From Pseudonocardiaceae bacterium (GTDB lineage Bacteria; Actinomycetota; Actinomycetes; Mycobacteriales; Pseudonocardiaceae), in NCBI GenBank assembly GCA_035640975.1, contig DASQVB010000492.1, positions 1 to 44,262 on the forward strand: a stretch of DNA of 44,262 nt, given 5' to 3'. Of the stretch, positions 1 to 44,262 are shown in pieces (positions within the stretch are counted from its first letter, which is position 1; the number at the start of each line of letters is the position of its first letter). Made by a program: the position numbers and the translations under genes. The notes beneath the pieces are model-generated. The model did not search any database. It was not told where the DNA came from and saw only the letters and a program-made list of their open reading frames with translations.

Positions 1-6
1 TGCCCC

Positions 7-20
7 GCCGGGCCGCGCCG
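7..20. repeat. left arm (GCCGGGCCGCGCCG) of a 14-bp inverted repeat; partner at 44249..44262
   Basis: Read directly: 7..20 is the exact reverse complement of 44249..44262. Joining the window ends gives a 14-bp GC stem with a 6-nt loop (nt 1..6, TGCCCC). Confidence 0.9.
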
Positions 21-26
21 GATGCT

Positions 27-1289
27 CTACGCCGTGAGGCCGGTTGCGGCAGCCATGCGGTTGCGTCGCTGCGCGCCAATCTGGAAAGGCCAGACCGCGC
101 CGTTCAGAAACCCGGTGGTGCCGGGGCTCCACAGGATGTCGCCGCCCGTGCCCTGGAGATCCGTCGCCCAAGTGGGCTTCTTGATCGAGCCCTGCACCAG
201 CACCAGATCCTCCATGTTGATCATGAACCAGTCCGAGTCGTAGATGTCAGGCAGGACATTGACGGCCTGACCGTTCCACGTCAGACCCGTGACGCCGCCG
301 ACCCTGCCGGCACCCAGGCCCTGCTCGCCGTTGTAGCGAACCTGGTTCTGGAGGATCGAGTAGAAGGCGGCCATCTGCTTCGCCGACGTGAAGGCCACGG
401 CGTTGTAGTTGCCCGACTTCTGAAACACCTTCGTCTGGAGATTCAGCGCCATGTCAAGCGAAAACGACGTGGTGGTCGTATCGACGTGCGCCGCCTTCCA
501 GTACTCGTTGCCCGCCGTCGCTGGGTTGATGCCGCCGAACGTGCCGGTGCCCGCCAGGTTGCGGAAGCCGTTCAGCTCGGTGTTCGGTGCCGTCGCCGAG
601 TTGGGGTTGGCGATATACACGAAGTGCGTGCCCGCCGTCGTGGAGATCGACGAGCCGATCGTGATCGACGGCGTGGCCTCCACTTCTTCCACGGCCGTGA
701 TGACCGACCCCGTGACCAGCGAATCGGTGTCCGCGGTCGTGCCGATATCCACCGGCAGGCCCGCGTACAAGTGGCCGCGCTGCAGGGCGCCGTAGCCGCG
801 GCCGCCCGACGAGCCGGGCAGCAGCTCCACTTCCGTGGCGGCGCCGCCCGTGGCGCACGCCGCCACGATGCTGTCACCGTTGCCGACGAGCTGGCGGGTG
901 CACTGGCGCGACATGTCGTTGATCGCGCCTTCCATCTCCAGCACCTTGCCGGCCACGATGGACTGACTCGAACCGCCCGTCTGGTTGAGCACCGCCGTCT
1001 CCAGAGCGACCTGAAACCAGTGGTAGACCAGCGTGTACGTTGCCTGCGCGAGACCCTGCTGGCCGGCGGGGTTCAGCACGCCACCCGCAGCGTTCGTGGA
1101 GGTGTAGCCCCCCGAACGCTGCGCATGGATCGGGACCTGGGCCTGAAGACCCATGTTGTCGACCTTCGTGCCGGGTGCGTCGCGGAGCTTCGCTAGCACC
1201 GGGTTCTCGTCGTAGAACTGCTTGAGCATCCGGTTGGATGTCCACACGTCCTTCACAGCGGATGCGATGCCGGCGATCGTCTGCGCCAT
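27..1289 (-). CDS. major capsid protein (putative)
   Basis: 420-aa ORF in portal-scaffold-capsid order, with SD GAGAGGA upstream of the ATG and a GC hairpin after the stop. Family assigned by size and position only. Confidence 0.7.
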   Translation of the reverse strand: MAQTIAGIASAVKDVWTSNRMLKQFYDENPVLAKLRDAPGTKVDNMGLQAQVPIHAQRSGGYTSTNAAGGVLNPAGQQGLAQATYTLVYHWFQVALETAVLNQTGGSSQSIVAGKVLEMEGAINDMSRQCTRQLVGNGDSIVAACATGGAATEVELLPGSSGGRGYGALQRGHLYAGLPVDIGTTADTDSLVTGSVITAVEEVEATPSITIGSSISTTAGTHFVYIANPNSATAPNTELNGFRNLAGTGTFGGINPATAGNEYWKAAHVDTTTTSFSLDMALNLQTKVFQKSGNYNAVAFTSAKQMAAFYSILQNQVRYNGEQGLGAGRVGGVTGLTWNGQAVNVLPDIYDSDWFMINMEDLVLVQGSIKKPTWATDLQGTGGDILWSPGTTGFLNGAVWPFQIGAQRRNRMAAATGLTA

Positions 1290-1412
1290 CTTCGCTCACC
1301 GTCCTCTCGGTTTAGGAGTTGACCTACACAACGGTCTTCTGTCTTTCCAGACCATCGCGCGGGTTTCCGAGGGGAAGGGGCCGCTTCGTCTGGTACTGCG
1401 TCACAACCCCGG

Positions 1413-2114
1413 CTAGGTCTCCTGCATCTGCAGGGCGGCGCGCTCGATAGCCATGCGGTCGCGCTCCCTGAGCTGCGCCGGGGACATCTCCATGATGTTC
1501 TCCTGCTGAGTGCCGGTCGTACCTGGCGCGATCGAGGTGGGCGTCTTGCCCTTCGCCCAGTCTCGCTGGGCGGCCTCGATGCGCGCCCTGTCGCGTGCCA
1601 CCAATGCATCGTAGGCGGCCTGGATGTCAGGCAGCCCCTCAACGTCGGCGGGCATGTTGATGGCCTGCGCCAGAACCAGACCGCGGTCCGCGTCGTCCAG
1701 GCTCTCGATCTTCGAGAGCCGCTCTTCCACGATCCGCGCCACCTGCGCCTCCTGGTCGCGCTGCTCGGCGGCGGTGAGCTTGCCTGAAAGCTCGTTCACC
1801 TGGGCCTGCAACGCTGCCATCGGATCGTCGGCGTCGTACTCGGGTTCCGGGTCGGGGATCTCCAGGTGATCCGAGAGGTTGAGGATCGCCGCAGCGCGGC
1901 GCATCTGCTCAGGGTCTCCGGACTGGAAGTCCTCGATGGCCTGCTCGTACTGGGAGAGGCGCGTAATCTTCGGGTCCGCACTTGCGCGAAAACCGTTGAA
2001 GCGCTGCTCCCAATCGACCTGCGGGGTTGTGTCCGTGCCGGGGGCCGTGATCGGGTCGGCATCGTGTCCTGCCTCAGGGGATCCGCTCTGCGGGTCCTGG
2101 TCTTCGAGGGCCAT
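1413..2114 (-). CDS. scaffolding protein (putative)
   Basis: 233 aa, strongly acidic and Ala/Glu/Gln-rich with a coiled-coil-like character, immediately upstream of the capsid gene. Confidence 0.6.
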   Translation of the reverse strand: MALEDQDPQSGSPEAGHDADPITAPGTDTTPQVDWEQRFNGFRASADPKITRLSQYEQAIEDFQSGDPEQMRRAAAILNLSDHLEIPDPEPEYDADDPMAALQAQVNELSGKLTAAEQRDQEAQVARIVEERLSKIESLDDADRGLVLAQAINMPADVEGLPDIQAAYDALVARDRARIEAAQRDWAKGKTPTSIAPGTTGTQQENIMEMSPAQLRERDRMAIERAALQMQET

Positions 2115-2176
2115 TGCCTGGTCCTATCTGGCGGGCCGCGCGGGGCGGGAACCGCCTAGTGGTTGTGGCCGGTTAG

Positions 2177-2190
2177 CCATGCGCGCATGG
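2177..2190. repeat. 14-bp perfect palindrome CCATGCGCGCATGG in the spacer upstream of the scaffold gene
   Basis: Read directly in the 100-nt non-coding gap 2115..2214. Confidence 0.7.
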
Positions 2191-2214
2191 TACGCCTGTT
2201 TGCGGCGGATTCGC

Positions 2215-2385
2215 CTAGCCGCGCTTGCGGACCTTCGCACGAGCCTTCTTCTTCTTGTCACCCGGCTTCTGGTTCTTCGCATTGGCCGTTGCGTAGAAGA
2301 CGCGCTCCGCGTCCTTGCCGTAGCGCTCGCGCATCTCACGCAGGACCCTTTCGCCGTGACCCCCGAAATACTTGGACTTGGGCAC
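2215..2385 (-). CDS. small basic protein, 56 aa, GTG start (absent from ORF track)
   Basis: GTG at 2385 abuts the portal stop (TAG-GTG) and has a GGAGGG SD just upstream. Hand translation: VPKSKYFGGHGERVLREMRERYGKDAERVFYATANAKNQKPGDKKKKARAKVRKRG*. Third codon positions are mostly G/C. Confidence 0.5.
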   Translation of the reverse strand: MPKSKYFGGHGERVLREMRERYGKDAERVFYATANAKNQKPGDKKKKARAKVRKRG

Positions 2386-4548
2386 CTAGCCCTCCTGCCC
2401 CGCGGGTGACGGCGTGGACGGCATCGGCTTGCCGTCCTGAGACTGAGGCTTCGCCGCGTTGCCCATGCCAAGCTCCTCGGCCTGCGCGGTCTGAGCCGCT
2501 AGCGCCTGAGCTTGCTGCTGTGCTTCCAGGGACTGAAAGCCGCGGTAGACCTCCATCGCCACCTCGTGCATTTCGGGCTCCAGGTTCGCCGCGTCCGGGG
2601 TCTTCAGCCACGTTTCGAAAACCCACTTCTGGACCTCCACGTTGTCGAACTCGCGTGGCATCCAGCCGGGGATCTCGGCCAGCTTCGGCTCGCCCGTCGC
2701 GACCACGCCGGTCTCCGGGTTCACAACCGGCTGACCGGTTGCCGGATCGATCAACGGCTCCGGTGCCGTCAACATCGGCGCCCCGGTCATCGGATCGATC
2801 TGCGGGCGCTTGGGCATGTCCCAGATCGAGCCATCCAGGATCTTCTGGATGACCATGTTCGCCCGTGCCTTGTCGAACTCAAAGGACTCGATCAACGACT
2901 CCGGGCTGGCGCCGTTCATGGCGATCTCGATCGCCACCTCTGGCCGCATGTAGCCGGGGAAGTTCGCCTGGATCCAGCCGAGCTGCGACAGCATCGCCTG
3001 ACGCGAGCGCGTCTCGATCGTGGCCGGATTCACCGTCACGTCGACCTGGCCCATGATGCTCGCCCCACGGAAGGACTGCACCGGCTCCCAGCCAAACCGA
3101 CCCCGGACCTTCAGGATGCGGTCTTCGTTGTAATGGTGCTGGGCGAGCAGCAGGCAATGCCTCGCGATCGCCGAATCCCACGAGGCCAAATCTTCGAGGA
3201 AGGAGCTCCAGCGGTTCGCCGCCTGCTGGATGACCTGTTGCACCGCGCCGGCCGCGACGTTCGGGGCCACGTCCACGTCCGTGTCGGCGGCGACATAACG
3301 CATGTCCTGAAGCGCCCGGTCCAGAATCTGCATGAGCTGGCCTATCAAGCCAGGGTCCGGGGAGCGCTCCCACTCGGGCTTGTAGCCGCCCACCGGGTTG
3401 TAATAGATGATCTCGCCCGGCTCGTCGGATGGCGCCTGATCCAGCGAGCCCTTCGGGGCCAGCATCTGCAACCGCAAACCGCGGTTCTTTATCTCGATGA
3501 TCTTGTTATACGTGTCATTGAGGGTGCGCTGGAAGTCGATCAGCTCCCACGTCAGGCCCAGGTCGCGCTCGTTGTCGGGGTCCAGCCGGTAGGACAGGCG
3601 GTGGATGCACGGCTCGTCGAGCACTCGCGCCGGCTCGCCCCTGGATTCAGGCTGCACCATCGGATAGTGCATCGGCGGGACGATCATCCGCCCACCCGCG
3701 AGCGTGAGCATCCGGCCATCCCTGTAGCGCGGGGACGGACGCTCGAAGTACAGCGTCACCATCACCATGTCCTCGTCGGGCCTATCGATCGGGATGTCCT
3801 TCGTGGACGCGTCCGGTTGAAGAACGCCGCCGATAAAGCCGTGCATCTGCTGCACCTCGGCGATCGGCCGAGCCGTCTCCCAGGCATGCCAGCGCGAATG
3901 GTAGAACTCGGTCCCGGGCTCCCAGAAGACCTCGTTGCCGTTGCCCACCAGGACCTTGATCTCGCCCTCGCCCACCAGTCGGTCCGGGGAACCGTCCTCA
4001 GGGTCGCCGGGCACCATCCGAAACGGACCCACCATCGGATCGAAGTACGGCAGCGCGAACGCCGAGCCACCCTCGCCGATCGCCGTCGTGACCGCCTTCA
4101 CCCGGGCCTCGCGCAGATACCAGCGCTTGTAGCCCTGGCGCAGCAGCTTGCCCGCAAGCTGCGATGCCTCGGTGTCCTCCGGGTCCGTGGAGCTCGGATT
4201 GACCTCATAGCCGGGTACGCGCGTGGTGCTCGATGACACCTTCGCGTCGACCATCGGCCGGATGAAGTTGTACTTGTTGCGCACCCGATGGCGGGGCTTG
4301 CCGGCGTTCACGCCCGGGGCCGTGAACTGCTGATTCAGAGCGCCCTTGTTATCTAGGTAGAAGTAGGCTTCGCCCTTCAAAAACAGCGAGCACAGCCGCC
4401 GCTTGTGGGCGTCACGCTTCATCCATGCCCGACCACGCTCCAGGCGCTTGCGCACATCCGGCGGAACCTCGATCGGCTTCAACGGCGCGGGCTCGGGAGG
4501 CTCGTCAGCCTTGCCGAGCACGCGGCGGGCACCGTCCAGGACGCTCAC
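2386..4548 (-). CDS. portal protein (putative)
   Basis: 720-aa ORF, the largest in the head module, upstream of scaffold and capsid. ATGA overlap with the upstream gene. Assigned by size and synteny. Confidence 0.6.
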   Translation of the reverse strand: MSVLDGARRVLGKADEPPEPAPLKPIEVPPDVRKRLERGRAWMKRDAHKRRLCSLFLKGEAYFYLDNKGALNQQFTAPGVNAGKPRHRVRNKYNFIRPMVDAKVSSSTTRVPGYEVNPSSTDPEDTEASQLAGKLLRQGYKRWYLREARVKAVTTAIGEGGSAFALPYFDPMVGPFRMVPGDPEDGSPDRLVGEGEIKVLVGNGNEVFWEPGTEFYHSRWHAWETARPIAEVQQMHGFIGGVLQPDASTKDIPIDRPDEDMVMVTLYFERPSPRYRDGRMLTLAGGRMIVPPMHYPMVQPESRGEPARVLDEPCIHRLSYRLDPDNERDLGLTWELIDFQRTLNDTYNKIIEIKNRGLRLQMLAPKGSLDQAPSDEPGEIIYYNPVGGYKPEWERSPDPGLIGQLMQILDRALQDMRYVAADTDVDVAPNVAAGAVQQVIQQAANRWSSFLEDLASWDSAIARHCLLLAQHHYNEDRILKVRGRFGWEPVQSFRGASIMGQVDVTVNPATIETRSRQAMLSQLGWIQANFPGYMRPEVAIEIAMNGASPESLIESFEFDKARANMVIQKILDGSIWDMPKRPQIDPMTGAPMLTAPEPLIDPATGQPVVNPETGVVATGEPKLAEIPGWMPREFDNVEVQKWVFETWLKTPDAANLEPEMHEVAMEVYRGFQSLEAQQQAQALAAQTAQAEELGMGNAAKPQSQDGKPMPSTPSPAGQEG

Positions 4549-4772
4549 CGCAGAGCCTCGGCCATCGCCTCGCGCGAAACGTGGTGGGCTTCGTCGTCAT
4601 CCCAACCCACGGCAGGCGGGGACACGGGAAGCTGCCCCATCGCGTGCGCGGTCACCGCAACTTCCGGGGCCTGGATGCGTTGCAGCAACGCCTGGCGTTC
4701 ACGACTCGCGGACCACACGTACAGGCCGAAGGCGACCACCTGGGCCACGCACACGATCGTCAGGTAGATCAC
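4545..4772 (-). CDS. small membrane protein
   Basis: 75 aa with an N-terminal hydrophobic helix (IYLTIVCVAQVVAFGLYVW). Start and stop overlap both neighbouring genes. Confidence 0.5.
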   Translation of the reverse strand: MIYLTIVCVAQVVAFGLYVWSASRERQALLQRIQAPEVAVTAHAMGQLPVSPPAVGWDDDEAHHVSREAMAEALR

Positions 4773-5455
4773 GGCAGCTCCGCGAACTCGACATAGCTGC
4801 CCGCCTTGGCCGTAATGGCCGATGATGCGACCTCGCTGGCGAAACGAGCGACGACGGTCCCGGCGGCAGATGGTGCGATCACGCCCTCGATGATCGCAAG
4901 GTTCCCGGCGGCGACGCTGGACAGGTTGCTCGCGGCCGGAAGGTTGTAAGCGGTCAGGCCCGCGTTCACCGTCTCGCTGGTAGCCGTCAGGGTGTACTGC
5001 GAGCGGTAGGACACACGCGTGGTGGCCGGGCCGTTGATGGCCCAGCGCGAGCCGGTCGTAGCCGCCGCGGCCGTGTAGTCGACGGTGAAGCTGAAGCAGT
5101 AGCGCTTGCCTGCCGCGACGGGGAAGCCAAGCCCCGTCACGTCCTGCAATGTGTTCGCCACAGCGTTGGCGTTGACCACGTCAGCGCCAAGCACTACACG
5201 CGTGATGCCGGCTGCGCCCGTGGGACCCGTCTGCCCCGTGTCGCCCTTGACGCCCGGATCGCCCTTGTCTCCCTTTGGTCCGGGCACCGTAGAGGCGGGT
5301 CCGGAATCGCCCGTCGGGCCGCGCGGCCCCTCAAGCGAGGCGAGAAAATCATCCACCGTCCCCACATTACCCGCCTCCAGCCACAGCTCATAGGCACTCA
5401 GTCCGGACGGTCCTTCCCCCAGCCCGGGGATGTGAGGGACGTTCAAAACCGGCAT
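4769..5455 (-). CDS. collagen-like-repeat fibre / receptor-binding-like protein
   Basis: 228 aa. SAYELWLEAGNVGTVDDFLASLEG motif, then G-X-Y triplets (GPRGPTGDSGP..GPKGDKGDPGVKGDTGQTGPTGAAG), then a beta-rich C-terminal domain. This architecture is typical of actinophage minor tail/fibre proteins. Confidence 0.65.
   Translation of the reverse strand: MPVLNVPHIPGLGEGPSGLSAYELWLEAGNVGTVDDFLASLEGPRGPTGDSGPASTVPGPKGDKGDPGVKGDTGQTGPTGAAGITRVVLGADVVNANAVANTLQDVTGLGFPVAAGKRYCFSFTVDYTAAAATTGSRWAINGPATTRVSYRSQYTLTATSETVNAGLTAYNLPAASNLSSVAAGNLAIIEGVIAPSAAGTVVARFASEVASSAITAKAGSYVEFAELP
5207..5329 (-). repeat. coding G-X-Y (collagen-like) triplet repeat
   Basis: Residues G43-G83 of the 228-aa protein; coordinates derived from codon counting. 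Confidence 0.7.
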
Positions 5456-5507
5456 TGCTGCTCACCGTACCGGCTGGTACCGACGCACCGGACTACGGGG
5501 TGCCACG

Positions 5508-6083
5508 TCAGGCACGCGACAGGATGCAGGCCACGCCGGGCTGACGGACCCCGTTGCCCGCCATGATCGGCGCGACCATCGCCACCACAGCGTCGGTGCC
5601 GTCGTAGGTTTGCGCGGTCGCGGCCTGGTCAAGCTGCCAGCCATCCACGAAGAACGTGCGCGATGCTGCGACCACGCGCGACATGACGCGCAGGTCGACC
5701 AGTCGCACGCCGGTCGCCCCCGACGTGAACGTGACCGCCGCGCGCTGGTAGTCATCCGTGCCGGTGAAAGTGTCCTGCACGTTGGCGACATGAGCACCCG
5801 CCGCCGTGTACTGCGCGCCGAAGACCGTGAAGTCCTCGCCGCTGGGGAAGTCCACGTAGACCGACAGCGTGTGCTGCGTGGACGCGAGAATCGTTGCCCC
5901 GGTTGTGATGCCGCTCGTGGAGGACAAGCCCTCGAAGTCCCCCGCGCCGCCCGTGACCACCTTCGCCGCCCATGAGCCCCAGCACGGATTCGTACTGTCG
6001 CGCGTGACGGTCGCGGAATTCTGCGCCACCCACGGGACAAGCGTGGTCTCGTACGCGCCCCCCGCCGCGATAGCGATGCTCAC
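5508..6083 (-). CDS. beta-sandwich protein, carbohydrate-binding-module-like (putative)
   Basis: Track ORF 5508..6143 trimmed to the in-frame GTG at 6083, just after the upstream stop (6091). 191 aa, beta-rich, with a pattern resembling CBM4/9-type jelly rolls. The fold call is by eye only. Confidence 0.4.
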   Translation of the reverse strand: MSIAIAAGGAYETTLVPWVAQNSATVTRDSTNPCWGSWAAKVVTGGAGDFEGLSSTSGITTGATILASTQHTLSVYVDFPSGEDFTVFGAQYTAAGAHVANVQDTFTGTDDYQRAAVTFTSGATGVRLVDLRVMSRVVAASRTFFVDGWQLDQAATAQTYDGTDAVVAMVAPIMAGNGVRQPGVACILSRA

Positions 6084-6090
6084 GGCAGGC

Positions 6091-6384
6091 TCAAAACTCC
6101 ACGATGGTGTAGACCGTGGAGGCCCCCGTGGCGATACTCGCAATCGCCCCGTCCCACTCGTTGGAAGTCCACGAGCCGCCCGCCGCGTTGAGGCGAATGC
6201 CCTGACCGACCACGGCTGTGGGCGCCACGTCGCGCCTCGTGGCGAGCTGCAAATAGATCACCTGCGTGGCGTGATCGTTGACGATCGTTATCTCGCGGCG
6301 ACCCAGGTTCGCGCCAACCACGGCCGCGGAGGCCACACCGGCTGTGCCGGTCCCTGAGATGTTCGCTGCGAGGACGCCGCTCAT
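6091..6384 (-). CDS. hypothetical protein (97 aa)
   Basis: C-terminal 97 codons of track ORF 6091..7110. The ATG at 6384 overlaps the upstream stop (ATGA). The rest of that track ORF is an Arg/Pro/Ala-rich overprint of genes 6381..7093. Confidence 0.5.
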   Translation of the reverse strand: MSGVLAANISGTGTAGVASAAVVGANLGRREITIVNDHATQVIYLQLATRRDVAPTAVVGQGIRLNAAGGSWTSNEWDGAIASIATGASTVYTIVEF

Positions 6385-6731
6385 GCCGCCACCGGCTTGG
6401 TCTTCGCATCGCGACGCCGGTAGCCCGCGGACTCCAGCGCGTCGATCGCCTGCAACTCCTTCTTGGCGGCGTCCAGCTCGTCGGCCAGTTCGAGCGCCAG
6501 GTCCTCGGCCTCCTCGGCGCGGGTCTTCATCGCCTCGAACTCCTGGATGGACGGGTAGCCCAGCAGCTCCCACGCCTGCCGCACCGCCGTGGCCGACAGG
6601 TAGACATGGTTGTCGAAGCCGGGCATCTCCGAACCCGTGTCGATCCAACGCTCGCCCACGGCGGTCTGGCCGATGAACGGGATTGCCGCGCAATGCATCG
6701 GCCGGCAGTGCGGCCGATCCACGATCCTCAT
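6381..6731 (-). CDS. hypothetical protein with C-terminal coiled coil
   Basis: 116 aa, with ATGA overlaps on both sides. C-terminal EEAEDLALELADELDAAKKELQAIDALE heptad-like stretch. Confidence 0.55.
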   Translation of the reverse strand: MRIVDRPHCRPMHCAAIPFIGQTAVGERWIDTGSEMPGFDNHVYLSATAVRQAWELLGYPSIQEFEAMKTRAEEAEDLALELADELDAAKKELQAIDALESAGYRRRDAKTKPVAA

Positions 6732-7093
6732 CGGGTGCCCGTCTCCGAACGCACCGCGCCGGACAGGACCAGCAGATGCTCGGGATCCATGTCGCGCAGC
6801 GCCTCGCGGCCCTTACGCATGTCGCTGCCCTCCACCTTCGCGGTGATCTCGCCGTCCTCGATCGTGATAACAGCCTTCTTCGTGGGGGTGCCAAGCTCGG
6901 CGTCCTGAAGCGGCAGATCGTGCTTGTCGCCACGTCGCGAGCCTGGACCGGGCGTCTTGTACTCGACGGCGCCGCCCTCGTCGCGAGTGACCTGACCCTC
7001 GTCGCGCTTGTCGGTCGCGGCCTGCACGCCCGTGCCCTGCTTCTGCTGCTCACGATCCTTCTTGGTGTCCGTGTCGATGTTGCGCTCCGCCAT
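6728..7093 (-). CDS. hypothetical charged protein
   Basis: 121 aa, K/D/E/R-rich, with a strong SD (AAGGAGAGG) upstream of ATG 7093. Confidence 0.55.
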   Translation of the reverse strand: MAERNIDTDTKKDREQQKQGTGVQAATDKRDEGQVTRDEGGAVEYKTPGPGSRRGDKHDLPLQDAELGTPTKKAVITIEDGEITAKVEGSDMRKGREALRDMDPEHLLVLSGAVRSETGTR

Positions 7094-7146
7094 GGGACCT
7101 CTCCTTGCAAGGGGATGTGACGCGGAGCGTACCCCTCAATCCGGCG

Positions 7147-8721
7147 TCACGACAGGGCACCCATCGGCGGCGCCGGGCCGGGCGGGCCATGAATCTCATG
7201 GCCCTTCAGGGCCCTCCCCGGCCGCCAGCCCAGATTACGCTCCGCTGCCCGGGCTTCCATCTGCGGGTACCAGGGCCGCGCCATGCACTGGTAGCGCAAC
7301 GTGGCGAGCCGGTGAAAGGTGGAGTCGTCGCCTGGCCCGATCGTCTCGTCGTCGTCCATCTCCCAGGCGAACTCGTCGGCCTCGTCGCGCAACCCCAGGC
7401 AGGACTCGAACACGAACAGGCGCTTGTGCTTCAGACGATCACGGATCTGCTGCTGACCCGCCTCACGGTCGCGGTTGCCATTCATCGTGAACAATCCCAG
7501 ACGGGTGAGCTCGGACTGAACAGTGTCCCCCGTGGCCTGCGAACGCTGGCGGGCCGCGGGATCGATGACGAACAGGACATCCTGTCGCGTCAGCCCCCAC
7601 GCGCTCAGCATCCGATCGATGCCCGCCACGTACGCGGAGGGCGTGCCATCCTGGATCAACAGCTCGTCATAGATCCAGTCGGTACCGTGCTGATCGAAGC
7701 CGCCCGCCACCACGGCGGCGTTGCGGATGCCGGGGTCGATGGCCCACACGTGCTCAAGCGTGCGCACGAAGTCCGCGCCACGGGCCGGGATCACCCGGGA
7801 TTCCATCTCGGCGTAGATCAGCCCGGCAGCGTCCATGAAATCACCAAACTCGCGGGCCTGGCGCCAGATGTCGTTCTTGTAGGCCGCCAGGATGCGCTCG
7901 ATCGCCTGGCGCGGCAGCTTCGGGTTGTCGCGCATCGCCCACTTGCAGATCGTGATGTTGGGGTCCTCGCGGTTGCGCCACAGCACGCGCCGGATCCAGC
8001 CGACGTTGCTCTTGAGCGGCGTCATCGTGAACCACTCCGGACCGTCTGATTGCAGCAGCCGCGTTATGCACTCGTCACGGTGGCCCTGCGGCGGTGGCTC
8101 GTCGTAAAGCACCCAGTCGATCGTCGCCGACGTGAGCGTGGACGGGTCCTGCTTGTAGGTCTTGAAAGTGATCGTGGAGCCGCTGGCGAAGGTGAGCTGC
8201 ATCCGCTCGCCGTTGAAAGCCTTGCCCCAGTTGCCTCCCTTGAGGGCCTGCTTGGGACACCACTTCTCGATCGTCGGCTTCAGCGAATCGAAAATCTTGT
8301 CCTCGGTGGGGCACAAAATCCAACCGTGCGAGGGCGCCTCGAACTGCTTGAAGGGCACCAGGTGCCCGGGCACCAGCTCACGCGGCAGGACCTGGATCAG
8401 CGCCTTGACGATGCCGATCGTCGTCTTGCCCGACTGGTTGCCGCAGAGCGCCAGAACCACCTTCGTGATCGCCGCCAGGAAGGCAAGCTGCTCGCGCTTG
8501 CCGTCCGTCGGGCTCGGCTCATGCGGCTTGAAGGCGTTCAGCGGGTTGGCCGCCACGACGCGCTCGATCTCCTTGAGGATCTGCCGCGCCGCCTCCTGCT
8601 TCTCGGGTGGGAGCTTCGACAGATCCACGTCGGGCGCCCCGACGAAGCGCTCTAGCTCCTCGTACTGAGCTGCGATGCGCCGCGCCTGCTCCTTCAAGGT
8701 TGGCTCGGCGAGAGTGGCCAC
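7147..8721 (-). CDS. terL: terminase large subunit
   Basis: Walker A GNQSGKTT, Walker B VLYDE, and RNaseH-like nuclease motifs (WAIDPG, VIDPAA). Start trimmed to GTG 8721, the first in-frame start after the HNH stop at 8742. Confidence 0.85.
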   Translation of the reverse strand: MATLAEPTLKEQARRIAAQYEELERFVGAPDVDLSKLPPEKQEAARQILKEIERVVAANPLNAFKPHEPSPTDGKREQLAFLAAITKVVLALCGNQSGKTTIGIVKALIQVLPRELVPGHLVPFKQFEAPSHGWILCPTEDKIFDSLKPTIEKWCPKQALKGGNWGKAFNGERMQLTFASGSTITFKTYKQDPSTLTSATIDWVLYDEPPPQGHRDECITRLLQSDGPEWFTMTPLKSNVGWIRRVLWRNREDPNITICKWAMRDNPKLPRQAIERILAAYKNDIWRQAREFGDFMDAAGLIYAEMESRVIPARGADFVRTLEHVWAIDPGIRNAAVVAGGFDQHGTDWIYDELLIQDGTPSAYVAGIDRMLSAWGLTRQDVLFVIDPAARQRSQATGDTVQSELTRLGLFTMNGNRDREAGQQQIRDRLKHKRLFVFESCLGLRDEADEFAWEMDDDETIGPGDDSTFHRLATLRYQCMARPWYPQMEARAAERNLGWRPGRALKGHEIHGPPGPAPPMGALS

Positions 8722-8741
8722 GCCAAGATTCTCGCAGCGAG

Positions 8742-9161
8742 CTAGGTCGCCTTCTCGATCAGCGGCAGGATGTACGGTGCCGCCGAAACCAGGCAAAACA
8801 TCAGACCGAACGTGATCACGCTGCGCTTCAGGCGTCGTACGAACCGATTGCCGCGGGTCCGGCGCTTCGCCCGGCGACGCCCGTTCGCGGCGCGGCGCTG
8901 GGCATCCGCAACGGTGTGACAGCCGCCACGGCCGGCGCATAGCACGACGAGGTCCTCGGGCTGCTCGCATCCGAGGTTCTCATAGTTGTTGTGGTGGACC
9001 TCAAGGTGTCGGCCGATGAGGCGCAGCCGCTTGAGCGGTAGGCCGCAGAGCTGGCAGCGGTAGCACGCGCGCTCAAGCGCGGCCTTACATATGCGTCGCC
9101 ATTCTGGCGAGCGCAGATGCGCCTTGTACTGGGCGCTGTGATTGGGGCGCCGACGAAACAT
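8742..9161 (-). CDS. HNH endonuclease with C-terminal hydrophobic helix
   Basis: CYRCQLCG..LEVHHNNY..LVVLCAGRGGCH is an HNH/zinc motif. The last 25 aa contain VITFGLMFCLVSAAPYILPLI (codons GC3-rich, so likely real). 1-nt start/stop overlap with the upstream gene. Confidence 0.8.
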   Translation of the reverse strand: MFRRRPNHSAQYKAHLRSPEWRRICKAALERACYRCQLCGLPLKRLRLIGRHLEVHHNNYENLGCEQPEDLVVLCAGRGGCHTVADAQRRAANGRRRAKRRTRGNRFVRRLKRSVITFGLMFCLVSAAPYILPLIEKAT

Positions 9162-10666
9162 CAGGCACCCCCGTTCAGCAGCAACCGCTTTGCCGCCTCG
9201 GCCTCGGCACGCTGCCTGGCGTCCATCCGCGCCGGCCCCTGAACCTCGCCGCTAAGCACCCGGCGCAAGTGAGCGCCGGGGGACTCGCGCGGCGCGTAAT
9301 GCTCCACCAGCGTCCGGATGCCCTCGTTCGAGACGTAGAATGAGCGGCCCAGTTGCAACTCGGTCTCGCCGTCGATGACGAAGAACGCCTTGCCGGGAAG
9401 ATCCAGCGTCTCGGTCTCGGCGCCGCGCTCACGGGCACCCGGACCCAACGTCATGTCAGCGTGCAGGCGCTCCAATGAGCGGTGCTGGATGCGCTGGGGA
9501 TACAGGTCACGAGTCTCCATCGTGGCCTTGTTGGGGTTCTGCACACAAGAGACAAGCACCACGCCCGGTGCGCGGCCCTGAGTCAGGATCAGCTTCTGCC
9601 AACGGTCGATGTTCTTCTTGGCATCCGAGGTCTCGGCCAGCAGGTTGAGCACCGCCGCCTCATCCACGATCAACAAGATCAGCGGCTCGTCCGGCGTCGG
9701 AACGTGCTTACGAATGCCGTGCTTCTCGCAGTAGGCCATCCGCTTGTCCAGGCGTGCCACGACGTTCTCGATGACTCGCAGCATGTCCTCGATGTCCGAC
9801 TGCGCGTAGCCGCCCCCGAACAGCTCCCGGCCAGGACCCAGCTCCATACCACCCTTCGGGTCGATCGCGTGGACCTCCACCAGACCGTCGCGGATCGCGG
9901 GCGCGATGCCGTGCAGGATCGCCCAGACCAGGACCGACTTGCCCGAGCCGATCTGACCAGCGACGAGCAGATGGCTCCCAAGGATCCGCAACGTCCACGG
10001 ATCGCCGTCCTCGGTCAGGCCGACCGTGACGCGCTCAAGGTCCACGCTCTCAGAGATCGGTGGCGGGGCAATCGGCGTAGCGAGACGATCGACCTGGGGA
10101 AACGACAGCCAGAAACGGTCGTGGCGCTTGAGGTCCTTGTGCACCCGGCACTTCGCTGCGTTGAACGCCACCGCCAGGTCCGGCGCCGCGGCGTACCAGT
10201 CGCCGATCTGCCCGCGCGCCGGCTTGACCAGGATGCGATCCGTGTACGGCGTGAACTCGAACTTGACCATCCGCGGGATCTTGTCGCGGCCGTGTGGGAT
10301 AGGGATGTGCAGGAAGTGATGGCGCATCGTGGCGTTCCACTTGCGGCGGTAGATGAGATGCTTGCGGCGCAGGCCACCTACCCGCCAACCCGCGACAACC
10401 TCGTAGGACTCGCGGTCAGCCAGGCGCCATACGACAAGACCCAGGATCGTGGACAGCAGGACCCATTGGACGAGCGCGTAGACATTGCTGGCGCCCACCC
10501 AGAGACACATCAGGATCACGGCCGCCAGGGTCGCGATGCCGACGGTTCGCCGCAAAGCCCACGCCAAAAAGAACAACGGCCAGACGATGACCAGCAGACT
10601 GACGTACACGATCGTGGCCGTCAGCGGGTCCCGCGGCGTCCTGCCCAGATCCTTGGGAAGCCTCAT
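9161..10666 (-). CDS. FtsK/SpoIIIE-family DNA translocase, membrane-anchored (TraB-like)
   Basis: N-terminal 3-4 hydrophobic helices, Walker A GQIGSGKS, Walker B LILLIVDEAA. Start set to ATG 10666 (ATGA overlap with the upstream stop) rather than the track GTG at 10696. Confidence 0.8.
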   Translation of the reverse strand: MRLPKDLGRTPRDPLTATIVYVSLLVIVWPLFFLAWALRRTVGIATLAAVILMCLWVGASNVYALVQWVLLSTILGLVVWRLADRESYEVVAGWRVGGLRRKHLIYRRKWNATMRHHFLHIPIPHGRDKIPRMVKFEFTPYTDRILVKPARGQIGDWYAAAPDLAVAFNAAKCRVHKDLKRHDRFWLSFPQVDRLATPIAPPPISESVDLERVTVGLTEDGDPWTLRILGSHLLVAGQIGSGKSVLVWAILHGIAPAIRDGLVEVHAIDPKGGMELGPGRELFGGGYAQSDIEDMLRVIENVVARLDKRMAYCEKHGIRKHVPTPDEPLILLIVDEAAVLNLLAETSDAKKNIDRWQKLILTQGRAPGVVLVSCVQNPNKATMETRDLYPQRIQHRSLERLHADMTLGPGARERGAETETLDLPGKAFFVIDGETELQLGRSFYVSNEGIRTLVEHYAPRESPGAHLRRVLSGEVQGPARMDARQRAEAEAAKRLLLNGGA

Positions 10667-11196
10667 GCGACGCGATAGTCCTTCAGTCGATGCCACGCAA
10701 TGCGCCGACGCTTAGAGCCCACGCACACGATGTACTGGCCGGGCTCGATGTAAACCACCTCGCGGGGCCGCGCATGGCCGATACCTCCGACGATCCGGTC
10801 GCCGACCCTAAACGGACAGGCATCGACCTGATCCTGGAAGCGCGGACCGGTATGCCACGGGTCGTAGTCGGCAACCCAGCCTCGCGTCCTGACATCGGCC
10901 CTGGCAACCAGTTCGAGCAGGTTCACGCCGTCACGCAGGGCGCAGTGGCCCATGACAGCGAGGCGTTCCCGCGCGTGCTGGCGTTTGCCACGGCACATGA
11001 AGATCACCTCGTCCAACGGGAGACCGCCGATCGCGTCGGGCGGGTCGCGCATCAGGTCCGCTAGATCGAGCTCCTCGGCATCGATGCGCTGACGCAAGGC
11101 CATGCGTTCCCGGCGGCGCCGGAGGGACAATTCCAGGCCGTGGACCGCATGGGAGGGGGCGCCTGGTGAGACTCGGGGTGTAGCCTCGGCTTGCAT
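10663..11196 (-). CDS. hypothetical protein, first gene of the long leftward block
   Basis: 177 aa, with SD-like GTGAGG upstream of ATG 11196. No motif recognised; the start is uncertain (an internal ATG is possible). Confidence 0.5.
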   Translation of the reverse strand: MQAEATPRVSPGAPSHAVHGLELSLRRRRERMALRQRIDAEELDLADLMRDPPDAIGGLPLDEVIFMCRGKRQHARERLAVMGHCALRDGVNLLELVARADVRTRGWVADYDPWHTGPRFQDQVDACPFRVGDRIVGGIGHARPREVVYIEPGQYIVCVGSKRRRIAWHRLKDYRVA

Positions 11197-11221
11197 TCGG
11201 AAACCTCACTTCCGGGTGTGG

Positions 11222-11253
11222 GCCGCGGCGGTTTCGGGCGATCCCGCCGCGGC
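11222..11253. repeat. 10-bp perfect inverted repeat GCCGCGGCGG / CCGCCGCGGC with a 12-nt spacer
   Basis: Read directly. It lies in the presumed 5' leader of the leftward block. Confidence 0.85.
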
Positions 11254-11263
11254 TGAACTTCAT

Positions 11264-11279
11264 GTAGGGGGAACCCTAC
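11264..11279. promoter_or_regulatory. GTAGGG-N4-CCCTAC palindrome overlapping a minus-strand TGG-TAGGGT extended -10-like element
   Basis: Read directly. TAGGGT fits TANNNT and is preceded by TGG; no good -35. Candidate promoter/operator for the leftward packaging/structural block. Confidence 0.25.
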
Positions 11280-11292
11280 CAGACCAGGCCCG

Positions 11293-11372
11293 CGAAAATC
11301 CCCCCTCCCGACTCACTCGCCACTTCGGGCCAAGGCCACTCAGTGGCTCGTTCGGGGGAGGGGGGATTTTCG
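11293..11372. repeat. 17-bp perfect inverted repeat (CGAAAATCCCCCCTCCC ... GGGAGGGGGGATTTTCG) with a 46-nt spacer and nested stem
   Basis: Arms at 11293..11309 and 11356..11372. Nested 6-bp stem GCCACT (11319..11324) / AGTGGC (11342..11347). Confidence 0.85.
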
Positions 11373-11389
11373 TTCGCGAAGCGTTCGCG
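11371..11389 (+). repeat. direct repeat CGTTCGCG x2 with 11-nt period
   Basis: Copies at 11371..11378 and 11382..11389. Part of six same-strand GTTCGC copies between 11372 and 11993. Confidence 0.7.
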
Positions 11390-11855
11390 CGCCGCAGGCG
11401 CCGATTTTTTCGCCTTCGCGCAGCAGTGGCAGCGCGTTTGACGGCAGACATCACTAGTGGTGTCCAGTCCTAGCCTTTGAGCCTCGCTCCACAGCTCCTT
11501 GACTATCACTGAGTAAAGCGGGCAGGGAGAACCAAAGCTAGACCTAGAGTTCTTTGCTTCGGCTGATCCCTGTCCCATGAGCACTTAGACCACTCGCTGG
11601 GCGAGGTTCGCTCGGATCTGAGTCGAGCTCCTGAAGCTCTATTCGGACGCGCTGTTCGCCGTGCGGTTGATCGCGTCCCGGGGGCTTCCGTGGTGCCTGT
11701 CACGACTGTCCGCTCCCTGTCGGCGGGTGTCGCATGGTTTCGTCGGGCGCCTGGTATGTCACGCTCACCCCCACCAGGTTGGGGGTGTGAGGCGCGCCGT
11801 AAGGTGGTATGCTCCACCGGCGCGCTTCAGCAACGCGGAGCTTACCAGAGCTCAG

Positions 11856-11893
11856 CCGAGACCGCCACCCTGTCTGGCGGTCTCGGTCGTTTC
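11856..11893 (+). terminator. intrinsic-terminator-like hairpin A
   Basis: 12-bp stem CCGAGACCGCCA / TGGCGGTCTCGG, 7-nt loop, tail TCGTTTC. The same GTCGTT-type tail follows the terminators at 19311, 19751 and 21109. Confidence 0.5.
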
Positions 11894-11944
11894 GGGGTAG
11901 CCTTTGGTTTGAGGCTCACTTCCCAGGGCCTCGTGTTCGCGCAT

Positions 11945-11983
11945 CGAGGCCGCTATTCCCCTGGCGGCCTCGGTCGTTGTGTG
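11945..11983 (+). terminator. intrinsic-terminator-like hairpin B
   Basis: 9-bp stem CGAGGCCGC / GCGGCCTCG, 10-nt loop, tail GTCGTTGTGTG. Confidence 0.45.
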
Positions 11984-12004
11984 ACCGGTTCGCACACAGT
12001 TCTC

Positions 12005-12033
12005 TTGACAGGTGGGCAACCATGTGGGATTAT
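12005..12033 (+). promoter_or_regulatory. promoter P0: TTGACA-N17-(TGG)GATTAT, 6 nt before ATG 12040 (leaderless)
   Basis: Read directly: -35 at 12005..12010 and -10 at 12028..12033 (fits TANNNT). Confidence 0.6.
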
Positions 12034-12039
12034 TCCTAC

Positions 12040-12309
12040 ATGAAGACCGCCACTACCACCGCCCGAAAGGACATGATGAGCTTCTTCAATCGCGACCCTC
12101 TCCATCTGAAGAGGTTCGCCACTACGGCCCGCCAGCGGATCACGATCGCCGAGTCGCCCGACGAGCTCAAGACCCTGATCGGCGAGATCGACTCGATCCT
12201 TGTCGCCTTCCCGGCCGGTGGCCTGACGGACACGCAGCTCGCCACGCTCGCGGCGCTGCGCAGCCGCGCCGCCGCCAAGCTCGCCAAGCTCGGCAAGCTT
12301 GAGCGCTGA
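12040..12309 (+). CDS. hypothetical protein (89 aa), leaderless start
   Basis: Track ORF 11809..12309 trimmed to ATG 12040, which sits 7 nt after the -10 of P0. Sequence begins MKTATTTARKDMMSFF... Confidence 0.6.
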   Translation: MKTATTTARKDMMSFFNRDPLHLKRFATTARQRITIAESPDELKTLIGEIDSILVAFPAGGLTDTQLATLAALRSRAAAKLAKLGKLER

Positions 12310-12349
12310 TCTTCTCTTACGACTCAACCGCGACGCAGGAGGTAGCAGC

Positions 12350-12556
12350 ATGGGATGGTTGGATGGAAAGAGCGACGGCGGTTGGAACCGCTGGGGCGGG
12401 CGCGACAAGGACGAGGCCCGCAATCCGTGGGCCGGCAGGCGCCACGAGTCCACGGAGGGGCAGAAGAGCTCCTACAACGGCCGCTACAGCGAAGGCAAGT
12501 CCTGGACGGACCGCCATGGCTGGGGCAAGCAGGGCGGCAAGAGCCGCTGGGGCTGA
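12350..12556 (+). CDS. Trp/Gly-rich small protein (68 aa) with GW/WG motifs
   Basis: Strong SD AGGAGG 7 nt upstream of ATG 12350. Sequence: MGWLDGKSDGGWNRWGGRDKDEARNPWAGRRHESTEGQKSSYNGRYSEGKSWTDRHGWGKQGGKSRWG. Confidence 0.6.
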   Translation: MGWLDGKSDGGWNRWGGRDKDEARNPWAGRRHESTEGQKSSYNGRYSEGKSWTDRHGWGKQGGKSRWG

Positions 12557-12560
12557 CGAG

Positions 12561-12600
12561 GCCACGGGGCGGGGCGGTCAACCGGTCGCCCCGCCGTGGC
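12561..12600 (+). other. imperfect GC hairpin (7+7 bp stem, 2-nt bulge) between genes
   Basis: GCCACGG-GG-CGGGGCG / CGCCCCG-CCGTGGC read directly. No U-tract follows. Confidence 0.4.
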
Positions 12601-12619
12601 ACTCTATCGGAGGACCGAC

Positions 12620-12925
12620 ATGGAAACCGCCACGACGAACACCGTGCGCTGCCTTGCCAGTGAGATCGAGGAGCTCGCCGAGCGAGCACGCGCCGCCGGA
12701 CGCATGAGCGCCACGGCCGATCACATCCAGACGCTGGAAAACCCCCTGGGCGACGGCCTGGTATTCCAGATCCACGGCGCCGAGTTGTTCGCGGTGCCGT
12801 CCGACACGACTAGCAGGATCTACAGCGTGATTCTGGTCCCCGGCGCCAAGCCGTCCTGCAACTGCCCTGCGACCGTACCGTGCAAGCACATCCGCCGCGT
12901 GCTCGCCGCAAGGGCTGGTTTCTGA
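12620..12925 (+). CDS. SWIM-type zinc-finger protein
   Basis: SD GGAGGA upstream of ATG 12620. The C-terminal SCNCPATVPCKHI matches the CxCx(n)CxH SWIM signature. Confidence 0.6.
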   Translation: METATTNTVRCLASEIEELAERARAAGRMSATADHIQTLENPLGDGLVFQIHGAELFAVPSDTTSRIYSVILVPGAKPSCNCPATVPCKHIRRVLAARAGF

Positions 12926-13176
12926 TGCGCGCTCGGGAGTTCCTGACCGTCCGCGAGACGGCTCAACAGCTCGGCGTACACGAGAACACGGTTCGGAACT
13001 GGGAAACGCGTGGCGTGCTGCACGGCATCAAGCTCCCCGGCTCGGGATTCCGGCGCTTCCCGCGCGAAGACATCGAGCGCATGCGGCGCGAGATGCTCGC
13101 GAGCTATGCGCCGACGACAAAGCTGCCTGACGAGCCCCGGAAGGCAGCCGACGGCGCCGTCGGCTGCCTTCTCTAG
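12925..13176 (+). CDS. helix-turn-helix DNA-binding protein (MerR/excisionase-like HTH)
   Basis: TGATG overlap with the upstream stop. MRAREFLTVRETAQQLGVHENTVRNWETRGVLHGIKLPGSGFRRF is the classic excisionase-family HTH pattern. Confidence 0.65.
   Translation: MRAREFLTVRETAQQLGVHENTVRNWETRGVLHGIKLPGSGFRRFPREDIERMRREMLASYAPTTKLPDEPRKAADGAVGCLL
13140..13171. repeat. 32-bp perfect palindrome GAAGGCAGCCGACGGC|GCCGTCGGCTGCCTTC
   Basis: Read directly. It encodes the last residues (KAADGAVGCLL) of the HTH gene and ends 5 nt before its stop. Confidence 0.9.
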
Positions 13177-13190
13177 GCGGGGCTGGCACG

Positions 13191-13469
13191 ATGAGGCCCC
13201 GTCGAACGGTCATCAGCACTCGTGTCTTCCGCTTAGCGGGCGGCACGGAGGACAACGACCTATGGGTCACCGACTACGGTCCCGACGAGGGCGGTCCGGT
13301 GATCGGCTCAACGTGGGAGCTGTCCGATACTGAGCGTGCTGCGATTGCATCGGGCGCGAACGTCGAGCTCCTGGTGTGGGGCAGTGCACAGCCGCCTGTT
13401 GCTTTGCGCCTCTCGACCTACGCCCTCGGGAAAGCGCCGCCGCCGAGCCCGACCCTTGGGCGAAGCTGA
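13191..13469 (+). CDS. hypothetical protein (92 aa)
   Basis: ATG ORF from the track; no motif recognised. Confidence 0.5.
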   Translation: MRPRRTVISTRVFRLAGGTEDNDLWVTDYGPDEGGPVIGSTWELSDTERAAIASGANVELLVWGSAQPPVALRLSTYALGKAPPPSPTLGRS

Positions 13470-13470
13470 A

Positions 13471-13899
13471 GTGACCGATCGAGTCCTCCTGGTGGCCAGC
13501 ATCACGGCTCTCCTCGTCGCCCTGTCGTCCTTCATGTACGCGGCACGGGCCGCGGACTACGAGCTCCCGCGCTGCGACCATGATTGTCGCGAACGCGTCG
13601 AGAAGCGTGAAGCCCGCGAGAAGTGGCGCGCGGCGGTGCGCGCCTACGGCATTGGCACGTTACGGGCTCGGATGCGCTGCGAGTCCGGCAGCCACGGCGG
13701 CTACGAGTACGTCACCAACGGCCTGTTCTGGTTTGCACACCAGTTCGAGCCGCGTGCCTGGGCGGCGGCCGGCGGGCGGCTGCGCAATGGCCGCCCGGTA
13801 GGCGTGTGGAGCATGCAGCCCGAGCGTTTGGAGCAGGACGTGCGGGCGGTCTACTGGGATGAGATCCATCCAGGCGATCCATGGCCCAATTGTCCCTAG
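13471..13899 (+). CDS. secreted/anchored transglycosylase-like (Rpf-like) domain protein
   Basis: GTG 13471 lies 1 nt after the upstream stop. Signal-peptide-like N-terminus (VLLVASITALLVALSSFMYAARAAD). RCESGSHGG..GLFWFAHQFEPRAWAAAGG..DPWPNCP matches the CESG..G..QF..W..GG..WP.C pattern of Rpf/transglycosylase-like domains. Confidence 0.6.
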   Translation: MTDRVLLVASITALLVALSSFMYAARAADYELPRCDHDCRERVEKREAREKWRAAVRAYGIGTLRARMRCESGSHGGYEYVTNGLFWFAHQFEPRAWAAAGGRLRNGRPVGVWSMQPERLEQDVRAVYWDEIHPGDPWPNCP

Positions 13900-13908
13900 C
13901 GAAACGCG
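13893..13908 (+). repeat. 16-bp direct repeat TCCCTAGCGAAACGCG, copy 1
   Basis: Identical to 14360..14375. Contains the TAG stop of the Rpf-like gene. Confidence 0.95.
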
Positions 13909-14359
13909 CATCAAGCTCGTCGTGCGCGATCTCCGCATGCCCTGCTAGGGAGTCGACTCCGTCGATCCCGCAGACCGATCGCCTTCAAGCAGACGGTCCC
14001 ACTCACGTAGCGCCTCATCAACCTCGCGCTTTAGCTTCTCGTCCTCGCGAAGGGCCTCTTCGCGCCGTTCTCGCGGCGAACGCCCATTGTTGTCGCCGCT
14101 TTGCTCGCCCACAGATCGGTCCCCTTGATGCCTGCCCTGTTCTTCGGAGCAAAACATCGTACTCCTTCATCTACCCCGGAAGAGAAGAAGCCATGAAAGA
14201 CGATAACCCAGACGTGACCGCCAGTCGTCTCGTCTCAATCGCCCTGAAGATCGCGCATAATCAGCGCGTCGCGTGGGATGCGGTCGGAAACTCCGTCGGC
14301 GCCAGCGTCCCATCATGGGACGACGAACCGCGCCCCCCACGACACTCAAGGCCCAGCTA
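13909..14359. other. 451-bp segment bounded by the 16-bp direct repeat (candidate insertion)
   Basis: Carries two small divergent ORFs. Removing one repeat plus this segment would abut the two convergent flanking genes with stops overlapping in CTAG. Confidence 0.5.
13945..14157 (-). CDS. hypothetical highly charged protein (70 aa) inside the insertion
   Basis: SD GAAGGAG upstream of ATG 14157. E/R/D-rich and coiled-coil-like. Confidence 0.4.
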   Translation of the reverse strand: MFCSEEQGRHQGDRSVGEQSGDNNGRSPRERREEALREDEKLKREVDEALREWDRLLEGDRSAGSTESTP

Positions 14360-14366
14360 TCCCTAG
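14193..14366 (+). CDS. hypothetical protein (57 aa) inside the insertion
   Basis: ATG 14193 preceded by purine-rich GGAAGAGAAGAAG. Terminates at the TAG inside repeat copy 2. Confidence 0.35.
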   Translation: MKDDNPDVTASRLVSIALKIAHNQRVAWDAVGNSVGASVPSWDDEPRPPRHSRPSYP

Positions 14367-14375
14367 CGAAACGCG
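14360..14375 (+). repeat. 16-bp direct repeat TCCCTAGCGAAACGCG, copy 2
   Basis: Identical to 13893..13908. Contains the stop (CTA on the plus strand) of minus-strand gene 14363..14758. Confidence 0.95.
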
Positions 14376-14758
14376 TCTGAGCAGATCAACGCGAGGCCCG
14401 GCACGACCAGCCACGCGTTCGTGACGAAGCCAAGCAGCAGGAAAAGCAGGCCCATGGCCAGGATCAGACTTGACCAGTGCTCACGCCACGGCTGCTCGAC
14501 GGCGAACGGGTTATCCTTCGTGGCCCGTTCGAAAGGACTCTCATGCTCTCGATCGTCAAGCTGATCCCGTTCTTCGGCGAGGTGCTCGGCACCATCCCGG
14601 ACGGATTGAACTTCGTCATCAACGGCGTCACGTTGTTGTTGCTCGGCGGTACCTAGGGTGTCGGGCGGATGGTTTTCCGAACGCGATGCGGTTCGCGACG
14701 AGGCTCCGTGGTGGCACGCATTCTGGGAGTATGCGTTGCTGCTTGGCGTGATCGGCAT
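14363..14758 (-). CDS. membrane protein (acidic N-half, two C-terminal TM helices)
   Basis: 131 aa with SD GAGGTAG. Hydrophobic stretches WSSLILAMGLLFLLLGFV and AWLVVPGLALI. Confidence 0.55.
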   Translation of the reverse strand: MPITPSSNAYSQNACHHGASSRTASRSENHPPDTLGTAEQQQRDAVDDEVQSVRDGAEHLAEERDQLDDREHESPFERATKDNPFAVEQPWREHWSSLILAMGLLFLLLGFVTNAWLVVPGLALICSDAFR

Positions 14759-14764
14759 GGTGGT

Positions 14765-14971
14765 CTACCTCGTGGTGTGGTTGGTCTGATCGCGTGGCGG
14801 TTGCTTGGTGATGTGCCAGCCGCCGCAGTATTTGCACGGCCCGTAGATGCGAAGCGAGGCACGGCGGAGCTGCTCGCCGTTGATCCGCGCGTACTTGCGG
14901 GCCCTGGCAGCTGAGGGGTAACTGGTCTTGGATCGGGTGCCCTGAAGGTTGTAGCAGCGCGGGTAGCTCAT
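14765..14971 (-). CDS. small zinc-ribbon-like protein (68 aa)
   Basis: Trimmed to ATG 14971 (ATGA overlap with the upstream stop). C-terminal YGPCKYCGGWHITK motif. Confidence 0.5.
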   Translation of the reverse strand: MSYPRCYNLQGTRSKTSYPSAARARKYARINGEQLRRASLRIYGPCKYCGGWHITKQPPRDQTNHTTR

Positions 14972-15189
14972 GGCACCGGCTCCCATGATCCCACGGGCCG
15001 GCGCTCCAGCCACACTTCCTCGAAGAGTGGCTGGAGCCGATCGGCCTTGATCTGTGCTTCCTTGAGCGTCTGGTACGTCTCGTGGACCCACATGCTGCCG
15101 AGCCGGGTGCTGCCGTAGTCTGGCTCGGCCCGTTTGGACCAGCGGCCGCCGACGCGGTACTCGAAGAGCTCGGCTGATGACGGGTCCAT
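14968..15189 (-). CDS. hypothetical protein (73 aa)
   Basis: Track ORF, coupled to the downstream gene. Confidence 0.5.
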   Translation of the reverse strand: MDPSSAELFEYRVGGRWSKRAEPDYGSTRLGSMWVHETYQTLKEAQIKADRLQPLFEEVWLERRPVGSWEPVP

Positions 15190-15194
15190 GACCG

Positions 15195-15509
15195 TCAGGA
15201 CCAGTCGTCAGCGATCGTCTCGGGGATGACCTTCTTCTCGCGGGTCAGCACCTTGGCCTCGCTGGAGCGGACCACCAAAAACTGGCCGAACGACTCGTCG
15301 GCGGTGGGGTCCTTGACGGCCGCGACGACGGCGGCGCGACGGCTTGTGGCCTCAACGCCCTCGGCGACGAGCCGCCAAAGCGCGGCGTCGGCATCGTGCC
15401 GGCGGTACACGTCGTACGTGGCGGGGCCGCGCTGGCGGCCAGACTCGTCGCGCATGATGTCGGACTCGTCTGCGGCGATGTCCTGCGGGTCGGGCGATGC
15501 GGTGCTCAT
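15195..15509 (-). CDS. hypothetical protein (104 aa)
   Basis: SD GAAAGGACCAC upstream of ATG 15509. The same SD string recurs at 23881 and 26333. Confidence 0.55.
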   Translation of the reverse strand: MSTASPDPQDIAADESDIMRDESGRQRGPATYDVYRRHDADAALWRLVAEGVEATSRRAAVVAAVKDPTADESFGQFLVVRSSEAKVLTREKKVIPETIADDWS

Positions 15510-15573
15510 GTGGTCCTTTCGTTGGTGGGTGGTACGGGTTCAAGCTGCTCCCTGAATGGCGAAGGCTCGTGGT

Positions 15574-15753
15574 TCATCGCACACGCTCCACGGGATCGGG
15601 GAGGCGCAGGAGCGCACGCATGTCGCGTACGCCCAGGTCCTCCTGCATCTCACGTAGATGCATGAGGAGGTAGCCCCAGGTCATCGGTCGACCACGGCTA
15701 CCCAGGCGGTAGACGAGCTGGTAGCGCGGCTCGAACTGCGGCGTGTGGCTCAT
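15574..15753 (-). CDS. hypothetical protein (59 aa)
   Basis: C-terminal part of track ORF 15574..16248. ATG 15753 overlaps the upstream stop (ATGA). Confidence 0.45.
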   Translation of the reverse strand: MSHTPQFEPRYQLVYRLGSRGRPMTWGYLLMHLREMQEDLGVRDMRALLRLPDPVERVR

Positions 15754-16112
15754 GGCTTCCTCTCGTGGCGGTTGGCCTTCTTCTCGATGAGCTCGTTCAA
15801 GCGCTCTTGGCGCTCGCGGTCCCAGTCGGCCTTGGTGCCGCCGGGTGGCTTGGGTGCGGGCGGCGGCACTGGCTCGGGCGCTCGAAGCGGAGTCGACCCA
15901 GCGCTGTCCTCTGACGACCCCGCTTCCAATGCCTGCTCCAGCTCCTGCACCTCGGCGATCACGCCACGCTGCCCATGGAGCTCCGGGTGGCTGAGCATGA
16001 ACTCGCACGCCAGGCTGACCCACTGGGAGAAGGACCGCGCGTCGTCGCCGGCCACCGCGGCGATTCGCTCGGGCAGATTGTGGGGTGTGAAATAGACAGA
16101 CTTGCGCGGCAT
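15750..16112 (-). CDS. ribbon-helix-helix-like DNA-binding protein (putative)
   Basis: The N-terminus MPRKSVYFTPHNLPERIAAVAG..SFSQWVSLACEFML resembles CopG/Arc-type RHH. A Pro/Ala-rich linker and basic tail follow. Confidence 0.4.
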   Translation of the reverse strand: MPRKSVYFTPHNLPERIAAVAGDDARSFSQWVSLACEFMLSHPELHGQRGVIAEVQELEQALEAGSSEDSAGSTPLRAPEPVPPPAPKPPGGTKADWDRERQERLNELIEKKANRHERKP

Positions 16113-16118
16113 CTGAAG

Positions 16119-16838
16119 TTACGAGGGGGCGGTCTGACCGTTGATCACCACGACGCGCTGATCCTCGCCGAGCGCGACCATCCGCCCGAGCAGATCCATC
16201 GCGGACCGCTTGACTTCGGTGCGTCCCGGCGTGAGCCTCTCGACCCACAGTGCATCGAGGCGTTCGATGTCATCCCACTTGGCATCGGCAGCGGTAGCGG
16301 CGTCTACGGCAGCGGCGGCGGCGTCTACGGCGGTAGCGGCGTCTACGGCGTCTACGGCGGCGATGGCTACGGTGTCGGCGGGCTTAACCTTCAAAGTCTC
16401 CACAACGGCTGCGCGCACCCGTCCAGTACGAGCGGACGCCGGGTCGGTGATCTCCGGGAGCGCCCGCATCTCTGCGGCGGCGTCCTGTGCGCCCGCGATC
16501 TCAAGCCACGTCGGGAGGGCGACACGGACCGTCCAATCCGTCGCCATATATCCGCGGGCCTGCTGGTAGCCGTCGCCAGCGGTACCGATGATGCGCGACA
16601 GAAACGGCTTGAGTGCTTCGCGGCCCTCCGAATCCGTCAGGTCGTTGTAGCGCCGCAAGAACGCGGCAAGCACGGGACAGAAACAGACCGGGCGGTCAGA
16701 CCAGGGCTCGCCGGCGACGTAGGACGCGAGCTCCATGATGCACGCGCCATCTTCTAGGTCATCGTGAGGCCCAGCCTTGAGCTCGATGGAGAGGGCCTCG
16801 TCGAGGCGGTTACGGCTGATGTGGATGGTTTTGGTCAT
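16119..16838 (-). CDS. hypothetical protein (239 aa) with internal Ala/Val/Asp repeat
   Basis: Track ORF with a conserved-looking ACIMELASYVAGEPWSDRPVCFCPVL segment. Function unknown. Confidence 0.6.
   Translation of the reverse strand: MTKTIHISRNRLDEALSIELKAGPHDDLEDGACIMELASYVAGEPWSDRPVCFCPVLAAFLRRYNDLTDSEGREALKPFLSRIIGTAGDGYQQARGYMATDWTVRVALPTWLEIAGAQDAAAEMRALPEITDPASARTGRVRAAVVETLKVKPADTVAIAAVDAVDAATAVDAAAAAVDAATAADAKWDDIERLDALWVERLTPGRTEVKRSAMDLLGRMVALGEDQRVVVINGQTAPS
16290..16378 (-). repeat. imperfect tandem repeat, four copies of GCGTCTACGGC (codes A-V-D/A-T-A repeats)
   Basis: GGCGTCTACGGC at 16299, 16320 and 16338, plus an overlapping copy at 16348. Read directly. Confidence 0.8.
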
Positions 16839-16860
16839 GCGGTTGCGTCCCGTTCGCGGC

Positions 16861-17298
16861 TCATCGGATCTCCTCTCGGCACGTCTCGCGAAGCAGCCAA
16901 CGAACCTCAGCCTCGCTATCTAGGATTCGTACCAGCGGATGGCTCCAGAAGACTGTCCAGCGCCACGGTGCGCAAATCCAGACCGGAACATCGTTGGCGA
17001 GTGCCACCCCAATCTCGATTAGCGCTCCGCACAGGGGCTCGTCTGCTATGACGACGATCAGCTCGGCGGCCGCACAGCCCGTGATGTCATCGCTGGCTAT
17101 GCGCGCCTGCCGGTCCGGTGGAATGCTCTGATCGTTTGTGCTAAGCGGGTGGCCATCCTCACAGAACCCCTCGTTGCGGGTCCAGTCGTGTGTGATCTCG
17201 TGGCCCGCGTCTCGGAGATCGTCTATCAGCGCGCGCACCCGTAGGTAGCGACCGACGCGTCCGGCGACGTAGATCCTCATCGCAGGGGCTCTCGACAT
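16861..17298 (-). CDS. nucleoside 2-deoxyribosyltransferase-like protein (putative)
   Basis: MRIYVAGRV... N-terminus and ..ELIVVIADEPLCGALIEIGVALANDVPVWI match the Rossmann-like (I/V)Y(L/V)AG ... G..(W/I)E(I/V)G.A pattern of that family. The start could instead be ATG 17280. Confidence 0.5.
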   Translation of the reverse strand: MSRAPAMRIYVAGRVGRYLRVRALIDDLRDAGHEITHDWTRNEGFCEDGHPLSTNDQSIPPDRQARIASDDITGCAAAELIVVIADEPLCGALIEIGVALANDVPVWICAPWRWTVFWSHPLVRILDSEAEVRWLLRETCREEIR

Positions 17299-17305
17299 GT
17301 CTCGC

Positions 17306-17680
17306 TCATGCCGGCCTCACGATCCCGGCCTCAACGAACCGGGCGCGAAGCCGCGCGACCCGCGCGAGCACGTCATCGTCGACCTCGTCACTGCCGATCT
17401 GGCCGAGCGGGTCGCGGGCGTCGAAGTAGTCCGTCACGCGCGGGATCGCATCGGGGATCCGCCGCTCATGTCCTGTGGTCGTCGCCAATTCAGTACCGAC
17501 GGCCAGGTGCACGGCCCGGTAGCAGTTGAGCGCACTCAAGCAGCCATGGGGGTAGCCTGGACGGGCCCCATCGAAGTTCAGCTCACCGAGCTCAAGCGGC
17601 TCAAGGCCGAGATCCATGCGCTCGGCGTTCAAGGCGTCGAAGAACTCGTGGCACTCCTGGATCGAGGGTAGGGTCGTCAT
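17306..17680 (-). CDS. hypothetical protein (124 aa)
   Basis: Track ORF with an ATGA overlap upstream. Confidence 0.55.
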   Translation of the reverse strand: MTTLPSIQECHEFFDALNAERMDLGLEPLELGELNFDGARPGYPHGCLSALNCYRAVHLAVGTELATTTGHERRIPDAIPRVTDYFDARDPLGQIGSDEVDDDVLARVARLRARFVEAGIVRPA

Positions 17681-18084
17681 GATGTCCTCAGGATTTCGGC
17701 CGCGCCTTCCGCGAGGCGTGCGCCGAGTACGCCTCGCTCACCGCTGCATTCATGCAGGTTGTCGACGGCGTCCTTGACGTAGCCACAAACCACGCAGTAG
17801 CGGTCTTCGCCGTCGAACGTCCACCTGTGTTGCAACGGGGCCGAGTCGGCCCGCTCCACCCCGCACCGCTTCTGTCGTAGCTCCGCTACACGCCGCCGAA
17901 CCGCTCCCACCACCACGCCCGCGTTGACGTGTGCACCCGCGAAGTCCCGCGACACCTCGCGTAGCTCCGCGTCGATCTCGGCGAGAAGATCGCGTCGAGC
18001 CTGCTGCTGCCACTCGACCTTGAGCACGCCCAGGCGGCGGCGCGCCTCGTCGATGGTGAGCCCTGCGTTCGGCTCGGCACTCAT
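17677..18084 (-). CDS. hypothetical protein (135 aa), Cys cluster in the C-half
   Basis: Trimmed to ATG 18084 (ATGA overlap). Contains RYCVVCGY..HEC. Confidence 0.5.
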   Translation of the reverse strand: MSAEPNAGLTIDEARRRLGVLKVEWQQQARRDLLAEIDAELREVSRDFAGAHVNAGVVVGAVRRRVAELRQKRCGVERADSAPLQHRWTFDGEDRYCVVCGYVKDAVDNLHECSGERGVLGARLAEGAAEILRTS

Positions 18085-18383
18085 GCTCTTGCCTCCTCGC
18101 GTTCGTGGACCCAATAGGGAGCGCCATCCTCGCCAGGACCGCATTCGATCCATGGCCAGCCGTCGTAAGGCTCCTCGATGCCATCAGCCTCACACTCGTC
18201 TGCGTACTCCTGGTGGTAGCGGTAGGCGCCACGGCGAACCTTCGTCTCCGTGAAAGAATCGCCCGACTGCGATGCGAAGAACGCACGCGCTTTGCCTCGC
18301 GTGTCCTCGGGACCGTCGATGCGAAGAGCCATGATGTGGCCGTCTTCGTTGTGTAGCTCGCCGGGTGGTATCTGCTCGCTCAT
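18081..18383 (-). CDS. hypothetical acidic protein (100 aa), leaderless start
   Basis: ATG 18383 lies 7 nt downstream of a TACAAT -10. Confidence 0.6.
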   Translation of the reverse strand: MSEQIPPGELHNEDGHIMALRIDGPEDTRGKARAFFASQSGDSFTETKVRRGAYRYHQEYADECEADGIEEPYDGWPWIECGPGEDGAPYWVHEREEARA

Positions 18384-18390
18384 GCCCCAG

Positions 18391-18420
18391 ATTGTAGCAC
18401 AAGGTAGGAGAAGGTGTCAC
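18391..18420 (-). promoter_or_regulatory. promoter: GTGACA-N18-(TGC)TACAAT, 7 nt before ATG 18383
   Basis: Plus strand reads ATTGTA at 18391..18396 and TGTCAC at 18415..18420. Confidence 0.55.
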
Positions 18421-18441
18421 ACCCGTTGGGTGGGAAATCTC

Positions 18442-18498
18442 GGGGAGGGACCCCTAAAAGTTCACGCGCACGAGCTCGGCCACTCCACTCCCCTCCCC
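18442..18498. repeat. 8-bp inverted repeat GGGGAGGG / CCCTCCCC with a 41-nt spacer, upstream of the 18391 promoter
   Basis: Arms at 18442..18449 and 18491..18498. Same G-run/C-run flavour as the 17-bp inverted repeat at 11293. Confidence 0.6.
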
Positions 18499-18966
18499 CT
18501 TAAGCACCGCCGGCCAGGGTCACGCGAGAGCCATGGGATGGGCACGGGGAACGCGACAGCCCGAGCACAGCACCCCATCCTGCGTCTCGACCACAGCTCG
18601 CGAGGAGGGGGAACATAGTGTGGCTCGTGGCCCTTGTGCGGTGAGTGATGCCGTGCCGAAACCCCAGCATGGGACAGGCGGATGCGACCCTCGTGCGCGG
18701 GCGCGACGCCATACCCGGAGAGGTTCCGGTCGTCGGTCGCGTGCGATGACGCCTCATTATGCGCCATCGTTTCGTGTCTCGTTCCGCGTTAGTCGGCGGT
18801 TCGGGCTGTGGTTCGTTCTTGGGTCGTGGGCTCCGTGAGGGCGAAGCGTCTGCGAAGGGCTTGGGTCTCGTTGTCTCTCATTGCCTTGTCTTTCAGGAGG
18901 GCTTCATGGCCACGGGTTTGTGTCTGGGCCACGGGGCCACGTCCTGACCTTTAGACCAGTATGGGC

Positions 18967-18995
18967 TTGACAGACGCACAAGACCATGAGAGGAT
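18967..18995 (+). promoter_or_regulatory. promoter P1: TTGACA-N17-(TGA)GAGGAT, 6 nt before ATG 19002
   Basis: Read directly. Part of a roughly 85-bp cassette repeated at 19341..19424. Confidence 0.6.
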
Positions 18996-19001
18996 GCTCG
19001 C

Positions 19002-19277
19002 ATGACCAACGACTCAACCGCCACCGCCACGAGCGACACCTACGTGCAGAAGGCCAACGAGCGCCGCGCCGCCCGGCGCGGCTACCTTGTGTTTGCTACC
19101 GACCCCTCTCGAAGCCCTGACGAGCCCGGATATCGCGAGGTGTTCGCGACCGAGGCCAAGACACCGGCCCGAGCGGCTGCCAAGGTCCGCCCACTCGCCG
19201 CTGGTCGGCGGCTGCGCACCTACCTGGCCACCGGCACCTACCGCAACGAGCTCGCCGAAGCTCGCTGGGTCGCGTAG
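19002..19277 (+). CDS. hypothetical protein (91 aa), leaderless
   Basis: Track ORF beginning MTNDSTATATSD... Confidence 0.6.
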   Translation: MTNDSTATATSDTYVQKANERRAARRGYLVFATDPSRSPDEPGYREVFATEAKTPARAAAKVRPLAAGRRLRTYLATGTYRNELAEARWVA

Positions 19278-19310
19278 CTTTTGGCCCTAGCCTTCGAGTC
19301 ACGGGGAACG

Positions 19311-19338
19311 CGAAGGGCTGCCACTGTGCAGCCTTTCG
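19311..19338 (+). terminator. intrinsic terminator T1
   Basis: 11-bp stem (one G-U pair) CGAAGGGCTGC / GCAGCCTTTCG, loop CACTGT, tail TCGTTTGTGTCT. Confidence 0.6.
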
Positions 19339-19386
19339 TCGTTTGTGTCTGAGGCCGTATCCTCCTGACCTTTCGACCAGTGTGGC

Positions 19387-19415
19387 TTGACAAGCGCACA
19401 AGGGCATGAGAGGCT
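19387..19415 (+). promoter_or_regulatory. promoter P2: TTGACA-N17-(TGA)GAGGCT
   Basis: Near-identical to P1; 6 nt before ATG 19422. Confidence 0.6.
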
Positions 19416-19421
19416 ATGGCC

Positions 19422-19466
19422 ATGAACCGCCACTACTGTGATGAAACCACGAGCAGGGGGGCGTAA
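19422..19466 (+). CDS. leaderless mini-ORF (14 aa, MNRHYCDETTSRGA) coupled to the next gene
   Basis: The ATG sits at the leaderless position of P2. Its TAA overlaps ATG 19466 (TAATG) and its last codons contain the SD-like AGGGGGG. Confidence 0.3.
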   Translation: MNRHYCDETTSRGA

Positions 19467-19717
19467 TGCCCGGCATCGAGCGTAGTTTCGCCGTCGTGCT
19501 GACCGAGGAGGCCGTGCCCGACTATTGGTGGAGTTACGACTGTGCCATTCACGCTACGGGGTGCGGCGAGGTCGCGAAGGCACGGCGTGGCTACTGCACG
19601 GTGTACCACCATCGCGCCGCCGACTTGGAGGCGCTTGCGACACAGTTGCGTGCCGATCTGACTGAGGAGCGTGGGGGCGAAGATGTGAGCGTCGTCGTTA
19701 TGCCCTGCGCTCGATAA
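19466..19717 (+). CDS. hypothetical protein (83 aa)
   Basis: Track ORF. Confidence 0.55.
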   Translation: MPGIERSFAVVLTEEAVPDYWWSYDCAIHATGCGEVAKARRGYCTVYHHRAADLEALATQLRADLTEERGGEDVSVVVMPCAR

Positions 19718-19750
19718 CGGATGTGACCATAAGCTTCAAAGCCACGGGGA

Positions 19751-19786
19751 ACGACGAGGGGCTGCCACTGTGCAGCCCTTCGTCGT
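19751..19786 (+). terminator. intrinsic terminator T2 (repeat of T1)
   Basis: 15-bp stem ACGACGAGGGGCTGC / GCAGCCCTTCGTCGT with the same CACTGT loop. Shares CACGGGGAACG..GGGCTGCCACTGTGCAGCC..TTCGTCGT with T1. Confidence 0.6.
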
Positions 19787-19861
19787 GTTCGAGCAACTGC
19801 ACGGCGGACCCCTGACCTGGTTCGCACGCCGCGACCTCGGAGGAATCGCCGATCGGTGTCG

Positions 19862-19867
19862 TAGGCT
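19862..19867 (+). promoter_or_regulatory. -10-like TAGGCT, 7 nt before ATG 19875 (no recognisable -35)
   Basis: Same spacing logic as P0-P3. The upstream CCTGACCT box is retained (19811). Confidence 0.3.
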
Positions 19868-19874
19868 GAGAGCC

Positions 19875-20120
19875 ATGACACCTAACTTCATGGGAAGCGA
19901 ACTTGTCGATGAGCCCGCGCAGATCCGCGTGCTGCCCGTCGATGAGCAGGCCAAGATGCTTGAGGCGCGCTACCAAGAGGCGCAGGACCATTGTGCGGAG
20001 GGCGAACGCCTGATGCGCGAGTGGCGCCCGGTGATGGTTTCGTGCCGTGCTGGTCTGGAAGCTCTCAACGAGGCGCGGGAAAGCGACGCGACACGCGCGG
20101 GCCTGACCTCACCGCAGTAA
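19875..20120 (+). CDS. hypothetical protein (81 aa)
   Basis: Track ORF 19770..20120 trimmed to ATG 19875, because the upstream part overlaps terminator T2. Confidence 0.5.
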   Translation: MTPNFMGSELVDEPAQIRVLPVDEQAKMLEARYQEAQDHCAEGERLMREWRPVMVSCRAGLEALNEARESDATRAGLTSPQ

Positions 20121-20131
20121 CGAAGGGGCCG

Positions 20132-20137
20132 TATCCT
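20132..20137 (+). promoter_or_regulatory. -10-like TATCCT, 6 nt before ATG 20144
   Basis: Fits TANNNT. GGCCGTATCCTCC also occurs at 19352. Confidence 0.3.
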
Positions 20138-20143
20138 CCCGCC

Positions 20144-20683
20144 ATGGCCACGGACGAGATTGCCACTGCCGCTAAGGTTCCGGGCGATCGTAGGCACTAC
20201 CTGCCGCATGAACTGGAGGCCGGCCTTCAGGCGCTCGTGATGTGTGGCGGCTCGTCACACAAGGCCTGTCAGCTCACCGGCATTCCTAAGTCGACGTTCG
20301 CCACGTGGCGTCATCAGCACCGCGACCGCATCGAGGAGATTCGCCGCGAGCGCGGCCCTGAGCTGGAGCAATTGGCGATCAACGGCCTGCGCTCGTTCGT
20401 AGTGGCCGCGGAGGAGGTCAAGGAGCTGGCGCTGGAGGCGACGCGCAAGGACCTGGAGCGGGGCACGTGCCGCGATCCTGGCCGTGCGCTGTCGTACATC
20501 TCGGTGGCCCAGGGGATCAGTGTCCAGCGGTCGCTGGAGCTGGACGGGCGGCCGCAGGGCGTCAAGCCCGGGGAAGCCTCGGTGCCGGAGTTGATGGCGC
20601 AGTTGCACAAGCTGTTCGATCAGCCGGCGCCCGTGGACGCCACGGTGGTCGAGCCCGAGCAGTTGCCCGAATCCAGTACTTGA
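20144..20683 (+). CDS. HTH-domain protein (regulator or small-terminase-like, unresolved)
   Basis: Trimmed to ATG 20144; 179 aa. SHKACQLTGIPKSTFATWRHQH is an HTH, followed by a helical region. Confidence 0.45.
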   Translation: MATDEIATAAKVPGDRRHYLPHELEAGLQALVMCGGSSHKACQLTGIPKSTFATWRHQHRDRIEEIRRERGPELEQLAINGLRSFVVAAEEVKELALEATRKDLERGTCRDPGRALSYISVAQGISVQRSLELDGRPQGVKPGEASVPELMAQLHKLFDQPAPVDATVVEPEQLPESST

Positions 20684-20708
20684 CAAGCGGGCAACCCGTC
20701 TGTAGGTT
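20680..20708 (+). promoter_or_regulatory. promoter P3: TTGACA-N17-TAGGTT, 6 nt before ATG 20715
   Basis: The -35 overlaps the TGA stop of the upstream gene. Confidence 0.55.
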
Positions 20709-20714
20709 GCGGCC

Positions 20715-20753
20715 ATGAACTCAACCGCCACCCGTAAGGAAGTGACAGCATGA
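20715..20753 (+). CDS. leaderless mini-ORF (12 aa, MNSTATRKEVTA) coupled to the next gene
   Basis: The TGA overlaps ATG 20750 (ATGA). The mini-ORF contains the SD AAGGAAG for the downstream gene. Confidence 0.3.
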   Translation: MNSTATRKEVTA

Positions 20754-21058
20754 GCAACGCGACGATTCCGAGGGCGAAGCTGGTGGACGCGATCGAGGCT
20801 GGCATCGCCAGGGCCAGGCACCTGGCCGGCGAGGGCAGCGGCCCGACCGACGAGGATTGCGCCAAGTTGCGCAGGGTCGGTCGTGAGGCCAAGGTGGTCG
20901 CGACAGGCTCGTACACGACCGGGGCTGGTTGCCCCATCGTGCGGGCGTTCCGAGCGAGCTGGTACGGGCTGTCGTGGGATGGCTATTTCATCGTCGCCTA
21001 CGACGCGCAACTGCGCGGCGTAGTGCCGGGCCGCGGCGAGTACACCGTCGTCGACTAG
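20750..21058 (+). CDS. hypothetical protein (102 aa)
   Basis: Track ORF. Confidence 0.6.
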   Translation: MSNATIPRAKLVDAIEAGIARARHLAGEGSGPTDEDCAKLRRVGREAKVVATGSYTTGAGCPIVRAFRASWYGLSWDGYFIVAYDAQLRGVVPGRGEYTVVD

Positions 21059-21108
21059 ATACGGGCAGCATCGCGCACGTCTAGCCCTCAACTTTCATCG
21101 CAGCATCC

Positions 21109-21140
21109 GAGCCCCGCCAGCGAGCGGGGCTCAGTCGTTC
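21109..21140 (+). terminator. intrinsic terminator T3
   Basis: 9-bp stem GAGCCCCGC / GCGGGGCTC, loop CAGCGA, tail AGTCGTTC running into the -35 of P4. Confidence 0.55.
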
Positions 21141-21170
21141 TTGACAGGCGCACAACCTGGGTGGTATTGT
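21141..21170 (+). promoter_or_regulatory. promoter P4: TTGACA-N18-(TGG)TATTGT
   Basis: Read directly. Followed by a roughly 35-nt leader with SD GAAGGGA before ATG 21208. Confidence 0.5.
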
Positions 21171-21207
21171 CAGGTTGTCAACTGCCATCGAAGGGAAACG
21201 CCGCGTA

Positions 21208-21435
21208 ATGCCAACCGAGAACACCCCTACCACCCTTGACGAGGCGAAACGTCAGATCTCAAACGCGGTCTACGCGGCAACGTCCCTTGTTGAGAGACTT
21301 GAGCACGCCGGGCTGCTGCACGGCAACGGCCATCACATACGGCAAGAACTCGCGGCGCACGCGGCCACTGTTGTAGCCGAGCGCTGGACGGAAGACGTGA
21401 AGGCGTCCTGCACCAGCACGCCGGATAACGGGTGA
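21208..21435 (+). CDS. hypothetical protein (75 aa)
   Basis: The track ORF starts at TTG 21175, only 5 nt after the -10. ATG 21208 with an SD is preferred. Confidence 0.5.
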   Translation: MPTENTPTTLDEAKRQISNAVYAATSLVERLEHAGLLHGNGHHIRQELAAHAATVVAERWTEDVKASCTSTPDNG

Positions 21436-21436
21436 T

Positions 21437-21853
21437 ATGACAATGCCACCGATCACCCCCTCAGACGCGGCCCTCGCTGTCCAGGAGGCCACGCCCTGCA
21501 CCGATGGCCGGGAGCATCCGCGGCCATGGGTGCCACAGCTGGACGAGAATGATCGAGAGTGTCTCGGCCTCGTGCTGTTGACGGTGCGCGAGTACGCCGA
21601 CGATATCGGTGTAGCCAACTTTCACGTGGCCCCGATGGGCGAGCTGGCTGCAGCGCTCGACGCCGCGGCTCGCGGGATCAACTACGTGCCGGCCTTCACG
21701 CCCGACGAGCTGGACCTGATCGCCACGGCCATGGCCTGTCTCGCCAGCCTGATCGAAGGCTTGGGCGATCCCGGCAGCGTGAAGGCCCTGCGCGCGGTGC
21801 GCCTGAAGGCCGCCACGCTGGCGTTGAGGCAGGGCGGCGGCGACCGTGGCTGA
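21437..21853 (+). CDS. hypothetical protein (138 aa)
   Basis: Track ORF. Confidence 0.55.
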   Translation: MTMPPITPSDAALAVQEATPCTDGREHPRPWVPQLDENDRECLGLVLLTVREYADDIGVANFHVAPMGELAAALDAAARGINYVPAFTPDELDLIATAMACLASLIEGLGDPGSVKALRAVRLKAATLALRQGGGDRG

Positions 21854-22052
21854 CACGCTCGACATCTACGGCAAGGCCGAAGTGGCCGAGCTGCTGGGTC
21901 TAAGCCGCGAGCGGGTGCGCCAGTTGCAGCACGGCCGGCGTGGCAAGCCGCCCACGGGGGATTTCCCCAAGCCCGACAGGATGCTGGCTTGTGGCCCGAT
22001 CTGGGATGGACCCAGGATGCGGGCGTACGCGGCGCAGCGAAAGGGGACGTAA
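21846..22052 (+). CDS. small HTH DNA-binding protein
   Basis: GTG start overlapping the upstream stop. IYGKAEVAELLGLSRERVRQL is an HTH pattern. Confidence 0.5.
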   Translation: MADTLDIYGKAEVAELLGLSRERVRQLQHGRRGKPPTGDFPKPDRMLACGPIWDGPRMRAYAAQRKGT

Positions 22053-22297
22053 TGCCAGTTATCGAGCGGTACCCATGTGACCCATGTGACGCCACAGGGA
22101 AGGTCGGAATCGGCGGGGAACTGATCGACTGCGAGCCGTGTGACGGCACCGGCATCACGGCTATCGACTGCCCCGGGTGCGGTCAGCGGGCGGTCCCGAT
22201 TCACGAAACGGTGTTTGTGGCCGCGATTTCGCGTATCTACTGCGAGCCGTGTGGCGATCGGGAACTGGAACGCATCGCGGCGCGGCGCGCTCGATAA
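22052..22297 (+). CDS. DnaJ-type cysteine-rich zinc-finger-like protein (81 aa)
   Basis: Trimmed to ATG 22052 (TAATG overlap). Motifs CDPCDATG, CEPCDGTG (CxxCxGxG), CPGCG and CEPCG. Confidence 0.5.
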   Translation: MPVIERYPCDPCDATGKVGIGGELIDCEPCDGTGITAIDCPGCGQRAVPIHETVFVAAISRIYCEPCGDRELERIAARRAR

Positions 22298-22313
22298 CGG
22301 GAGTTAGGTAGAA

Positions 22314-22535
22314 CTATGGCCTCGGCAGGAGTGTTAGCTGCTCCTCGCCGGGGCTCACGTCCTTCCCGTCCAGGCCTAAGCGCTTCGCACACTGAACGCA
22401 GTGCAAGCCGGCGGGGCTGGCCACCATCGTGGACTTCACGCACCTACGCGGCTCACGCAACGTGCAGTCCGACGACACGCAGACAGCAAATTCGGTCTCG
22501 CGCCACGGCGGACGCCACGAGTCGTCATAGCGCAC
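22314..22535 (-). CDS. hypothetical Cys-containing protein (73 aa), GTG start
   Basis: Track ORF 22314..22613 trimmed to GTG 22535, overlapping the upstream stop region. Last gene of the leftward block. Confidence 0.4.
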   Translation of the reverse strand: MRYDDSWRPPWRETEFAVCVSSDCTLREPRRCVKSTMVASPAGLHCVQCAKRLGLDGKDVSPGEEQLTLLPRP

Positions 22536-22767
22536 GGGCCACACTCCAGAAGTCGCGGTTGGCGACGAAAGCCTCGTACTCAAGCTCAAGGCGTAGGCGG
22601 GACACTTCCTCACGCTCGGCGATCAGCAGGCACTGCACCGCGTGAAGCTGGCCTCGCAACATCTCAAGCTCGTCGCCGGGACTCTCAAGTGGCACGGGTG
22701 GCCCGAGGCTGGACGGGTGGCAGTCAGGGCAGGCGTTATCACAGATGCCGTGCGGGCAGCGGATCAT
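22525..22767 (-). CDS. hypothetical protein (80 aa), N-terminal Cys/His cluster plus coiled coil
   Basis: Trimmed to ATG 22767 (ATGA overlap). Sequence begins MIRCPHGICDNACPDCH... Confidence 0.5.
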   Translation of the reverse strand: MIRCPHGICDNACPDCHPSSLGPPVPLESPGDELEMLRGQLHAVQCLLIAEREEVSRLRLELEYEAFVANRDFWSVARAL

Positions 22768-23507
22768 GGGTTGGCCTGGCACCATCTCACGGCACGCGCG
22801 ATCAGCTCGCCGTACTGCGGGTCAAGGCTGGCCAGCCACAGCTTGAACTGCGGTGACGTGTCGATGCGGCGCTTCAGGTCATGCGCGTAGGCGCGGCGCT
22901 TCTCGTCGCCGTCATGCAGGTGGCGGAACTTCTCAAGCGTCAACTCGTCCTTCAGGATGTCGGGAATGTCGTTGGCCTTGTAGCGACCCTTGCCGCCTTC
23001 CGGCCAGCGCTTGCCGTACTTCTCGCGGTAAGGGAAGGCAGCGGCGCCTTCGATGGCCTCAAGCACTGCCGCTGAGGCACGCTGCTGCGCAGTCTGGACA
23101 GCAGCGGCGCGCTTGTCCTTGTCCGGGTTGGCGAGCTCCGGATCGGGGTCGGCATCTGCCAGGCGTTTGATCGTCTTACGCACGAGGTCGGCACGTTTGC
23201 CATCGAGGGGGATCTCGCATGATGATCTCGGGCCGCGACACGCTTGCTTCCAACGCTGAAGGATTGGCTCCACGAGATCATCGGGGGTGGCTTGGCGATT
23301 CCACTTGCTGATCTGCCCTTTCAGGCCAGCGATTCGTGCACGGTCGGTCGCATGCTCGTCTTCGGCTAGTCGCAGCTCGCGCGTGAGGTGTGCGTTCTGG
23401 GATTCGATGCGCAGCAAGCGCGCTTCAAGCACGTCACGGGGGATGGCGGACAGGTCCTCAACTACCTCCCCGCCTTCGATGACGCGAAGCTTGGCTACGT
23501 CGCCCAC
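22764..23507 (-). CDS. hypothetical protein (247 aa)
   Basis: Track ORF 22764..23696 trimmed to GTG 23507 (SD AGGGG). The upstream part overprints gene 23495..23881. Confidence 0.5.
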   Translation of the reverse strand: MGDVAKLRVIEGGEVVEDLSAIPRDVLEARLLRIESQNAHLTRELRLAEDEHATDRARIAGLKGQISKWNRQATPDDLVEPILQRWKQACRGPRSSCEIPLDGKRADLVRKTIKRLADADPDPELANPDKDKRAAAVQTAQQRASAAVLEAIEGAAAFPYREKYGKRWPEGGKGRYKANDIPDILKDELTLEKFRHLHDGDEKRRAYAHDLKRRIDTSPQFKLWLASLDPQYGELIARAVRWCQANP

Positions 23508-23881
23508 GCTTCGCCCCTGTCGATCGGTGCCACGTTGTTCGCGGGCGGCGCCGCGTGTACGGACTTGGCCATGCGTGGAAAGAGCTTGCGATCCAATCCG
23601 CGCAGCTCCTCGATGACACGGCGCTCGATGTACTGCTGCTCGTGTGCCTTCAGGGCCTTCTTGGGTGTCTTGTAGTCCGCCAGGCCGCACAGCCACATGG
23701 CTTGCCGGGCCGCGAACTCCAACGCGAGCGCTCCCTGGACGCCGAGCTCGCGCACGATGCGGGTCAGGGCCTCGCGCTGGCGGTCTGACTCGATGTGGTC
23801 AAGCTGCGTCCACGCCGCGGCCCAGCCGATCAGGCCCGATGCCGGGCGCGGGTGCTTCAGGGTCAGGGGTCTTGCGGCCAT
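23495..23881 (-). CDS. hypothetical protein (128 aa)
   Basis: ATG 23881 preceded by the recurrent SD GAAAGGACCAC. Confidence 0.55.
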   Translation of the reverse strand: MAARPLTLKHPRPASGLIGWAAAWTQLDHIESDRQREALTRIVRELGVQGALALEFAARQAMWLCGLADYKTPKKALKAHEQQYIERRVIEELRGLDRKLFPRMAKSVHAAPPANNVAPIDRGEAWAT

Positions 23882-24209
23882 TGTGGTCCTTTCGATCCGG
23901 CTTGATCTCTGCCACGGCGCTCTCTGCCAGGGCTGTGAGGATGTCCGTCTGCCCCGGCGTCGGGGGTGCGGGTGTGGCGAGCTTCGTGGCGCACTTCTCG
24001 GCCACCTTGGCGGGCACCGTGCCCTGGGCGAGCGCGCGGGCCTCGGCCTCGCTGATGTACAGGCGCACGCCTATACCGTCCCTCGTGGGGCGGCGTGCCA
24101 GTTCTGTAGGGGATATGTAGGCACTCTCGCCGCGTCTGCAGCGCAGCATCCCCTCCAGCGAGGTTCCACAGCGCTTGCGTCGACAGACCGGCCAGGCACG
24201 GCCGGTCAC
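23799..24209 (-). CDS. hypothetical protein (136 aa); 3' end overlaps the next gene by 83 nt
   Basis: GTG start. N-terminal C..C...C cluster and an HTH-like AYISPTELARRPTRDGIGVRLYISEAEARAL segment. Confidence 0.45.
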   Translation of the reverse strand: MTGRAWPVCRRKRCGTSLEGMLRCRRGESAYISPTELARRPTRDGIGVRLYISEAEARALAQGTVPAKVAEKCATKLATPAPPTPGQTDILTALAESAVAEIKPDRKDHNGRKTPDPEAPAPGIGPDRLGRGVDAA

Positions 24210-24245
24210 GGTCCCGGGAGTCGCTGTAAGAGCGCGTGCGTCATG

Positions 24246-24473
24246 TCACCAGGCCCCCGCAGGGATCGCCAGGCCCGCCCTGCGGCAGACCTCCTCGTAC
24301 TCGGACAGGTCGCGGATGCCGCGACGCACGTCTGCGATGAACTCGTGGAGGGTGTCGATCTCGTCGATCAGGGCCTCGTTGTCGCGGATGGCCATCCGGT
24401 GGGCCTCCTGCTTGCGGCAACGCTCGGCGCGCACGAGCCAAGTCCGGTCTTGCATCTGGTCCTTCAGTGCCAT
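24246..24473 (-). CDS. hypothetical protein (75 aa)
   Basis: SD GGGAGG upstream of ATG 24473. Confidence 0.55.
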   Translation of the reverse strand: MALKDQMQDRTWLVRAERCRKQEAHRMAIRDNEALIDEIDTLHEFIADVRRGIRDLSEYEEVCRRAGLAIPAGAW

Positions 24474-24657
24474 CTGACCTTACCTCCCGTCATCATGTGG
24501 CCCATGCCCATACATCTGCTTGCCCTCATCGTCGGGGCCACGACGGTCACCCTGAACGGCGTGCTGCTGCTGGCCCTGCTCCTGCTGATCCTGCTCGTGA
24601 TCCTGCGCTTGGCGGGCATCTTGTAGGTCAGACCGGTGTAGTTCTGCCCCGGTGCGT

Positions 24658-24741
24658 TCACGGCGTCGGTGATGCCCAGACGGCCAACGCTGCCGCCGCG
24701 ACGGCCGCGGCGACGCTAGTGATGATCTTCCATGTCTTCAT
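24658..24741 (-). CDS. 27-aa hydrophobic peptide (MKTWKIITSVAAAVAAAALAVWASPTP)
   Basis: Strong SD AAGGAGAGG 6 nt upstream of ATG 24741. Below the track cutoff; it is the 3' end of track ORF 24658..24981. Confidence 0.4.
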   Translation of the reverse strand: MKTWKIITSVAAAVAAAALAVWASPTP

Positions 24742-24761
24742 TCGATCCTCTCCTTGTTCGC

Positions 24762-24956
24762 TCATGACTGGTACGGGCTCATGTCGCGCGGCACGGCGAC
24801 GAGCTCGCCGGCACACTCGCGGCGACAGCGGCACGCCTCGCTGAAATCCAGGGTTTCGAGGATCGTGGCGTCGTCCTTGACGACGGTGTAGACGCTGTAG
24901 ATGGTGGGGAGATGGCTCATGGTGACGTAGCGCTTCTTCGTGGCGGTCCGGGGCAT
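24762..24956 (-). CDS. hypothetical protein (64 aa)
   Basis: SD AAGGAGAG 9 nt upstream of ATG 24956. Confidence 0.5.
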   Translation of the reverse strand: MPRTATKKRYVTMSHLPTIYSVYTVVKDDATILETLDFSEACRCRRECAGELVAVPRDMSPYQS

Positions 24957-25001
24957 TCTGTACGCTCTCCTTGTGGTTCAACGTGGCGGTTGACCATTCC
25001 A

Positions 25002-25027
25002 GCGGGCCGTCCTTCGGGGCGGCCCGC
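25002..25027 (-). other. GC hairpin (8-bp stem, 10-nt loop) downstream of the RusA gene
   Basis: GCGGGCCG / CGGCCCGC read directly. No U-tract follows. Confidence 0.4.
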
Positions 25028-25034
25028 GACAGTT

Positions 25035-25478
25035 CTAGGGCAGTAGTCGGACATCGATCTCAGTGCGCGGCCACTCGCCTGAGTTGATCCAGTGACGTGC
25101 GACATAGGCGGTGCAGAACCGCACATCATCCCGCCAGGCGCGGGTGTTCAACGCGTCGCACAGCAGCTTGATCGCGTTGTCCACGTCGGGCTTGGTCTTC
25201 AGGGGCCAGGGGGTGCGCAACCCTTCGGCGGACAGCGATCCATCACGCCTGAAGTGGCCAGCGGGCCGCGCCACCCGGAGCACCATGTGCAAGGCCAACG
25301 GCCCGTCCACCATCCTAGGTGCGCCTGCCTGCAGCCATACGCGGCGGATTTCGTCCTCCGCGAGCTTCTGTGGCTTGCCGGCGTAGGCGCGGCCGTTGGC
25401 GAAGCGGGGACGCGGCTGGCCCTTGGGGCGACCGTCGATCACGAGCGCGAAGGCGTCGACCTCAACGTGGTCGGTCAC
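25035..25478 (-). CDS. rusA: RusA-family Holliday-junction resolvase
   Basis: Trimmed to GTG 25478 (GTGA overlap). VIDGRPKGQPRPRF ... KPDVDNAIKLLCDALN ... match RusA hallmarks. Confidence 0.75.
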   Translation of the reverse strand: MTDHVEVDAFALVIDGRPKGQPRPRFANGRAYAGKPQKLAEDEIRRVWLQAGAPRMVDGPLALHMVLRVARPAGHFRRDGSLSAEGLRTPWPLKTKPDVDNAIKLLCDALNTRAWRDDVRFCTAYVARHWINSGEWPRTEIDVRLLP

Positions 25479-25783
25479 GACCTCGCCGCCCCGTAGTGCT
25501 TGTCCACGTACCACTCCATCCCGATCTCCTTCATGAGTGCCACGAACCCCGGCGGCAGCATGTTCGGCGGGATGCGCAGACGCTTGGAGCTGTCGAGCAT
25601 GCCGTGGTGACCACCGATCCCGGTCGGGCCGCCGCAGCACCACACCCACGAACGCGAATCGTGGCGACGGCGAGCATGACCCTCACGCTCAAGAACCTGC
25701 TGCTTGACGAGGTGTGCGCGGATCAGGCTCCCGTCGCACGGACCGGCGTCAGGGAACGTCCGAAAGAAGCACTGTGGTTTCAT
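25475..25783 (-). CDS. hypothetical protein (102 aa)
   Basis: Track ORF with ATGA overlaps on both sides. Confidence 0.55.
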   Translation of the reverse strand: MKPQCFFRTFPDAGPCDGSLIRAHLVKQQVLEREGHARRRHDSRSWVWCCGGPTGIGGHHGMLDSSKRLRIPPNMLPPGFVALMKEIGMEWYVDKHYGAARS

Positions 25784-25986
25784 GCCGCGGCCAGGTTGCC
25801 GTCCGCGTCCTCGTTCGCCGCGTCGAAGCGATCGAGGTACGAGTCCCAGGCGTCGAGCACGTCCGGGACCCGCGCGGGATCCGTGACCTGAAAGCCGCGG
25901 CTGCCCGTGCTGTCGGTCAGGACGATCTGGGAGGGGCCCCGCACCATCAAAAAGTCGAAGGTGCGGCGGGACTCGGGCGCCGTCAT
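25780..25986 (-). CDS. hypothetical protein (68 aa)
   Basis: C-terminal part of track ORF 25780..26394. ATG 25986 overlaps the upstream stop (ATGA). Confidence 0.45.
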   Translation of the reverse strand: MTAPESRRTFDFLMVRGPSQIVLTDSTGSRGFQVTDPARVPDVLDAWDSYLDRFDAANEDADGNLAAA

Positions 25987-26333
25987 CGCGTGCGCGGGTC
26001 GACGGGGAGCGCGTCGAGCTCCAGCGCCAGGCGACGACGCTGGCGTGGCGTCAACGTGCGCAGCGGGCGACGGTGGCGCTGGATGTCCGCACGGTACAAA
26101 AGCTCCTCGGCGCGGATGTCGCCCATTGATCTGATCGCGGTCACGAGGCGCCAGATCGGCAGCGTCCCGAGTGGTCCATCGAGGTCGCCGTGGTGTAGCA
26201 GCCTGGCGACCTTGGTGGTGCCTTTCGCGTAGCTGAGCCGGCGGATGTTCTTGCAGGTCCGCGCGTTCGTGATGCGGACGTGGTTGGCGATGGCGCGTGC
26301 GGCGTCGCGCTGCTGCGTGGCGGTCGATTCCAT
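25983..26333 (-). CDS. actinobacterial IHF (mIHF)-like DNA-binding protein (putative)
   Basis: Trimmed to ATG 26333 (SD AAAGGA). PIWRLVTAIRSMGDIRAEELLYRADIQRHRRPLRTLTPRQRRRLALEL follows the mIHF pattern (V..LL.ALP.VGK.KA.E.....I...RR.R.L...QR..L). Confidence 0.45.
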   Translation of the reverse strand: MESTATQQRDAARAIANHVRITNARTCKNIRRLSYAKGTTKVARLLHHGDLDGPLGTLPIWRLVTAIRSMGDIRAEELLYRADIQRHRRPLRTLTPRQRRRLALELDALPVDPRTR

Positions 26334-26344
26334 GTGGTCCTTTC

Positions 26345-26539
26345 TCAGTGCTCGGTGAGACGCCCGAGCGCGCTTGACAGCTTGAGTTTCGCATCCATGA
26401 GCGTGTGCGCCAACTGCCAATGCGGCCAGTCGGGCGGGGGCTTCTTGGCGTCAGGTCCTGCGGGGAGAAGGTCGTCGAGCACGTAGGTCACGGCGTTGCG
26501 GGCCTCCTCGATGAGTTCGGTGTGGAGCTTCGTGGCCAT
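26345..26539 (-). CDS. hypothetical protein (64 aa)
   Basis: Trimmed to ATG 26539, just after the upstream stop at 26542. Confidence 0.5.
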   Translation of the reverse strand: MATKLHTELIEEARNAVTYVLDDLLPAGPDAKKPPPDWPHWQLAHTLMDAKLKLSSALGRLTEH

Positions 26540-26541
26540 GG

Positions 26542-26793
26542 TCACGACATGATCCCCTTGGCCAGCAGCACCACGCCGACGCCCACGGCGGTCCTCGCCA
26601 GCCACGACGTGCCCTCCGGGTTGCCGGAGATCAGCATCCCGCCAGCCGCGATGATGGCCAACGCCCCCGCAGGGATCGCCAGATAGATCACGTACGTGGC
26701 GAGAGTGTCCAGGAACTCGGACACCTCGGCGAAGCCGTTACGGCCACTGGTGCCCCCAGCGGCGGTTCTTAGTGCAGCAATGGTGGCGGTCAT
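26542..26793 (-). CDS. two-TM small membrane protein with TrbC/VirB2-pilin-like architecture
   Basis: 83 aa: a short polar lead, then FLDTLATYVIYLAIPAGALAIIAAGGMLISGNPEG, a loop, and TAVGVGVVLLAKGIMS. The similarity is architectural only. Confidence 0.4.
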   Translation of the reverse strand: MTATIAALRTAAGGTSGRNGFAEVSEFLDTLATYVIYLAIPAGALAIIAAGGMLISGNPEGTSWLARTAVGVGVVLLAKGIMS

Positions 26794-27833
26794 GTTGTGG
26801 CGGTCTCCTTGATCTTGAACTCCCGGCCACCCCCGGGCTTCTCGTGCCAGCCCAGCAGGCCACCAGGGGCGGGGATGTAGCGTGGCTCATCAGCGCTCTC
26901 GTGAAACGCCTTGAGGCTCCGGCGCTGCTGCTCGGCCAGTGCCTTTACCACCACCCAACGTGTCGCTTCGGCGGTGGCATCCTCGATGGTGGACAGCACT
27001 CCCGTCCCACGCGCTTCAGCCGGAATCGGGCAAGCACGAACCATCGGGCAATGCGAGCAATACCCGGGCCATGGCCGTGGCTCGGGTTCAAGCTGGCCCT
27101 TCATCGAGCGCTCGAAACGCATCGCCAGTAGGCCCAGACGATGCTCGACATGCTCAAGCTCGGCGCGATGAAGCACAGCCTCGCGCACCTCGTTAAGCCG
27201 GGGATAGTACTCGCGCAGCGTCACGCGATCGACGCCCGGCCACTCGGACATGATGAGCAGACCGCCCGTGTCCAACTGAAAGGTCCCGCCGTCACTGAGA
27301 TAGCGGCGGCCGTTGTCGCGCGAGAAGTCGCCATCCTTCGGCGTGGAGGGAATGGCCCAGCCCGTCTTGAAGTCCAGGTAGATGATGCCCTTCGGCGGGT
27401 CGGCCAACAGCACGTCAGGCTTGCCGGTGATCCGGCGTGTGATGCCATCGGGACACGGAACCTCGGCGTACAGGCGCTTCTCGATGGCGAGGATGCGCGC
27501 AGGAGTCCACTCGAAGGACGAGAACATGATGATCAGGATGTGCAGCTCGCGTAGCTGGGAGTCCGACAGGTGCGGGCAGTCGTCGCGGGCCACAACCTCT
27601 CGGCCAATCTCGACGGCCTCCTGAGGGGGCAGCGCTTTCTCGCCCTGTCGCGCCAGTGTGCGCAGACATTCCTCGGCCACCATGTGAAACGCCGTACCGA
27701 GCGCGGCCCACGGGTTAGAGTAATTGTCAAAGGCGCGCGCTTCGTGAACCGCTCGCAGTGGACACTTGTCGTAGCCGCGCAGCGTGGACTGGCGGACCAC
27801 GCCATCGATGAAGGCGCCGTGCTCAGGAGGCAT
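26790..27833 (-). CDS. Cas4/RecB-family PD-(D/E)XK exonuclease with Fe-S cysteines
   Basis: N-terminal Cys (DKCPLRA), GKPDVLL..IIYLDFKTG nuclease core, C-terminal CSHCPMVRAC. The start could be ATG 27833 or ATG 27854. Confidence 0.7.
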   Translation of the reverse strand: MPPEHGAFIDGVVRQSTLRGYDKCPLRAVHEARAFDNYSNPWAALGTAFHMVAEECLRTLARQGEKALPPQEAVEIGREVVARDDCPHLSDSQLRELHILIIMFSSFEWTPARILAIEKRLYAEVPCPDGITRRITGKPDVLLADPPKGIIYLDFKTGWAIPSTPKDGDFSRDNGRRYLSDGGTFQLDTGGLLIMSEWPGVDRVTLREYYPRLNEVREAVLHRAELEHVEHRLGLLAMRFERSMKGQLEPEPRPWPGYCSHCPMVRACPIPAEARGTGVLSTIEDATAEATRWVVVKALAEQQRRSLKAFHESADEPRYIPAPGGLLGWHEKPGGGREFKIKETATT

Positions 27834-28695
27834 CCGGCGTCTTCTCCATGCCATCGAGGTCTGCGTGAGCTACCTGTACCCATGAGCGCACGATGTTCGC
27901 GGGACGGCCGGCGACGAGCATGTGCACGGTCTCGGGATCGGAGAACTGCGCGTGGCCCAGCTTCTGCGCACGTTCGATGACCGCCAGGACCTCTAGTGGC
28001 AGGACCATCGGCTTCGCCTCGGTCTCGGTCTCCTCCGGGATGTCGCCTTCCTCCGGGTCCACCGATCCCGCAACATGGCCATGGTCCAGCGGTTCGCCGA
28101 AATGCTCGATGCCGTGCGTCTCCAGCCACCGCTCGTAACGAGATCGCAGCTCAGCCTGCCCATTGTCGGTGAGGTAGTAGCTCTGTTTCTTCTGCCCGTT
28201 GGGTCCGGGCTTCTCGTAGACCCGGACGTGGCCTCGCTCCACGTAGAGAACCATGGCAGGCAATGCGTAGAGGCTGACCCCCACGCCGAACTTGACGGCA
28301 GCGCGCTTGAAGGCATCCGAGTACAGCGCCTTGAAGGGCATCGCCGAACTGGTGCCCGATGACCATCCCACGTCCGAGCGCGTGATGCCGTCGATCGTGA
28401 TGTCACAGCGCAGCCCGCCGGGAACCTCCTCGAAGTGGTCTGACCACAGCGCAGGGCAGACATGATTCAGGCGGTCGATGGCGGTTCGCGCGGTGATGTA
28501 GGCGGCGCAGTTGGCCCGCTTGCCGTCGCGGCCCTCAAGGATGCGGAACTGTACGGCGTGAGTGGTGAACGGGCGGCGTAGGTCGGGGGCCGCCGAGCGG
28601 AGCGTGACCGGATGACGCGCCGGTGTCTGCCATCTGCCATATGTGATCGTCTTGTCGCGTCCTACGATCGGCTCGGGCGGTGGCGCGTCAGTCAT
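27823..28695 (-). CDS. Rad52/Sak-like single-strand annealing protein
   Basis: Trimmed to ATG 28695 (ATGA overlap, SD AGAGGA). AYITARTAIDRLNHVCPALW and FKALYSDAFKRAAVKFGVGVSLY resemble the Rad52-family core. Confidence 0.6.
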   Translation of the reverse strand: MTDAPPPEPIVGRDKTITYGRWQTPARHPVTLRSAAPDLRRPFTTHAVQFRILEGRDGKRANCAAYITARTAIDRLNHVCPALWSDHFEEVPGGLRCDITIDGITRSDVGWSSGTSSAMPFKALYSDAFKRAAVKFGVGVSLYALPAMVLYVERGHVRVYEKPGPNGQKKQSYYLTDNGQAELRSRYERWLETHGIEHFGEPLDHGHVAGSVDPEEGDIPEETETEAKPMVLPLEVLAVIERAQKLGHAQFSDPETVHMLVAGRPANIVRSWVQVAHADLDGMEKTPDAS

Positions 28696-28889
28696 AGGGT
28701 CCTCTGGTCGGGTAGTCCGCCGCGCCAGCCCGAAGGCTGAGGGTTCGGATGAAGGTCGCTGCGTGGAATCCACCACAGGGGCGGCGCATCGCAATAGAAG
28801 CGCACAGTGCCGTCCGCCATGCCCGCCATGTGATCGGCCCGCAGGGCCAGATCCATGGCCTCCTGCTGGGTGACCTGGCCGCGAGTCAT
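28692..28889 (-). CDS. hypothetical protein (65 aa)
   Basis: Trimmed to ATG 28889 (ATGA overlap). Confidence 0.5.
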   Translation of the reverse strand: MTRGQVTQQEAMDLALRADHMAGMADGTVRFYCDAPPLWWIPRSDLHPNPQPSGWRGGLPDQRTL

Positions 28890-29095
28890 GACATCTCCGC
28901 GTGAAGCTCGTGCCCGCACTGCGGGCACCTGGGGGACAGCAGACCGCGGATGCGGTCCGCACGCGAATCAGGGATCGCGGATTTGCCGTGTGCCCAGCGC
29001 CACACGGTGTTGGCCCTCACTCCGAGCTGTCGGCCGAGCCACTCCTGGGAGCGTCCGCTGACCGCAAGGAGGCGTTCTAGCTCCACGGCTTCCAT
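28886..29095 (-). CDS. Cro/XRE-type HTH regulator with C-terminal CxxC..H tail, leaderless
   Basis: ATG 29095 lies 7 nt after a TACAGT -10. Contains LLAVSGRSQEWLGRQLGVRANTVWRWAHGKSAIP. Confidence 0.6.
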   Translation of the reverse strand: MEAVELERLLAVSGRSQEWLGRQLGVRANTVWRWAHGKSAIPDSRADRIRGLLSPRCPQCGHELHAEMS

Positions 29096-29102
29096 ACCCC
29101 GA

Positions 29103-29131
29103 ACTGTAGAGGAAACTCTACCCAGGGTCAA
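29103..29131 (-). promoter_or_regulatory. promoter: TTGACC-N17-TACAGT
   Basis: Plus strand reads ACTGTA at 29103..29108 and GGTCAA at 29126..29131. Overlaps the 3' end of the upstream 60-aa gene. Confidence 0.55.
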
Positions 29132-29300
29132 GCGTGCCGTCAGGCTTCTGCACCCTCAAACGCTCGTAAGCCTCCATGATGATCTCAAGTGCCTCGTCGC
29201 GTGGCAGCAGGCGGCCGTGTTGCCACAGCTCCACGCGCGGGCGGCCCAGGAAGATGTCCAGCGCCAGGATGAAATGCCCGCTGGTGACGGGCGTCGGCAT
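29118..29300 (-). CDS. hypothetical protein (60 aa)
   Basis: Trimmed to ATG 29300 (TGATG overlap). Confidence 0.45.
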   Translation of the reverse strand: MPTPVTSGHFILALDIFLGRPRVELWQHGRLLPRDEALEIIMEAYERLRVQKPDGTLDPG

Positions 29301-29551
29301 CAGTCGGGATCGTCGAGCTGCTCGTCGTCGTCGCACTCACCGGGCTCGTCAGCGGCGGTGTCGTCGTCGTCCAGGCTCGCGAGAACGAGGCACGCCGCCG
29401 CCTCGTTGGCGTCGTCGTCCTCGACGTCGGGCAGTGACACAACGTCGATGAGGTCTGATCGGGGGTGTGGGGCGCGAACGTGCTCAAGCGCGATCCCGTC
29501 GCGGCTCAGCAGGTCATCCGAGGGAGTCCAGAGGTCTTCGATGCTGGGCAT
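29300..29551 (-). CDS. hyper-acidic protein (83 aa; 21 Asp + 7 Glu, 3 Arg, no Lys)
   Basis: Trimmed to ATG 29551 (SD GAGAGGA). Residue counts made by hand from the translation. Confidence 0.55.
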   Translation of the reverse strand: MPSIEDLWTPSDDLLSRDGIALEHVRAPHPRSDLIDVVSLPDVEDDDANEAAACLVLASLDDDDTAADEPGECDDDEQLDDPD

Positions 29552-29562
29552 GGGTCGTCCTC

Positions 29563-30396
29563 TCAGCCGGGGTAGTCCATGCTGGCCACGCCGTGAATCT
29601 CGCGCGGCGAGCGGGTGCGAGCTGCGATGCATCCGCCGTTGCTCTGTGAGCCGTGCGGGCCGAAGGACGTGTTTCCTTCGACGGTTCGGGCGGACCCATC
29701 GGGCAGCGCTTGCACGAGCATTCCGACGTGCACGCCGAAGCCGCCGATGACGACAAACGAACCGGGCAGCGCACCGCGGACGTTGCTCTGCCAACGGCCA
29801 TAGGGCTTGTGGCCGGCGCGGGCGTGTCGTTCGATCGCGGCAACGCTCGCGACATCGGACGCCAGGTCCATGCCTCCGAAGCGCTCGGCGTGGTAGCCGG
29901 CGGAGATCCCGCACCACGGAACGCGGCCGAAGCCGAAGTAGGCTTCCATGACGCTGATGATGCCGCCGCCGTTTGAGCCGGCCGGGTTCTCACGCGTGCC
30001 GACCTTGGCAAGGAACGCGTGGACGGCGCGTGAACGCGCAGACTTGTGCTGGCGCTGCGCCTGCTTGCGCTTGCTGCGCATCCGCGACATGCGAGCCTTC
30101 CCGCGGCTCTTCTGCTGATCGGTGCGGCGGCCCGGGTTGAGGATCATCAGCTGCACACCGACCGGGATCACGCCGTCTCGGGTGATCGACTCGTAGGTCT
30201 CGCTGCGCGCACCGAGCGCCCACGCGACCTTGCGAACGGCGGCAAGCGTTCGGAGCCCAACAACGCCGTCCTCCTCCAGGGTGAGCGCCTCCAGGCCGCG
30301 GCTTCGCAGCCGGCGATTCGTGGCCGCCTGAAGCTTCCGCGCGGCCTCGCTTCGGTCACCGTGCCTGAGCACGTGCTTTTCAGGAGAGTGTGCCAT
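29563..30396 (-). CDS. endolysin: peptidoglycan-binding domain plus CHAP/NlpC-like peptidase
   Basis: Trimmed to ATG 30396 (TAATG overlap with the holin). PG_binding_1-like LRHGDRSEAARKLQ..EDGVVGLRTLAAV. CHAP-like PWCGISAGY ... VHVGMLV..TVEGNTS. Confidence 0.8.
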   Translation of the reverse strand: MAHSPEKHVLRHGDRSEAARKLQAATNRRLRSRGLEALTLEEDGVVGLRTLAAVRKVAWALGARSETYESITRDGVIPVGVQLMILNPGRRTDQQKSRGKARMSRMRSKRKQAQRQHKSARSRAVHAFLAKVGTRENPAGSNGGGIISVMEAYFGFGRVPWCGISAGYHAERFGGMDLASDVASVAAIERHARAGHKPYGRWQSNVRGALPGSFVVIGGFGVHVGMLVQALPDGSARTVEGNTSFGPHGSQSNGGCIAARTRSPREIHGVASMDYPG

Positions 30397-30635
30397 TAGC
30401 GCTTGACCGCGGGCTTCTTGACCGCGGGCTTCTTGGCGGGGCTGGATACATCGCGCTTGCCAAAGCCCCCCGTGAAGGCGAGCAGGACGCCGGCCTCGAT
30501 CCACAGCGCGGTCTCCTTGGGGATGTCGACGCCGAGCTGGTGGGCAATGTAGGTGGCCACTGCGGCAATCGTGCCGGTGCCCAGCGCGGCGAGCATCTTC
30601 GGCGTGGGCTTCAGGGAGGAGGAGGGAGCAGCCAT
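30396..30635 (-). CDS. holin (putative, 2 TM plus basic tail)
   Basis: 79 aa with two hydrophobic helices and a KKPAVKKPAVKR tail, immediately upstream of and coupled to the endolysin. Confidence 0.55.
   Translation of the reverse strand: MAAPSSSLKPTPKMLAALGTGTIAAVATYIAHQLGVDIPKETALWIEAGVLLAFTGGFGKRDVSSPAKKPAVKKPAVKR
30405..30434 (-). repeat. 15-bp tandem duplication (GACCGCGGGCTTCTT x2) encoding KKPAV-KKPAV
   Basis: Read directly. Confidence 0.85.
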
Positions 30636-30771
30636 GCGGTCCTTTCAGGGCGGGGTGGACTGAGCCTACGCCCTTGAGCAGTCAGAAAGATAGGCGCCCG
30701 CCAGCCCGCAGGACCACTAGCGAGCTGACGGGCCGCGTGACCCAAGGTACCCGCCAGTGATGGCGGCCACC

Positions 30772-30814
30772 GTCCAAACCACAAAGGCCCGCCGCCAGAA
30801 GTGGCGACGGGCCT
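30772..30814 (-). terminator. intrinsic terminator upstream of the holin-endolysin pair
   Basis: Minus strand: 13-bp stem (one G-U pair) AGGCCCGTCGCCA / TGGCGGCGGGCCT, loop CTTC, tail TTGTGGTTTGG. Confidence 0.6.
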
Positions 30815-30823
30815 CCAGCACTG

Positions 30824-31018
30824 CTACTCGCCCAGTAGCAGCTCGGCCGCCCGAACGATGTCCCACTGCTCCATTTCAGAAGGATGGGCGCTGAGCTCGG
30901 CGGCGCGGCGGGCGGGCGTGGCGGCGAAGAAGCAGGCGGTGCACAAGGCGCCGTAGCGAGCGGGGCGCCTGCACCCCGGCGCGTCACAGCACTGGTCCTG
31001 GCGCACCTTGCAGCTCAC
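30824..31018 (-). CDS. Cys-rich small protein (64 aa), GTG start
   Basis: VSCKVRQDQCCDAPGCRRPARYGALCTACF... GTGA overlap with the upstream 47-aa ORF. Confidence 0.5.
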   Translation of the reverse strand: MSCKVRQDQCCDAPGCRRPARYGALCTACFFAATPARRAAELSAHPSEMEQWDIVRAAELLLGE

Positions 31019-31158
31019 AACTTCGCCGCCGGCCGGGGGGAGGAGACGGCCGACGGCGAAGCAACCACAAGCCCCGGCTTCGTGAGACCCTTCGAAAGCG
31101 CCGCCAGGGGGGCGTGCGGCGATAGGCGATGGGTCTCGGCAACGCGGGGGGTGAGCAT
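31015..31158 (-). CDS. hypothetical 47-aa protein (absent from ORF track)
   Basis: SD GGAAGGA 9 nt upstream of ATG 31158. Hand translation MLTPRVAETHRLSPHAPLAALSKGLTKPGLVVASPSAVSSPRPAAKL*, GC3-rich. The stop overlaps the next GTG (GTGA). Confidence 0.4.
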   Translation of the reverse strand: MLTPRVAETHRLSPHAPLAALSKGLTKPGLVVASPSAVSSPRPAAKL

Positions 31159-31197
31159 CGGGTGGTCCTTCCGATGGTGGTCCGTGTAGGGAAAACC

Positions 31198-31225
31198 ACT
31201 CTACGCCTTTTCAGGAGTAGGACAA
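31198..31225 (-). promoter_or_regulatory. candidate promoter TTGTCC-N16-TAGAGT
   Basis: In the relatively AT-rich 93-nt gap 31159..31251. Weak -35. Confidence 0.25.
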
Positions 31226-31251
31226 GTACGACATTCGTCTAGGTGTAGGTT

Positions 31252-31938
31252 TCATCCGCAGATCCGCAGTAGGTTGAGCAGCGTTGCCAGGTTCGACGTG
31301 CAGAGACCCGTCAACAGGCCGCCGACCTTCTGCTCAAGCCCCGCCAAGCGATTGTCCAAACCATCGACCACGGCGCTGTCCACACTGTCGCCCGCCTTGC
31401 CAGGCGGTCCCCGCAGTCCCTGCGGTCCCCGGGGACCGACCACACTCCGGCCGCGCGGTCCCCGTAGTCCGGGGGCGCCCGGGCGCCCATCAATCGCCGG
31501 CCGTGGAGTGGTCAACTGGCGCCGGGTCTTGCGTCGTGGAGGAGCAGGCACAATCTGTCCCTCGGTCACGGTCAGCACCCGTCGTACCGTGGCCGTGAAC
31601 TGCTCGCGGCACTCCGCGGTGCGGGCGCATACACGCAGGGCCTCGCGCGATAGCCGGGCCAGGTCAGCGGCGCTTGGGGACTCAAGCTTTATCAACCGGA
31701 CCAACAGGGCGGTGTTCTCACGCAGTCGCTCTTCGCGCTGCTCGGCCAGCCCCTCCCGGTTGAGGTGGCTCACGTATACGACGGACCCGAACAGTAGGCC
31801 GAGTGCCACCGCGCCGATCACTACGTGCACGCCCGTGAAGCGAACAGGTCGCTGGAGATGGCGCCAGGTCAGGGCGAGCACCATCCCGCCGGCGACGACG
31901 ACGACGCCTAGAAGCCACCACCACGGTAGGCCGAACAT
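31252..31938 (-). CDS. membrane-anchored collagen-like-repeat protein
   Basis: 228 aa with two N-terminal TM helices (LPWWWLLGVVVVAGGMVLAL; VHVVIGAVALGLLFGSVVYV) and a coiled coil. G-X-Y run GRPGAPGLRGPRG..GPRGPQGLRGPPGKAGD (nt 31390..31488), then a fibre-like C-terminus. Confidence 0.6.
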   Translation of the reverse strand: MFGLPWWWLLGVVVVAGGMVLALTWRHLQRPVRFTGVHVVIGAVALGLLFGSVVYVSHLNREGLAEQREERLRENTALLVRLIKLESPSAADLARLSREALRVCARTAECREQFTATVRRVLTVTEGQIVPAPPRRKTRRQLTTPRPAIDGRPGAPGLRGPRGRSVVGPRGPQGLRGPPGKAGDSVDSAVVDGLDNRLAGLEQKVGGLLTGLCTSNLATLLNLLRICG

Positions 31939-31939
31939 C

Positions 31940-32170
31940 TCAGTTCCAGGGCTGGGTCGTCAGGAGCGCCACAATGATGGGAGTCAAGCAGCCCGTCATA
32001 ATGAGGATCCACGGGGGTCCGCGATCCTCACCCTTCGCCGTGACAGCGGGCACTATCAGCGACTTCAGCCACTCGATGTCGTCTTTCATCTGCTGCCATA
32101 CCGCTGGCCCCCAATCGCCCATGTCCTCATCATCCTCTTCTTGTTTCGTGCCGTCGTCCGTGATGGGCAT
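31940..32170 (-). CDS. small protein with acidic N-terminus and C-terminal TM helix
   Basis: 76 aa; hydrophobic stretch PWILIMTGCLTPIIVALLTT. Confidence 0.5.
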   Translation of the reverse strand: MPITDDGTKQEEDDEDMGDWGPAVWQQMKDDIEWLKSLIVPAVTAKGEDRGPPWILIMTGCLTPIIVALLTTQPWN

Positions 32171-32204
32171 GGTGCCCGAAGCCTACGCGGGATAACGGTC
32201 GGCG

Positions 32205-33158
32205 CTAGAGATGGCGAACGGTGTACCGCTTGAGATAGGACTTGCTGACCTGGGAGCGGGGGATCCAGCCCGCACCGCCGCCAGGGTTGCTCTCGCTGGT
32301 GCCGAAGAACTTTCCACCGATCGACATGAGCACATGCTTGTGGTCGGCATATACGACCACACCCTTGCCATCCCCAGCCCCCGGCTTGCCCCACTTCATG
32401 AACTGGCCCGACACGCGCGGATTGATTCCCAGCACCGCCGACACGGCCCCCGAACAGTCCAGGGGGCCTGTCGACTTCGGGTCGACCTTGCCGCCATGGC
32501 CGCCGCCCCACAGGTAGGGCAGGCGCTTGCGGTCGATCGTCTGCGCGCGCTGCATGAACTCGCTGATCGCGGCGTTGCCGAGCTGCTCGCCGACTGCCAC
32601 CTTCTGCTCGGGAGCCACGCGCTGGGGGGCCTTCACGTTCGCCAGGCCCGAGCCGAGACCCGCCAGCGCGCCGGGCTGGCCGCGCACCGCCAGGTATTGA
32701 CCGAGAAGCTGTCGGCGCTGATCGAGCACGGATGGTCCCGACATCTGCGCCGTCTGAGCGGGAGCGGGCGACACGCCCGGGATCGTGGGTCCACCCATGC
32801 GGCCCATGAGCTTGTCGGCCTGCTCTGACACCTGTGCATAGCGGCCCCGGTACTGCGCCGCCGGGCGCTGGACCGCCGCGGCGAGCTGCCCGGCCGAGCC
32901 GTACTTGCCCTTCACGGCGCCCGTCTCCTGAAAGAAGCGATCCACGCTGGCATCCAGGTTCGTCGGGTCCCTGTACAGCGAGGCACGTTCCTGGCGCCAG
33001 CCCGCCGAATCCCGATCGCCACCCGACAGATTGCGCAAACCCGACTCCACGATGCCCGTCTGGATCGCGGCCTTGACCTCCTTCGGGGAAGCGTTGTTGC
33101 GCCTCGCCCCGCGCTTGATCGCGGACAGCACCTTGCGCTGCTCGGCGGTAAGGGCCAC
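32205..33158 (-). CDS. virion-associated peptidoglycan hydrolase (transglycosylase-like N-domain plus NlpC/P60 C-domain)
   Basis: GTG start. GIVESGLRNLSGGDRDSAGWRQER is a lytic-transglycosylase-like motif. YLWGGGH..GPLDCSGAVSAVLG..ADHKHVLMSIGG is NlpC/P60-like. Confidence 0.65.
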   Translation of the reverse strand: MALTAEQRKVLSAIKRGARRNNASPKEVKAAIQTGIVESGLRNLSGGDRDSAGWRQERASLYRDPTNLDASVDRFFQETGAVKGKYGSAGQLAAAVQRPAAQYRGRYAQVSEQADKLMGRMGGPTIPGVSPAPAQTAQMSGPSVLDQRRQLLGQYLAVRGQPGALAGLGSGLANVKAPQRVAPEQKVAVGEQLGNAAISEFMQRAQTIDRKRLPYLWGGGHGGKVDPKSTGPLDCSGAVSAVLGINPRVSGQFMKWGKPGAGDGKGVVVYADHKHVLMSIGGKFFGTSESNPGGGAGWIPRSQVSKSYLKRYTVRHL

Positions 33159-33263
33159 TCAGATCATCTCCAGCACGATCAACAACAGCCCCGCCAAAAA
33201 CAGCGCGACGAACACGGCGCCTAGCAACGCCACGCCCCAGGCGGCCAGGTCCCCCCAGCTCAC
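33159..33263 (-). CDS. 34-aa hydrophobic peptide (absent from ORF track)
   Basis: GTG 33263 overlaps the stop of the 1155-aa gene (GTGA). Sequence VSWGDLAAWGVALLGAVFVALFLAGLLLIVLEMI*. Confidence 0.4.
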   Translation of the reverse strand: MSWGDLAAWGVALLGAVFVALFLAGLLLIVLEMI

Positions 33264-36200
33264 GGCAGGCCGCCCAGTGCTTCGTCGAGTGCGCGGTCCA
33301 CGCTCGAACCACCCGACAGCGCCGCGTCCAGCGCGGCGTCCACGCTGTTGCGCGATGTGCGAGCACGAGCCTTCGGCTTCGGCGGTGACGTGGGATTCAC
33401 CGGGTTGAGGGTCTGCGGTCCCTTCTCCGCCACACGTTTGACAATCGACAGCAGCGGCACGGTCGCTTCCGCGAACGACTTGGCGGCGGCCCCCGCCTTG
33501 CCGAGCGTGTCCATGTCCGTCCCATCCTTGTTGCGCAGCTGCGCGCCCTTCCAGTCCTCGCCTTTGAACGCGGCCAGGATGCCGGAGTACTGCGGCAGCA
33601 CTGCCTTCGCGGCCGTGTCGAGTGGGTCGCCGAACGCGCCGAACGGGGTGTAGCGATGTGGTGCGCGCTGGTGGCGCCCTTCGCCCAAGGGAATCGAGCC
33701 CTGAAGGAACCCCGGTACGGCCTCCTCGATGAACAGGTCCAGGCCGCGTTCCTTGCGCCACTCGTCGGTCCACTGCTCGCTGGCGGCGATCAGGCCCGTC
33801 ACCGTGGGATGGTCGCGGGGCAGCACATCGAAGACGAACTTGATGGCGTTCAAGGTCCACGGGATGAAGGGCGTGTACATCGTGATAGCCCAGCGCGTGC
33901 CTGCGTTGAAACCCGCGTACTTGCCGTACATGCGCTCCACGCTGCGCGCCAGGGCGGCCTGCTCGTTGGTGTTCGTCAAGCCCCGGGCCGCCTGCTCCAC
34001 CGCCCTCTGAGACAGCCGGGGCAGATCATTGTCCATCAGCGGCGACTCGCGCAGCGCCCTGCCCAGCATCGCGGTCTGGTAGCCGGACTCCATGCGGCCG
34101 TTGAGCTGGCGAAACACCAGATCGGTCCAACGATTCCACACCAGCGCGGCGTGCTTGGGGCCGGGCGTCTGCCAGAACTTCGACAGGCCACGTGCGAGGG
34201 GCTCAAGGCTTGTGCCCTGAAACTGCTCGGCGCCGCGGCGGACATGCAACGTATCCGCTGACCTGAAGTGGCCACCGCCGACAGCGCGCGCCCGAAGCTC
34301 CTGACCCAGGCGGGGACTCAGCGCATCCACTTCCCTCAGGACCCTTTTGCCCAGCCGGTATGAGCTTGGCCCGGCGCCGGCGAGGGCGGTGCGAAGGTTC
34401 GCCTCGATCAGGTTGCCCGCCATCCATGACGGTGACGTGGACAGCACCGTGCGCCGGAACGCCTGGCCGATCAACTGGCCGGACTTGGCCACTGGCCCCG
34501 TGCCCATCTTGGCCATGTGCGCTGCGAACTCGTCAGCCGCCGCACGCGGGATCAATGCCCATGGGCCGGGTCCGTCCTCGCCCTTGAAAGCGCCCTCTAG
34601 GGCTTCGCGCACCGGCTGAAGATGGCCGAGCTGCTGATCGAGGCCCTCACCGCCCGCGCTATCCAGCAGCTTTTGCAACTGCTCCTGCCTACCGGCAAAG
34701 GGCTGGAGGCGCACCGGGCGGTACTCAACGCCCGTCTGGGCGCTGAGCTCGCGGGCCTTGGCGTCCGCGTCGCGCTTGGTTTTCAGCTTGCCCATCGATG
34801 GCTTGTGCGCGAACTCCCCGACCGAACGCGTGAAGCCTTCGGCCGCATCGATCAAGCCCTGAGCACGAGCCGCACCCTCAACCAGAACGTCAGGACCGGC
34901 ATCAAACGTGCCTTTCACCGTGGCCGAGCCGGTGCGCGTCGACCCCGGAATCGACGGCGACTTGTCCGACGGCACGAAGAACGCGTTGCCGGGACTCGGC
35001 GACTGCGTGACATACGCCGGCTCAGGTACCCCGTGTGCCTTCATGTGCGCGCGGATGCCCTTCGAGCGCAGCGGCTTGCCGGTCCTCGCGTCCACAGGTC
35101 CCTCGTCGGTGACCTTCGCACCCATCTTGCGCACCGCGTACGGCACGAGCTTCGCCTTGTCTGCCGACGCGGCCGGTAGAAGACCACGCTCCACGAGGGC
35201 GCGCTGACGCGGCTCGATGATCGCCTTGTACGCCTCAGCGGCGGAACGCAGTGCGGCCGGGTCGGGCCGAGCGTCGATCGCCTTCTGGATCTCACCCTGA
35301 AGTCGACGGTTCACCTTACGGCCCGCGGCACTCAAGCCCTCGTACTGCGCGGCGATCTCGCCCTTGTACCGCGCCATGTCGCCGGGCGTGGCGTCCGTGA
35401 TGTTCTGCACCGCCAGGGTCGTGGCAGCAGTCGCCTTCTGACGCCGGCCACGCTCCGGTGGCTGGGTCGGTGCCACCGGCTCGGCGAGCTGCAGCTTCGC
35501 CAGGGCCTTGGACTCCCGGCCGACGGGCCTGGCCACCTCCGCCGCCGCTTCGGCCAGCACCCCCGGGGCCTGCCTGACCGAAGCGCGCGGGGAGATCGCC
35601 TCCCGGACCTCCTGGCCCACCTTCACGCGGTTCTCGCGGCGCACCAGCTCGTTGACCGCCACGCGCTCGGACGCCCGCTTGCGTATCTCGCGCTCGGACA
35701 GGCGCGTCGGGTCCACCCGGTCAGCCTGGGAACGCAACTCGTCGATGCGATCGGCGTGCCTGCCCGGATCGCGCTTCTCCAGCGCGTTCGCTTCCGCCCG
35801 GGCACGCGCGGCCCTCTGGGTGCGGTTGCGCTCGGTCATCTTCTGACCGGCGCGCGTGAACGCATCCTTGGAATAGGCGCGCGGCTGCTCGATATCGGTT
35901 CCCGGCACGGTCGCGGGAGGACGCGTTGTCGGCCGCTTGCCCGCCACTCGCTGAGCCCGCGTGACCCCACGACCGACCGTGCCCTTCGCGCCCGCGACCT
36001 CCACTGCCGTGAATCCCGGGTGCTCCTTGGCCAGCTTGACCGCGCGGCCCGCCGCCTTCTTGGCGCCCTTCGTGTCGCCCGTCACGCCCTTCACCACGGC
36101 TTCGCCCGCGGCGTACAACGGATCGGAGCGCTTGATGTCCTTGCCAAGCTGCCTCAACCGTTCGGGCCTGCCGCGTGCGGCCTCCACCGCCCCGGCGATC

Positions 36201-36727
36201 GGCACGTACAGCGACGGGATCGCCTGAGCGGGCAGGTTGATGATGTCCTTGGCGAAACGCTCCTCCAGACCACCCAGACCGGGGATGATGCCGGCCACCT
36301 TCTTGACCACCTTGAACTGGGGGTTCTTCGTGACCTCCTTGGCCAGCTTGCCGGACAGCTTCACCGCTTGGCCACGGCCCTCAAGCTCACGCTTCAGGCC
36401 ATCCGCGCCGCGCTTGCGCTTGACGACGACGGTGCCCTTCAAGATGTCCCCGGTCTCCGCTGACCTGGGGGCCAGGGTCCTGCGCTTGGCCTCCACCTGA
36501 GCGGCGAGGCGGTTGCGCGATGCCTGCTCGCTGATCGTGCGCGCCGGCCTTGGCTTGGCCTTCACGACGAGGCTCTTGGGCTTCTTTCGCCCCTGCGGCG
36601 GGCGAGCCCTCACCTTCGGAGTGCTCTTGGACGTGGCAATGCGGCGAAGGTCGCCGGAGACCTTCGCGCCCTTGATCGGCTTGAGGTCCTTCAGCGTCCC
36701 GCCACCGCCGCTGATCCGCGACGCCAT
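33260..36727 (-). CDS. large internal virion/ejection protein or tape-measure-like protein (1155 aa)
   Basis: The largest ORF, basic and helical. It lies after the fibre genes and two other Ala/Gln-rich proteins, as in T7-like gp14-16 order. Confidence 0.55.
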   Translation of the reverse strand: MASRISGGGGTLKDLKPIKGAKVSGDLRRIATSKSTPKVRARPPQGRKKPKSLVVKAKPRPARTISEQASRNRLAAQVEAKRRTLAPRSAETGDILKGTVVVKRKRGADGLKRELEGRGQAVKLSGKLAKEVTKNPQFKVVKKVAGIIPGLGGLEERFAKDIINLPAQAIPSLYVPIAGAVEAARGRPERLRQLGKDIKRSDPLYAAGEAVVKGVTGDTKGAKKAAGRAVKLAKEHPGFTAVEVAGAKGTVGRGVTRAQRVAGKRPTTRPPATVPGTDIEQPRAYSKDAFTRAGQKMTERNRTQRAARARAEANALEKRDPGRHADRIDELRSQADRVDPTRLSEREIRKRASERVAVNELVRRENRVKVGQEVREAISPRASVRQAPGVLAEAAAEVARPVGRESKALAKLQLAEPVAPTQPPERGRRQKATAATTLAVQNITDATPGDMARYKGEIAAQYEGLSAAGRKVNRRLQGEIQKAIDARPDPAALRSAAEAYKAIIEPRQRALVERGLLPAASADKAKLVPYAVRKMGAKVTDEGPVDARTGKPLRSKGIRAHMKAHGVPEPAYVTQSPSPGNAFFVPSDKSPSIPGSTRTGSATVKGTFDAGPDVLVEGAARAQGLIDAAEGFTRSVGEFAHKPSMGKLKTKRDADAKARELSAQTGVEYRPVRLQPFAGRQEQLQKLLDSAGGEGLDQQLGHLQPVREALEGAFKGEDGPGPWALIPRAAADEFAAHMAKMGTGPVAKSGQLIGQAFRRTVLSTSPSWMAGNLIEANLRTALAGAGPSSYRLGKRVLREVDALSPRLGQELRARAVGGGHFRSADTLHVRRGAEQFQGTSLEPLARGLSKFWQTPGPKHAALVWNRWTDLVFRQLNGRMESGYQTAMLGRALRESPLMDNDLPRLSQRAVEQAARGLTNTNEQAALARSVERMYGKYAGFNAGTRWAITMYTPFIPWTLNAIKFVFDVLPRDHPTVTGLIAASEQWTDEWRKERGLDLFIEEAVPGFLQGSIPLGEGRHQRAPHRYTPFGAFGDPLDTAAKAVLPQYSGILAAFKGEDWKGAQLRNKDGTDMDTLGKAGAAAKSFAEATVPLLSIVKRVAEKGPQTLNPVNPTSPPKPKARARTSRNSVDAALDAALSGGSSVDRALDEALGGLP

Positions 36728-36730
36728 GGG

Positions 36731-38035
36731 CTACTTCAACCCCGGAATAGGCGGTCGGCTGGAGACGCGGTCCTTGCCGCCGACGAGCTCACCGAGAGCC
36801 TTGGGCTTGCGCTTCGGTATCCACGACGACGGAAGCCTGATACCACGCGCCTTCAAACGGCGCTGGTTGGTGGGGGAGACATGGCCGAGAATGGCAAGAT
36901 CCATCGCGGCGTTCGCGATATCAGCGTCCTTGTAGCGTTTGCGGATGTTCGCCCGGATCTCCGATTCGGTGGCCTTACGCGTCTTCCCCGTCGGCTTACC
37001 GGTCTTCGGGTCCTCGATTGGGACGGGAGCGTTGCGCAACGTGCGAGCGTCGGCCGCCGCTGTGTTGATGTTGTTGCGGATCTTCGCGACCTCGCGCTGC
37101 TTCACCTTGTCGCGCTTCGCACCTCCCGTGGCTCGCAACCGTACTTCGGCCTGCTGCTCGCGGACACGGTTGGCACGCGCCTGCTCGGCGGCACGCTGAG
37201 CGGCGATGCCACGCGACTGGTCGGTGTTGCGGTTCGATGTCACTCGTGCGCGACGCGTCTCCCGGATGCGCGCCGCGCCCAGCGCCGCGTCCTGCTCGGC
37301 CTTCTTGACGTCCAAGCCGAAAGCGGCCTCCTCCAGGCGCTGGGTGTGCGCGGTGTCCAGCAGCTTCTGCTTGGCCGCCACCGCGTACGCACCCGCCTCG
37401 CGCCCCAAATCGAGCTGCTGGCGCTCGATGTCACGACCGCGCTGCGCCTCAGCCTGGAGTGCGTTGAGCTTCTGGCCGGCGCCCACTACCTGCTGACCCG
37501 CCCGGTAACCAACCTGACCGGCACCCAGTTGCGCAGTCAAACCGGTGGCGGCGTCCGCCGTGGCACGCCGAGCCATTGAGGCCTGCTGGCCCTCGGCCGC
37601 GATGCGCGGGTCAACCGTGGCTCCGCGGGCGGCGGCATCAGTCGCCATCTGACCACCGAGAGCGGCACGCTGCTGGGCATCGAGGGCGGATGTCGAGCTG
37701 GTGGCGTTCTGCTGGATCTGGGCGGCGCCCCCATACGCGGCACCGGTCGCGGCGGTCGCACGTGCCAGGGCCGCCTGGTACTCAGCGAACATCGGCGAGG
37801 TGTTGGCCATCATATGCTGGTGCACGCGGCGCTGCCCAGCCAGCGCCTGATCGGCGCCGCCGTACTGCATCGCGGTCGCGACCAGCACCTGAGCGTCCAG
37901 CGGATCGACAACCGGGGGCTTCGTGGTCGGGGCGCGCTTCGGCTTGGCTTTCACCTTGACCGCGGGGCGCCTGGCGACCGTCTGCCGGGGGGTCGGCTTC
38001 AGCTTGCGACCGCCAGTGGAATCGAACGTGGCCAT
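36731..38035 (-). CDS. internal virion protein-like (434 aa, Ala/Gln/Arg-rich coiled coil)
   Basis: Composition and position only. Confidence 0.45.
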   Translation of the reverse strand: MATFDSTGGRKLKPTPRQTVARRPAVKVKAKPKRAPTTKPPVVDPLDAQVLVATAMQYGGADQALAGQRRVHQHMMANTSPMFAEYQAALARATAATGAAYGGAAQIQQNATSSTSALDAQQRAALGGQMATDAAARGATVDPRIAAEGQQASMARRATADAATGLTAQLGAGQVGYRAGQQVVGAGQKLNALQAEAQRGRDIERQQLDLGREAGAYAVAAKQKLLDTAHTQRLEEAAFGLDVKKAEQDAALGAARIRETRRARVTSNRNTDQSRGIAAQRAAEQARANRVREQQAEVRLRATGGAKRDKVKQREVAKIRNNINTAAADARTLRNAPVPIEDPKTGKPTGKTRKATESEIRANIRKRYKDADIANAAMDLAILGHVSPTNQRRLKARGIRLPSSWIPKRKPKALGELVGGKDRVSSRPPIPGLK

Positions 38036-38718
38036 CAGGGCCTCCTGCCCTTCACCGGCTTACGCTTCTTGACCGGTGCCGGCGGTGTCACGGGACGCGG
38101 GGCCGGGACGGCCGGGACGCTCGCCGGATCGGGCCGCTGGGCGAGCGCGCGCATCACGCGCTCGGCGTTCGCGGCAGTCATCGCGTCGGCGTGCGCGTTG
38201 CCGGCCGCAAGCTCCTGCTGCTTGAGCTGCGCCTGGGCGGCCATGAACTCGCGGATCATGGCGTCACGACCGCGAAGGTTCTGCTCGGCGTTCGCGTTCT
38301 GAGCGTTCTGCAACGAGCCCGCGTACAACTGGCCGCGCGCCGCCATCGTCGTCTGCGTGCCGCGAACCGCTCGATCATGCATCTTCTGAAGCGTCGCCGC
38401 CCGCGAATACGGGTTGGTCACGTCGTCGAAGACGTTGCCCGACGGATCGACCCCCAGCCCGTACGTCTGACCGAGCTGGCCACGCTGGTACTGGACCTGA
38501 GCCAGAGTGGATGACAGGTTGCGGTTCGCGATCCCCGCCGCCGCCTCGTGGAAGGGATCGATCGGGAGGCCCGGCCGCGGGGCCTGTGCCTGGGACGCAC
38601 CCGCGACCGGACCACGACTGAAAGATCCCGTGCCAGTCCCGCGCTCGCTCCACGGGACCCCGAACGCGGGACGGACAGGCTTCGCGGCATACCCTCGGCC
38701 GGACTTGAAGACGGCCAT
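38035..38718 (-). CDS. internal virion protein-like (227 aa)
   Basis: Trimmed to ATG 38718 (TGATG overlap). Confidence 0.45.
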   Translation of the reverse strand: MAVFKSGRGYAAKPVRPAFGVPWSERGTGTGSFSRGPVAGASQAQAPRPGLPIDPFHEAAAGIANRNLSSTLAQVQYQRGQLGQTYGLGVDPSGNVFDDVTNPYSRAATLQKMHDRAVRGTQTTMAARGQLYAGSLQNAQNANAEQNLRGRDAMIREFMAAQAQLKQQELAAGNAHADAMTAANAERVMRALAQRPDPASVPAVPAPRPVTPPAPVKKRKPVKGRRP

Positions 38719-39050
38719 CAAGCGCCGTCCCCGGCCGAGTTGGCGCCACGCACGTAACGCAACAGGTTCAACATGATGCGCCACTGCGCCCGGTGGGCAG
38801 TGTCGCGCTGGGCGGCAGTCATCGCTGACCACGCCGGACCGTTGACTTGTGTCTGCGCGAAGTTGATCGCCTGCTCAAGCTTGTCCTCCAGTAGCGGCCG
38901 GTTGGCGCCGATGCTGCCCGGCTTCCAGTCCACGCCCGAGTTGAAGTATCCGAGATCGTCGGTCTCCACCCAGTGCGTGCGGTCGTCCTCGTCCTGGGTG
39001 ATCGTGCGGACCACTTCGCCGACAGGGGTGCGGGTGATCGTGTCCGTCAT
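38718..39050 (-). CDS. hypothetical structural-module protein (110 aa)
   Basis: Track ORF with an ATGA overlap upstream. Confidence 0.5.
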   Translation of the reverse strand: MTDTITRTPVGEVVRTITQDEDDRTHWVETDDLGYFNSGVDWKPGSIGANRPLLEDKLEQAINFAQTQVNGPAWSAMTAAQRDTAHRAQWRIMLNLLRYVRGANSAGDGA

Positions 39051-40030
39051 CCCAGCCTCAACGGGGTGAGCTTCATCCAGCGCTTTTCGAAGAACGCGGT
39101 GCCGCCGATGCCCGCCCGGTACCGCGAGGCGAGCGTCACGGCGGTGAGGGTCTTCGTCATCGAGCGCGACAGGTTGCCCGACACGGTGTGCGCCGAGCCG
39201 TTGTAGGAATCTAGGTTGTCGGCGTCCACTGCTCCCGTGCCGCCGATGGCGTAGCTCATCAGGGCCTGGGTGCCCACCGACGAGTTGTGCATCCGGGCGC
39301 CGATCGCCACCTCGTAGATGCCGGCCACGGGAACCGCGATGTCAGGGCCGCTCGTGAGCGTGTACGACGTGGAGGCCGTGGACGTGGACGCCGCCACCTC
39401 GATCAGGATGGGCATCGCCCCGAACGGAATCCACTTCGATCCGTCGAACATCAGAAGCCATGACACCGGGACCGTCAGGGCCGCCATTGCCGCCGTGCGA
39501 AACCAGATGTAGTCCCCGGTCGACGGTGAGCCCGGCAGGGTGGTCACCGCGGACGTCGGCATGGTTCCCGGCCCCGTGCCGCTCACGGCCGTGTCGACGT
39601 AGCCCTTCGTGGCCAGATGCGTCGCGTCGGTCGGGGTGACGCCCACCAGGACCGCGGTCGCTGACGCCATCTGATCCAGTCGCGACGTGCGCACCTGCGT
39701 GTCGAAGTCCGCGACCGTGGCTGCTGTCTGCGTGCCCGTGTGGTTCGCCCGCGCCAGAGGGTTGGTGGTCAGCTTCGCGTTGTCGATCGACCCGGCCAGA
39801 TGTGCGTTCGTGACCCCGAGCGCCTTGACCCGCAGCGTGTCGCTGGCGATCTCGATCGAGGAGTTGTCGACGTTCACCGACAGGTTGTCGCCCGTCAGGT
39901 CAAGGCCCGCGCCGGCCGTGACCCCCGGACCCGAATCGGCCACCGGATGCGGCCAGGCCATCTTGATCTCATCGAAGTTCGCTTGGCTGCGCGGATCCTC
40001 CACCGGCTGGAGGGAGGGACCGGCGCTCAC
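39047..40030 (-). CDS. tail fibre / receptor-binding protein (327 aa)
   Basis: Trimmed to GTG 40030 (GTGA overlap). VTPTDATHLATKGYVD fibre motif. The C-terminal beta domain is related to those of 40027..40710 and 4769..5455. Confidence 0.6.
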   Translation of the reverse strand: MSAGPSLQPVEDPRSQANFDEIKMAWPHPVADSGPGVTAGAGLDLTGDNLSVNVDNSSIEIASDTLRVKALGVTNAHLAGSIDNAKLTTNPLARANHTGTQTAATVADFDTQVRTSRLDQMASATAVLVGVTPTDATHLATKGYVDTAVSGTGPGTMPTSAVTTLPGSPSTGDYIWFRTAAMAALTVPVSWLLMFDGSKWIPFGAMPILIEVAASTSTASTSYTLTSGPDIAVPVAGIYEVAIGARMHNSSVGTQALMSYAIGGTGAVDADNLDSYNGSAHTVSGNLSRSMTKTLTAVTLASRYRAGIGGTAFFEKRWMKLTPLRLG

Positions 40031-40710
40031 GTCGGTCCCTTCGCGACAACCCACAGGTGGCGTTCCTTCACGGTCACGGTGCCGGAGGAGGTCTTGAACT
40101 GCACACTGATCGTGTACGTGCCGGCCGCAGCGAAGACAATGCACTCGCCGTACACGGGGTTGGTGCCGCCATGGCCCAGGATCTGGCCGGTCGTCACGTC
40201 GCCCGTGTAGACGGTGGCAGTGTCGCCGCTGCTCGACAATCCCGGACCACCCGACGCCAGGGGCTTGTAGATGTTCGCCGAGCCGCCGCCGCCGTTCTCG
40301 GCCTCCTGCACCGCGGGTGCGGCGGCCGACGAGCTGGCGACCTTCAACTGGGTGGGACCGATGAAGATCGCCGCTTTGCCCGCGAGCACGACGGACTCCT
40401 TCCACATCGCCTGATAGCCGATGTACAGCCGCCCGTTGGTGGGCAGCACCACGTTGCTGACCCGATCGGGCGTGGCCAGCAGCGTGTAGCTCGTGCTCGA
40501 CGTGGACTCCTCCGTGGCGACAACGGACGCGCCGCGACGGACCGTCCCCGTGGCATTCAGTCCGAGCGCCTGGCCAGCCGCCATCGTCAGGTTGTCGCCG
40601 TCAAGGCCGCCGTTGATGCCGTCGCGCAGATCCTCGAAGTTCTGCTGGACATGGGCGACGTTCTCCGGCGTCCCCGCCGTGAGCGTATGCGAGAGGACAA
40701 CATCGGTCAT
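40027..40710 (-). CDS. tail fibre / receptor-binding-like protein (227 aa)
   Basis: NVAHVQQNFEDLRDGINGGLDGDNL N-terminus. C-terminal domain carries STSYTLLATP...GRLYIGYQA. Confidence 0.5.
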   Translation of the reverse strand: MTDVVLSHTLTAGTPENVAHVQQNFEDLRDGINGGLDGDNLTMAAGQALGLNATGTVRRGASVVATEESTSSTSYTLLATPDRVSNVVLPTNGRLYIGYQAMWKESVVLAGKAAIFIGPTQLKVASSSAAAPAVQEAENGGGGSANIYKPLASGGPGLSSSGDTATVYTGDVTTGQILGHGGTNPVYGECIVFAAAGTYTISVQFKTSSGTVTVKERHLWVVAKGPT

Positions 40711-42704
40711 GGGTCCGTCCTTCCGCTACCAACTACTTCGGGGCCTCGTGAGAACTCTGCGAATCCGTGCTCCAGTCTATGGATCGCCCACGACAGGTCG
40801 CGTTGCGAGTTGCGAACCATGACGCCCAGAACATGGCCGGGGCAAGACATCGACATCACCCAGCCACGCGTCGTCCCCGTCGGACCCCACTGATCGGAGC
40901 TCGTGCCGTCGCCCCACGCATCCGTGGCGGTGCCGTCGCCCCATGTGTCCCCGGATGATGACAACGTGATCGCCTCCCAGCGCACCGGGTTGATCTCGAA
41001 GTTGCGCGACAGGCCGAACTGTGCTGAGCCCGAGCCCCACAGCTTCGTCTGGCGAATGCGCTTTTCATCCTCCGAGCCGTAGCTGACCCAACCCTGGCGC
41101 CAATGCGACGAGATCGCCGCGCCAGCCGACGTGAACGTGGCCGTGGCATCGTCCAGGTCAAACGTGGTGGCGGCGCCCGCGGCGTTCGTCGCCACCACGA
41201 AAAACACATGGTCTGTGAGCAGCGGCACAACCATTGGCGTGGCCGTGATCAGGGTCTCCACACCCGTGGGGATGAACGTCGGGCTATCGACCTTCTCGAT
41301 AATCGCGTCCGAGGCATCCCAGCAACTGATGACCAGGCGCATCGCGCGTGGTGCCGCCACGGACGTGACCTTGACCGAGAACGAGGCCGTGGTGCCGATC
41401 AGGTCGGCGCCGATCGCCACCTCCTGAAACAGGCCCTCGTCGTTGTTGGTTCCCGGCGCGACCTCGCGGCCCCTGCCGGACACCACGCTCGCCGAACCCG
41501 TGACATGGTTTTGCTGCCACGCGGTGAGCGCCGCGAAGTCTGCGTTCAAAAGCTGGTTGTCGGTCGTGAACGCGTCATCGACCGTGGCCCCCGACCCTTC
41601 GGCGTAGCGGCCCACATGCTTGCCGCCGGACGCGAACGCGAAAACCAGCTCTTCGCGCGACCCCGGCCGAAACGAGGTCATCGCGGCCACGGGGATGTCA
41701 TACAGCGTCCACCAGCCGTCGCGAGGCGAGAACACCGCCAGCCGGTCATTCGTCGCGTTCGTGGCATACGCCAGGTACAGCCGCGACTGCGACCACCACA
41801 ACCGGGCCGACGACAGGACCGACGGCTCAAGCTCGCCCCCGGTGAAGAACAGGCTCGAACCGCCCAGAAACAGCGGATCGATCATGCTGGACACCAGGTC
41901 CGGGCGCCCGCCCGTGGTGCGATACACGCCCGAGTCGGCCAGGAAGTACACGCCTTCCGGTGCGGCGCACGCGGCCCCCACGCAGCCGACGCCCTCCACG
42001 TGACGGAAGTTGAAGACCGGCTCCCCATCCGCGTCCGTGGACGTGCCGTAATAGTAGGAGAACTCGTTGCGCTTGAAGACGAAGCTGTAGTCGTTCCAGT
42101 CGACCTCGGCAGTGATCGGGTCGCCGTTGCCGGGGTGGAGGTCCACGTAGTTGTTGGCCCCGAACGTGGTGGGCAGGCCCGGATCGCTGAATACCACGCG
42201 GTCGGGGTTTGCCGCCGTGCGCGCCACGATCAGCCGATTGTCCTGGGCGGTCACGCCCAGAAACCTTCCGGTCGGCGCGGTGCCCGTGTACGAGGGTGCC
42301 GAGAACGCCGCGCCATCCCAGCGGCGCACCTCGTCGGTGCCGTTGGCGATCAGGGTGTGCTCGGAACCGGGGGCCGCGAAACGCGCGAAGTAATGCGGTC
42401 CCGCCGTGGTCGCCACGTTCGCGATCGACGCTCCGGACGTGTTCAGCACATCCAGCCGGTTGCCGTTGCCGACAATCAGCTGGCGGGTCCCGTCCGACTC
42501 GTAATGCGGACTCAGGGAGTCGGGCTGGTTGGTCAGAGCATCCGACGTAAAGCGCGTAAAGCCGTCGCGCTGACGCATCCCACCCGCCGGAAGGAACGTC
42601 ACGTTCATGACATCAATCGCCTGGTCGGGCGAAGCCACATCGGACCCGTCGCGCAGATTTAGGCCACCGCTGAAACGTGTCTGCGCAGCCGTGCGATACG
42701 CCAT
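40707..42704 (-). CDS. large tail (nozzle / tail-tubular-B-like) protein (665 aa, putative)
   Basis: Trimmed to ATG 42704 (SD GGAGGA). Beta-rich, with a CBM-like insert and DTWGDGTATDAWGDGTSSDQWG repeats. The call rests on size and position after the capsid. Confidence 0.45.
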   Translation of the reverse strand: MAYRTAAQTRFSGGLNLRDGSDVASPDQAIDVMNVTFLPAGGMRQRDGFTRFTSDALTNQPDSLSPHYESDGTRQLIVGNGNRLDVLNTSGASIANVATTAGPHYFARFAAPGSEHTLIANGTDEVRRWDGAAFSAPSYTGTAPTGRFLGVTAQDNRLIVARTAANPDRVVFSDPGLPTTFGANNYVDLHPGNGDPITAEVDWNDYSFVFKRNEFSYYYGTSTDADGEPVFNFRHVEGVGCVGAACAAPEGVYFLADSGVYRTTGGRPDLVSSMIDPLFLGGSSLFFTGGELEPSVLSSARLWWSQSRLYLAYATNATNDRLAVFSPRDGWWTLYDIPVAAMTSFRPGSREELVFAFASGGKHVGRYAEGSGATVDDAFTTDNQLLNADFAALTAWQQNHVTGSASVVSGRGREVAPGTNNDEGLFQEVAIGADLIGTTASFSVKVTSVAAPRAMRLVISCWDASDAIIEKVDSPTFIPTGVETLITATPMVVPLLTDHVFFVVATNAAGAATTFDLDDATATFTSAGAAISSHWRQGWVSYGSEDEKRIRQTKLWGSGSAQFGLSRNFEINPVRWEAITLSSSGDTWGDGTATDAWGDGTSSDQWGPTGTTRGWVMSMSCPGHVLGVMVRNSQRDLSWAIHRLEHGFAEFSRGPEVVGSGRTDP

Positions 42705-42705
42705 C

Positions 42706-43323
42706 TCAGTCGTCCTCCGAGACGCCTGGCACAAGCTCGATGTGCGTCGGCGCTACCAAAAGCTGGCGACGCATCAACGCCAGGCCGCGCTGATACATGC
42801 GCTCGGCCAGGTCCACGGCCGCAGGATTGTCGCGATCGGACGCGGCCCGCATCACGGCACCGTCCACGATCACGTTTGCGTAACGCTCCGGCACCACCGT
42901 CTCATCCGACCCGGCCACCAGCTCGACGGGCACGCTCCAGTAGCGCACGCTGAGCGTGGCCCCGGAAGCCGGCCACACATGCACGATCAGCGAATCGCGG
43001 TAGAACCACAATGCATTGGAGCCCGTGGCCGACAGATCGAAGGCGGTCAGCTCGGCCTCGGTCATCTCGTACAGGCGCGTGGCGTTGTTGTCGCTATCGA
43101 TCACCGTCAGGATCGCGTCCACGTCACCGATCGTCAGGGGCGCCGCGCCGCTCGTGGTGGTCAGACGAAACGGCCAGCGCTCCTCCAGGCACAACTCCAG
43201 GTAGGCCTGGTTGAGCCAGCGTGTCGCCCGGTCCCGGCTCGCGGCGGTCTGGGCGAGATGGTCAAAGCCACGGTCATAGAGCTCCTGGCGCAGCACGTCC
43301 AGGGTGGCCCCAGCCTCAGGCAC
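42706..43323 (-). CDS. head-to-tail adaptor / tail-tubular-A-like protein (putative)
   Basis: Trimmed to GTG 43323 (TAGTG overlap); 205 aa. Position only. Confidence 0.35.
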   Translation of the reverse strand: MPEAGATLDVLRQELYDRGFDHLAQTAASRDRATRWLNQAYLELCLEERWPFRLTTTSGAAPLTIGDVDAILTVIDSDNNATRLYEMTEAELTAFDLSATGSNALWFYRDSLIVHVWPASGATLSVRYWSVPVELVAGSDETVVPERYANVIVDGAVMRAASDRDNPAAVDLAERMYQRGLALMRRQLLVAPTHIELVPGVSEDD

Positions 43324-43874
43324 TAGCGGCCCTTGCCCCTCGTGGGTCTCGAACGGCCCGCCGAGTTCTGCGCCCACGCCACGTCCGGCGACGTGAGCAC
43401 TTGCGTACGCGAGTAGGCGGCCCAGCGCTCGTCGCCCTCGTCGGCCAGGTCCTCGCGGTTGTTCTCCTTCGCCCGCTCAGCTCGCTTGGCGGCGAGCTCA
43501 TCGGCGGCCACGCGGTCGCGCACCACGCGATCATTTTGTAGGTCGCACGCCCGCAGGCCCTCCAGCATCTGCGAGGTCGGCTCCGCGAACGATCCGTCCG
43601 GCCACGTCAGGGGCAGCACCCAGATCGGGCCTTCCCGGTTGAGACGCAGCAGATGGTAGAAGTCCGGCGTCACCCCGGGTGCCGCCGCGTGCTCCTTGGC
43701 CCGCCGCAGCCGAAGCAGCGGATCGATCTTCTGGAGCTCGGGATCCCAGTGGCGCGTGACGGTGTTCTCGTACATCATCGAGAGCACCAGCACCCGATGT
43801 GCCACGGTGTTTTCCGCGTGCTCCCGCGACACCTTCGGCGGACGGTACGCACGCGGAAGCCAAAGGCTGGTCAT
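43323..43874 (-). CDS. hypothetical structural-module protein (183 aa)
   Basis: Track ORF with a TAATG overlap upstream. Confidence 0.5.
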   Translation of the reverse strand: MTSLWLPRAYRPPKVSREHAENTVAHRVLVLSMMYENTVTRHWDPELQKIDPLLRLRRAKEHAAAPGVTPDFYHLLRLNREGPIWVLPLTWPDGSFAEPTSQMLEGLRACDLQNDRVVRDRVAADELAAKRAERAKENNREDLADEGDERWAAYSRTQVLTSPDVAWAQNSAGRSRPTRGKGR

Positions 43875-44212
43875 TACTGGCCCACGGCCGTGACGCGGCC
43901 CGAGTAGGTCGACAGGTCCGTGGTGTTCGTGACCTCGGGCTGGACCGATGCGGTGCCCGCGTTGCCCCAGAAGGCGATCAGCTTCTGGTTGGTGTAGTCG
44001 TAGGAGACCTCGATCGCGGACGTGTTCGCCGCTGCGCGAAACGAACCGTGCGGACGGACTTCATCCAGGACCTTCAGGCCGAAGTCGGCGGGTGTCAGGG
44101 CCTCGCCGCCCGTGGGGTAGGACGAGTCGAAGGTGATCGTGCGCATCACCACGTCGCGGTTGCCGGAGATGTACGACTTCCTGCCGGTGATGGGCAGAAC
44201 GCTCAGGGCCAT
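43874..44212 (-). CDS. hypothetical virion protein (112 aa)
   Basis: SD AAGGAGAAG upstream of ATG 44212. First gene after the capsid across the junction. Confidence 0.55.
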   Translation of the reverse strand: MALSVLPITGRKSYISGNRDVVMRTITFDSSYPTGGEALTPADFGLKVLDEVRPHGSFRAAANTSAIEVSYDYTNQKLIAFWGNAGTASVQPEVTNTTDLSTYSGRVTAVGQ

Positions 44213-44248
44213 GTGCTTCTCCTTGCGAGATGTGTGGAGCGGATGCTA

Positions 44249-44262
44249 CGGCGCGGCCCGGC
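44249..44262 (-). terminator. right arm of the junction hairpin; candidate post-capsid terminator/attenuator once circularised
   Basis: Exact reverse complement of 7..20. Lies between the capsid stop (27) and the next gene start (44212) on the transcribed (minus) strand. No U-tract follows. Confidence 0.4.

Follow-up and report, generated by a model that had tools for sequence, protein, structure and literature searches.

The membrane-anchored FtsK-like pump and the tail-anchored HNH endonuclease encoded directly ahead of the large terminase (TerL) in a 44-kb phage genome are best read, on balance, as an accessory module of conjugative descent that probably handles DNA at the membrane, and not as a stand-in for the small terminase (TerS). 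The argument rests on the kinship of the pump, on the genes with which the nuclease travels and on what replaces it in the nearest relatives of this phage.

Organization of the locus

The window, by which we mean the whole stretch of 44,262 nucleotides that was analysed, is a complete circular phage genome with a P22-type portal and an HK97-type capsid. Circularity is indicated by a hairpin across the window ends (the contig measures 44,273 bp), and the phage gene set comprises TerL, the P22-type portal, a major head protein, an endolysin and Rad52, PD-(D/E)XK and RusA proteins. It carries no integrase: none of the window ORFs of at least 150 aa gave an integrase- or Rep-type Pfam match, and no plasmid-maintenance gene was found in the window. 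A DNA-level search of positions 7000-12000 against phage genomes returned no match.

Four co-directional genes run from 11196 to 7147 on the minus strand and encode p177, the pump, the HNH protein and TerL, all four reading frames being present as the original prediction had described them. Translational coupling had been claimed for the entire row; it holds at the p177/pump junction (an ATGA overlap) and at the pump/HNH junction (TGATG, a 1-nt overlap), but not between HNH and TerL, where a 20-nt spacer lies and there is no overlap. The features of the locus are as follows.

11505..11775, no strand assigned: noncoding block upstream of the operon (blastn match to L005)
11293..11372, no strand assigned: perfect 17-bp inverted repeat, CGAAAATCCCCCCTCCC / GGGAGGGGGGATTTTCG, with a 46-nt spacer (repeat search)
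10663..11196, minus strand: p177, 177 aa, with a predicted mIHF/sIHF-like N-domain and a separate small C-terminal domain
9161..10666, minus strand: FtsK-like dsDNA translocase (the pump), 501 aa from ATG
10418..10627, minus strand: three predicted N-terminal TM helices of the pump, aa 14-83 (Kyte-Doolittle, AlphaFold, family alignment)
9332..9979, minus strand: ATPase motor core of the pump, aa ~230-445 (30-sequence alignment, structural match)
8742..9161, minus strand: tail-anchored HNH endonuclease, 139 aa (PHROG, PADLOC, conserved residues)
8754..8822, minus strand: putative C-terminal membrane anchor of the HNH protein, aa 114-136, SVITFGLMFCLVSAAPYILPLIE (Kyte-Doolittle 1.94, conservation)
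7147..8721, minus strand: TerL, with a T4/P22-type N-terminal ATPase (Pfam Terminase_6N, PHROG_2)
6381..7093, minus strand: small genes directly after TerL, of 121 aa (6728-7093) and 116 aa (6381-6731), conserved in L003

The pump is a membrane-anchored translocase of conjugative kin

The AlphaFold model of the pump (pLDDT 88, pTM 0.78) predicts an FtsK αβ motor carried on three TM helices, which lead through a linker helix and a beta-rich domain to the RecA-type motor. The protein matches Pfam FtsK_SpoIIIE (PF01580) with 37.2 bits against a cut-off of 24 (E 2.8e-9), and its Walker A (GQIGSGKS) and Walker B (LLIVDEAA) sequences are, together with DPKGGME, motor-core motifs that form invariant columns in a 30-sequence alignment of the pump family. 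Foldseek aligned the model with the FtsK motor on dsDNA (6t8o/6t8b/2iut; E ~1e-19, TM score on the target 0.61-0.66), the motor matching subunits of the FtsK beta domain hexamer. Three hydrophobic segments at roughly aa 14-83 (Kyte-Doolittle windows 1.7-2.4) are modelled as helices 14-39, 41-57 and 59-83, and the hydrophobic N-terminus aligns across the family; of the three to four helices originally claimed, three were found and a fourth was not.

The pump is a member of an actinobacterial family with 220 relatives at E<=1e-10, whose full-length representatives include AICE and plasmid Tra proteins (33-36% identity) together with a homologue linked to a type IV secretion system (T4SS; 47%). 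By tblastn, the Tra protein of the AICE pMR2 and those of other actinomycete plasmids are 31-36% identical to the pump over 78-90% of its length. Like Micromonospora pMR2 Tra and Streptomyces TraB, the pump combines a membrane anchor and an FtsK αβ motor in one polypeptide, encoded by a single gene without a relaxase. It differs from them in residing in a tailed-phage genome without integrase, Rep or Spd/DUF2637 genes (no SpdB2-like/Spd four-TM protein was found in the window) and in being partnered with a membrane nuclease or hydrolase; to our knowledge such a partner is not part of AICE transfer. Against the NCBIfam plasmid_TraB model (NF041214, cut-off 800) the pump scored 21.4 bits and pMR2 Tra 22.7 bits, so both represent a different Tra lineage. 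AICEs themselves measure 9-24 kb and carry integrase/excisionase, Rep, Tra, Spd and Pif/Kor functions, whereas the window is a 44-kb phage genome in which integrase, Rep and Spd were not found. The best PDB sequence match of the pump by phmmer (2.8e-5) was to membrane-anchored TcpA of Clostridium perfringens pCW3 (PDB 6o1w-6o1z), which was also among the best Foldseek matches (1.6e-17). The resemblance extends to gene order in L005, where a pump homologue of 47% identity precedes genes resembling VirB2, VirB6 and VirB4 as well as an SLT gene, just as tcpA precedes T4SS genes; the window, in contrast, has no VirB4, VirB6 or pilin-like genes, and the identity of its pump to TcpA is only about 20%. 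The membrane helices and these matches bear out the original reading as a membrane-anchored translocase and place the pump with the conjugative Tra/TcpA kind.

FtsK/SpoIIIE motors are also encoded by other phages (such as Omega gp203 of the Cluster J mycobacteriophages, gp10 of Streptomyces phage Gilgamesh, and Bacillus phages Gamma, Cherry and Wbeta), but these are 24-26% identical to the pump in the motor only, and none is described with a tethered HNH. Cluster J FtsK-like proteins have a gamma domain and no membrane domain, the reverse of the pump (PMC3706429). A scan of viral contigs with the single pump protein gave no match, whereas an alignment-based scan succeeded.

A winged helix of the TraB/FtsK-gamma type had been named as a feature to look for at the C-terminus of the pump. 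The AlphaFold model contains no such domain: no beta wing follows the motor, which is succeeded only by short helices of lower pLDDT (447-457, 463-472 and 483-497), and the C-terminal tail is not conserved across the family. The C-terminal winged helix of TraB recognises 8-bp TRS repeats within a clt locus; an 8-10-mer scan for clt/TRS-like repeats found no clustered over-represented repeat outside coding regions, a divergent cis site being possible. With neither a winged helix nor a clt/TRS-like cluster, nothing identifies a cargo for the pump.

The HNH protein carries a conserved tail

The HNH core, CxxC...HH...CxxxxxCH (aa ~30-85), has the catalytic His and the Zn-binding Cys pairs of a ββα-Me nuclease; behind it come a linker rich in Arg and Lys and a hydrophobic helix at the C-terminus. 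Residues C36, C39, H56, H57, C75, C81 and H82 are invariant among ~29 homologues. PHROG HNH families reach 1.2e-7 with the protein of the window, and its best match in the defence libraries is the PADLOC ZorE HNH (1.9e-7). Pfam PF01844 does not reach 0.01 with this protein and is precomputed on two of its homologues (P0147 and P0161). The hydrophobic tail and the basic linker are kept in the ~29 homologues, which share 52-81% identity and end in ...VLP; both were present in 7/7 contigs examined and are missing from distant HNH relatives. Hydrophobicity over aa 114-136 and this conservation uphold the tail anchor that had been predicted. Together with the 220 relatives of the pump, the conserved tail shows that these features exceed what chance would give. 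The HNH protein belongs to a subfamily whose hallmarks are a basic linker and a membrane anchor at the C-terminus, and by the positive-inside rule its nuclease domain should be cytoplasmic.

The nuclease follows the pump, not the terminase

Genes of this anchored HNH subfamily lie within 8 kb of a gene of the same pump family in all seven contigs examined, in four gene arrangements, whereas only 2/73 loci of distant tail-less HNH proteins have the pump. A hand-computed Fisher test of 7/7 against 2/73 gives about 1e-8, a value that overstates independence because the seven contigs are partly related to each other. The HNH gene adjoins TerL only in the window and not in six other contigs carrying the subfamily; in L004, L006, L010, L011, L032 and L033 the pump and HNH pair is not beside TerL. 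The placement of the two enzymes where a TerS is expected, on which the original prediction had built, is specific to this lineage.

Three related phages encode the pump one to two genes ahead of TerL, at 57-62% identity. In the two nearest relatives of the window, L003 and L007, pump and TerL are kept and a YdjM-like membrane metal-hydrolase occupies the HNH slot. At least seven loci have a YdjM-like gene next to the pump, and most pump loci have neither HNH nor YdjM alongside; in many elements, then, the pump does its work with no nuclease.

HK97-like, gp74-type HNH proteins resemble that of the window in being encoded by a small gene that directly precedes TerL within one operon. The window protein differs in that its subfamily has a conserved anchor and follows the pump elsewhere; linkage to terminase genes across relatives, which marks the HK97 type, was not found, L003 and L007 sharing TerL and having no HNH. 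Because the nuclease is replaced in the two closest relatives and the pair elsewhere lies far from TerL, the HNH gene tracks the pump and not the terminase, which argues against both an HK97-type packaging cofactor and a replacement for TerS. Their joint occurrence in other phage genomes gives pump and HNH the look of an add-on module for DNA handling.

p177 and the small terminase

The TerL assignment rests on Pfam Terminase_6N (27.9 bits, cut-off 22) and the PHROG terminase large subunit family (PHROG_2, 7e-23). Its start is the GTG at 8721, fixed by alignment to the L007 homologue, with which it shares 74% identity from residue 1 (59% with L003). As originally stated, there is no recognisable TerS at the expected place, p177 having no family match and an IHF-like predicted fold.

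No match to p177 was found in Pfam, PHROG, NCBIfam or PADLOC, nor did p177 or a typical family member match the phage and plasmid collections. A representative search yielded 102 homologues of ~110 aa that cover aa 20-120, and a profile of this family matched mIHF (6tob, E=1.4e-4) over about 40 residues only and sIHF (4itq) at 0.019. In the AlphaFold model pLDDT exceeds 90 over aa 20-110, and Foldseek ranks sIHF first (6bek/4itq; TM 0.67-0.68, rmsd 3.1 Å), with a superposition that spans the whole of sIHF and weak E-values of 0.06-0.5. The N-terminal domain (aa ~20-115) is thus modelled as an actinobacterial IHF-like fold and predicted to bind DNA. The protein differs from mIHF and sIHF in having no NCBIfam actino_IHF match and in its C-terminal ~50 aa, a separate small domain with the signature CPFxVGDRI...KIAWxxLKxYR.

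We considered p177 as a TerS and rejected it: the predicted fold is sIHF-like, no TerS appears among the Foldseek matches of the model, which covers p177 up to its C-terminal 50 aa, it matches no TerS family and synteny is lacking. Relatives do not keep it ahead of TerL, the position upstream of the pump lacking it in both L003 and L007, and a homologue (P0169) lies in the recombination module of a relative phage. A 288-aa gene upstream of the pump in L003 was also discarded as a counterpart of p177, there being no similarity; it overlaps DNA that is conserved as noncoding sequence and is therefore probably a spurious call. A second gene of the window, at 25983-26420, matches NCBIfam actino_IHF at 6.4e-10.

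A proposed membrane module

In the arrangement that we favour, the module carried by this phage lineage leads the operon to which TerL also belongs. The pump would form a hexamer at the inner membrane face and translocate dsDNA at the expense of ATP, a hydrolase would be kept next to it, its catalytic domain lying in the cytoplasm, and would cut the DNA being handled, and p177 may bend or mark DNA for loading. As to what such a module is for, a possible though tentative role, less likely than not, would be to carry phage DNA, independently of virions, through a membrane or septum to an adjacent cell or compartment, with the nuclease generating or trimming an end. SpdB2 homologues in phages phiC31 and VWB have been proposed to aid the spread of phage DNA (PMC4447253). 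Some points weigh against such a transfer function. The genome has neither an integrase nor a plasmid-maintenance gene, which leaves conjugation-like spread with no obvious long-lived donor state, no SpdB2-like protein is present, and a nuclease beside a pump fits the destruction of DNA better than its faithful transfer. In addition, the tight coupling to TerL, kept in three phages, could point to a packaging-related role.

The idea that pump, HNH and p177 replace or assist TerS, recognise and cut concatemers at the membrane, where packaging would start, and pass the DNA on to TerL, with the HNH as an HK97-type cleavage cofactor, strikes us as improbable. It gains from the lack of a recognisable TerS anywhere near TerL, from the station of the pump close upstream of TerL in three related phages, from the overlapping gene junctions and from a weak match of the pump to PHROG 2666, 'terminase large subunit' (1.2e-3). 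The predicted DNA-bending type of p177 would also suit it: IHF is the DNA-bending partner of lambda terminase, which offers a parallel. Yet the pair is away from TerL in the six contigs named above, the two closest relatives share TerL and do without the HNH, p177 is missing from its position in both and has its homologue in a recombination module, the kin of the pump are conjugative Tra proteins, and the conserved small genes after TerL are themselves TerS candidates. It is more improbable still that pump and nuclease are incidental neighbours, the one a stand-alone moron like those that many phage annotations list as 'FtsK-like DNA translocase' and the other an ordinary selfish or homing gene with a functionless tail. 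FtsK-like genes are indeed common in actinophages and Bacillus phages, and near terminase genes mobile insertions of HNH genes are frequent. That the tail and its basic linker are kept in ~29 homologues, that the subfamily accompanies the pump in four different gene arrangements and that tail-less relatives do not co-occur with it together disfavour mere adjacency.

The interception and destruction of rival incoming DNA, which we rate as unlikely though less so than either of these, would employ the same parts: the pump would catch DNA entering the envelope, be it of a phage, an AICE or a plasmid, and feed it to the tethered nuclease, by analogy with HerA-nuclease or Zorya-type systems. Pairing of FtsK/HerA ATPases with nucleases is a recognised theme of biological conflict, and 'HerA/FtsK capture' systems have been proposed to intercept the DNA of invaders (PMC10853773). 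The strict linkage of the nuclease to the pump in the seven contigs fits this, as does the slot between pump and TerL, which varies (HNH or YdjM) in the manner of cargo or moron sites. Besides the ZorE match of the HNH, the pump motor matches SspH (PADLOC, 8.5e-12), and HerA-nuclease defence complexes are among the weaker Foldseek matches of the pump. These matches to defence proteins extend to domains only and score well short of the family cut-offs: NCBIfam ZorE gives the HNH 16 bits against 600. HerA-NurA, HerA-Sir2/DUF4297, DndH/SspH and Zorya/ZorE likewise join an FtsK/HerA ATPase to a nuclease, Zorya doing so at the membrane, but ZorAB, NurA, Sir2 and Dnd/Ssp partners are not in the window, and the pump and HNH are encoded by a phage and not on a host island. 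Moreover, most pump loci have no HNH or YdjM alongside, no component for telling self from non-self was found, and a place at the head of an operon that runs into late genes would be unusual for exclusion genes. Of the three readings first offered, a conjugation-like export or superinfection function survives, whereas replacement of TerS is disfavoured by an HNH that follows the pump.

Taken one step further, the accessory module may exemplify an undescribed two-part 'DNA gate' of some actinobacterial phages, in which a conjugation-type pump and a hydrolase in the same membrane (a tail-anchored HNH or a YdjM-like protein) either deliver the phage's own genomes virion-free to adjacent cells or hyphal compartments or break up rival DNA that crosses the envelope; we regard this broader proposal as somewhat doubtful. 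If it is correct, it would represent a phage function of a new class, assembled from conjugation parts. Export of phage DNA by the pump would mean that infection could pass from cell to cell without particles and would make the boundary between phages and conjugative elements less sharp, while destruction of incoming DNA would amount to a new phage-encoded exclusion system. FtsK-like genes occur here and there in the genomes of actinophages and Bacillus phages, and this locus provides a concrete lead on their role; the pump and HNH pair is small, with two genes of about 640 codons.

Conserved elements flanking the operon

The operon is headed by the 17-bp inverted repeat, ~100 nt ahead of p177. 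L003 keeps the hairpin ahead of its pump gene, with two base pairs altered in a compensatory manner, and inverted and direct repeats in 11100-12400 showed nothing else of note. The block at 11505..11775 is ~85-88% identical to an intergenic stretch of L005 that lies 1.4 kb upstream of the pump gene there (by blastn, 81.5% over 298 nt for the upstream noncoding block). Rfam gave no match in the whole window at the gathering threshold, and at E<=1 over 11150-12350 its sole match was CcsR1, at chance level. Folding of the 290-nt conserved block as RNA gave a z-score of -1.4 on both strands, which is not significant, and exact-pattern scans for this block in viral and metagenome contigs found none.

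On the other side of TerL, the 121-aa and 116-aa proteins are 85% and 68% identical to those of L003, both values exceeding that of TerL. Neither has a Pfam, PHROG or PDB match, and a PDB profile search with the 116-aa protein returned noise only. Judged by its sequence, with a DNA-binding-like N-terminus and then a coiled coil, the 116-aa protein is a candidate TerS. Because the lineage has no recognisable TerS, these small genes and the upstream hairpin offer starting points for the study of packaging initiation.

Gene block and genome context

Four co-directional genes were read from the ORF listing, the raw sequence and its translation:

10663-11196, minus strand, p177, a 177-aa protein
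9161-10666, minus strand, the FtsK-like protein (hereafter the pump), 501 aa counted from ATG
8742-9161, minus strand, the HNH protein, 139 aa
7147-8721, minus strand, the large terminase TerL, 524 aa

TerL begins at a GTG, a start fixed by full-length alignment with the homologue (74% identity) in L007, one of the two nearest relatives of the window. The TerL region matches Pfam Terminase_6N and the PHROGs terminase large subunit (6.7e-23). The original prediction that all four genes overlap was slightly overstated: p177 and the pump meet at ATGA and the pump and HNH genes share one base (TGATG), but HNH and TerL are separated by a 20-nt gap.

Elsewhere in the window are genes for a portal of the P22 type and a major head protein, for tail and virion proteins and for an endolysin, together with Rad52-like and PD-(D/E)XK recombination proteins, RusA and an HTH regulator; no integrase-like gene was found in the window. 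A G+C-rich hairpin (GGCGCGGCCCGGC / GCCGGGCCGCGCC) is divided between the two ends (1-40 and 44230-44262), and the source contig measures 44,273 bp, 11 bp more than the window; the window is accordingly an entire phage genome, assembled as a circle. The hairpin is probably a terminator 3' of the capsid gene. Among 50,697 phage records the window has no DNA-level relatives, and relatives of its TerL in the same records are only 21-26% identical.

Two collagen-repeat (G-x-y) proteins are encoded on the minus strand at 4769-5455 and 31252-31938; one is tail-fibre-like and placed unusually between TerL and the portal gene, and the other has a pair of membrane helices at its N-terminus. L003, the other nearest relative, shares with the window a 75-aa protein with a single TM helix, whose gene (4545-4772) immediately precedes that of the portal.

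Fold and relatives of the pump

The pump scores 37 bits against Pfam FtsK_SpoIIIE (cut-off 24) and matches the PHROGs FtsK/SpoIIIE-like family at 2.8e-24, with the previously described Walker A (GQIGSGKS) and Walker B (LLIVDEAA) motifs confirmed in place. Kyte-Doolittle analysis finds three hydrophobic stretches within residues of about 14-83. An AlphaFold model built on a 30-sequence alignment is confident (pLDDT 88, pTM 0.78) and consists, from N to C terminus, of membrane helices at 14-39, 41-57 and 59-83, a long linker helix, a β-rich domain and a RecA-type motor. The C-terminal winged helix considered in the original prediction is absent; only two or three short helices follow the motor in the model.

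Foldseek searches with this model return FtsK motor domains on dsDNA as the best matches (E about 1e-19). The coupling protein TcpA, from conjugation, comes next (1.6e-17), ahead of EccC/EssC and of weaker matches to HerA complexes; TcpA is also the sole PDB match by sequence. The best full-length matches in the plasmid collection are small actinomycete plasmids and integrative and conjugative elements (AICEs), with 31-36% identity over 78-90%, among them pMR2 with its classic int-xis-rep-DUF2637-Tra gene map. In the phage collection the pump is matched over the motor only, at 24-26%. Against the NCBIfam TraB equivalog model the pump reaches 21 bits (cut-off 800), the same score as the pMR2 Tra. 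Judged from sequence, the pump is thus placed in a Tra-like lineage separate from canonical Streptomyces TraB. A search of the window for clustered 8-10-mers gave no candidate for a clt/TRS site, the repeats bound by Streptomyces-type TraB. On the homologous contig L005, genes of VirB2-, VirB6-, VirB4- and YdjM-like type and one for an SLT transglycosylase lie downstream of a 47%-identical pump, which again points to a conjugative ancestry.

This T4SS-like string (L005 10001-18589, 3' of the pump gene) comprises VirB2/TrbC-like, TrbL/VirB6-like, PrgI-like, TraC/VirB4-like (867 aa), SLT transglycosylase and YdjM-like products, all below Pfam cut-offs. The contig is otherwise phage-like, with an AAA_24 protein that has a LAGLIDADG match, and the related contig L008 carries ERF; L005 may be a hybrid of phage and conjugative element.

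A tail-anchored HNH subfamily

The HNH protein matches several PHROGs HNH families, down to 1.2e-7, and has a single hydrophobic stretch by Kyte-Doolittle analysis (residues 114-136). Its three-part build is common to about 29 homologues of 52-81% identity: a core with invariant C36, C39, H56, H57, C75, C81 and H82, an Arg/Lys-rich linker of 15-25 residues, and a tail of roughly 20 hydrophobic residues terminating in VLP. Distant relatives (50% identity or less) do not have the hydrophobic tail, so the tail anchor is a conserved, defining feature of the subfamily. By the positive-inside rule, the basic linker predicts that the nuclease domain is cytoplasmic. Close homologues of this subfamily were absent from 185,579 species-representative genomes.

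Two homologues, at L004 2079-2849 and L006 5732-6505, carry after the membrane helix an extra domain of about 115 aa with no family match, which would lie outside the cytoplasm if the predicted topology is right.

Synteny of the pump and its hydrolase partners

The decisive evidence comes from synteny. The window shares its late genes with L003 (TerL 59%, portal 73%, capsid 90% and pump 62% identical) and L007 (TerL 74%, pump 57%). In both relatives the pump still precedes TerL by one or two genes, and the slot of the HNH gene between them is taken by one for a YdjM-like metal hydrolase of the inner membrane; p177 is absent from this neighbourhood in either genome. Conversely, all seven contigs with a tail-anchored HNH gene that were read (the window, L004, L006, L010 (=L031), L011, L032 and L033) also carry a member of the same pump family at a distance of 0.15-8 kb (pump HMM E-values of 1e-103 to 1e-195). 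The pair occurs there in four arrangements and lies beside TerL in the window only. An FtsK-family match was nearby in only 2 of 73 distant, tail-less HNH loci; a hand-computed Fisher test of this difference gives about 1e-8, a value that overstates independence because the contigs are partly related. YdjM-like genes adjoin the pump in at least seven loci, and linkage of pump or hydrolase to TerL does not occur outside the lineage of the window. The stable unit is therefore a membrane pump plus a membrane-bound hydrolase, rather than an HNH protein plus a terminase.

Plasmids and AICEs are known to carry TraB/Tra pumps, and HK97-like phages to carry HNH genes beside their terminases. FtsK-like genes of phages are well known and unexplained; those of Cluster J phages encode proteins that keep the γ domain and lack a membrane domain (PMC3706429), the opposite of the pump described here. 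As far as we searched the literature, the conserved tail-anchored HNH subfamily is new, as are the strict association of its members, in phage genomes, with a Tra-like pump anchored in the membrane and their alternation with a YdjM-like membrane hydrolase.

p177 and candidate small terminases

Although p177 matched none of the family libraries searched, an exhaustive search of representatives returned 102 homologues, mostly of about 110 aa and spanning residues 20-120; matches to its C-terminal 50 residues come from another group of small proteins. The family profile matches mIHF (E 1.4e-4) and sIHF, and the AlphaFold model (pLDDT above 90 over residues 20-110) superposes on the whole of sIHF with a TM of 0.67-0.68 in Foldseek. 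The homologue of p177 in the L003 phage is encoded far from TerL, flanked by the recombination genes on one side and another IHF-like gene on the other. On these grounds p177 appears to be an IHF-like, predicted DNA-binding protein that has been relocated to the head of the operon in the window only. A conserved small terminase (TerS) in this position was rejected, given the sIHF fold, the absence of any TerS fold among the Foldseek matches and the remote homologue in L003.

With p177, the window would encode two IHF-like proteins of actinobacterial type. The other (25983-26420, minus strand) is a 145-aa protein of the recombination module with matches to NCBIfam actino_IHF (6.4e-10) and Pfam H2TH_5. 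In the relative phage (L083 4447-5173) homologues of the two are adjacent, with overlapping genes.

No recognizable TerS was found elsewhere in the window. The best candidates are two small genes directly 3' of TerL (6381-7093, minus strand), whose products of 121 aa (highly charged) and 116 aa have no family or PDB match. They are 85% and 68% identical to their L003 counterparts, more conserved than TerL (59%). The 116-aa protein, whose sequence suggests a DNA-binding-like N-terminus ahead of a coiled coil, is a possible small terminase.

Possible functions

We envisage that the pump would assemble into a hexamer on the cytoplasmic side of the membrane and move dsDNA, on which the tethered HNH or YdjM-like enzyme would act, and that p177 may bend DNA for loading. 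One possible role, which we put forward tentatively, is that phage DNA is moved into a neighbouring cell or compartment much as in conjugation. The conjugative ancestry of the pump favours this, as does a published proposal that SpdB2 homologues of phiC31 and VWB assist the spread of phage DNA (PMC4447253); against it, we found no DNA-recognition domain, cis repeats or Spd proteins, and a lysogenic or plasmid state is absent.

That pump and nuclease instead intercept and destroy rival DNA at the envelope is rather unlikely: such a role draws support from the obligate nuclease, from similarity to ZorE and SspH at the level of domains and from the theme of 'HerA/FtsK capture' (PMC10853773), whereas most pump loci have no hydrolase neighbour. 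It is improbable that the pump, HNH and p177 block serves packaging, in favour of which stand only the lineage-specific position and the missing TerS. The pairing of pump and hydrolase would gain interest if a role in export or exclusion were demonstrated.

Noncoding DNA upstream of the operon

Roughly 1.1 kb of noncoding DNA separates p177 from the divergent early genes. About 100 nt upstream of p177 lies a perfect inverted repeat (11293-11372) with 17-bp arms 46 nt apart, and the same hairpin precedes the L003 pump gene (about 9650-9735) with two compensatory base-pair changes, indicating that selection maintains the pairing. The hairpin could act as an operator, as a 5' structure of the transcript or as a DNA site for packaging or translocation. 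A block of about 290 nt (11505-11775), intergenic in both genomes, is 85-88% identical to L005 8352-8647 although the two pumps are only 47% identical, with the segments on either side of it matching L003 and L006 as well. No Rfam family matches the block, its folding is not significant on either strand (z -1.4), and exact-pattern scans of viral and metagenome contigs returned nothing. Repeat and block could be regulatory elements, packaging sites or sites for loading the translocase.

The 288-aa gene called upstream of the L003 pump (9083-9949) is probably spurious: it overlaps the hairpin-bearing, noncoding-aligned DNA and has no homologues. In that case the pump heads the operon in L003, as it does in L007.

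Farther into the window, the 12-mer GGCGTCTACGGC occurs four times at 9-21-nt spacing (16298-16360) within an ORF (16119-16838) for a 239-aa product without a family match, and could be a coding repeat or a set of replication-origin iterons.

Follow-up and report, generated by a model that had tools for sequence, protein, structure and literature searches.

A gene-free region at the early/late gene junction of an uncultured soil phage is probably a conserved transcription-control module

Gene-free region between two operons

The window, as the term is used here, is the full stretch of 44,262 nucleotides that was analyzed and corresponds to a whole contig (~44 kb, 66% GC) of an uncultured soil phage. 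An 840-bp gene-free region (11197-12039) separates the leftward operon of packaging and structural (late) genes from a rightward operon with the leaderless promoter P0 (Table 1). Coding signal is absent from every frame of this region, with a flat GC-frame plot and a codon log-likelihood below zero for all ORFs of at least 55 codons, which bears out the statement of a preliminary description that the region holds no convincing coding frame; the gene at 12040-12309, downstream of P0, has a strong coding signal. The P0 operon also includes a SWIM-like gene (12596-12925) and an HTH gene (12880-13176). Alignments of related phages to the region contain indels that break every reading frame, and candidate small conserved ORFs in blocks M4 and M5 were rejected because these indels shift all frames. 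Gene-caller ORFs of 288 and 336 codons over the homologous regions of two relatives (L012 and L133), where GC1/2/3 is also flat, are spurious.

At the gathering score, no known RNA family in Rfam was matched anywhere in the window, and a scan with an E-value threshold likewise yielded none, the best sub-threshold score in 11050-12150 being 18.5 bits against a threshold of 65.3. Searches for tRNA and tmRNA genes found none, the collection of cultured-phage DNA contained no sequence similar to the region, and the Pfam and PHROGs scans of ORFs turned up no lysogeny genes.

Table 1. Features of the gene-free region and its borders, in order of position.
Feature	Coordinates	Strand	Description
Late-operon start	11194..11214	-	ATG 11196-11194; SD GAGG 11207-11204 in loop of CGGAA/UUCCG stem 11214-11198
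H1	11222..11253	-	10-bp perfect GC hairpin in late-operon 5' leader; z = -4.4
PL	11273..11281	-	Extended -10 TGGTAGGGT, 14 nt past H2; putative late-operon promoter
H2	11293..11372	.	Perfect inverted repeat with 17-bp arms and structured 46-nt spacer; 5' arm C-rich, 3' arm G-rich
M5	11380..11513	-	Sequence-conserved non-coding block of ~130 nt, e.g., TCGGCGCCTGCGGCGCGCGAA and GCTGTGGAGCGAGGC
GC stem + T6	11389..11410	+	5-bp stem GCGCC-GCA-GGCGC, then T6
M4	11505..11775	-	Central non-coding module, swappable between phages; includes lowest-GC stretch
5' stem-loops	11766..11829	-	Hairpin b 11829-11788, hairpin a 11787-11766; predicted 5' end of PM transcript
PR2	11805..11813	+	Extended -10 TGGTATGCT in hairpin b loop; putative start of ~75-nt rightward RNA ending at T1
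PM	11839..11847	-	Extended -10 TGGTAAGCT immediately behind T1; putative promoter of leftward non-coding transcript; no ATG after
T1	11856..11895	+	12-bp perfect hairpin (11856-11886) with TCGTTTCGG tail; intrinsic-terminator-like
T2	11945..11984	+	Second hairpin (11945-11972) with GTCGTTGTGTG tail
P0	12005..12042	+	TTGACA-17-GATTAT (with TG), 6 nt, ATG; leaderless promoter of rightward operon

A layout shared by eight phages

The region was compared with seven metagenomic relatives (L004, L011, L012, L013, L014, L131, and L133), giving a set of eight loci, all of uncultured soil phages. The order of parts upstream of the FtsK-like/terminase block recurs in all seven and, read in the late-gene (minus-strand) direction, comprises P0, T2, T1, PM, and two 5' stem-loops, followed by M4, M5, H2, PL, H1, and the SD-ATG. 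In H1, H2, T1, and T2, pairing is preserved while the sequence varies among the relatives. Between PM and M4, L131 carries an HNH-motif ORF (CxxC...HH) on the minus strand and L004 a zinc-ribbon-like ORF at the same position, both motifs being read by eye; these ORFs indicate that the minus strand of the interval is used.

The 177-aa neighbor protein has no homolog at all and the 89-aa neighbor protein none in IMG/VR, which makes both unusable as locus anchors. Terminase-anchored searches of IMG/VR, JGI metagenome contigs, and GTDB genomes yielded no usable close locus, and the contigs reached through the terminase (L005, L009, and L137) are laid out differently upstream. Exact-pattern scans of IMG/VR with conserved 15- to 20-mers gave chance matches or none, and a BLAST search with M4 in 400 genomes from the phylum gave short chance matches only.

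Conserved hairpins and terminator-like elements

The inverted repeats of the region lie far beyond chance expectation. Perfect inverted repeats whose arms reach at least 10 bp number 14 in the contig, three of them within this 1.9% of the sequence. The stems of T1 (fold z = -4.8) covary in L012, L011, L131, L133, and L004, all five of which keep the TCGTT tail. T2 has an 18-nt repeat in common with T1 (94%), lies in a region with a fold z of -4.1, and is conserved in L012. The same TCGTT tail follows hairpins located after two rightward genes, 20750-21058 (terminator 21109-21132) and 19002-19277. The tail of T1 and T2 is a conserved TCGTT(T) with no canonical U-run, and a simple terminator scan did not call T1, T2, or H2; the GC-rich stem characteristic of intrinsic terminators is more stable than chance in T1, the T2 region, and H2.

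H2 folds strongly on either strand (z = -5.8 on the plus and -6.1 on the minus strand), and its 17-bp arm was reached in none of 2000 dinucleotide shuffles. At the homologous place, each of the seven relatives has a perfect inverted repeat of 15-24 bp, the arm sequences differing in all eight loci. The H2 tail reads AUUUUCG in some relatives, and no U-rich tail is present on either strand in L011, L131, and L133. H2 may act as a terminator or insulator closing the PM transcript directly upstream of PL.

H1 is present in L012, L014, and L013, with an analogous hairpin in L004; its counterpart in L012 differs by two compensatory double changes with zero broken pairs. The adjoining start motif, GAGGTT(T)CCGAATG, recurs unchanged in L012, L014, and L013, and the late-operon ATG opens a different downstream ORF in each phage.

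The T6 run following the short GC stem is the contig's only plus-strand run of at least five T, and GCGCCTGCGGCG together with a run of T4-T6 is conserved in L012, L014, L013, and L004. The stem by itself folds like shuffled sequences (z = -0.7), and no promoter was identified upstream of the plus-strand T6 site. The element looks terminator-like on the plus strand and, on the minus strand, like an A-rich linker and hairpin in the PM transcript.

Most of these structures had been pointed out in the preliminary description and were confirmed: the 10-bp and 17-bp perfect repeats (H1 and H2, the latter with its 46-nt spacer) and the further stems (hairpins a and b) are all present, as are the two GTCGTT-tailed hairpins, whose tail recurs at terminator 21109-21132 and whose stems show compensatory changes in the relatives. 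For the GC stem with T6, the uniqueness of the T6 run stands and the stem itself does not exceed shuffles. Likewise, the reported pair of CGTTCGCG does occur (at 11371 and 11382), but with 15 copies in the contig, complement included, the motif is not above chance.

Promoter-like motifs at predicted start sites

The region contains four promoter-like elements, namely P0 and three extended -10 motifs. The extended -10 sequence TGNTANNNT occurs 5 times in the contig versus 23 times expected, and three of the five copies lie inside the region; the remaining two belong to the leaderless promoter at 18383 and to P4. In the relatives, TGNTANNNT is equally rare, is found mostly at predicted promoter sites after T1 or H2, and often stands 6-7 nt ahead of a leaderless ATG. 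The motif, of the housekeeping-sigma extended -10 type, is thus rarer than chance elsewhere and, in this contig, confined to predicted intergenic start sites, with positions conserved for PM and PL, and TGnTAnnnT can be regarded as a near-diagnostic promoter marker in this phage group.

P0 belongs to a five-member promoter family of the contig and is conserved in L012 and L013. At the place of PM, L012 has TGGTAAGCT, the sole such motif in its 15.5 kb, within a 22-nt block identical between the two phages, and L011 has TGTTAGGCT; TAnnnT follows T1 at a distance of 1-12 nt in L131 and L133 and of about 45 nt in L004. PL is matched by an identical TGGTAGGGT 13 nt past H2 in L004 and by TAnnnT at the aligned position in L012, L014, and L013, and a leaderless TGCTACnnT-6-ATG follows H2 in L011, L131, and L133. 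The GTAGGG-N4-CCCTAC palindrome described earlier at 11264-11279 is present and overlaps the minus-strand TGGTAGGGT. For PR2, support is weaker than for PM and PL: the hexamer is retained in L012 and L011 (TATGCT or TAAGAT) without the TG, which occurs only in this phage. PM faces PR2, and the predicted transcripts are convergent, overlapping by about 12 nt.

Non-coding blocks downstream of PM

The 134-nt stretch 11762-11895 has a fold z of -6.4. In hairpin b, L012 and L011 show changes on both sides of pairs, with some pairs broken, and a single compensatory change is seen for hairpin a in L131. The asymmetry of G-U versus A-C appositions in hairpin b gives opposite strand indications in this phage and in L012.

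M4 aligns with L131:2352-2647 at 81.5% identity over 298 bp (blastn, E 1.6e-78), or 86% over aligned columns, with perfect runs of 38, 30, and 28 nt and indels of 1, 1, 8, and 23 nt; the M4 position in L012 and L014/L011 is occupied by unrelated sequence. This high identity, seen in two sequences only, could reflect recent exchange rather than constraint. M4 includes the lowest-GC stretch of the contig (lowest 150-bp segment 11446-11595; 52.7% versus a mean of 66.5%), and the low-GC stretch remarked on previously is real. M5 is 73-80% identical (blastn) to its counterparts in L012, L014, and L011, with a 1-nt indel between relatives inside conserved sequence, and contains no convincing conserved -10 of a sigma-70-type -35/-10 promoter on either strand. 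Folding of M4 and M5 does not rise above shuffles, and their predicted pairs are invariant and hence provide no evidence of covariation; on both counts, action as RNA is not favored over DNA binding sites.

A putative transcription-control module

We consider it probable, given these features and their recurrence, that the region forms a conserved, non-coding module for transcription control and separates the early arm of the phage genome from the late one. The regulatory hub proposed in the preliminary description is thereby supported, through the shared terminator tails, the conserved hairpins, the location of three of the five extended -10 motifs, and the recurrent motif positions. The module likely carries an untranslated PM-to-H2 transcript, or late-operon leader, of ~540 nt. 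The preliminary description had envisaged a rightward non-coding transcript; a non-coding transcript is indeed supported, but the main one is more likely leftward (PM to H2), the predicted rightward RNA being only about 75 nt long.

Under the proposed scheme, P0 would drive the rightward leaderless early operon, and T2 and T1, acting as terminators on the plus strand with the TCGTT tail typical of this phage, would insulate P0 and end the ~75-nt PR2 RNA. PM, an extended -10 promoter without a -35 element directly behind T1, would fire leftward to yield the ~540-nt untranslated RNA, composed of the two 5' stem-loops, M4, M5 as the 3' block, and H2, which would stop or attenuate the transcript. 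Fourteen nucleotides beyond H2, either PL would start the late operon or read-through transcription would enter it, by way of the H1 leader hairpin and the SD-ATG. With promoters and terminators so arranged, the region would set the timing and strength of transcription of the packaging and structural genes, and the candidate points of control are H2, where transcripts would either end or continue, and the face-to-face pair PM and PR2, whose promoters may interfere with each other.

A more specific version, tentative and on balance doubtful, holds that the PM-to-H2 product is itself a functional regulatory RNA of ~540 nt, not in Rfam, in which conserved 5' stem-loops and a 3' domain surround a swappable module, and which would govern the early-to-late switch in cis, e.g., by causing RNA polymerase to pass H2 and enter the 24-kb late operon, or by interference with the face-to-face PR2. 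If this were true, the differing central modules would represent specificity variants between related phages.

Alternative explanations

Two readings, both of which we regard as unlikely, attribute M4 and M5 to something other than transcription control. According to one, function is limited to the promoter and terminator cassettes and the two blocks are mosaic recombination filler conserved through recent descent or exchange, as could be expected from the swapping of the central module among otherwise related phages, the small genes inserted into the same interval in L131 and L004, and the lack of both structural and covariation signal in M4 and M5. Yet M5, with its 21-nt invariant run, stays at 73-80% identity in four phages that share 62-76% identity in FtsK, and M4 matches L131 at 86% despite an FtsK identity of only 47%; moreover, perfect runs of the lengths seen in M4 would be improbable if the 14% divergence were uniform. 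The other reading, equally improbable in our view, is that the region is or contains a replication origin or a pac/cos site, with M4 and M5 as protein-binding DNA and the low-GC stretch as an unwinding element. Conservation of sequence without structural signal in these blocks would suit such a role, as would the presence of the contig's lowest-GC segment, three copies of GACAGG within perfectly conserved M4 runs, the position directly upstream of the packaging genes, the failure to recognize a small terminase, and the detrended cumulative GC skew, with a minimum at 12329 and a maximum at 31306. The skew minimum, however, spreads over about 11.5-14.5 kb and has a small amplitude, no adjacent initiator gene was recognized, and the region has no DnaA-box-like site with at most one mismatch, the nearest pair being at 31352 and 31376. 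Close relatives have an unrelated central module with no obvious linked protein swap, and the contig is unbroken at the region.

An iteron-type origin would be expected to contain at least three direct repeats of ~17-22 bp, or a shorter phased motif, and the region has only two-copy direct-repeat families. The hexamer GTTCGC, previously put forward as over-represented and iteron-like, does occur six times where it had been reported (0.68 expected; nominal P 8e-5), but in 48 of 206 segments of equal size some hexamer is enriched to the same degree or more, placing its enrichment at background, and only one of the six copies (11606) is conserved in an aligned relative; we therefore rejected it as an iteron. 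The iteron-like origin or packaging site of the preliminary description thus finds no support, an origin being kept conceivable solely by the low-GC stretch and the broad skew minimum near 12.3 kb. It is far less probable still that the region encodes one or more small proteins overlooked by the composition tests, e.g., from the ATG at 11263 or in a 32-codon ORF at 11343-11441. Leaderless mini-ORFs are known elsewhere in the same phage group, this ATG lies 9 nt past the PL -10 and would be near-leaderless, and the codon score of the 32-codon ORF is slightly positive. Against this, the ATG is missing from L012, L014, and L013, for which reason we rejected it as a conserved leaderless start, and its 110-codon frame scores -50; the 32-codon ORF sits within the H2 arm and the conserved GC hairpin, and alignment indels disrupt all frames.

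Our preferred reading remains that of a transcription-control module. Long gene-free stretches of phage genomes usually lack annotation, and late regulation in actinobacterial phages is poorly understood. The eight-phage comparison resolves one such stretch, ahead of the packaging and structural genes, into defined parts: promoters and terminators, a hairpin in the leader, and what is probably a long non-coding transcript. For late-gene control in these phages, the parts are concrete elements that can be tested. The comparison also corrects two errors, the ORFs called over homologous regions and the weight given to GTTCGC, which is background noise.

Comparison with known systems

Within the phage itself, the closest parallels are the P1-P4 cassettes of the rightward block, in which a GC hairpin with a TCGTT tail closely precedes a promoter with a leaderless start; T2-P0 is a typical example. 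PM and PL differ in lacking the TTGACA-RGCGSRCAA -35/spacer signature of these cassettes and in being extended -10 promoters right behind a hairpin on the opposite strand.

Coliphages 186 and P2 have face-to-face promoter switches, and the convergent geometry of PM and PR2 can likewise give transcriptional interference. Here, in contrast, the TG of PR2 is unique to this phage, and no repressor or Apl/Cox-like partner was assigned.

In phage lambda, the late leader consists of PR', qut, and tR' and produces 6S RNA; Q antitermination permits read-through of this leader. The likeness is one of architecture only: a promoter, a short untranslated transcript, and a strong terminator, all predicted here, directly upstream of the lysis/packaging/structural operon, the order here being conserved in the eight loci. 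No Q-like gene, qut-like site, or other antiterminator candidate was identified here, a separate promoter, PL, follows the hairpin, and the leader has about three times the length of its lambda counterpart. Only one of the possible readings of the late leader is antitermination, and the two 5' stem-loops resemble put RNA only formally.

The cluster A mycobacteriophages provide a further parallel. In these phages, a non-coding region of ~500 bp separates the early lytic promoter Pleft from the first gene and gives rise to abundant RNA, and in L5, D29, and StarStuff this stretch yields an abundant, stable non-coding RNA of unknown function (PMC5712189). Both cases concern actinobacteriophages in which ~500 nt free of ORFs lie between a promoter and an operon's first gene, near the divergent early/late junction, and in both, relatives differ by small indels. 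The two stretches have no sequence similarity, the search of the phage collection having given no match. The cluster A stretch stands at the head of the early operon, at the genome end; the one described here heads the late operon, and its transcript is predicted from sequence. Furthermore, the present unit is closed by a long covarying hairpin, which is followed by a second promoter.

Genome context of the intergenic region

The window is one whole contig of 44,262 bp from a 524-contig metagenome-assembled genome and represents a phage genome with 66% GC. When its ends are joined (1-20 and 44243-44262; GGCGCGGCCCGGC / TGCCCC GCCGGGCCGCGCC), they form a 13-bp hairpin immediately 3' of the capsid gene, so a circular map is probable. 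The contig probably spans that map in full, in circular or circularly permuted form, with the assembly break falling within a terminator-like stem. Given the leftward late arm, the rightward operon and this probable circularity, the region (11197-12039) is a divergent junction between the late (packaging and structural) operon and an early-type leaderless operon. The 177-aa protein opening the late operon had no homologue besides itself in a collection of 5.8 billion proteins; the gene call there starts at 11103 (146 aa), and the conserved Shine-Dalgarno sequence lies instead at the ATG at 11196. In relatives the leader and ATG open other ORFs, and the gene seems to have been inserted between the leader and the FtsK-like gene. 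Elsewhere, the contig's second-longest perfect inverted repeat, a 32-bp palindrome without spacer (GAAGGCAGCCGACGGC / GCCGTCGGCTGCCTTC; 13140-13171), is found at the 3' end of an HTH_17/MerR-like gene (12880-13176).

Features of the region and of the surrounding phage genome
Feature	Coordinates	Strand	Description
Major capsid protein	27-1289	minus	
Portal	2386-4548	minus	
Large terminase	7147-8970	minus	
HNH	8742-9161	minus	
FtsK/SpoIIIE-like ATPase	9161-10696	minus	
177-aa orphan	10663-11196	minus	late operon gene 1
H1	11222-11253		hairpin
PL	11281-11273	minus	predicted promoter, TGGTAGGGT, 14 nt after H2
H2	11293-11372		hairpin
M5	11380-11513		conserved block
M4	11505-11775		swappable central module
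Two adjacent stem-loops	11829-11788 and 11787-11766	minus	predicted 5' end of PM RNA; partial covariation
PR2	11805-11813	plus	predicted promoter
PM	11847-11839	minus	predicted promoter, TGGTAAGCT, directly behind T1
T1	11856-11895		hairpin
T2	11945-11984		hairpin
Short rightward operon	start 12040	plus	behind promoter TTGACA-17-GATTAT
Leftward leaderless promoter	18383		GTGACA-18-TACAAT-7-ATG

Coding potential, composition and folding

All sequence features listed in the preliminary description were found in place, and its view that the region lacks a coding frame held: GC plotted by codon phase gives three flat curves across about 11200-12040 (GC3 of flanking genes, 0.8-0.9), and the codon score (in-frame versus off-frame) is negative for each ORF of at least 55 codons, versus +46 for the flanking gene 12040-12309. 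The ORFs called over the homologous stretch in two related metagenomic contigs (L012:6083-6949, 288 aa; L133:1869-2879, 336 aa) have flat GC1/2/3 (0.62-0.68), unlike the real genes alongside, and are probably spurious; the stretch is non-coding in these phages too. Two further relatives have gene-free gaps of 590-615 bp upstream of the FtsK gene.

The reported abundance of inverted repeats, low-GC stretch and rare T-run were likewise borne out. Across the whole contig, 3 of 14 perfect inverted repeats (arms of at least 10 bp, loops of at most 60 nt) fall in the region, including the longest (17 bp); among 2000 dinucleotide shuffles of the region, a 17-bp arm arose in none and a 12-bp arm in 15. 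Of all 150-bp windows in the contig, 11446-11595 has the lowest GC, and T6 at 11405 is the contig's sole plus-strand run of at least 5 T. Fold z-scores were -4.4 for H1, -5.8/-6.1 for H2, -6.4 for 11762-11895, -4.8 for T1 and -4.1 for T2, and -6.0 for the whole predicted PM-to-H2 RNA, owing mostly to the hairpins at its ends; the central stretch (11440-11739) is no more stably folded than its shuffled versions. No Rfam family matched the region.

The proposed over-representation of GTTCGC did not withstand a contig-wide comparison: 6 copies are present against 0.68 expected, but 48 of 206 same-size windows contain a hexamer that is enriched to at least this degree. The six copies lack a common flanking consensus, and only that at 11606 is conserved in an aligned relative; the repeat is background. 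Stronger pile-ups occur for CTACGG (five copies, ~15.6-16.2 kb; 15615-16250) and for ACTGTG (four copies, ~19.0-19.4 kb; 18990-19400), the latter in the cassettes of promoters P1 and P2.

Related loci

Cultured phages yielded no similar DNA, and the terminase is at best ~24% identical to theirs; the terminase and FtsK-like protein have many metagenomic relatives in the large protein collection. Loci L004, L011, L012, L013, L014, L131 and L133 were taken from contigs anchored on the FtsK-like protein. Nucleotide similarity was found in five: L012 and L014 match 11193-11513 (73-74% identity, E 1e-39 to 1e-41), L012 again 11806-12056, L011 11416-11497 and 11806-11891, L013 11194-11260, and L131 the central 11505-11775 (81.5%, E 1.6e-78). 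L004 and L133 have the same parts, with no similarity to this phage detectable at the primary-sequence level.

Promoters and terminators

All promoter and terminator functions are predictions from motif rarity, position and conservation. The extended -10 motif TGNTANNNT is about five-fold depleted in the contig (5 sites on both strands versus 23 expected from base composition), and every site is an intergenic promoter position: PL, PM, PR2, the leaderless promoter of the leftward block at 18383 and the -10 of P4. It is equally depleted in L004, L011, L012, L131 and L133, where most sites are predicted promoter positions; the sole site in L012 (15.5 kb) is the PM homologue. For this phage group, the motif can serve as a practical indicator of promoters. 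In L011, TGTTAGGCT follows T1; TGCTACnnT-6nt-ATG lies ~52 nt after H2 in L011, L131 and L133, and TGGTAGGGT 13 nt after it in L004. No ATG lies downstream of PM, which would thus start an untranslated RNA.

The -35, spacer, -10 and leaderless ATG of P0, the predicted promoter of the rightward operon, are kept in L012 and L013, and P0 is one of five contig promoters with a common TTGACA-RGCGSRCAA. T1-like hairpins occur in six loci (CCGAGACCGCCA, CCGGGACCGCCA, CCAACGCCGCCA, CAAGGCCCGCT, ACGAAGGGCCCGC, CACGGCCCGCC), with stems that differ in sequence and pair in each, and with a plus-strand TCGTT directly 3' of the stem in all. Because this tail also follows the hairpins ending rightward genes 19002-19277 and 20750-21058, T1 and T2 are best read as plus-strand terminators of the phage's own type. 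Downstream of the leaderless ATGs of P0-P3, the opening codons have (C)AACCGCCAC(C) in common (12040-12065, 19002-19030, 19422-19440 and 20715-20735), pointing either to cassettes duplicated along with their starts or to selection on a downstream element. A second long interval (~580 bp; 18384-18966), with G-rich runs (GGGGGAGGGGGAGTGGAGTGG), extends from the leftward leaderless promoter to P1.

Anatomy of the predicted late leader

M4 and its L131 counterpart are 86% identical over aligned columns, whereas the FtsK proteins share just 47%; the alignment contains perfect runs of 38, 30 and 28 nt and indels of 1, 1, 8 and 23 nt. At this position, L012 has unrelated sequence of similar length, as does the L014/L011 pair. 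M5, a block of ~130 nt followed by a GC hairpin and an A/T run, is kept in sequence in four phages. M4 and M5 seem constrained at the sequence level, with no visible structural constraint, and may function either as sequence elements of an RNA or as binding sites in the DNA. At the H2 position, all 8 loci have a perfect inverted repeat of 15-24 bp; its first arm is C-rich, its loop measures 21-46 nt, and its sequence differs in each locus. H1 in L012 shows two compensatory double changes and no broken pairs; the apparent covariation comes from three to eight sequences.

GAGGTT(T)CCGAATG is the conserved ribosome-binding site and start of the late operon, and the ORF it opens varies from the 177-aa orphan to a ~57-aa hydrophobic protein in L012 and a 16-codon mini-ORF, coupled to the FtsK gene, in L013. 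The ATG at 11263 mirrors the P0 start (11-mer inverted repeat); it is missing in relatives and is probably not a conserved start. On the late-gene strand, otherwise non-coding leaders contain inserted small ORFs between PM and M4: one with an HNH motif in L131 (1857-2322; CxxC...HH by eye, coding-like GC1/2/3) and, at the same position, a zinc-ribbon-like one in L004 (3231-3440; CxxC...CxxC by eye), where the gene caller instead annotated the other strand with a 117-aa ORF. Since these ORFs lie on the minus strand, that strand of the interval appears to be expressed.

A candidate transcription-control module

The simplest account of these sequence patterns is a transcription-control module made of the phage's usual hairpin-then-promoter cassettes on both strands. 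T2 and T1 would shield P0 and terminate a short RNA running rightward, PM would give rise to a ~540-nt non-coding RNA ended or attenuated by H2, and the late operon would be driven by PL or by read-through from PM, via the H1 leader. The low-GC stretch, a broad GC-skew minimum at ~12.3 kb and a location ahead of the packaging genes would also suit an origin or packaging site, but no iterons, DnaA boxes or adjacent initiator were found there, and the central module is freely replaced between relatives. The invariant runs in M4 and M5 sit poorly with the idea that the sequence between functional cassettes is pure filler, and indels that break the reading frames speak against hidden small proteins.

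Two DnaA-box-like 9-mers, TTGTCCAAA and CTGTCCACA (one mismatch each, 24 bp apart; 31352-31384), adjoin another low-GC window (31169-31318) near the cumulative GC-skew maximum (31306).

Read as a transcription-control module, the region has a layout similar to that of the lambda PR'-tR' late leader, and PM and PR2 resemble the face-to-face promoters of phages 186 and P2; both are functional analogies only, no cognate factors having been identified here. In Cluster A mycobacteriophages, a highly transcribed non-coding region of ~500 bp separates Pleft from the first early gene, and the function of its RNA is still unknown (PMC5712189). This is the nearest actinobacteriophage precedent, analogous and not homologous to the region described here.

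Follow-up and report, generated by a model that had tools for sequence, protein, structure and literature searches.

Insertions framed by short direct repeats have been described in a few mycobacteriophages. In LRRHood, of Cluster C1, genes 43-46 occupy a 1.35-kb segment with 29-bp direct repeats, one copy of which is located at the very 3' end of the gene upstream; a single copy is found in Cali, and acquisition via recombination within the repeat was favoured by the authors (PMC3029335). Within Cluster O, Corndog gene 14 has a 17-bp direct repeat, and YungJamal gene 60 an imperfect 24-bp repeat in which 14 nt are conserved (PMC4351075). The MPMEs are characterised by ~11-bp terminal inverted repeats, one 123-residue ORF and 6 bp of added sequence, and occur as many near-identical copies (PMC4351075). 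In lambdoid phages it has been shown that Rad52-like recombinases promote the formation of mosaics wherever homology is short or diverged (PMC3945230).

The locus considered here lies in the genome of a soil phage, and the window, meaning the whole stretch of DNA analysed, spans 44,262 nucleotides. Our favoured and, we think, probable reading of the locus is that of a moron-type mosaic patch acquired by recombination and inserted where the stop codons of an Rpf-like gene and of a membrane-protein gene (Mem) overlapped, so that a repeat of 16-29 bp, the old junction, now stands on either side. Two occurrences of the 16-mer TCCCTAGCGAAACGCG, at 13893-13908 and at 14360-14375, are all that the window contains, even with up to two mismatches allowed, in line with the perfect direct repeat reported in the initial annotation. 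Copy 1 (13893-13908, plus strand) reads T, CCC and TAG, the end of the Rpf-like gene, and then CGAAACGCG; it supplies the stop of the Rpf-like gene (TAG at 13897-13899). Copy 2 supplies two stops, CTA at 14363-14365 for the minus-strand ORF 14363-14758 and TAG at 14364-14366 for a 57-aa ORF (o57), and these assignments too had been made correctly, the start of the 57-aa ORF being the ATG at 14193 and not at 14194. The CGAAACGCG of copy 1 is the reverse complement of the last three codons of the Mem ORF (A-F-R) plus one base of a D codon, and has no role at that place. Bases native only to the gene on the opposite side are present in each copy, and since each is a composite of the last codon and stop of the Rpf-like gene and of the last three codons and stop of Mem, the repeat looks like a duplicated tail-to-tail junction.

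The likeness of the two copies extends leftward from the 16-mer to 29 nt, 13880-13908 against 14347-14375, with 25 of the 29 positions matching (86% identity); on the plus strand extended copy 1 consists of CATGGCCCAATTG and the 16-mer, and extended copy 2 of CAAGGCCCAGCTA and the 16-mer at 14360-14375. Local alignment of the repeat flanks against shuffles gave no similarity past these 29 nt. Read in frame, extended copy 1 is W-P-N-C-P-stop and extended copy 2 R-P-S-Y-P-stop, the latter resembling the degenerate end of an Rpf-like gene joined to that of the Mem ORF. Divergence within the 29-mer is uneven, with four changes in the 13 positions of the left part and none in the 16 of the right part; under a single old duplication the absence of any change in the unconstrained 9 nt of the 16-mer has a P of about 0.04-0.08, and such a duplication fits the uneven divergence only moderately well.

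What the repeat joins depends on the flanking genes, for which the earlier picture needs revision. The Rpf-like (transglycosylase-like) gene, for a cell-wall enzyme of 147 aa (13456-13899, plus strand), is placed by the JGI gene call, by homologues and by alignment, and the C-terminus GDPWPNCP followed by the stop is nearly invariant across the family. A precomputed annotation with PF06737 is attached to many of its 39 homologues, at 55-72% identity; the protein of the window itself falls below the Pfam threshold and has no Pfam match. On the other side, a 131-aa membrane-protein gene had been proposed, and that is not a gene: coding signal and homology are confined to the last ~50 codons, and over its first ~80 the ORF runs antisense to g37 and g43. 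In these ~50 codons (14363-14515, minus strand) the coding signal is strong, and they match Mem in the related loci L004 and L006, where the Mem gene adjoins the Rpf-like gene. The sole internal start of the Mem ORF, an ATG at 14455 that would give 30 aa, has no Shine-Dalgarno sequence, and what is left of the membrane gene is only a remnant of 30-50 codons. The local annotation, in which two pipelines call a 131-aa "membrane protein", is corrected accordingly, most of that ORF lying antisense to real genes. The genes g37 (14543-14656, plus strand) and g43 (14658-14789, plus strand) continue the rightward Rpf operon; in the syntenic relative L003 both are conserved, directly 3' of the Rpf-like gene. 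The proposal of a junction between two convergent operons was therefore wrong, as the rightward operon runs on through g37 and g43 and truly converges with leftward genes only at 14765-14789; what meets at the repeat site is a pair of ORFs and not a pair of operons.

The further proposal, that deletion of one copy would leave overlapping stop codons, is borne out by the native 3' ends and by the Mem C-terminus in L006 (LLCWVAWR and stop, against ICSDAFR and stop in the window). Since the 16-mer is made of the native 3' end of the Rpf-like gene and that of the Mem ORF, such a deletion would restore the overlap, and the reconstructed empty site reads ...GGCCCAATTGTCCCTAGCGAAACGCGTCTGAGCAGATC... 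In the relative L005 a convergent gene abuts the Rpf stop, TAG being followed directly by CTA. The size first given for the extra DNA, 467 bp, does not hold when L003, the closest full syntenic relative, is taken as reference: there the difference is ~640 bp (13900-14542), the spacing from the Rpf-like gene to g37 being 643 nt in the window and that to g38, the homologue of g37, 71 nt in L003. Because this extra ~640 bp includes the Mem remnant, more than one event is needed.

The 451 bp between the copies is compositionally distinct, with a GC content of 0.614 against 0.665 for the window, which places it in the lowest 1.8% of 451-bp windows, and both of its ORFs have homologues in unrelated contexts, as would be expected of the foreign segment that had been suspected. 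It is made of at least three patches, of ~200 bp (around a 70-aa ORF, o70) and ~150 bp (around o57) together with non-homologous joints. The palindrome GGAGTCGACTCC at 13949-13960 is present as described, and is unremarkable as a feature, with 15 twelve-nt palindromes in the window against ~20 expected. Neither ORF has kept its native operon partner or its native 3' end; both now run out into junction DNA ending TCCCTAG, and their divergent starts are separated by a gap of only 35 bp.

The 70-aa ORF (13945-14157, minus strand) starts at ATG 14157 and has the good Shine-Dalgarno sequence attributed to it, GAAGGAG, 5 nt before that ATG; it belongs to a conserved family with dN/dS of 0.12-0.27 and is, on these comparisons, a real conserved small gene. 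Its homologues, in Solirubrobacteraceae genomes and soil contigs, begin at the position equivalent to GTG 14112 and not at ATG 14157, and always lie after a gene for a 121-aa membrane protein. At nucleotide level it is 13977-14178 (minus strand) that is homologous to these Solirubrobacteraceae chromosomal and soil loci, at ~73-79% identity, the value for a Solirubrobacteraceae chromosomal gene being ~78%; this covers the o70 core and the intergenic region with the Shine-Dalgarno sequence, the upstream 121-aa partner gene being missing, and the C-terminal tail (13945-13976) shares no homology with the relatives. AlphaFold predicts a single long alpha-helix at residues 28-63. The 57-aa ORF (14193-14366, plus strand) is homologous to P0049 over residues 1-48 (57% identical), and is by this homology a real gene. 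The P0049 gene lies after an SDH_protease gene in the metagenome contig L026, to which nucleotide homology runs over 14186-14336. The last 9 codons are a non-homologous read-out into the repeat, and the codon score of o57 is about zero in the phage's own usage. Both o70 and o57 are under purifying selection by dN/dS, and PDB sequence searches with the two gave nothing useful. Two further candidate relatives of o57, P0047 and P0048, were dismissed as repetitive DNA spuriously translated, and the notion of o57 as an Rpf paralogue in decay was rejected, hhalign giving it a probability of 0.3%.

As regards expression, a hairpin with a 9-bp stem at 13893-13951 pairs TCCCTAGCG (13893-13901) with TGCTAGGGA (13943-13951) at −29.7 kcal/mol (z = −2.8) and takes in the stop codons of both the Rpf-like gene and o70; although it resembles a terminator, it lacks a T-tract. 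No sigma-70-like promoter was found in 13400-15000, by a scan that does not cover actinobacterial promoter types, and no Rfam RNA family in the region or in the window. Lying in the sense orientation within the Rpf-g37-g43 transcript, o57 is probably expressed by read-through, and o70 would be antisense to the same transcript, with a strong ribosome-binding site and no recognisable promoter.

An assembly artefact can be dismissed as the source of the structure. In independent ENA and Logan assemblies seven more loci match the window at 100% identity from end to end; six of them (L012-L017) span both copies of the repeat, L018 reaching copy 1 only. The samples that contain the phage are JGI 3300040673, ERZ27258857, ERR671916, ERR671917, ERR687893, ERR687894 and SRR5918998. 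No empty-site variant exists among the nine contigs that carry the flanking ORF, all of which are 100% identical and have the patch, nor was any relative found with a single 16-mer at the Rpf/Mem junction. The nearest other relatives, L005 included, are only ~76% identical in the Rpf protein and are therefore too far away for comparison at nucleotide level. At the site itself, L003 lacks the patch but also the 16-mer and Mem; L004 and L006 each have different DNA between the Rpf-like gene and Mem, and L004 in addition a 257-bp indel at the Mem stop that is flanked by an 8-bp repeat. The site after the Rpf-like gene is, on these alignments, a hot spot. The surroundings of P0017, where the genome architecture is different, were uninformative. 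Closer relatives were absent from every collection searched: no phage was matched in tblastn by the Rpf-like protein, o70 or o57, and a GTDB genome scan with the Rpf-like protein returned nothing; IMG/VR scans with o70, o57, the o70 family and the L004 Mem protein gave no relatives; the Rpf family, run against JGI metagenomes, yielded no more than four loci, all of them distant; and the DNA of the region has no match, near or distant, in INPHARED phages and none in plasmids. The phage belongs to a lineage that has no cultured relatives, with the Solirubrobacteraceae as likely hosts.

The rival explanation that survives best, and even so an unlikely one, is that the repeat is a coincidence within mosaic filler, the post-Rpf region being a junkyard of fragments left by illegitimate recombination in which a 16-nt identity has no mechanistic meaning. 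That the region is built of several independent patches and that the fillers differ among relatives would agree with this, as would the abundance of such repeats, in that about one exact direct pair of at least 16 nt is expected in a window of this size and composition and eight are observed. A pair within 500 bp is, however, seen in only 0.5-3.5% of shuffles; the match goes on to the left at 9 of 13 further positions (binomial P = 0.002), and both copies fall on stop codons in the same frame. Nor does chance predict nine nucleotides derived from Mem in copy 1 and Rpf-like codons in copy 2. As a caveat on the chance level, a close 16-nt pair turns up in ~1-3% of shuffles and the initial annotation had screened the whole genome for oddities.

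Rather less probable again is that the repeat-flanked arrangement is ancestral and the segment was lost in the relatives, the repeats then being a substrate for deletion and not the scar of an insertion. Loss is a reading left open for Corndog gene 14 and LRRHood in the mycobacteriophage papers (PMC4351075, PMC3029335), and the whole region is indeed missing from L003. Yet the lack of the 16-mer and of Mem in L003 speaks against it, as do the foreign composition of the segment and the homologues of its genes in cellular contexts, and the origin of two composite copies, each with an Rpf end and a Mem end, is left unexplained.

Recombination at a short boundary sequence, one of the options offered at the outset, is the best reading of the segment. 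A donor with the same or a similar short sequence would have recombined with the phage at that sequence, either by a single crossover or by an unequal crossover between two related genomes with different filler DNA after the Rpf-like gene, and either route would yield one copy of the junction on each side. The likely catalysts, whose involvement we infer, would be the phage's own Rad52-family annealing protein and exonuclease; phrog_69 and PF04098 evidence identifies this pair as an exonuclease at 26790-27833 (minus strand) and a Rad52/22-family single-strand annealing protein at 27823-28695 (minus strand), and RusA is also encoded (25035-25478). The same repeats may permit precise loss of the patch. 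Since the patch is itself composite, it must have been assembled either before or after its insertion. This counts against the favoured reading, as do the lack of a single-copy relative, the need for more than one event in the comparison with L003, the uneven divergence of the 29-mer and the residual chance level of a close 16-nt pair.

A functional extension, which we regard as quite improbable, is that the patch is an anti-defence cassette in which the small second-gene partners, the only parts retained from two unrelated host two-gene systems, act as decoys or neutralisers of host effectors, and which is gained and lost via Rad52-type annealing. The first host system would be the pair of a 2-TM membrane protein and a single-helix protein. 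The second would be the SDH-type protease and its small protein, which in L026 lie beside a PDC-S54-like candidate defence gene.

More doubtful still is an autonomous or trans-mobilised ultra-small mobile element, MPME- or MITE-like or an integrase-less cassette with a 16-bp att-like core. Its size of 451 bp is near that of the MPMEs (~440 bp; PMC4351075), the core is identical on both flanks, and TCCCTAGC, which occurs three times in the window against 0.63 expected and always in the repeat and patch region, gives through an inverted occurrence at 13944-13951 8-bp inverted ends around the two ORFs. Against this, no terminal inverted repeats pair 13909 with 14359, there is no 123-residue ORF, and the segment holds no transposase, as the initial annotation had said, and no recombinase; no integrase was seen among the phage proteins scanned. 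Searches of the window, INPHARED phages, plasmids and IMG/VR viral contigs gave no second copy; in IMG/VR the exact 16-mer has two matches, both in unrelated contexts, and the two halves of the segment differ in origin and in their partners elsewhere. Equally hard to sustain is the earlier suggestion of a functional toxin-antitoxin or regulatory pair moving as a unit, which two small adjacent ORFs, one of them highly charged and both under purifying selection, might evoke, but which is contradicted by their divergent arrangement with 35 bp between the starts, by the lack of Pfam, NCBIfam, PHROG and PADLOC matches, and by the fact that o70 and o57 never occur together elsewhere, each being the second gene of a different two-gene operon. 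It is from their separate foreign origins and their lost 3' ends that we conclude that o70 and o57 do not form a toxin-antitoxin pair and that the segment is no transposon.

Set beside known systems, the patch shares with MPME1 and MPME2 a similar size, an actinobacteriophage setting and the lack of a classical transposase, but possesses none of the four MPME features listed at the start. Nor does it resemble a site-specific integrative element bounded by attL and attR, the segment being without a recombinase ORF and the 16-mer without dyad symmetry. Morons are extra DNA lying between genes that adjoin one another in related phages, and the patch is like them in having DNA of differing composition and small accessory ORFs placed between an Rpf-like gene and g37 that are adjacent in L003; it differs in that no promoter of its own was detected, the hairpin has no T-tract, and the ORFs are truncated, partner-less fragments of operons. 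With Rad52-like mosaic formation it has in common an encoded exonuclease and annealing protein and a junction that gives 16-29 bp of homology, the process having been demonstrated in lambdoid phages, whereas the enzymes here are candidates for such a role.

The nearest parallels are with the repeat-flanked insertions of mycobacteriophages. As in LRRHood, a short direct repeat of the 29-bp class surrounds a few small foreign genes, with a copy at a gene 3' end; the segment here is smaller (451 bp) and itself mosaic, with two genes that are both truncated, the perfect part of the repeat is limited to 16 of its 29 nt, and the empty site, documented by Cali for LRRHood, has not been found. As in Corndog and YungJamal, short repeats lie over stop or start codons at the junction and one copy is degenerate, those insertions comprising one small gene, which in the case of YungJamal gene 60 is transcribed against its neighbours; in contrast to them, where relatives with an empty site exist, the junction here is tail-to-tail, the two stops overlapping, and Solirubrobacteraceae, not Mycobacterium, are apparently the host lineage. 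The patch thus provides an example, at sequence level, of how a mosaic joint forms, with foreign DNA framed by a duplicated 16-29-bp junction of gene ends in a phage that encodes an annealing recombinase, and it shows that a pattern described so far in a few mycobacteriophages reaches into a distant group of actinobacterial phages. The repeats would be a concrete substrate for deletion and reveal no new mechanism. With repeats in the 14-29-bp class, overlap with stop codons at gene ends and enclosed DNA of different origin, the patch and its two small foreign genes are a recombination scar of the type documented in phages of related bacteria, real but ordinary.

The window is a tailed-phage genome. 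It amounts to essentially all of a 44,273-bp metagenomic contig (JGI 3300040673, Ga0435669_0000018), an independent ENA assembly of the phage has equal length at another rotation, and its minus strand encodes a major head protein (27-1289), a portal protein (2386-4548), a large terminase (7147-8970) and an FtsK-like protein (9161-10696). No DNA or protein relatives of it were found among about 50,000 deposited phage genomes. The exact 16-bp direct repeat reported in the initial annotation stands, since TCCCTAGCGAAACGCG is present at 13893-13908 (copy 1) and 14360-14375 (copy 2) only in a scan of the window allowing up to 2 mismatches. In independent ENA and Logan assemblies, which include several soil samples, seven more loci are 100% identical to the window, and six of these span both copies, so the repeat-flanked structure is real. 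Leftward the identity extends over 25 of 29 nt, with the divergence uneven along the 29-mer; the 9 matches in the 13-nt extension have P = 0.002, and past 29 nt the flanks show no similarity on either side. An exact repeat of at least 16 nt is unsurprising in the window as a whole (8 against about 1 expected), a pair at most 500 bp apart arises in only 0.5-3.5% of shuffles, and the chance probability of the pair is non-negligible, the finding being picked post hoc. The window has three occurrences of the octamer TCCCTAGC (0.63 expected), all of them in the patch region: at 13893 (plus), at 13944 (minus, at the stop of the ORF o70) and at 14360 (plus). The first two of these pair as the stem of a hairpin (-29.7 kcal/mol, z = -2.8) that lies between the Rpf-like gene and o70.

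Other repeats occur in the window. A 32-nt hairpin-forming sequence, CGAAGGGCTGCCACTGTGCAGCC[T/C]TTCGTCGT, lies at 19311-19342 and 19755-19786 (94% identity, 444 bp apart), each copy just 3' of a small plus-strand gene (19002-19277 and 19466-19717), and looks like a terminator or regulatory hairpin that has been reused. Imperfect tandem repeats of GGCGTCTACGGC-type units at 16281-16367, with start-to-start spacings of 21, 18 and 9 nt, sit within a minus-strand gene (16119-16838) and encode a repetitive Ala/Val/Asp-rich stretch.

Gene order around the site was read from JGI gene calls, a codon-usage score and synteny. The transglycosylase-like Rpf-like gene (13456-13899, plus) is followed by o70 (70 aa; 13945-14157, minus), o57 (57 aa; 14193-14366, plus), a 30-codon ORF (14363-14455, minus), the small genes g37 (14543-14656, plus) and g43 (14658-14789, plus), and the leftward genes, which begin at 14765-14971. 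In L003, the closest long syntenic relative, whose Rpf-like protein is 70% identical to that of the window and which also shares the FtsK-like gene, g65, g109, g73, g104 and g120, homologues of g37 and g43 start 71 nt past the Rpf-like gene, and the rightward operon therefore crosses the site, with the true convergence at about 14765-14789. The same three lines of evidence contradict the earlier proposal of two convergent operons meeting at the repeat. Nor does the leftward membrane-protein gene of 131 aa survive as proposed. The corresponding minus-strand ORF (14363-14758), a gene in the ENA and Logan pipelines, while JGI calls no more than 30 aa of it, is coding-like in just its last 50 or so codons (score 0.44, GC3 0.84), the first 80 or so being antisense to g37 and g43 (score -0.10); its ATG at 14455 has no SD, no start codon lies between that and the ATG at 14758, and the 131-aa call is an annotation artefact of the sort common in high-GC DNA. 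The last 50 or so codons are homologous to Mem, a small membrane-protein gene convergent to the Rpf-like gene in L004 and L006, two loci whose Rpf protein is 76% identical to the window's. Mem ends LLCWVAWR-stop in L006, close to the ICSDAFR-stop of the window, and so the stop within copy 2 is probably the native stop of Mem.

That the repeat is a duplicated tail-to-tail Rpf/Mem junction, and no coincidence, is argued most strongly by the reciprocal content of its copies. The plus-strand reading of the 16-mer, T-CCC-TAG, closes the Rpf-like gene, and the C-terminus of its product, GDPWPNCP-stop, is nearly invariant across the family; the minus-strand reading is GCG-TTT-CGC-TAG, the A-F-R-stop of Mem, and the CTAG is common to both readings. 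Copy 1 holds 9 nt meaningful solely as the end of Mem. Copy 2, taken together with the degenerate 13 nt before it, gives R-P-S-Y-P-stop where copy 1 in that frame gives W-P-N-C-P-stop, and this can be understood only as the tail of an Rpf-like gene. The allocation of stop codons described earlier, to the Rpf-like gene in copy 1 and to the leftward gene and o57 in copy 2, holds. In L005 a convergent gene abuts the Rpf stop directly (...CCG TAG CTA GCG...).

The patch, that is the 451 bp between the copies, has a GC content of 0.614 against 0.665, within the lowest 1.8% of 451-bp windows. The o70 family is small and conserved (P0041-P0045, 66-81% identity), with members on five soil contigs and on two MAG contigs of Solirubrobacteraceae (one 200 kb long), always directly after a two-TM membrane-protein gene of about 121 aa and often beside an IS transposase; these homologues point to Solirubrobacteraceae as probable hosts of the uncultured phage lineage. 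Nucleotide homology (73-79%) is confined to 13977-14178, the intergenic/SD region and gene core, leaving the partner gene and the C-terminal tail outside. Against host copies the dN/dS of o70 is 0.12-0.27, as among the host copies themselves (dS about 0.6-1.2), and its predicted structure is a single long helix (residues 28-63). In the Solirubrobacteraceae and soil loci the pair of 121-aa membrane-protein and 59-aa helix-protein genes is repeatedly followed by a convergent IS transposase (DDE / DUF772), its stop overlapping the small gene or abutting on it (L022 580-1603, L024 about 3580-4640, L025 about 3340-5330); the pair may be an IS passenger or a preferred IS target.

The second ORF, o57, scores near zero in the phage's own codon usage, and a word-indexed search matched nothing beyond the protein of the window itself. 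When 1.8 billion representative proteins were scanned in full with HMMER, one convincing homologue emerged, P0049 (63 aa, 57% identity to residues 1-48, E = 4e-7); the homology spans 14186-14336, the last nine codons are unlike, and the first 25 codons give a dN/dS of 0.09. On its contig (L026 116-2340) the P0049 gene overlaps an SDH_protease/NfeD-like gene (PF01972) at the stop of the latter and is followed downstream by a 215-aa protein with a match (E = 1e-24) to PDC-S54, a candidate defence family of PADLOC, a neighbourhood that may be a defence island. Given the separate homologies of o70 and o57 the 451 bp is a composite: two "second genes" unrelated to one another, each without its partner and cut short at the 3' end, stand head to head, their start codons 35 bp apart and each reading out into joint DNA ending TCCCTAG. 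No promoter-like site or Rfam family was found for the patch region.

The interval from the Rpf-like 3' end to the next conserved gene is a hot spot at which each relative differs. It holds 71 nt in L003, another minus-strand ORF in L006, the abutting convergent gene in L005, an HNH endonuclease gene and the terminase gene in L001, and in L004 about 235 nt with a GC-rich hairpin and then a Mem gene 257 bp longer than in L006. That 257-bp indel (L004 781-1037 against L006 at about 806) lies exactly at the Mem stop codon, adds about 70 Mem codons and is bounded in L004 by the 8-bp direct repeat GGCGCTCA, which makes it the second indel of the repeat-flanked kind at this hot spot. No relative above 80% identity was found in any collection searched. 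In the window the small Cys-rich gene g68 (14765-14971, KYCGGWHITK motif) lies downstream of the Rpf-like gene and converges on it; the L001 homologue of g68 (345-650) is upstream of the Rpf-like gene on the same strand, which indicates an inversion or rearrangement between the phage lineages.

In hand for a mechanism are the duplicated composite junction, the foreign composite content, and the phage's own exonuclease (26790-27833), Rad52/22-family single-strand annealing protein (27823-28695; module span 26790-28695) and RusA (25035-25478), together a complete short-homology recombination module. We suggest that recombination at the short junction sequence joined the phage to a partner molecule, which would have carried the same or a similar sequence beside the o70-o57 block. 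One crossover with a partner in circular or concatemeric form would fit, and so would an unequal crossover between two related genomes with different fillers after the Rpf-like gene, its left breakpoint falling some 13 nt into the Rpf tail of the partner. The unequal version would explain why the Rpf-like codons ahead of copy 2 are degenerate, one codon there being AGC that is AAC in relatives and AAT in the window. Several events are needed for the larger 640-bp difference from L003. Published work lends short-junction recombination plausibility: phage recombinases of the Rad52-like type are drivers of mosaic formation where homology is short or diverged (PMC3945230).

Tested as an MPME-type element, as an IS or MITE, as an att-type integrative element and as a toxin-antitoxin pair, the patch fails each time. 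The last, raised in the initial annotation, gave no toxin-antitoxin or defence family matches for the patch, and its two ORFs are unrelated second genes, each partner-less. That o70 and o57 are captured neutralisers of host two-gene systems is very improbable. As noted initially there is no transposase in the patch, nor was a recombinase or terminal inverted repeat found there. Mycobacteriophages offer the same architecture: in LRRHood the direct repeats are 29 bp long and sit at the very 3' end of a gene (PMC3029335), Corndog gene 14 has a 17-bp direct repeat, and YungJamal gene 60 an imperfect 24-bp repeat with the gene transcribed oppositely (PMC4351075). Empty-site relatives are known for all three and not for the window, where all nine contigs carry the patch. 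Three of the four defining features of repeat-flanked acquisition are present; the fourth calls for an empty-site relative, and the relatives available are either contigs identical to the window or distant loci. The patch fits the known class of repeat-flanked, moron-like small-gene acquisitions in actinobacteriophages.
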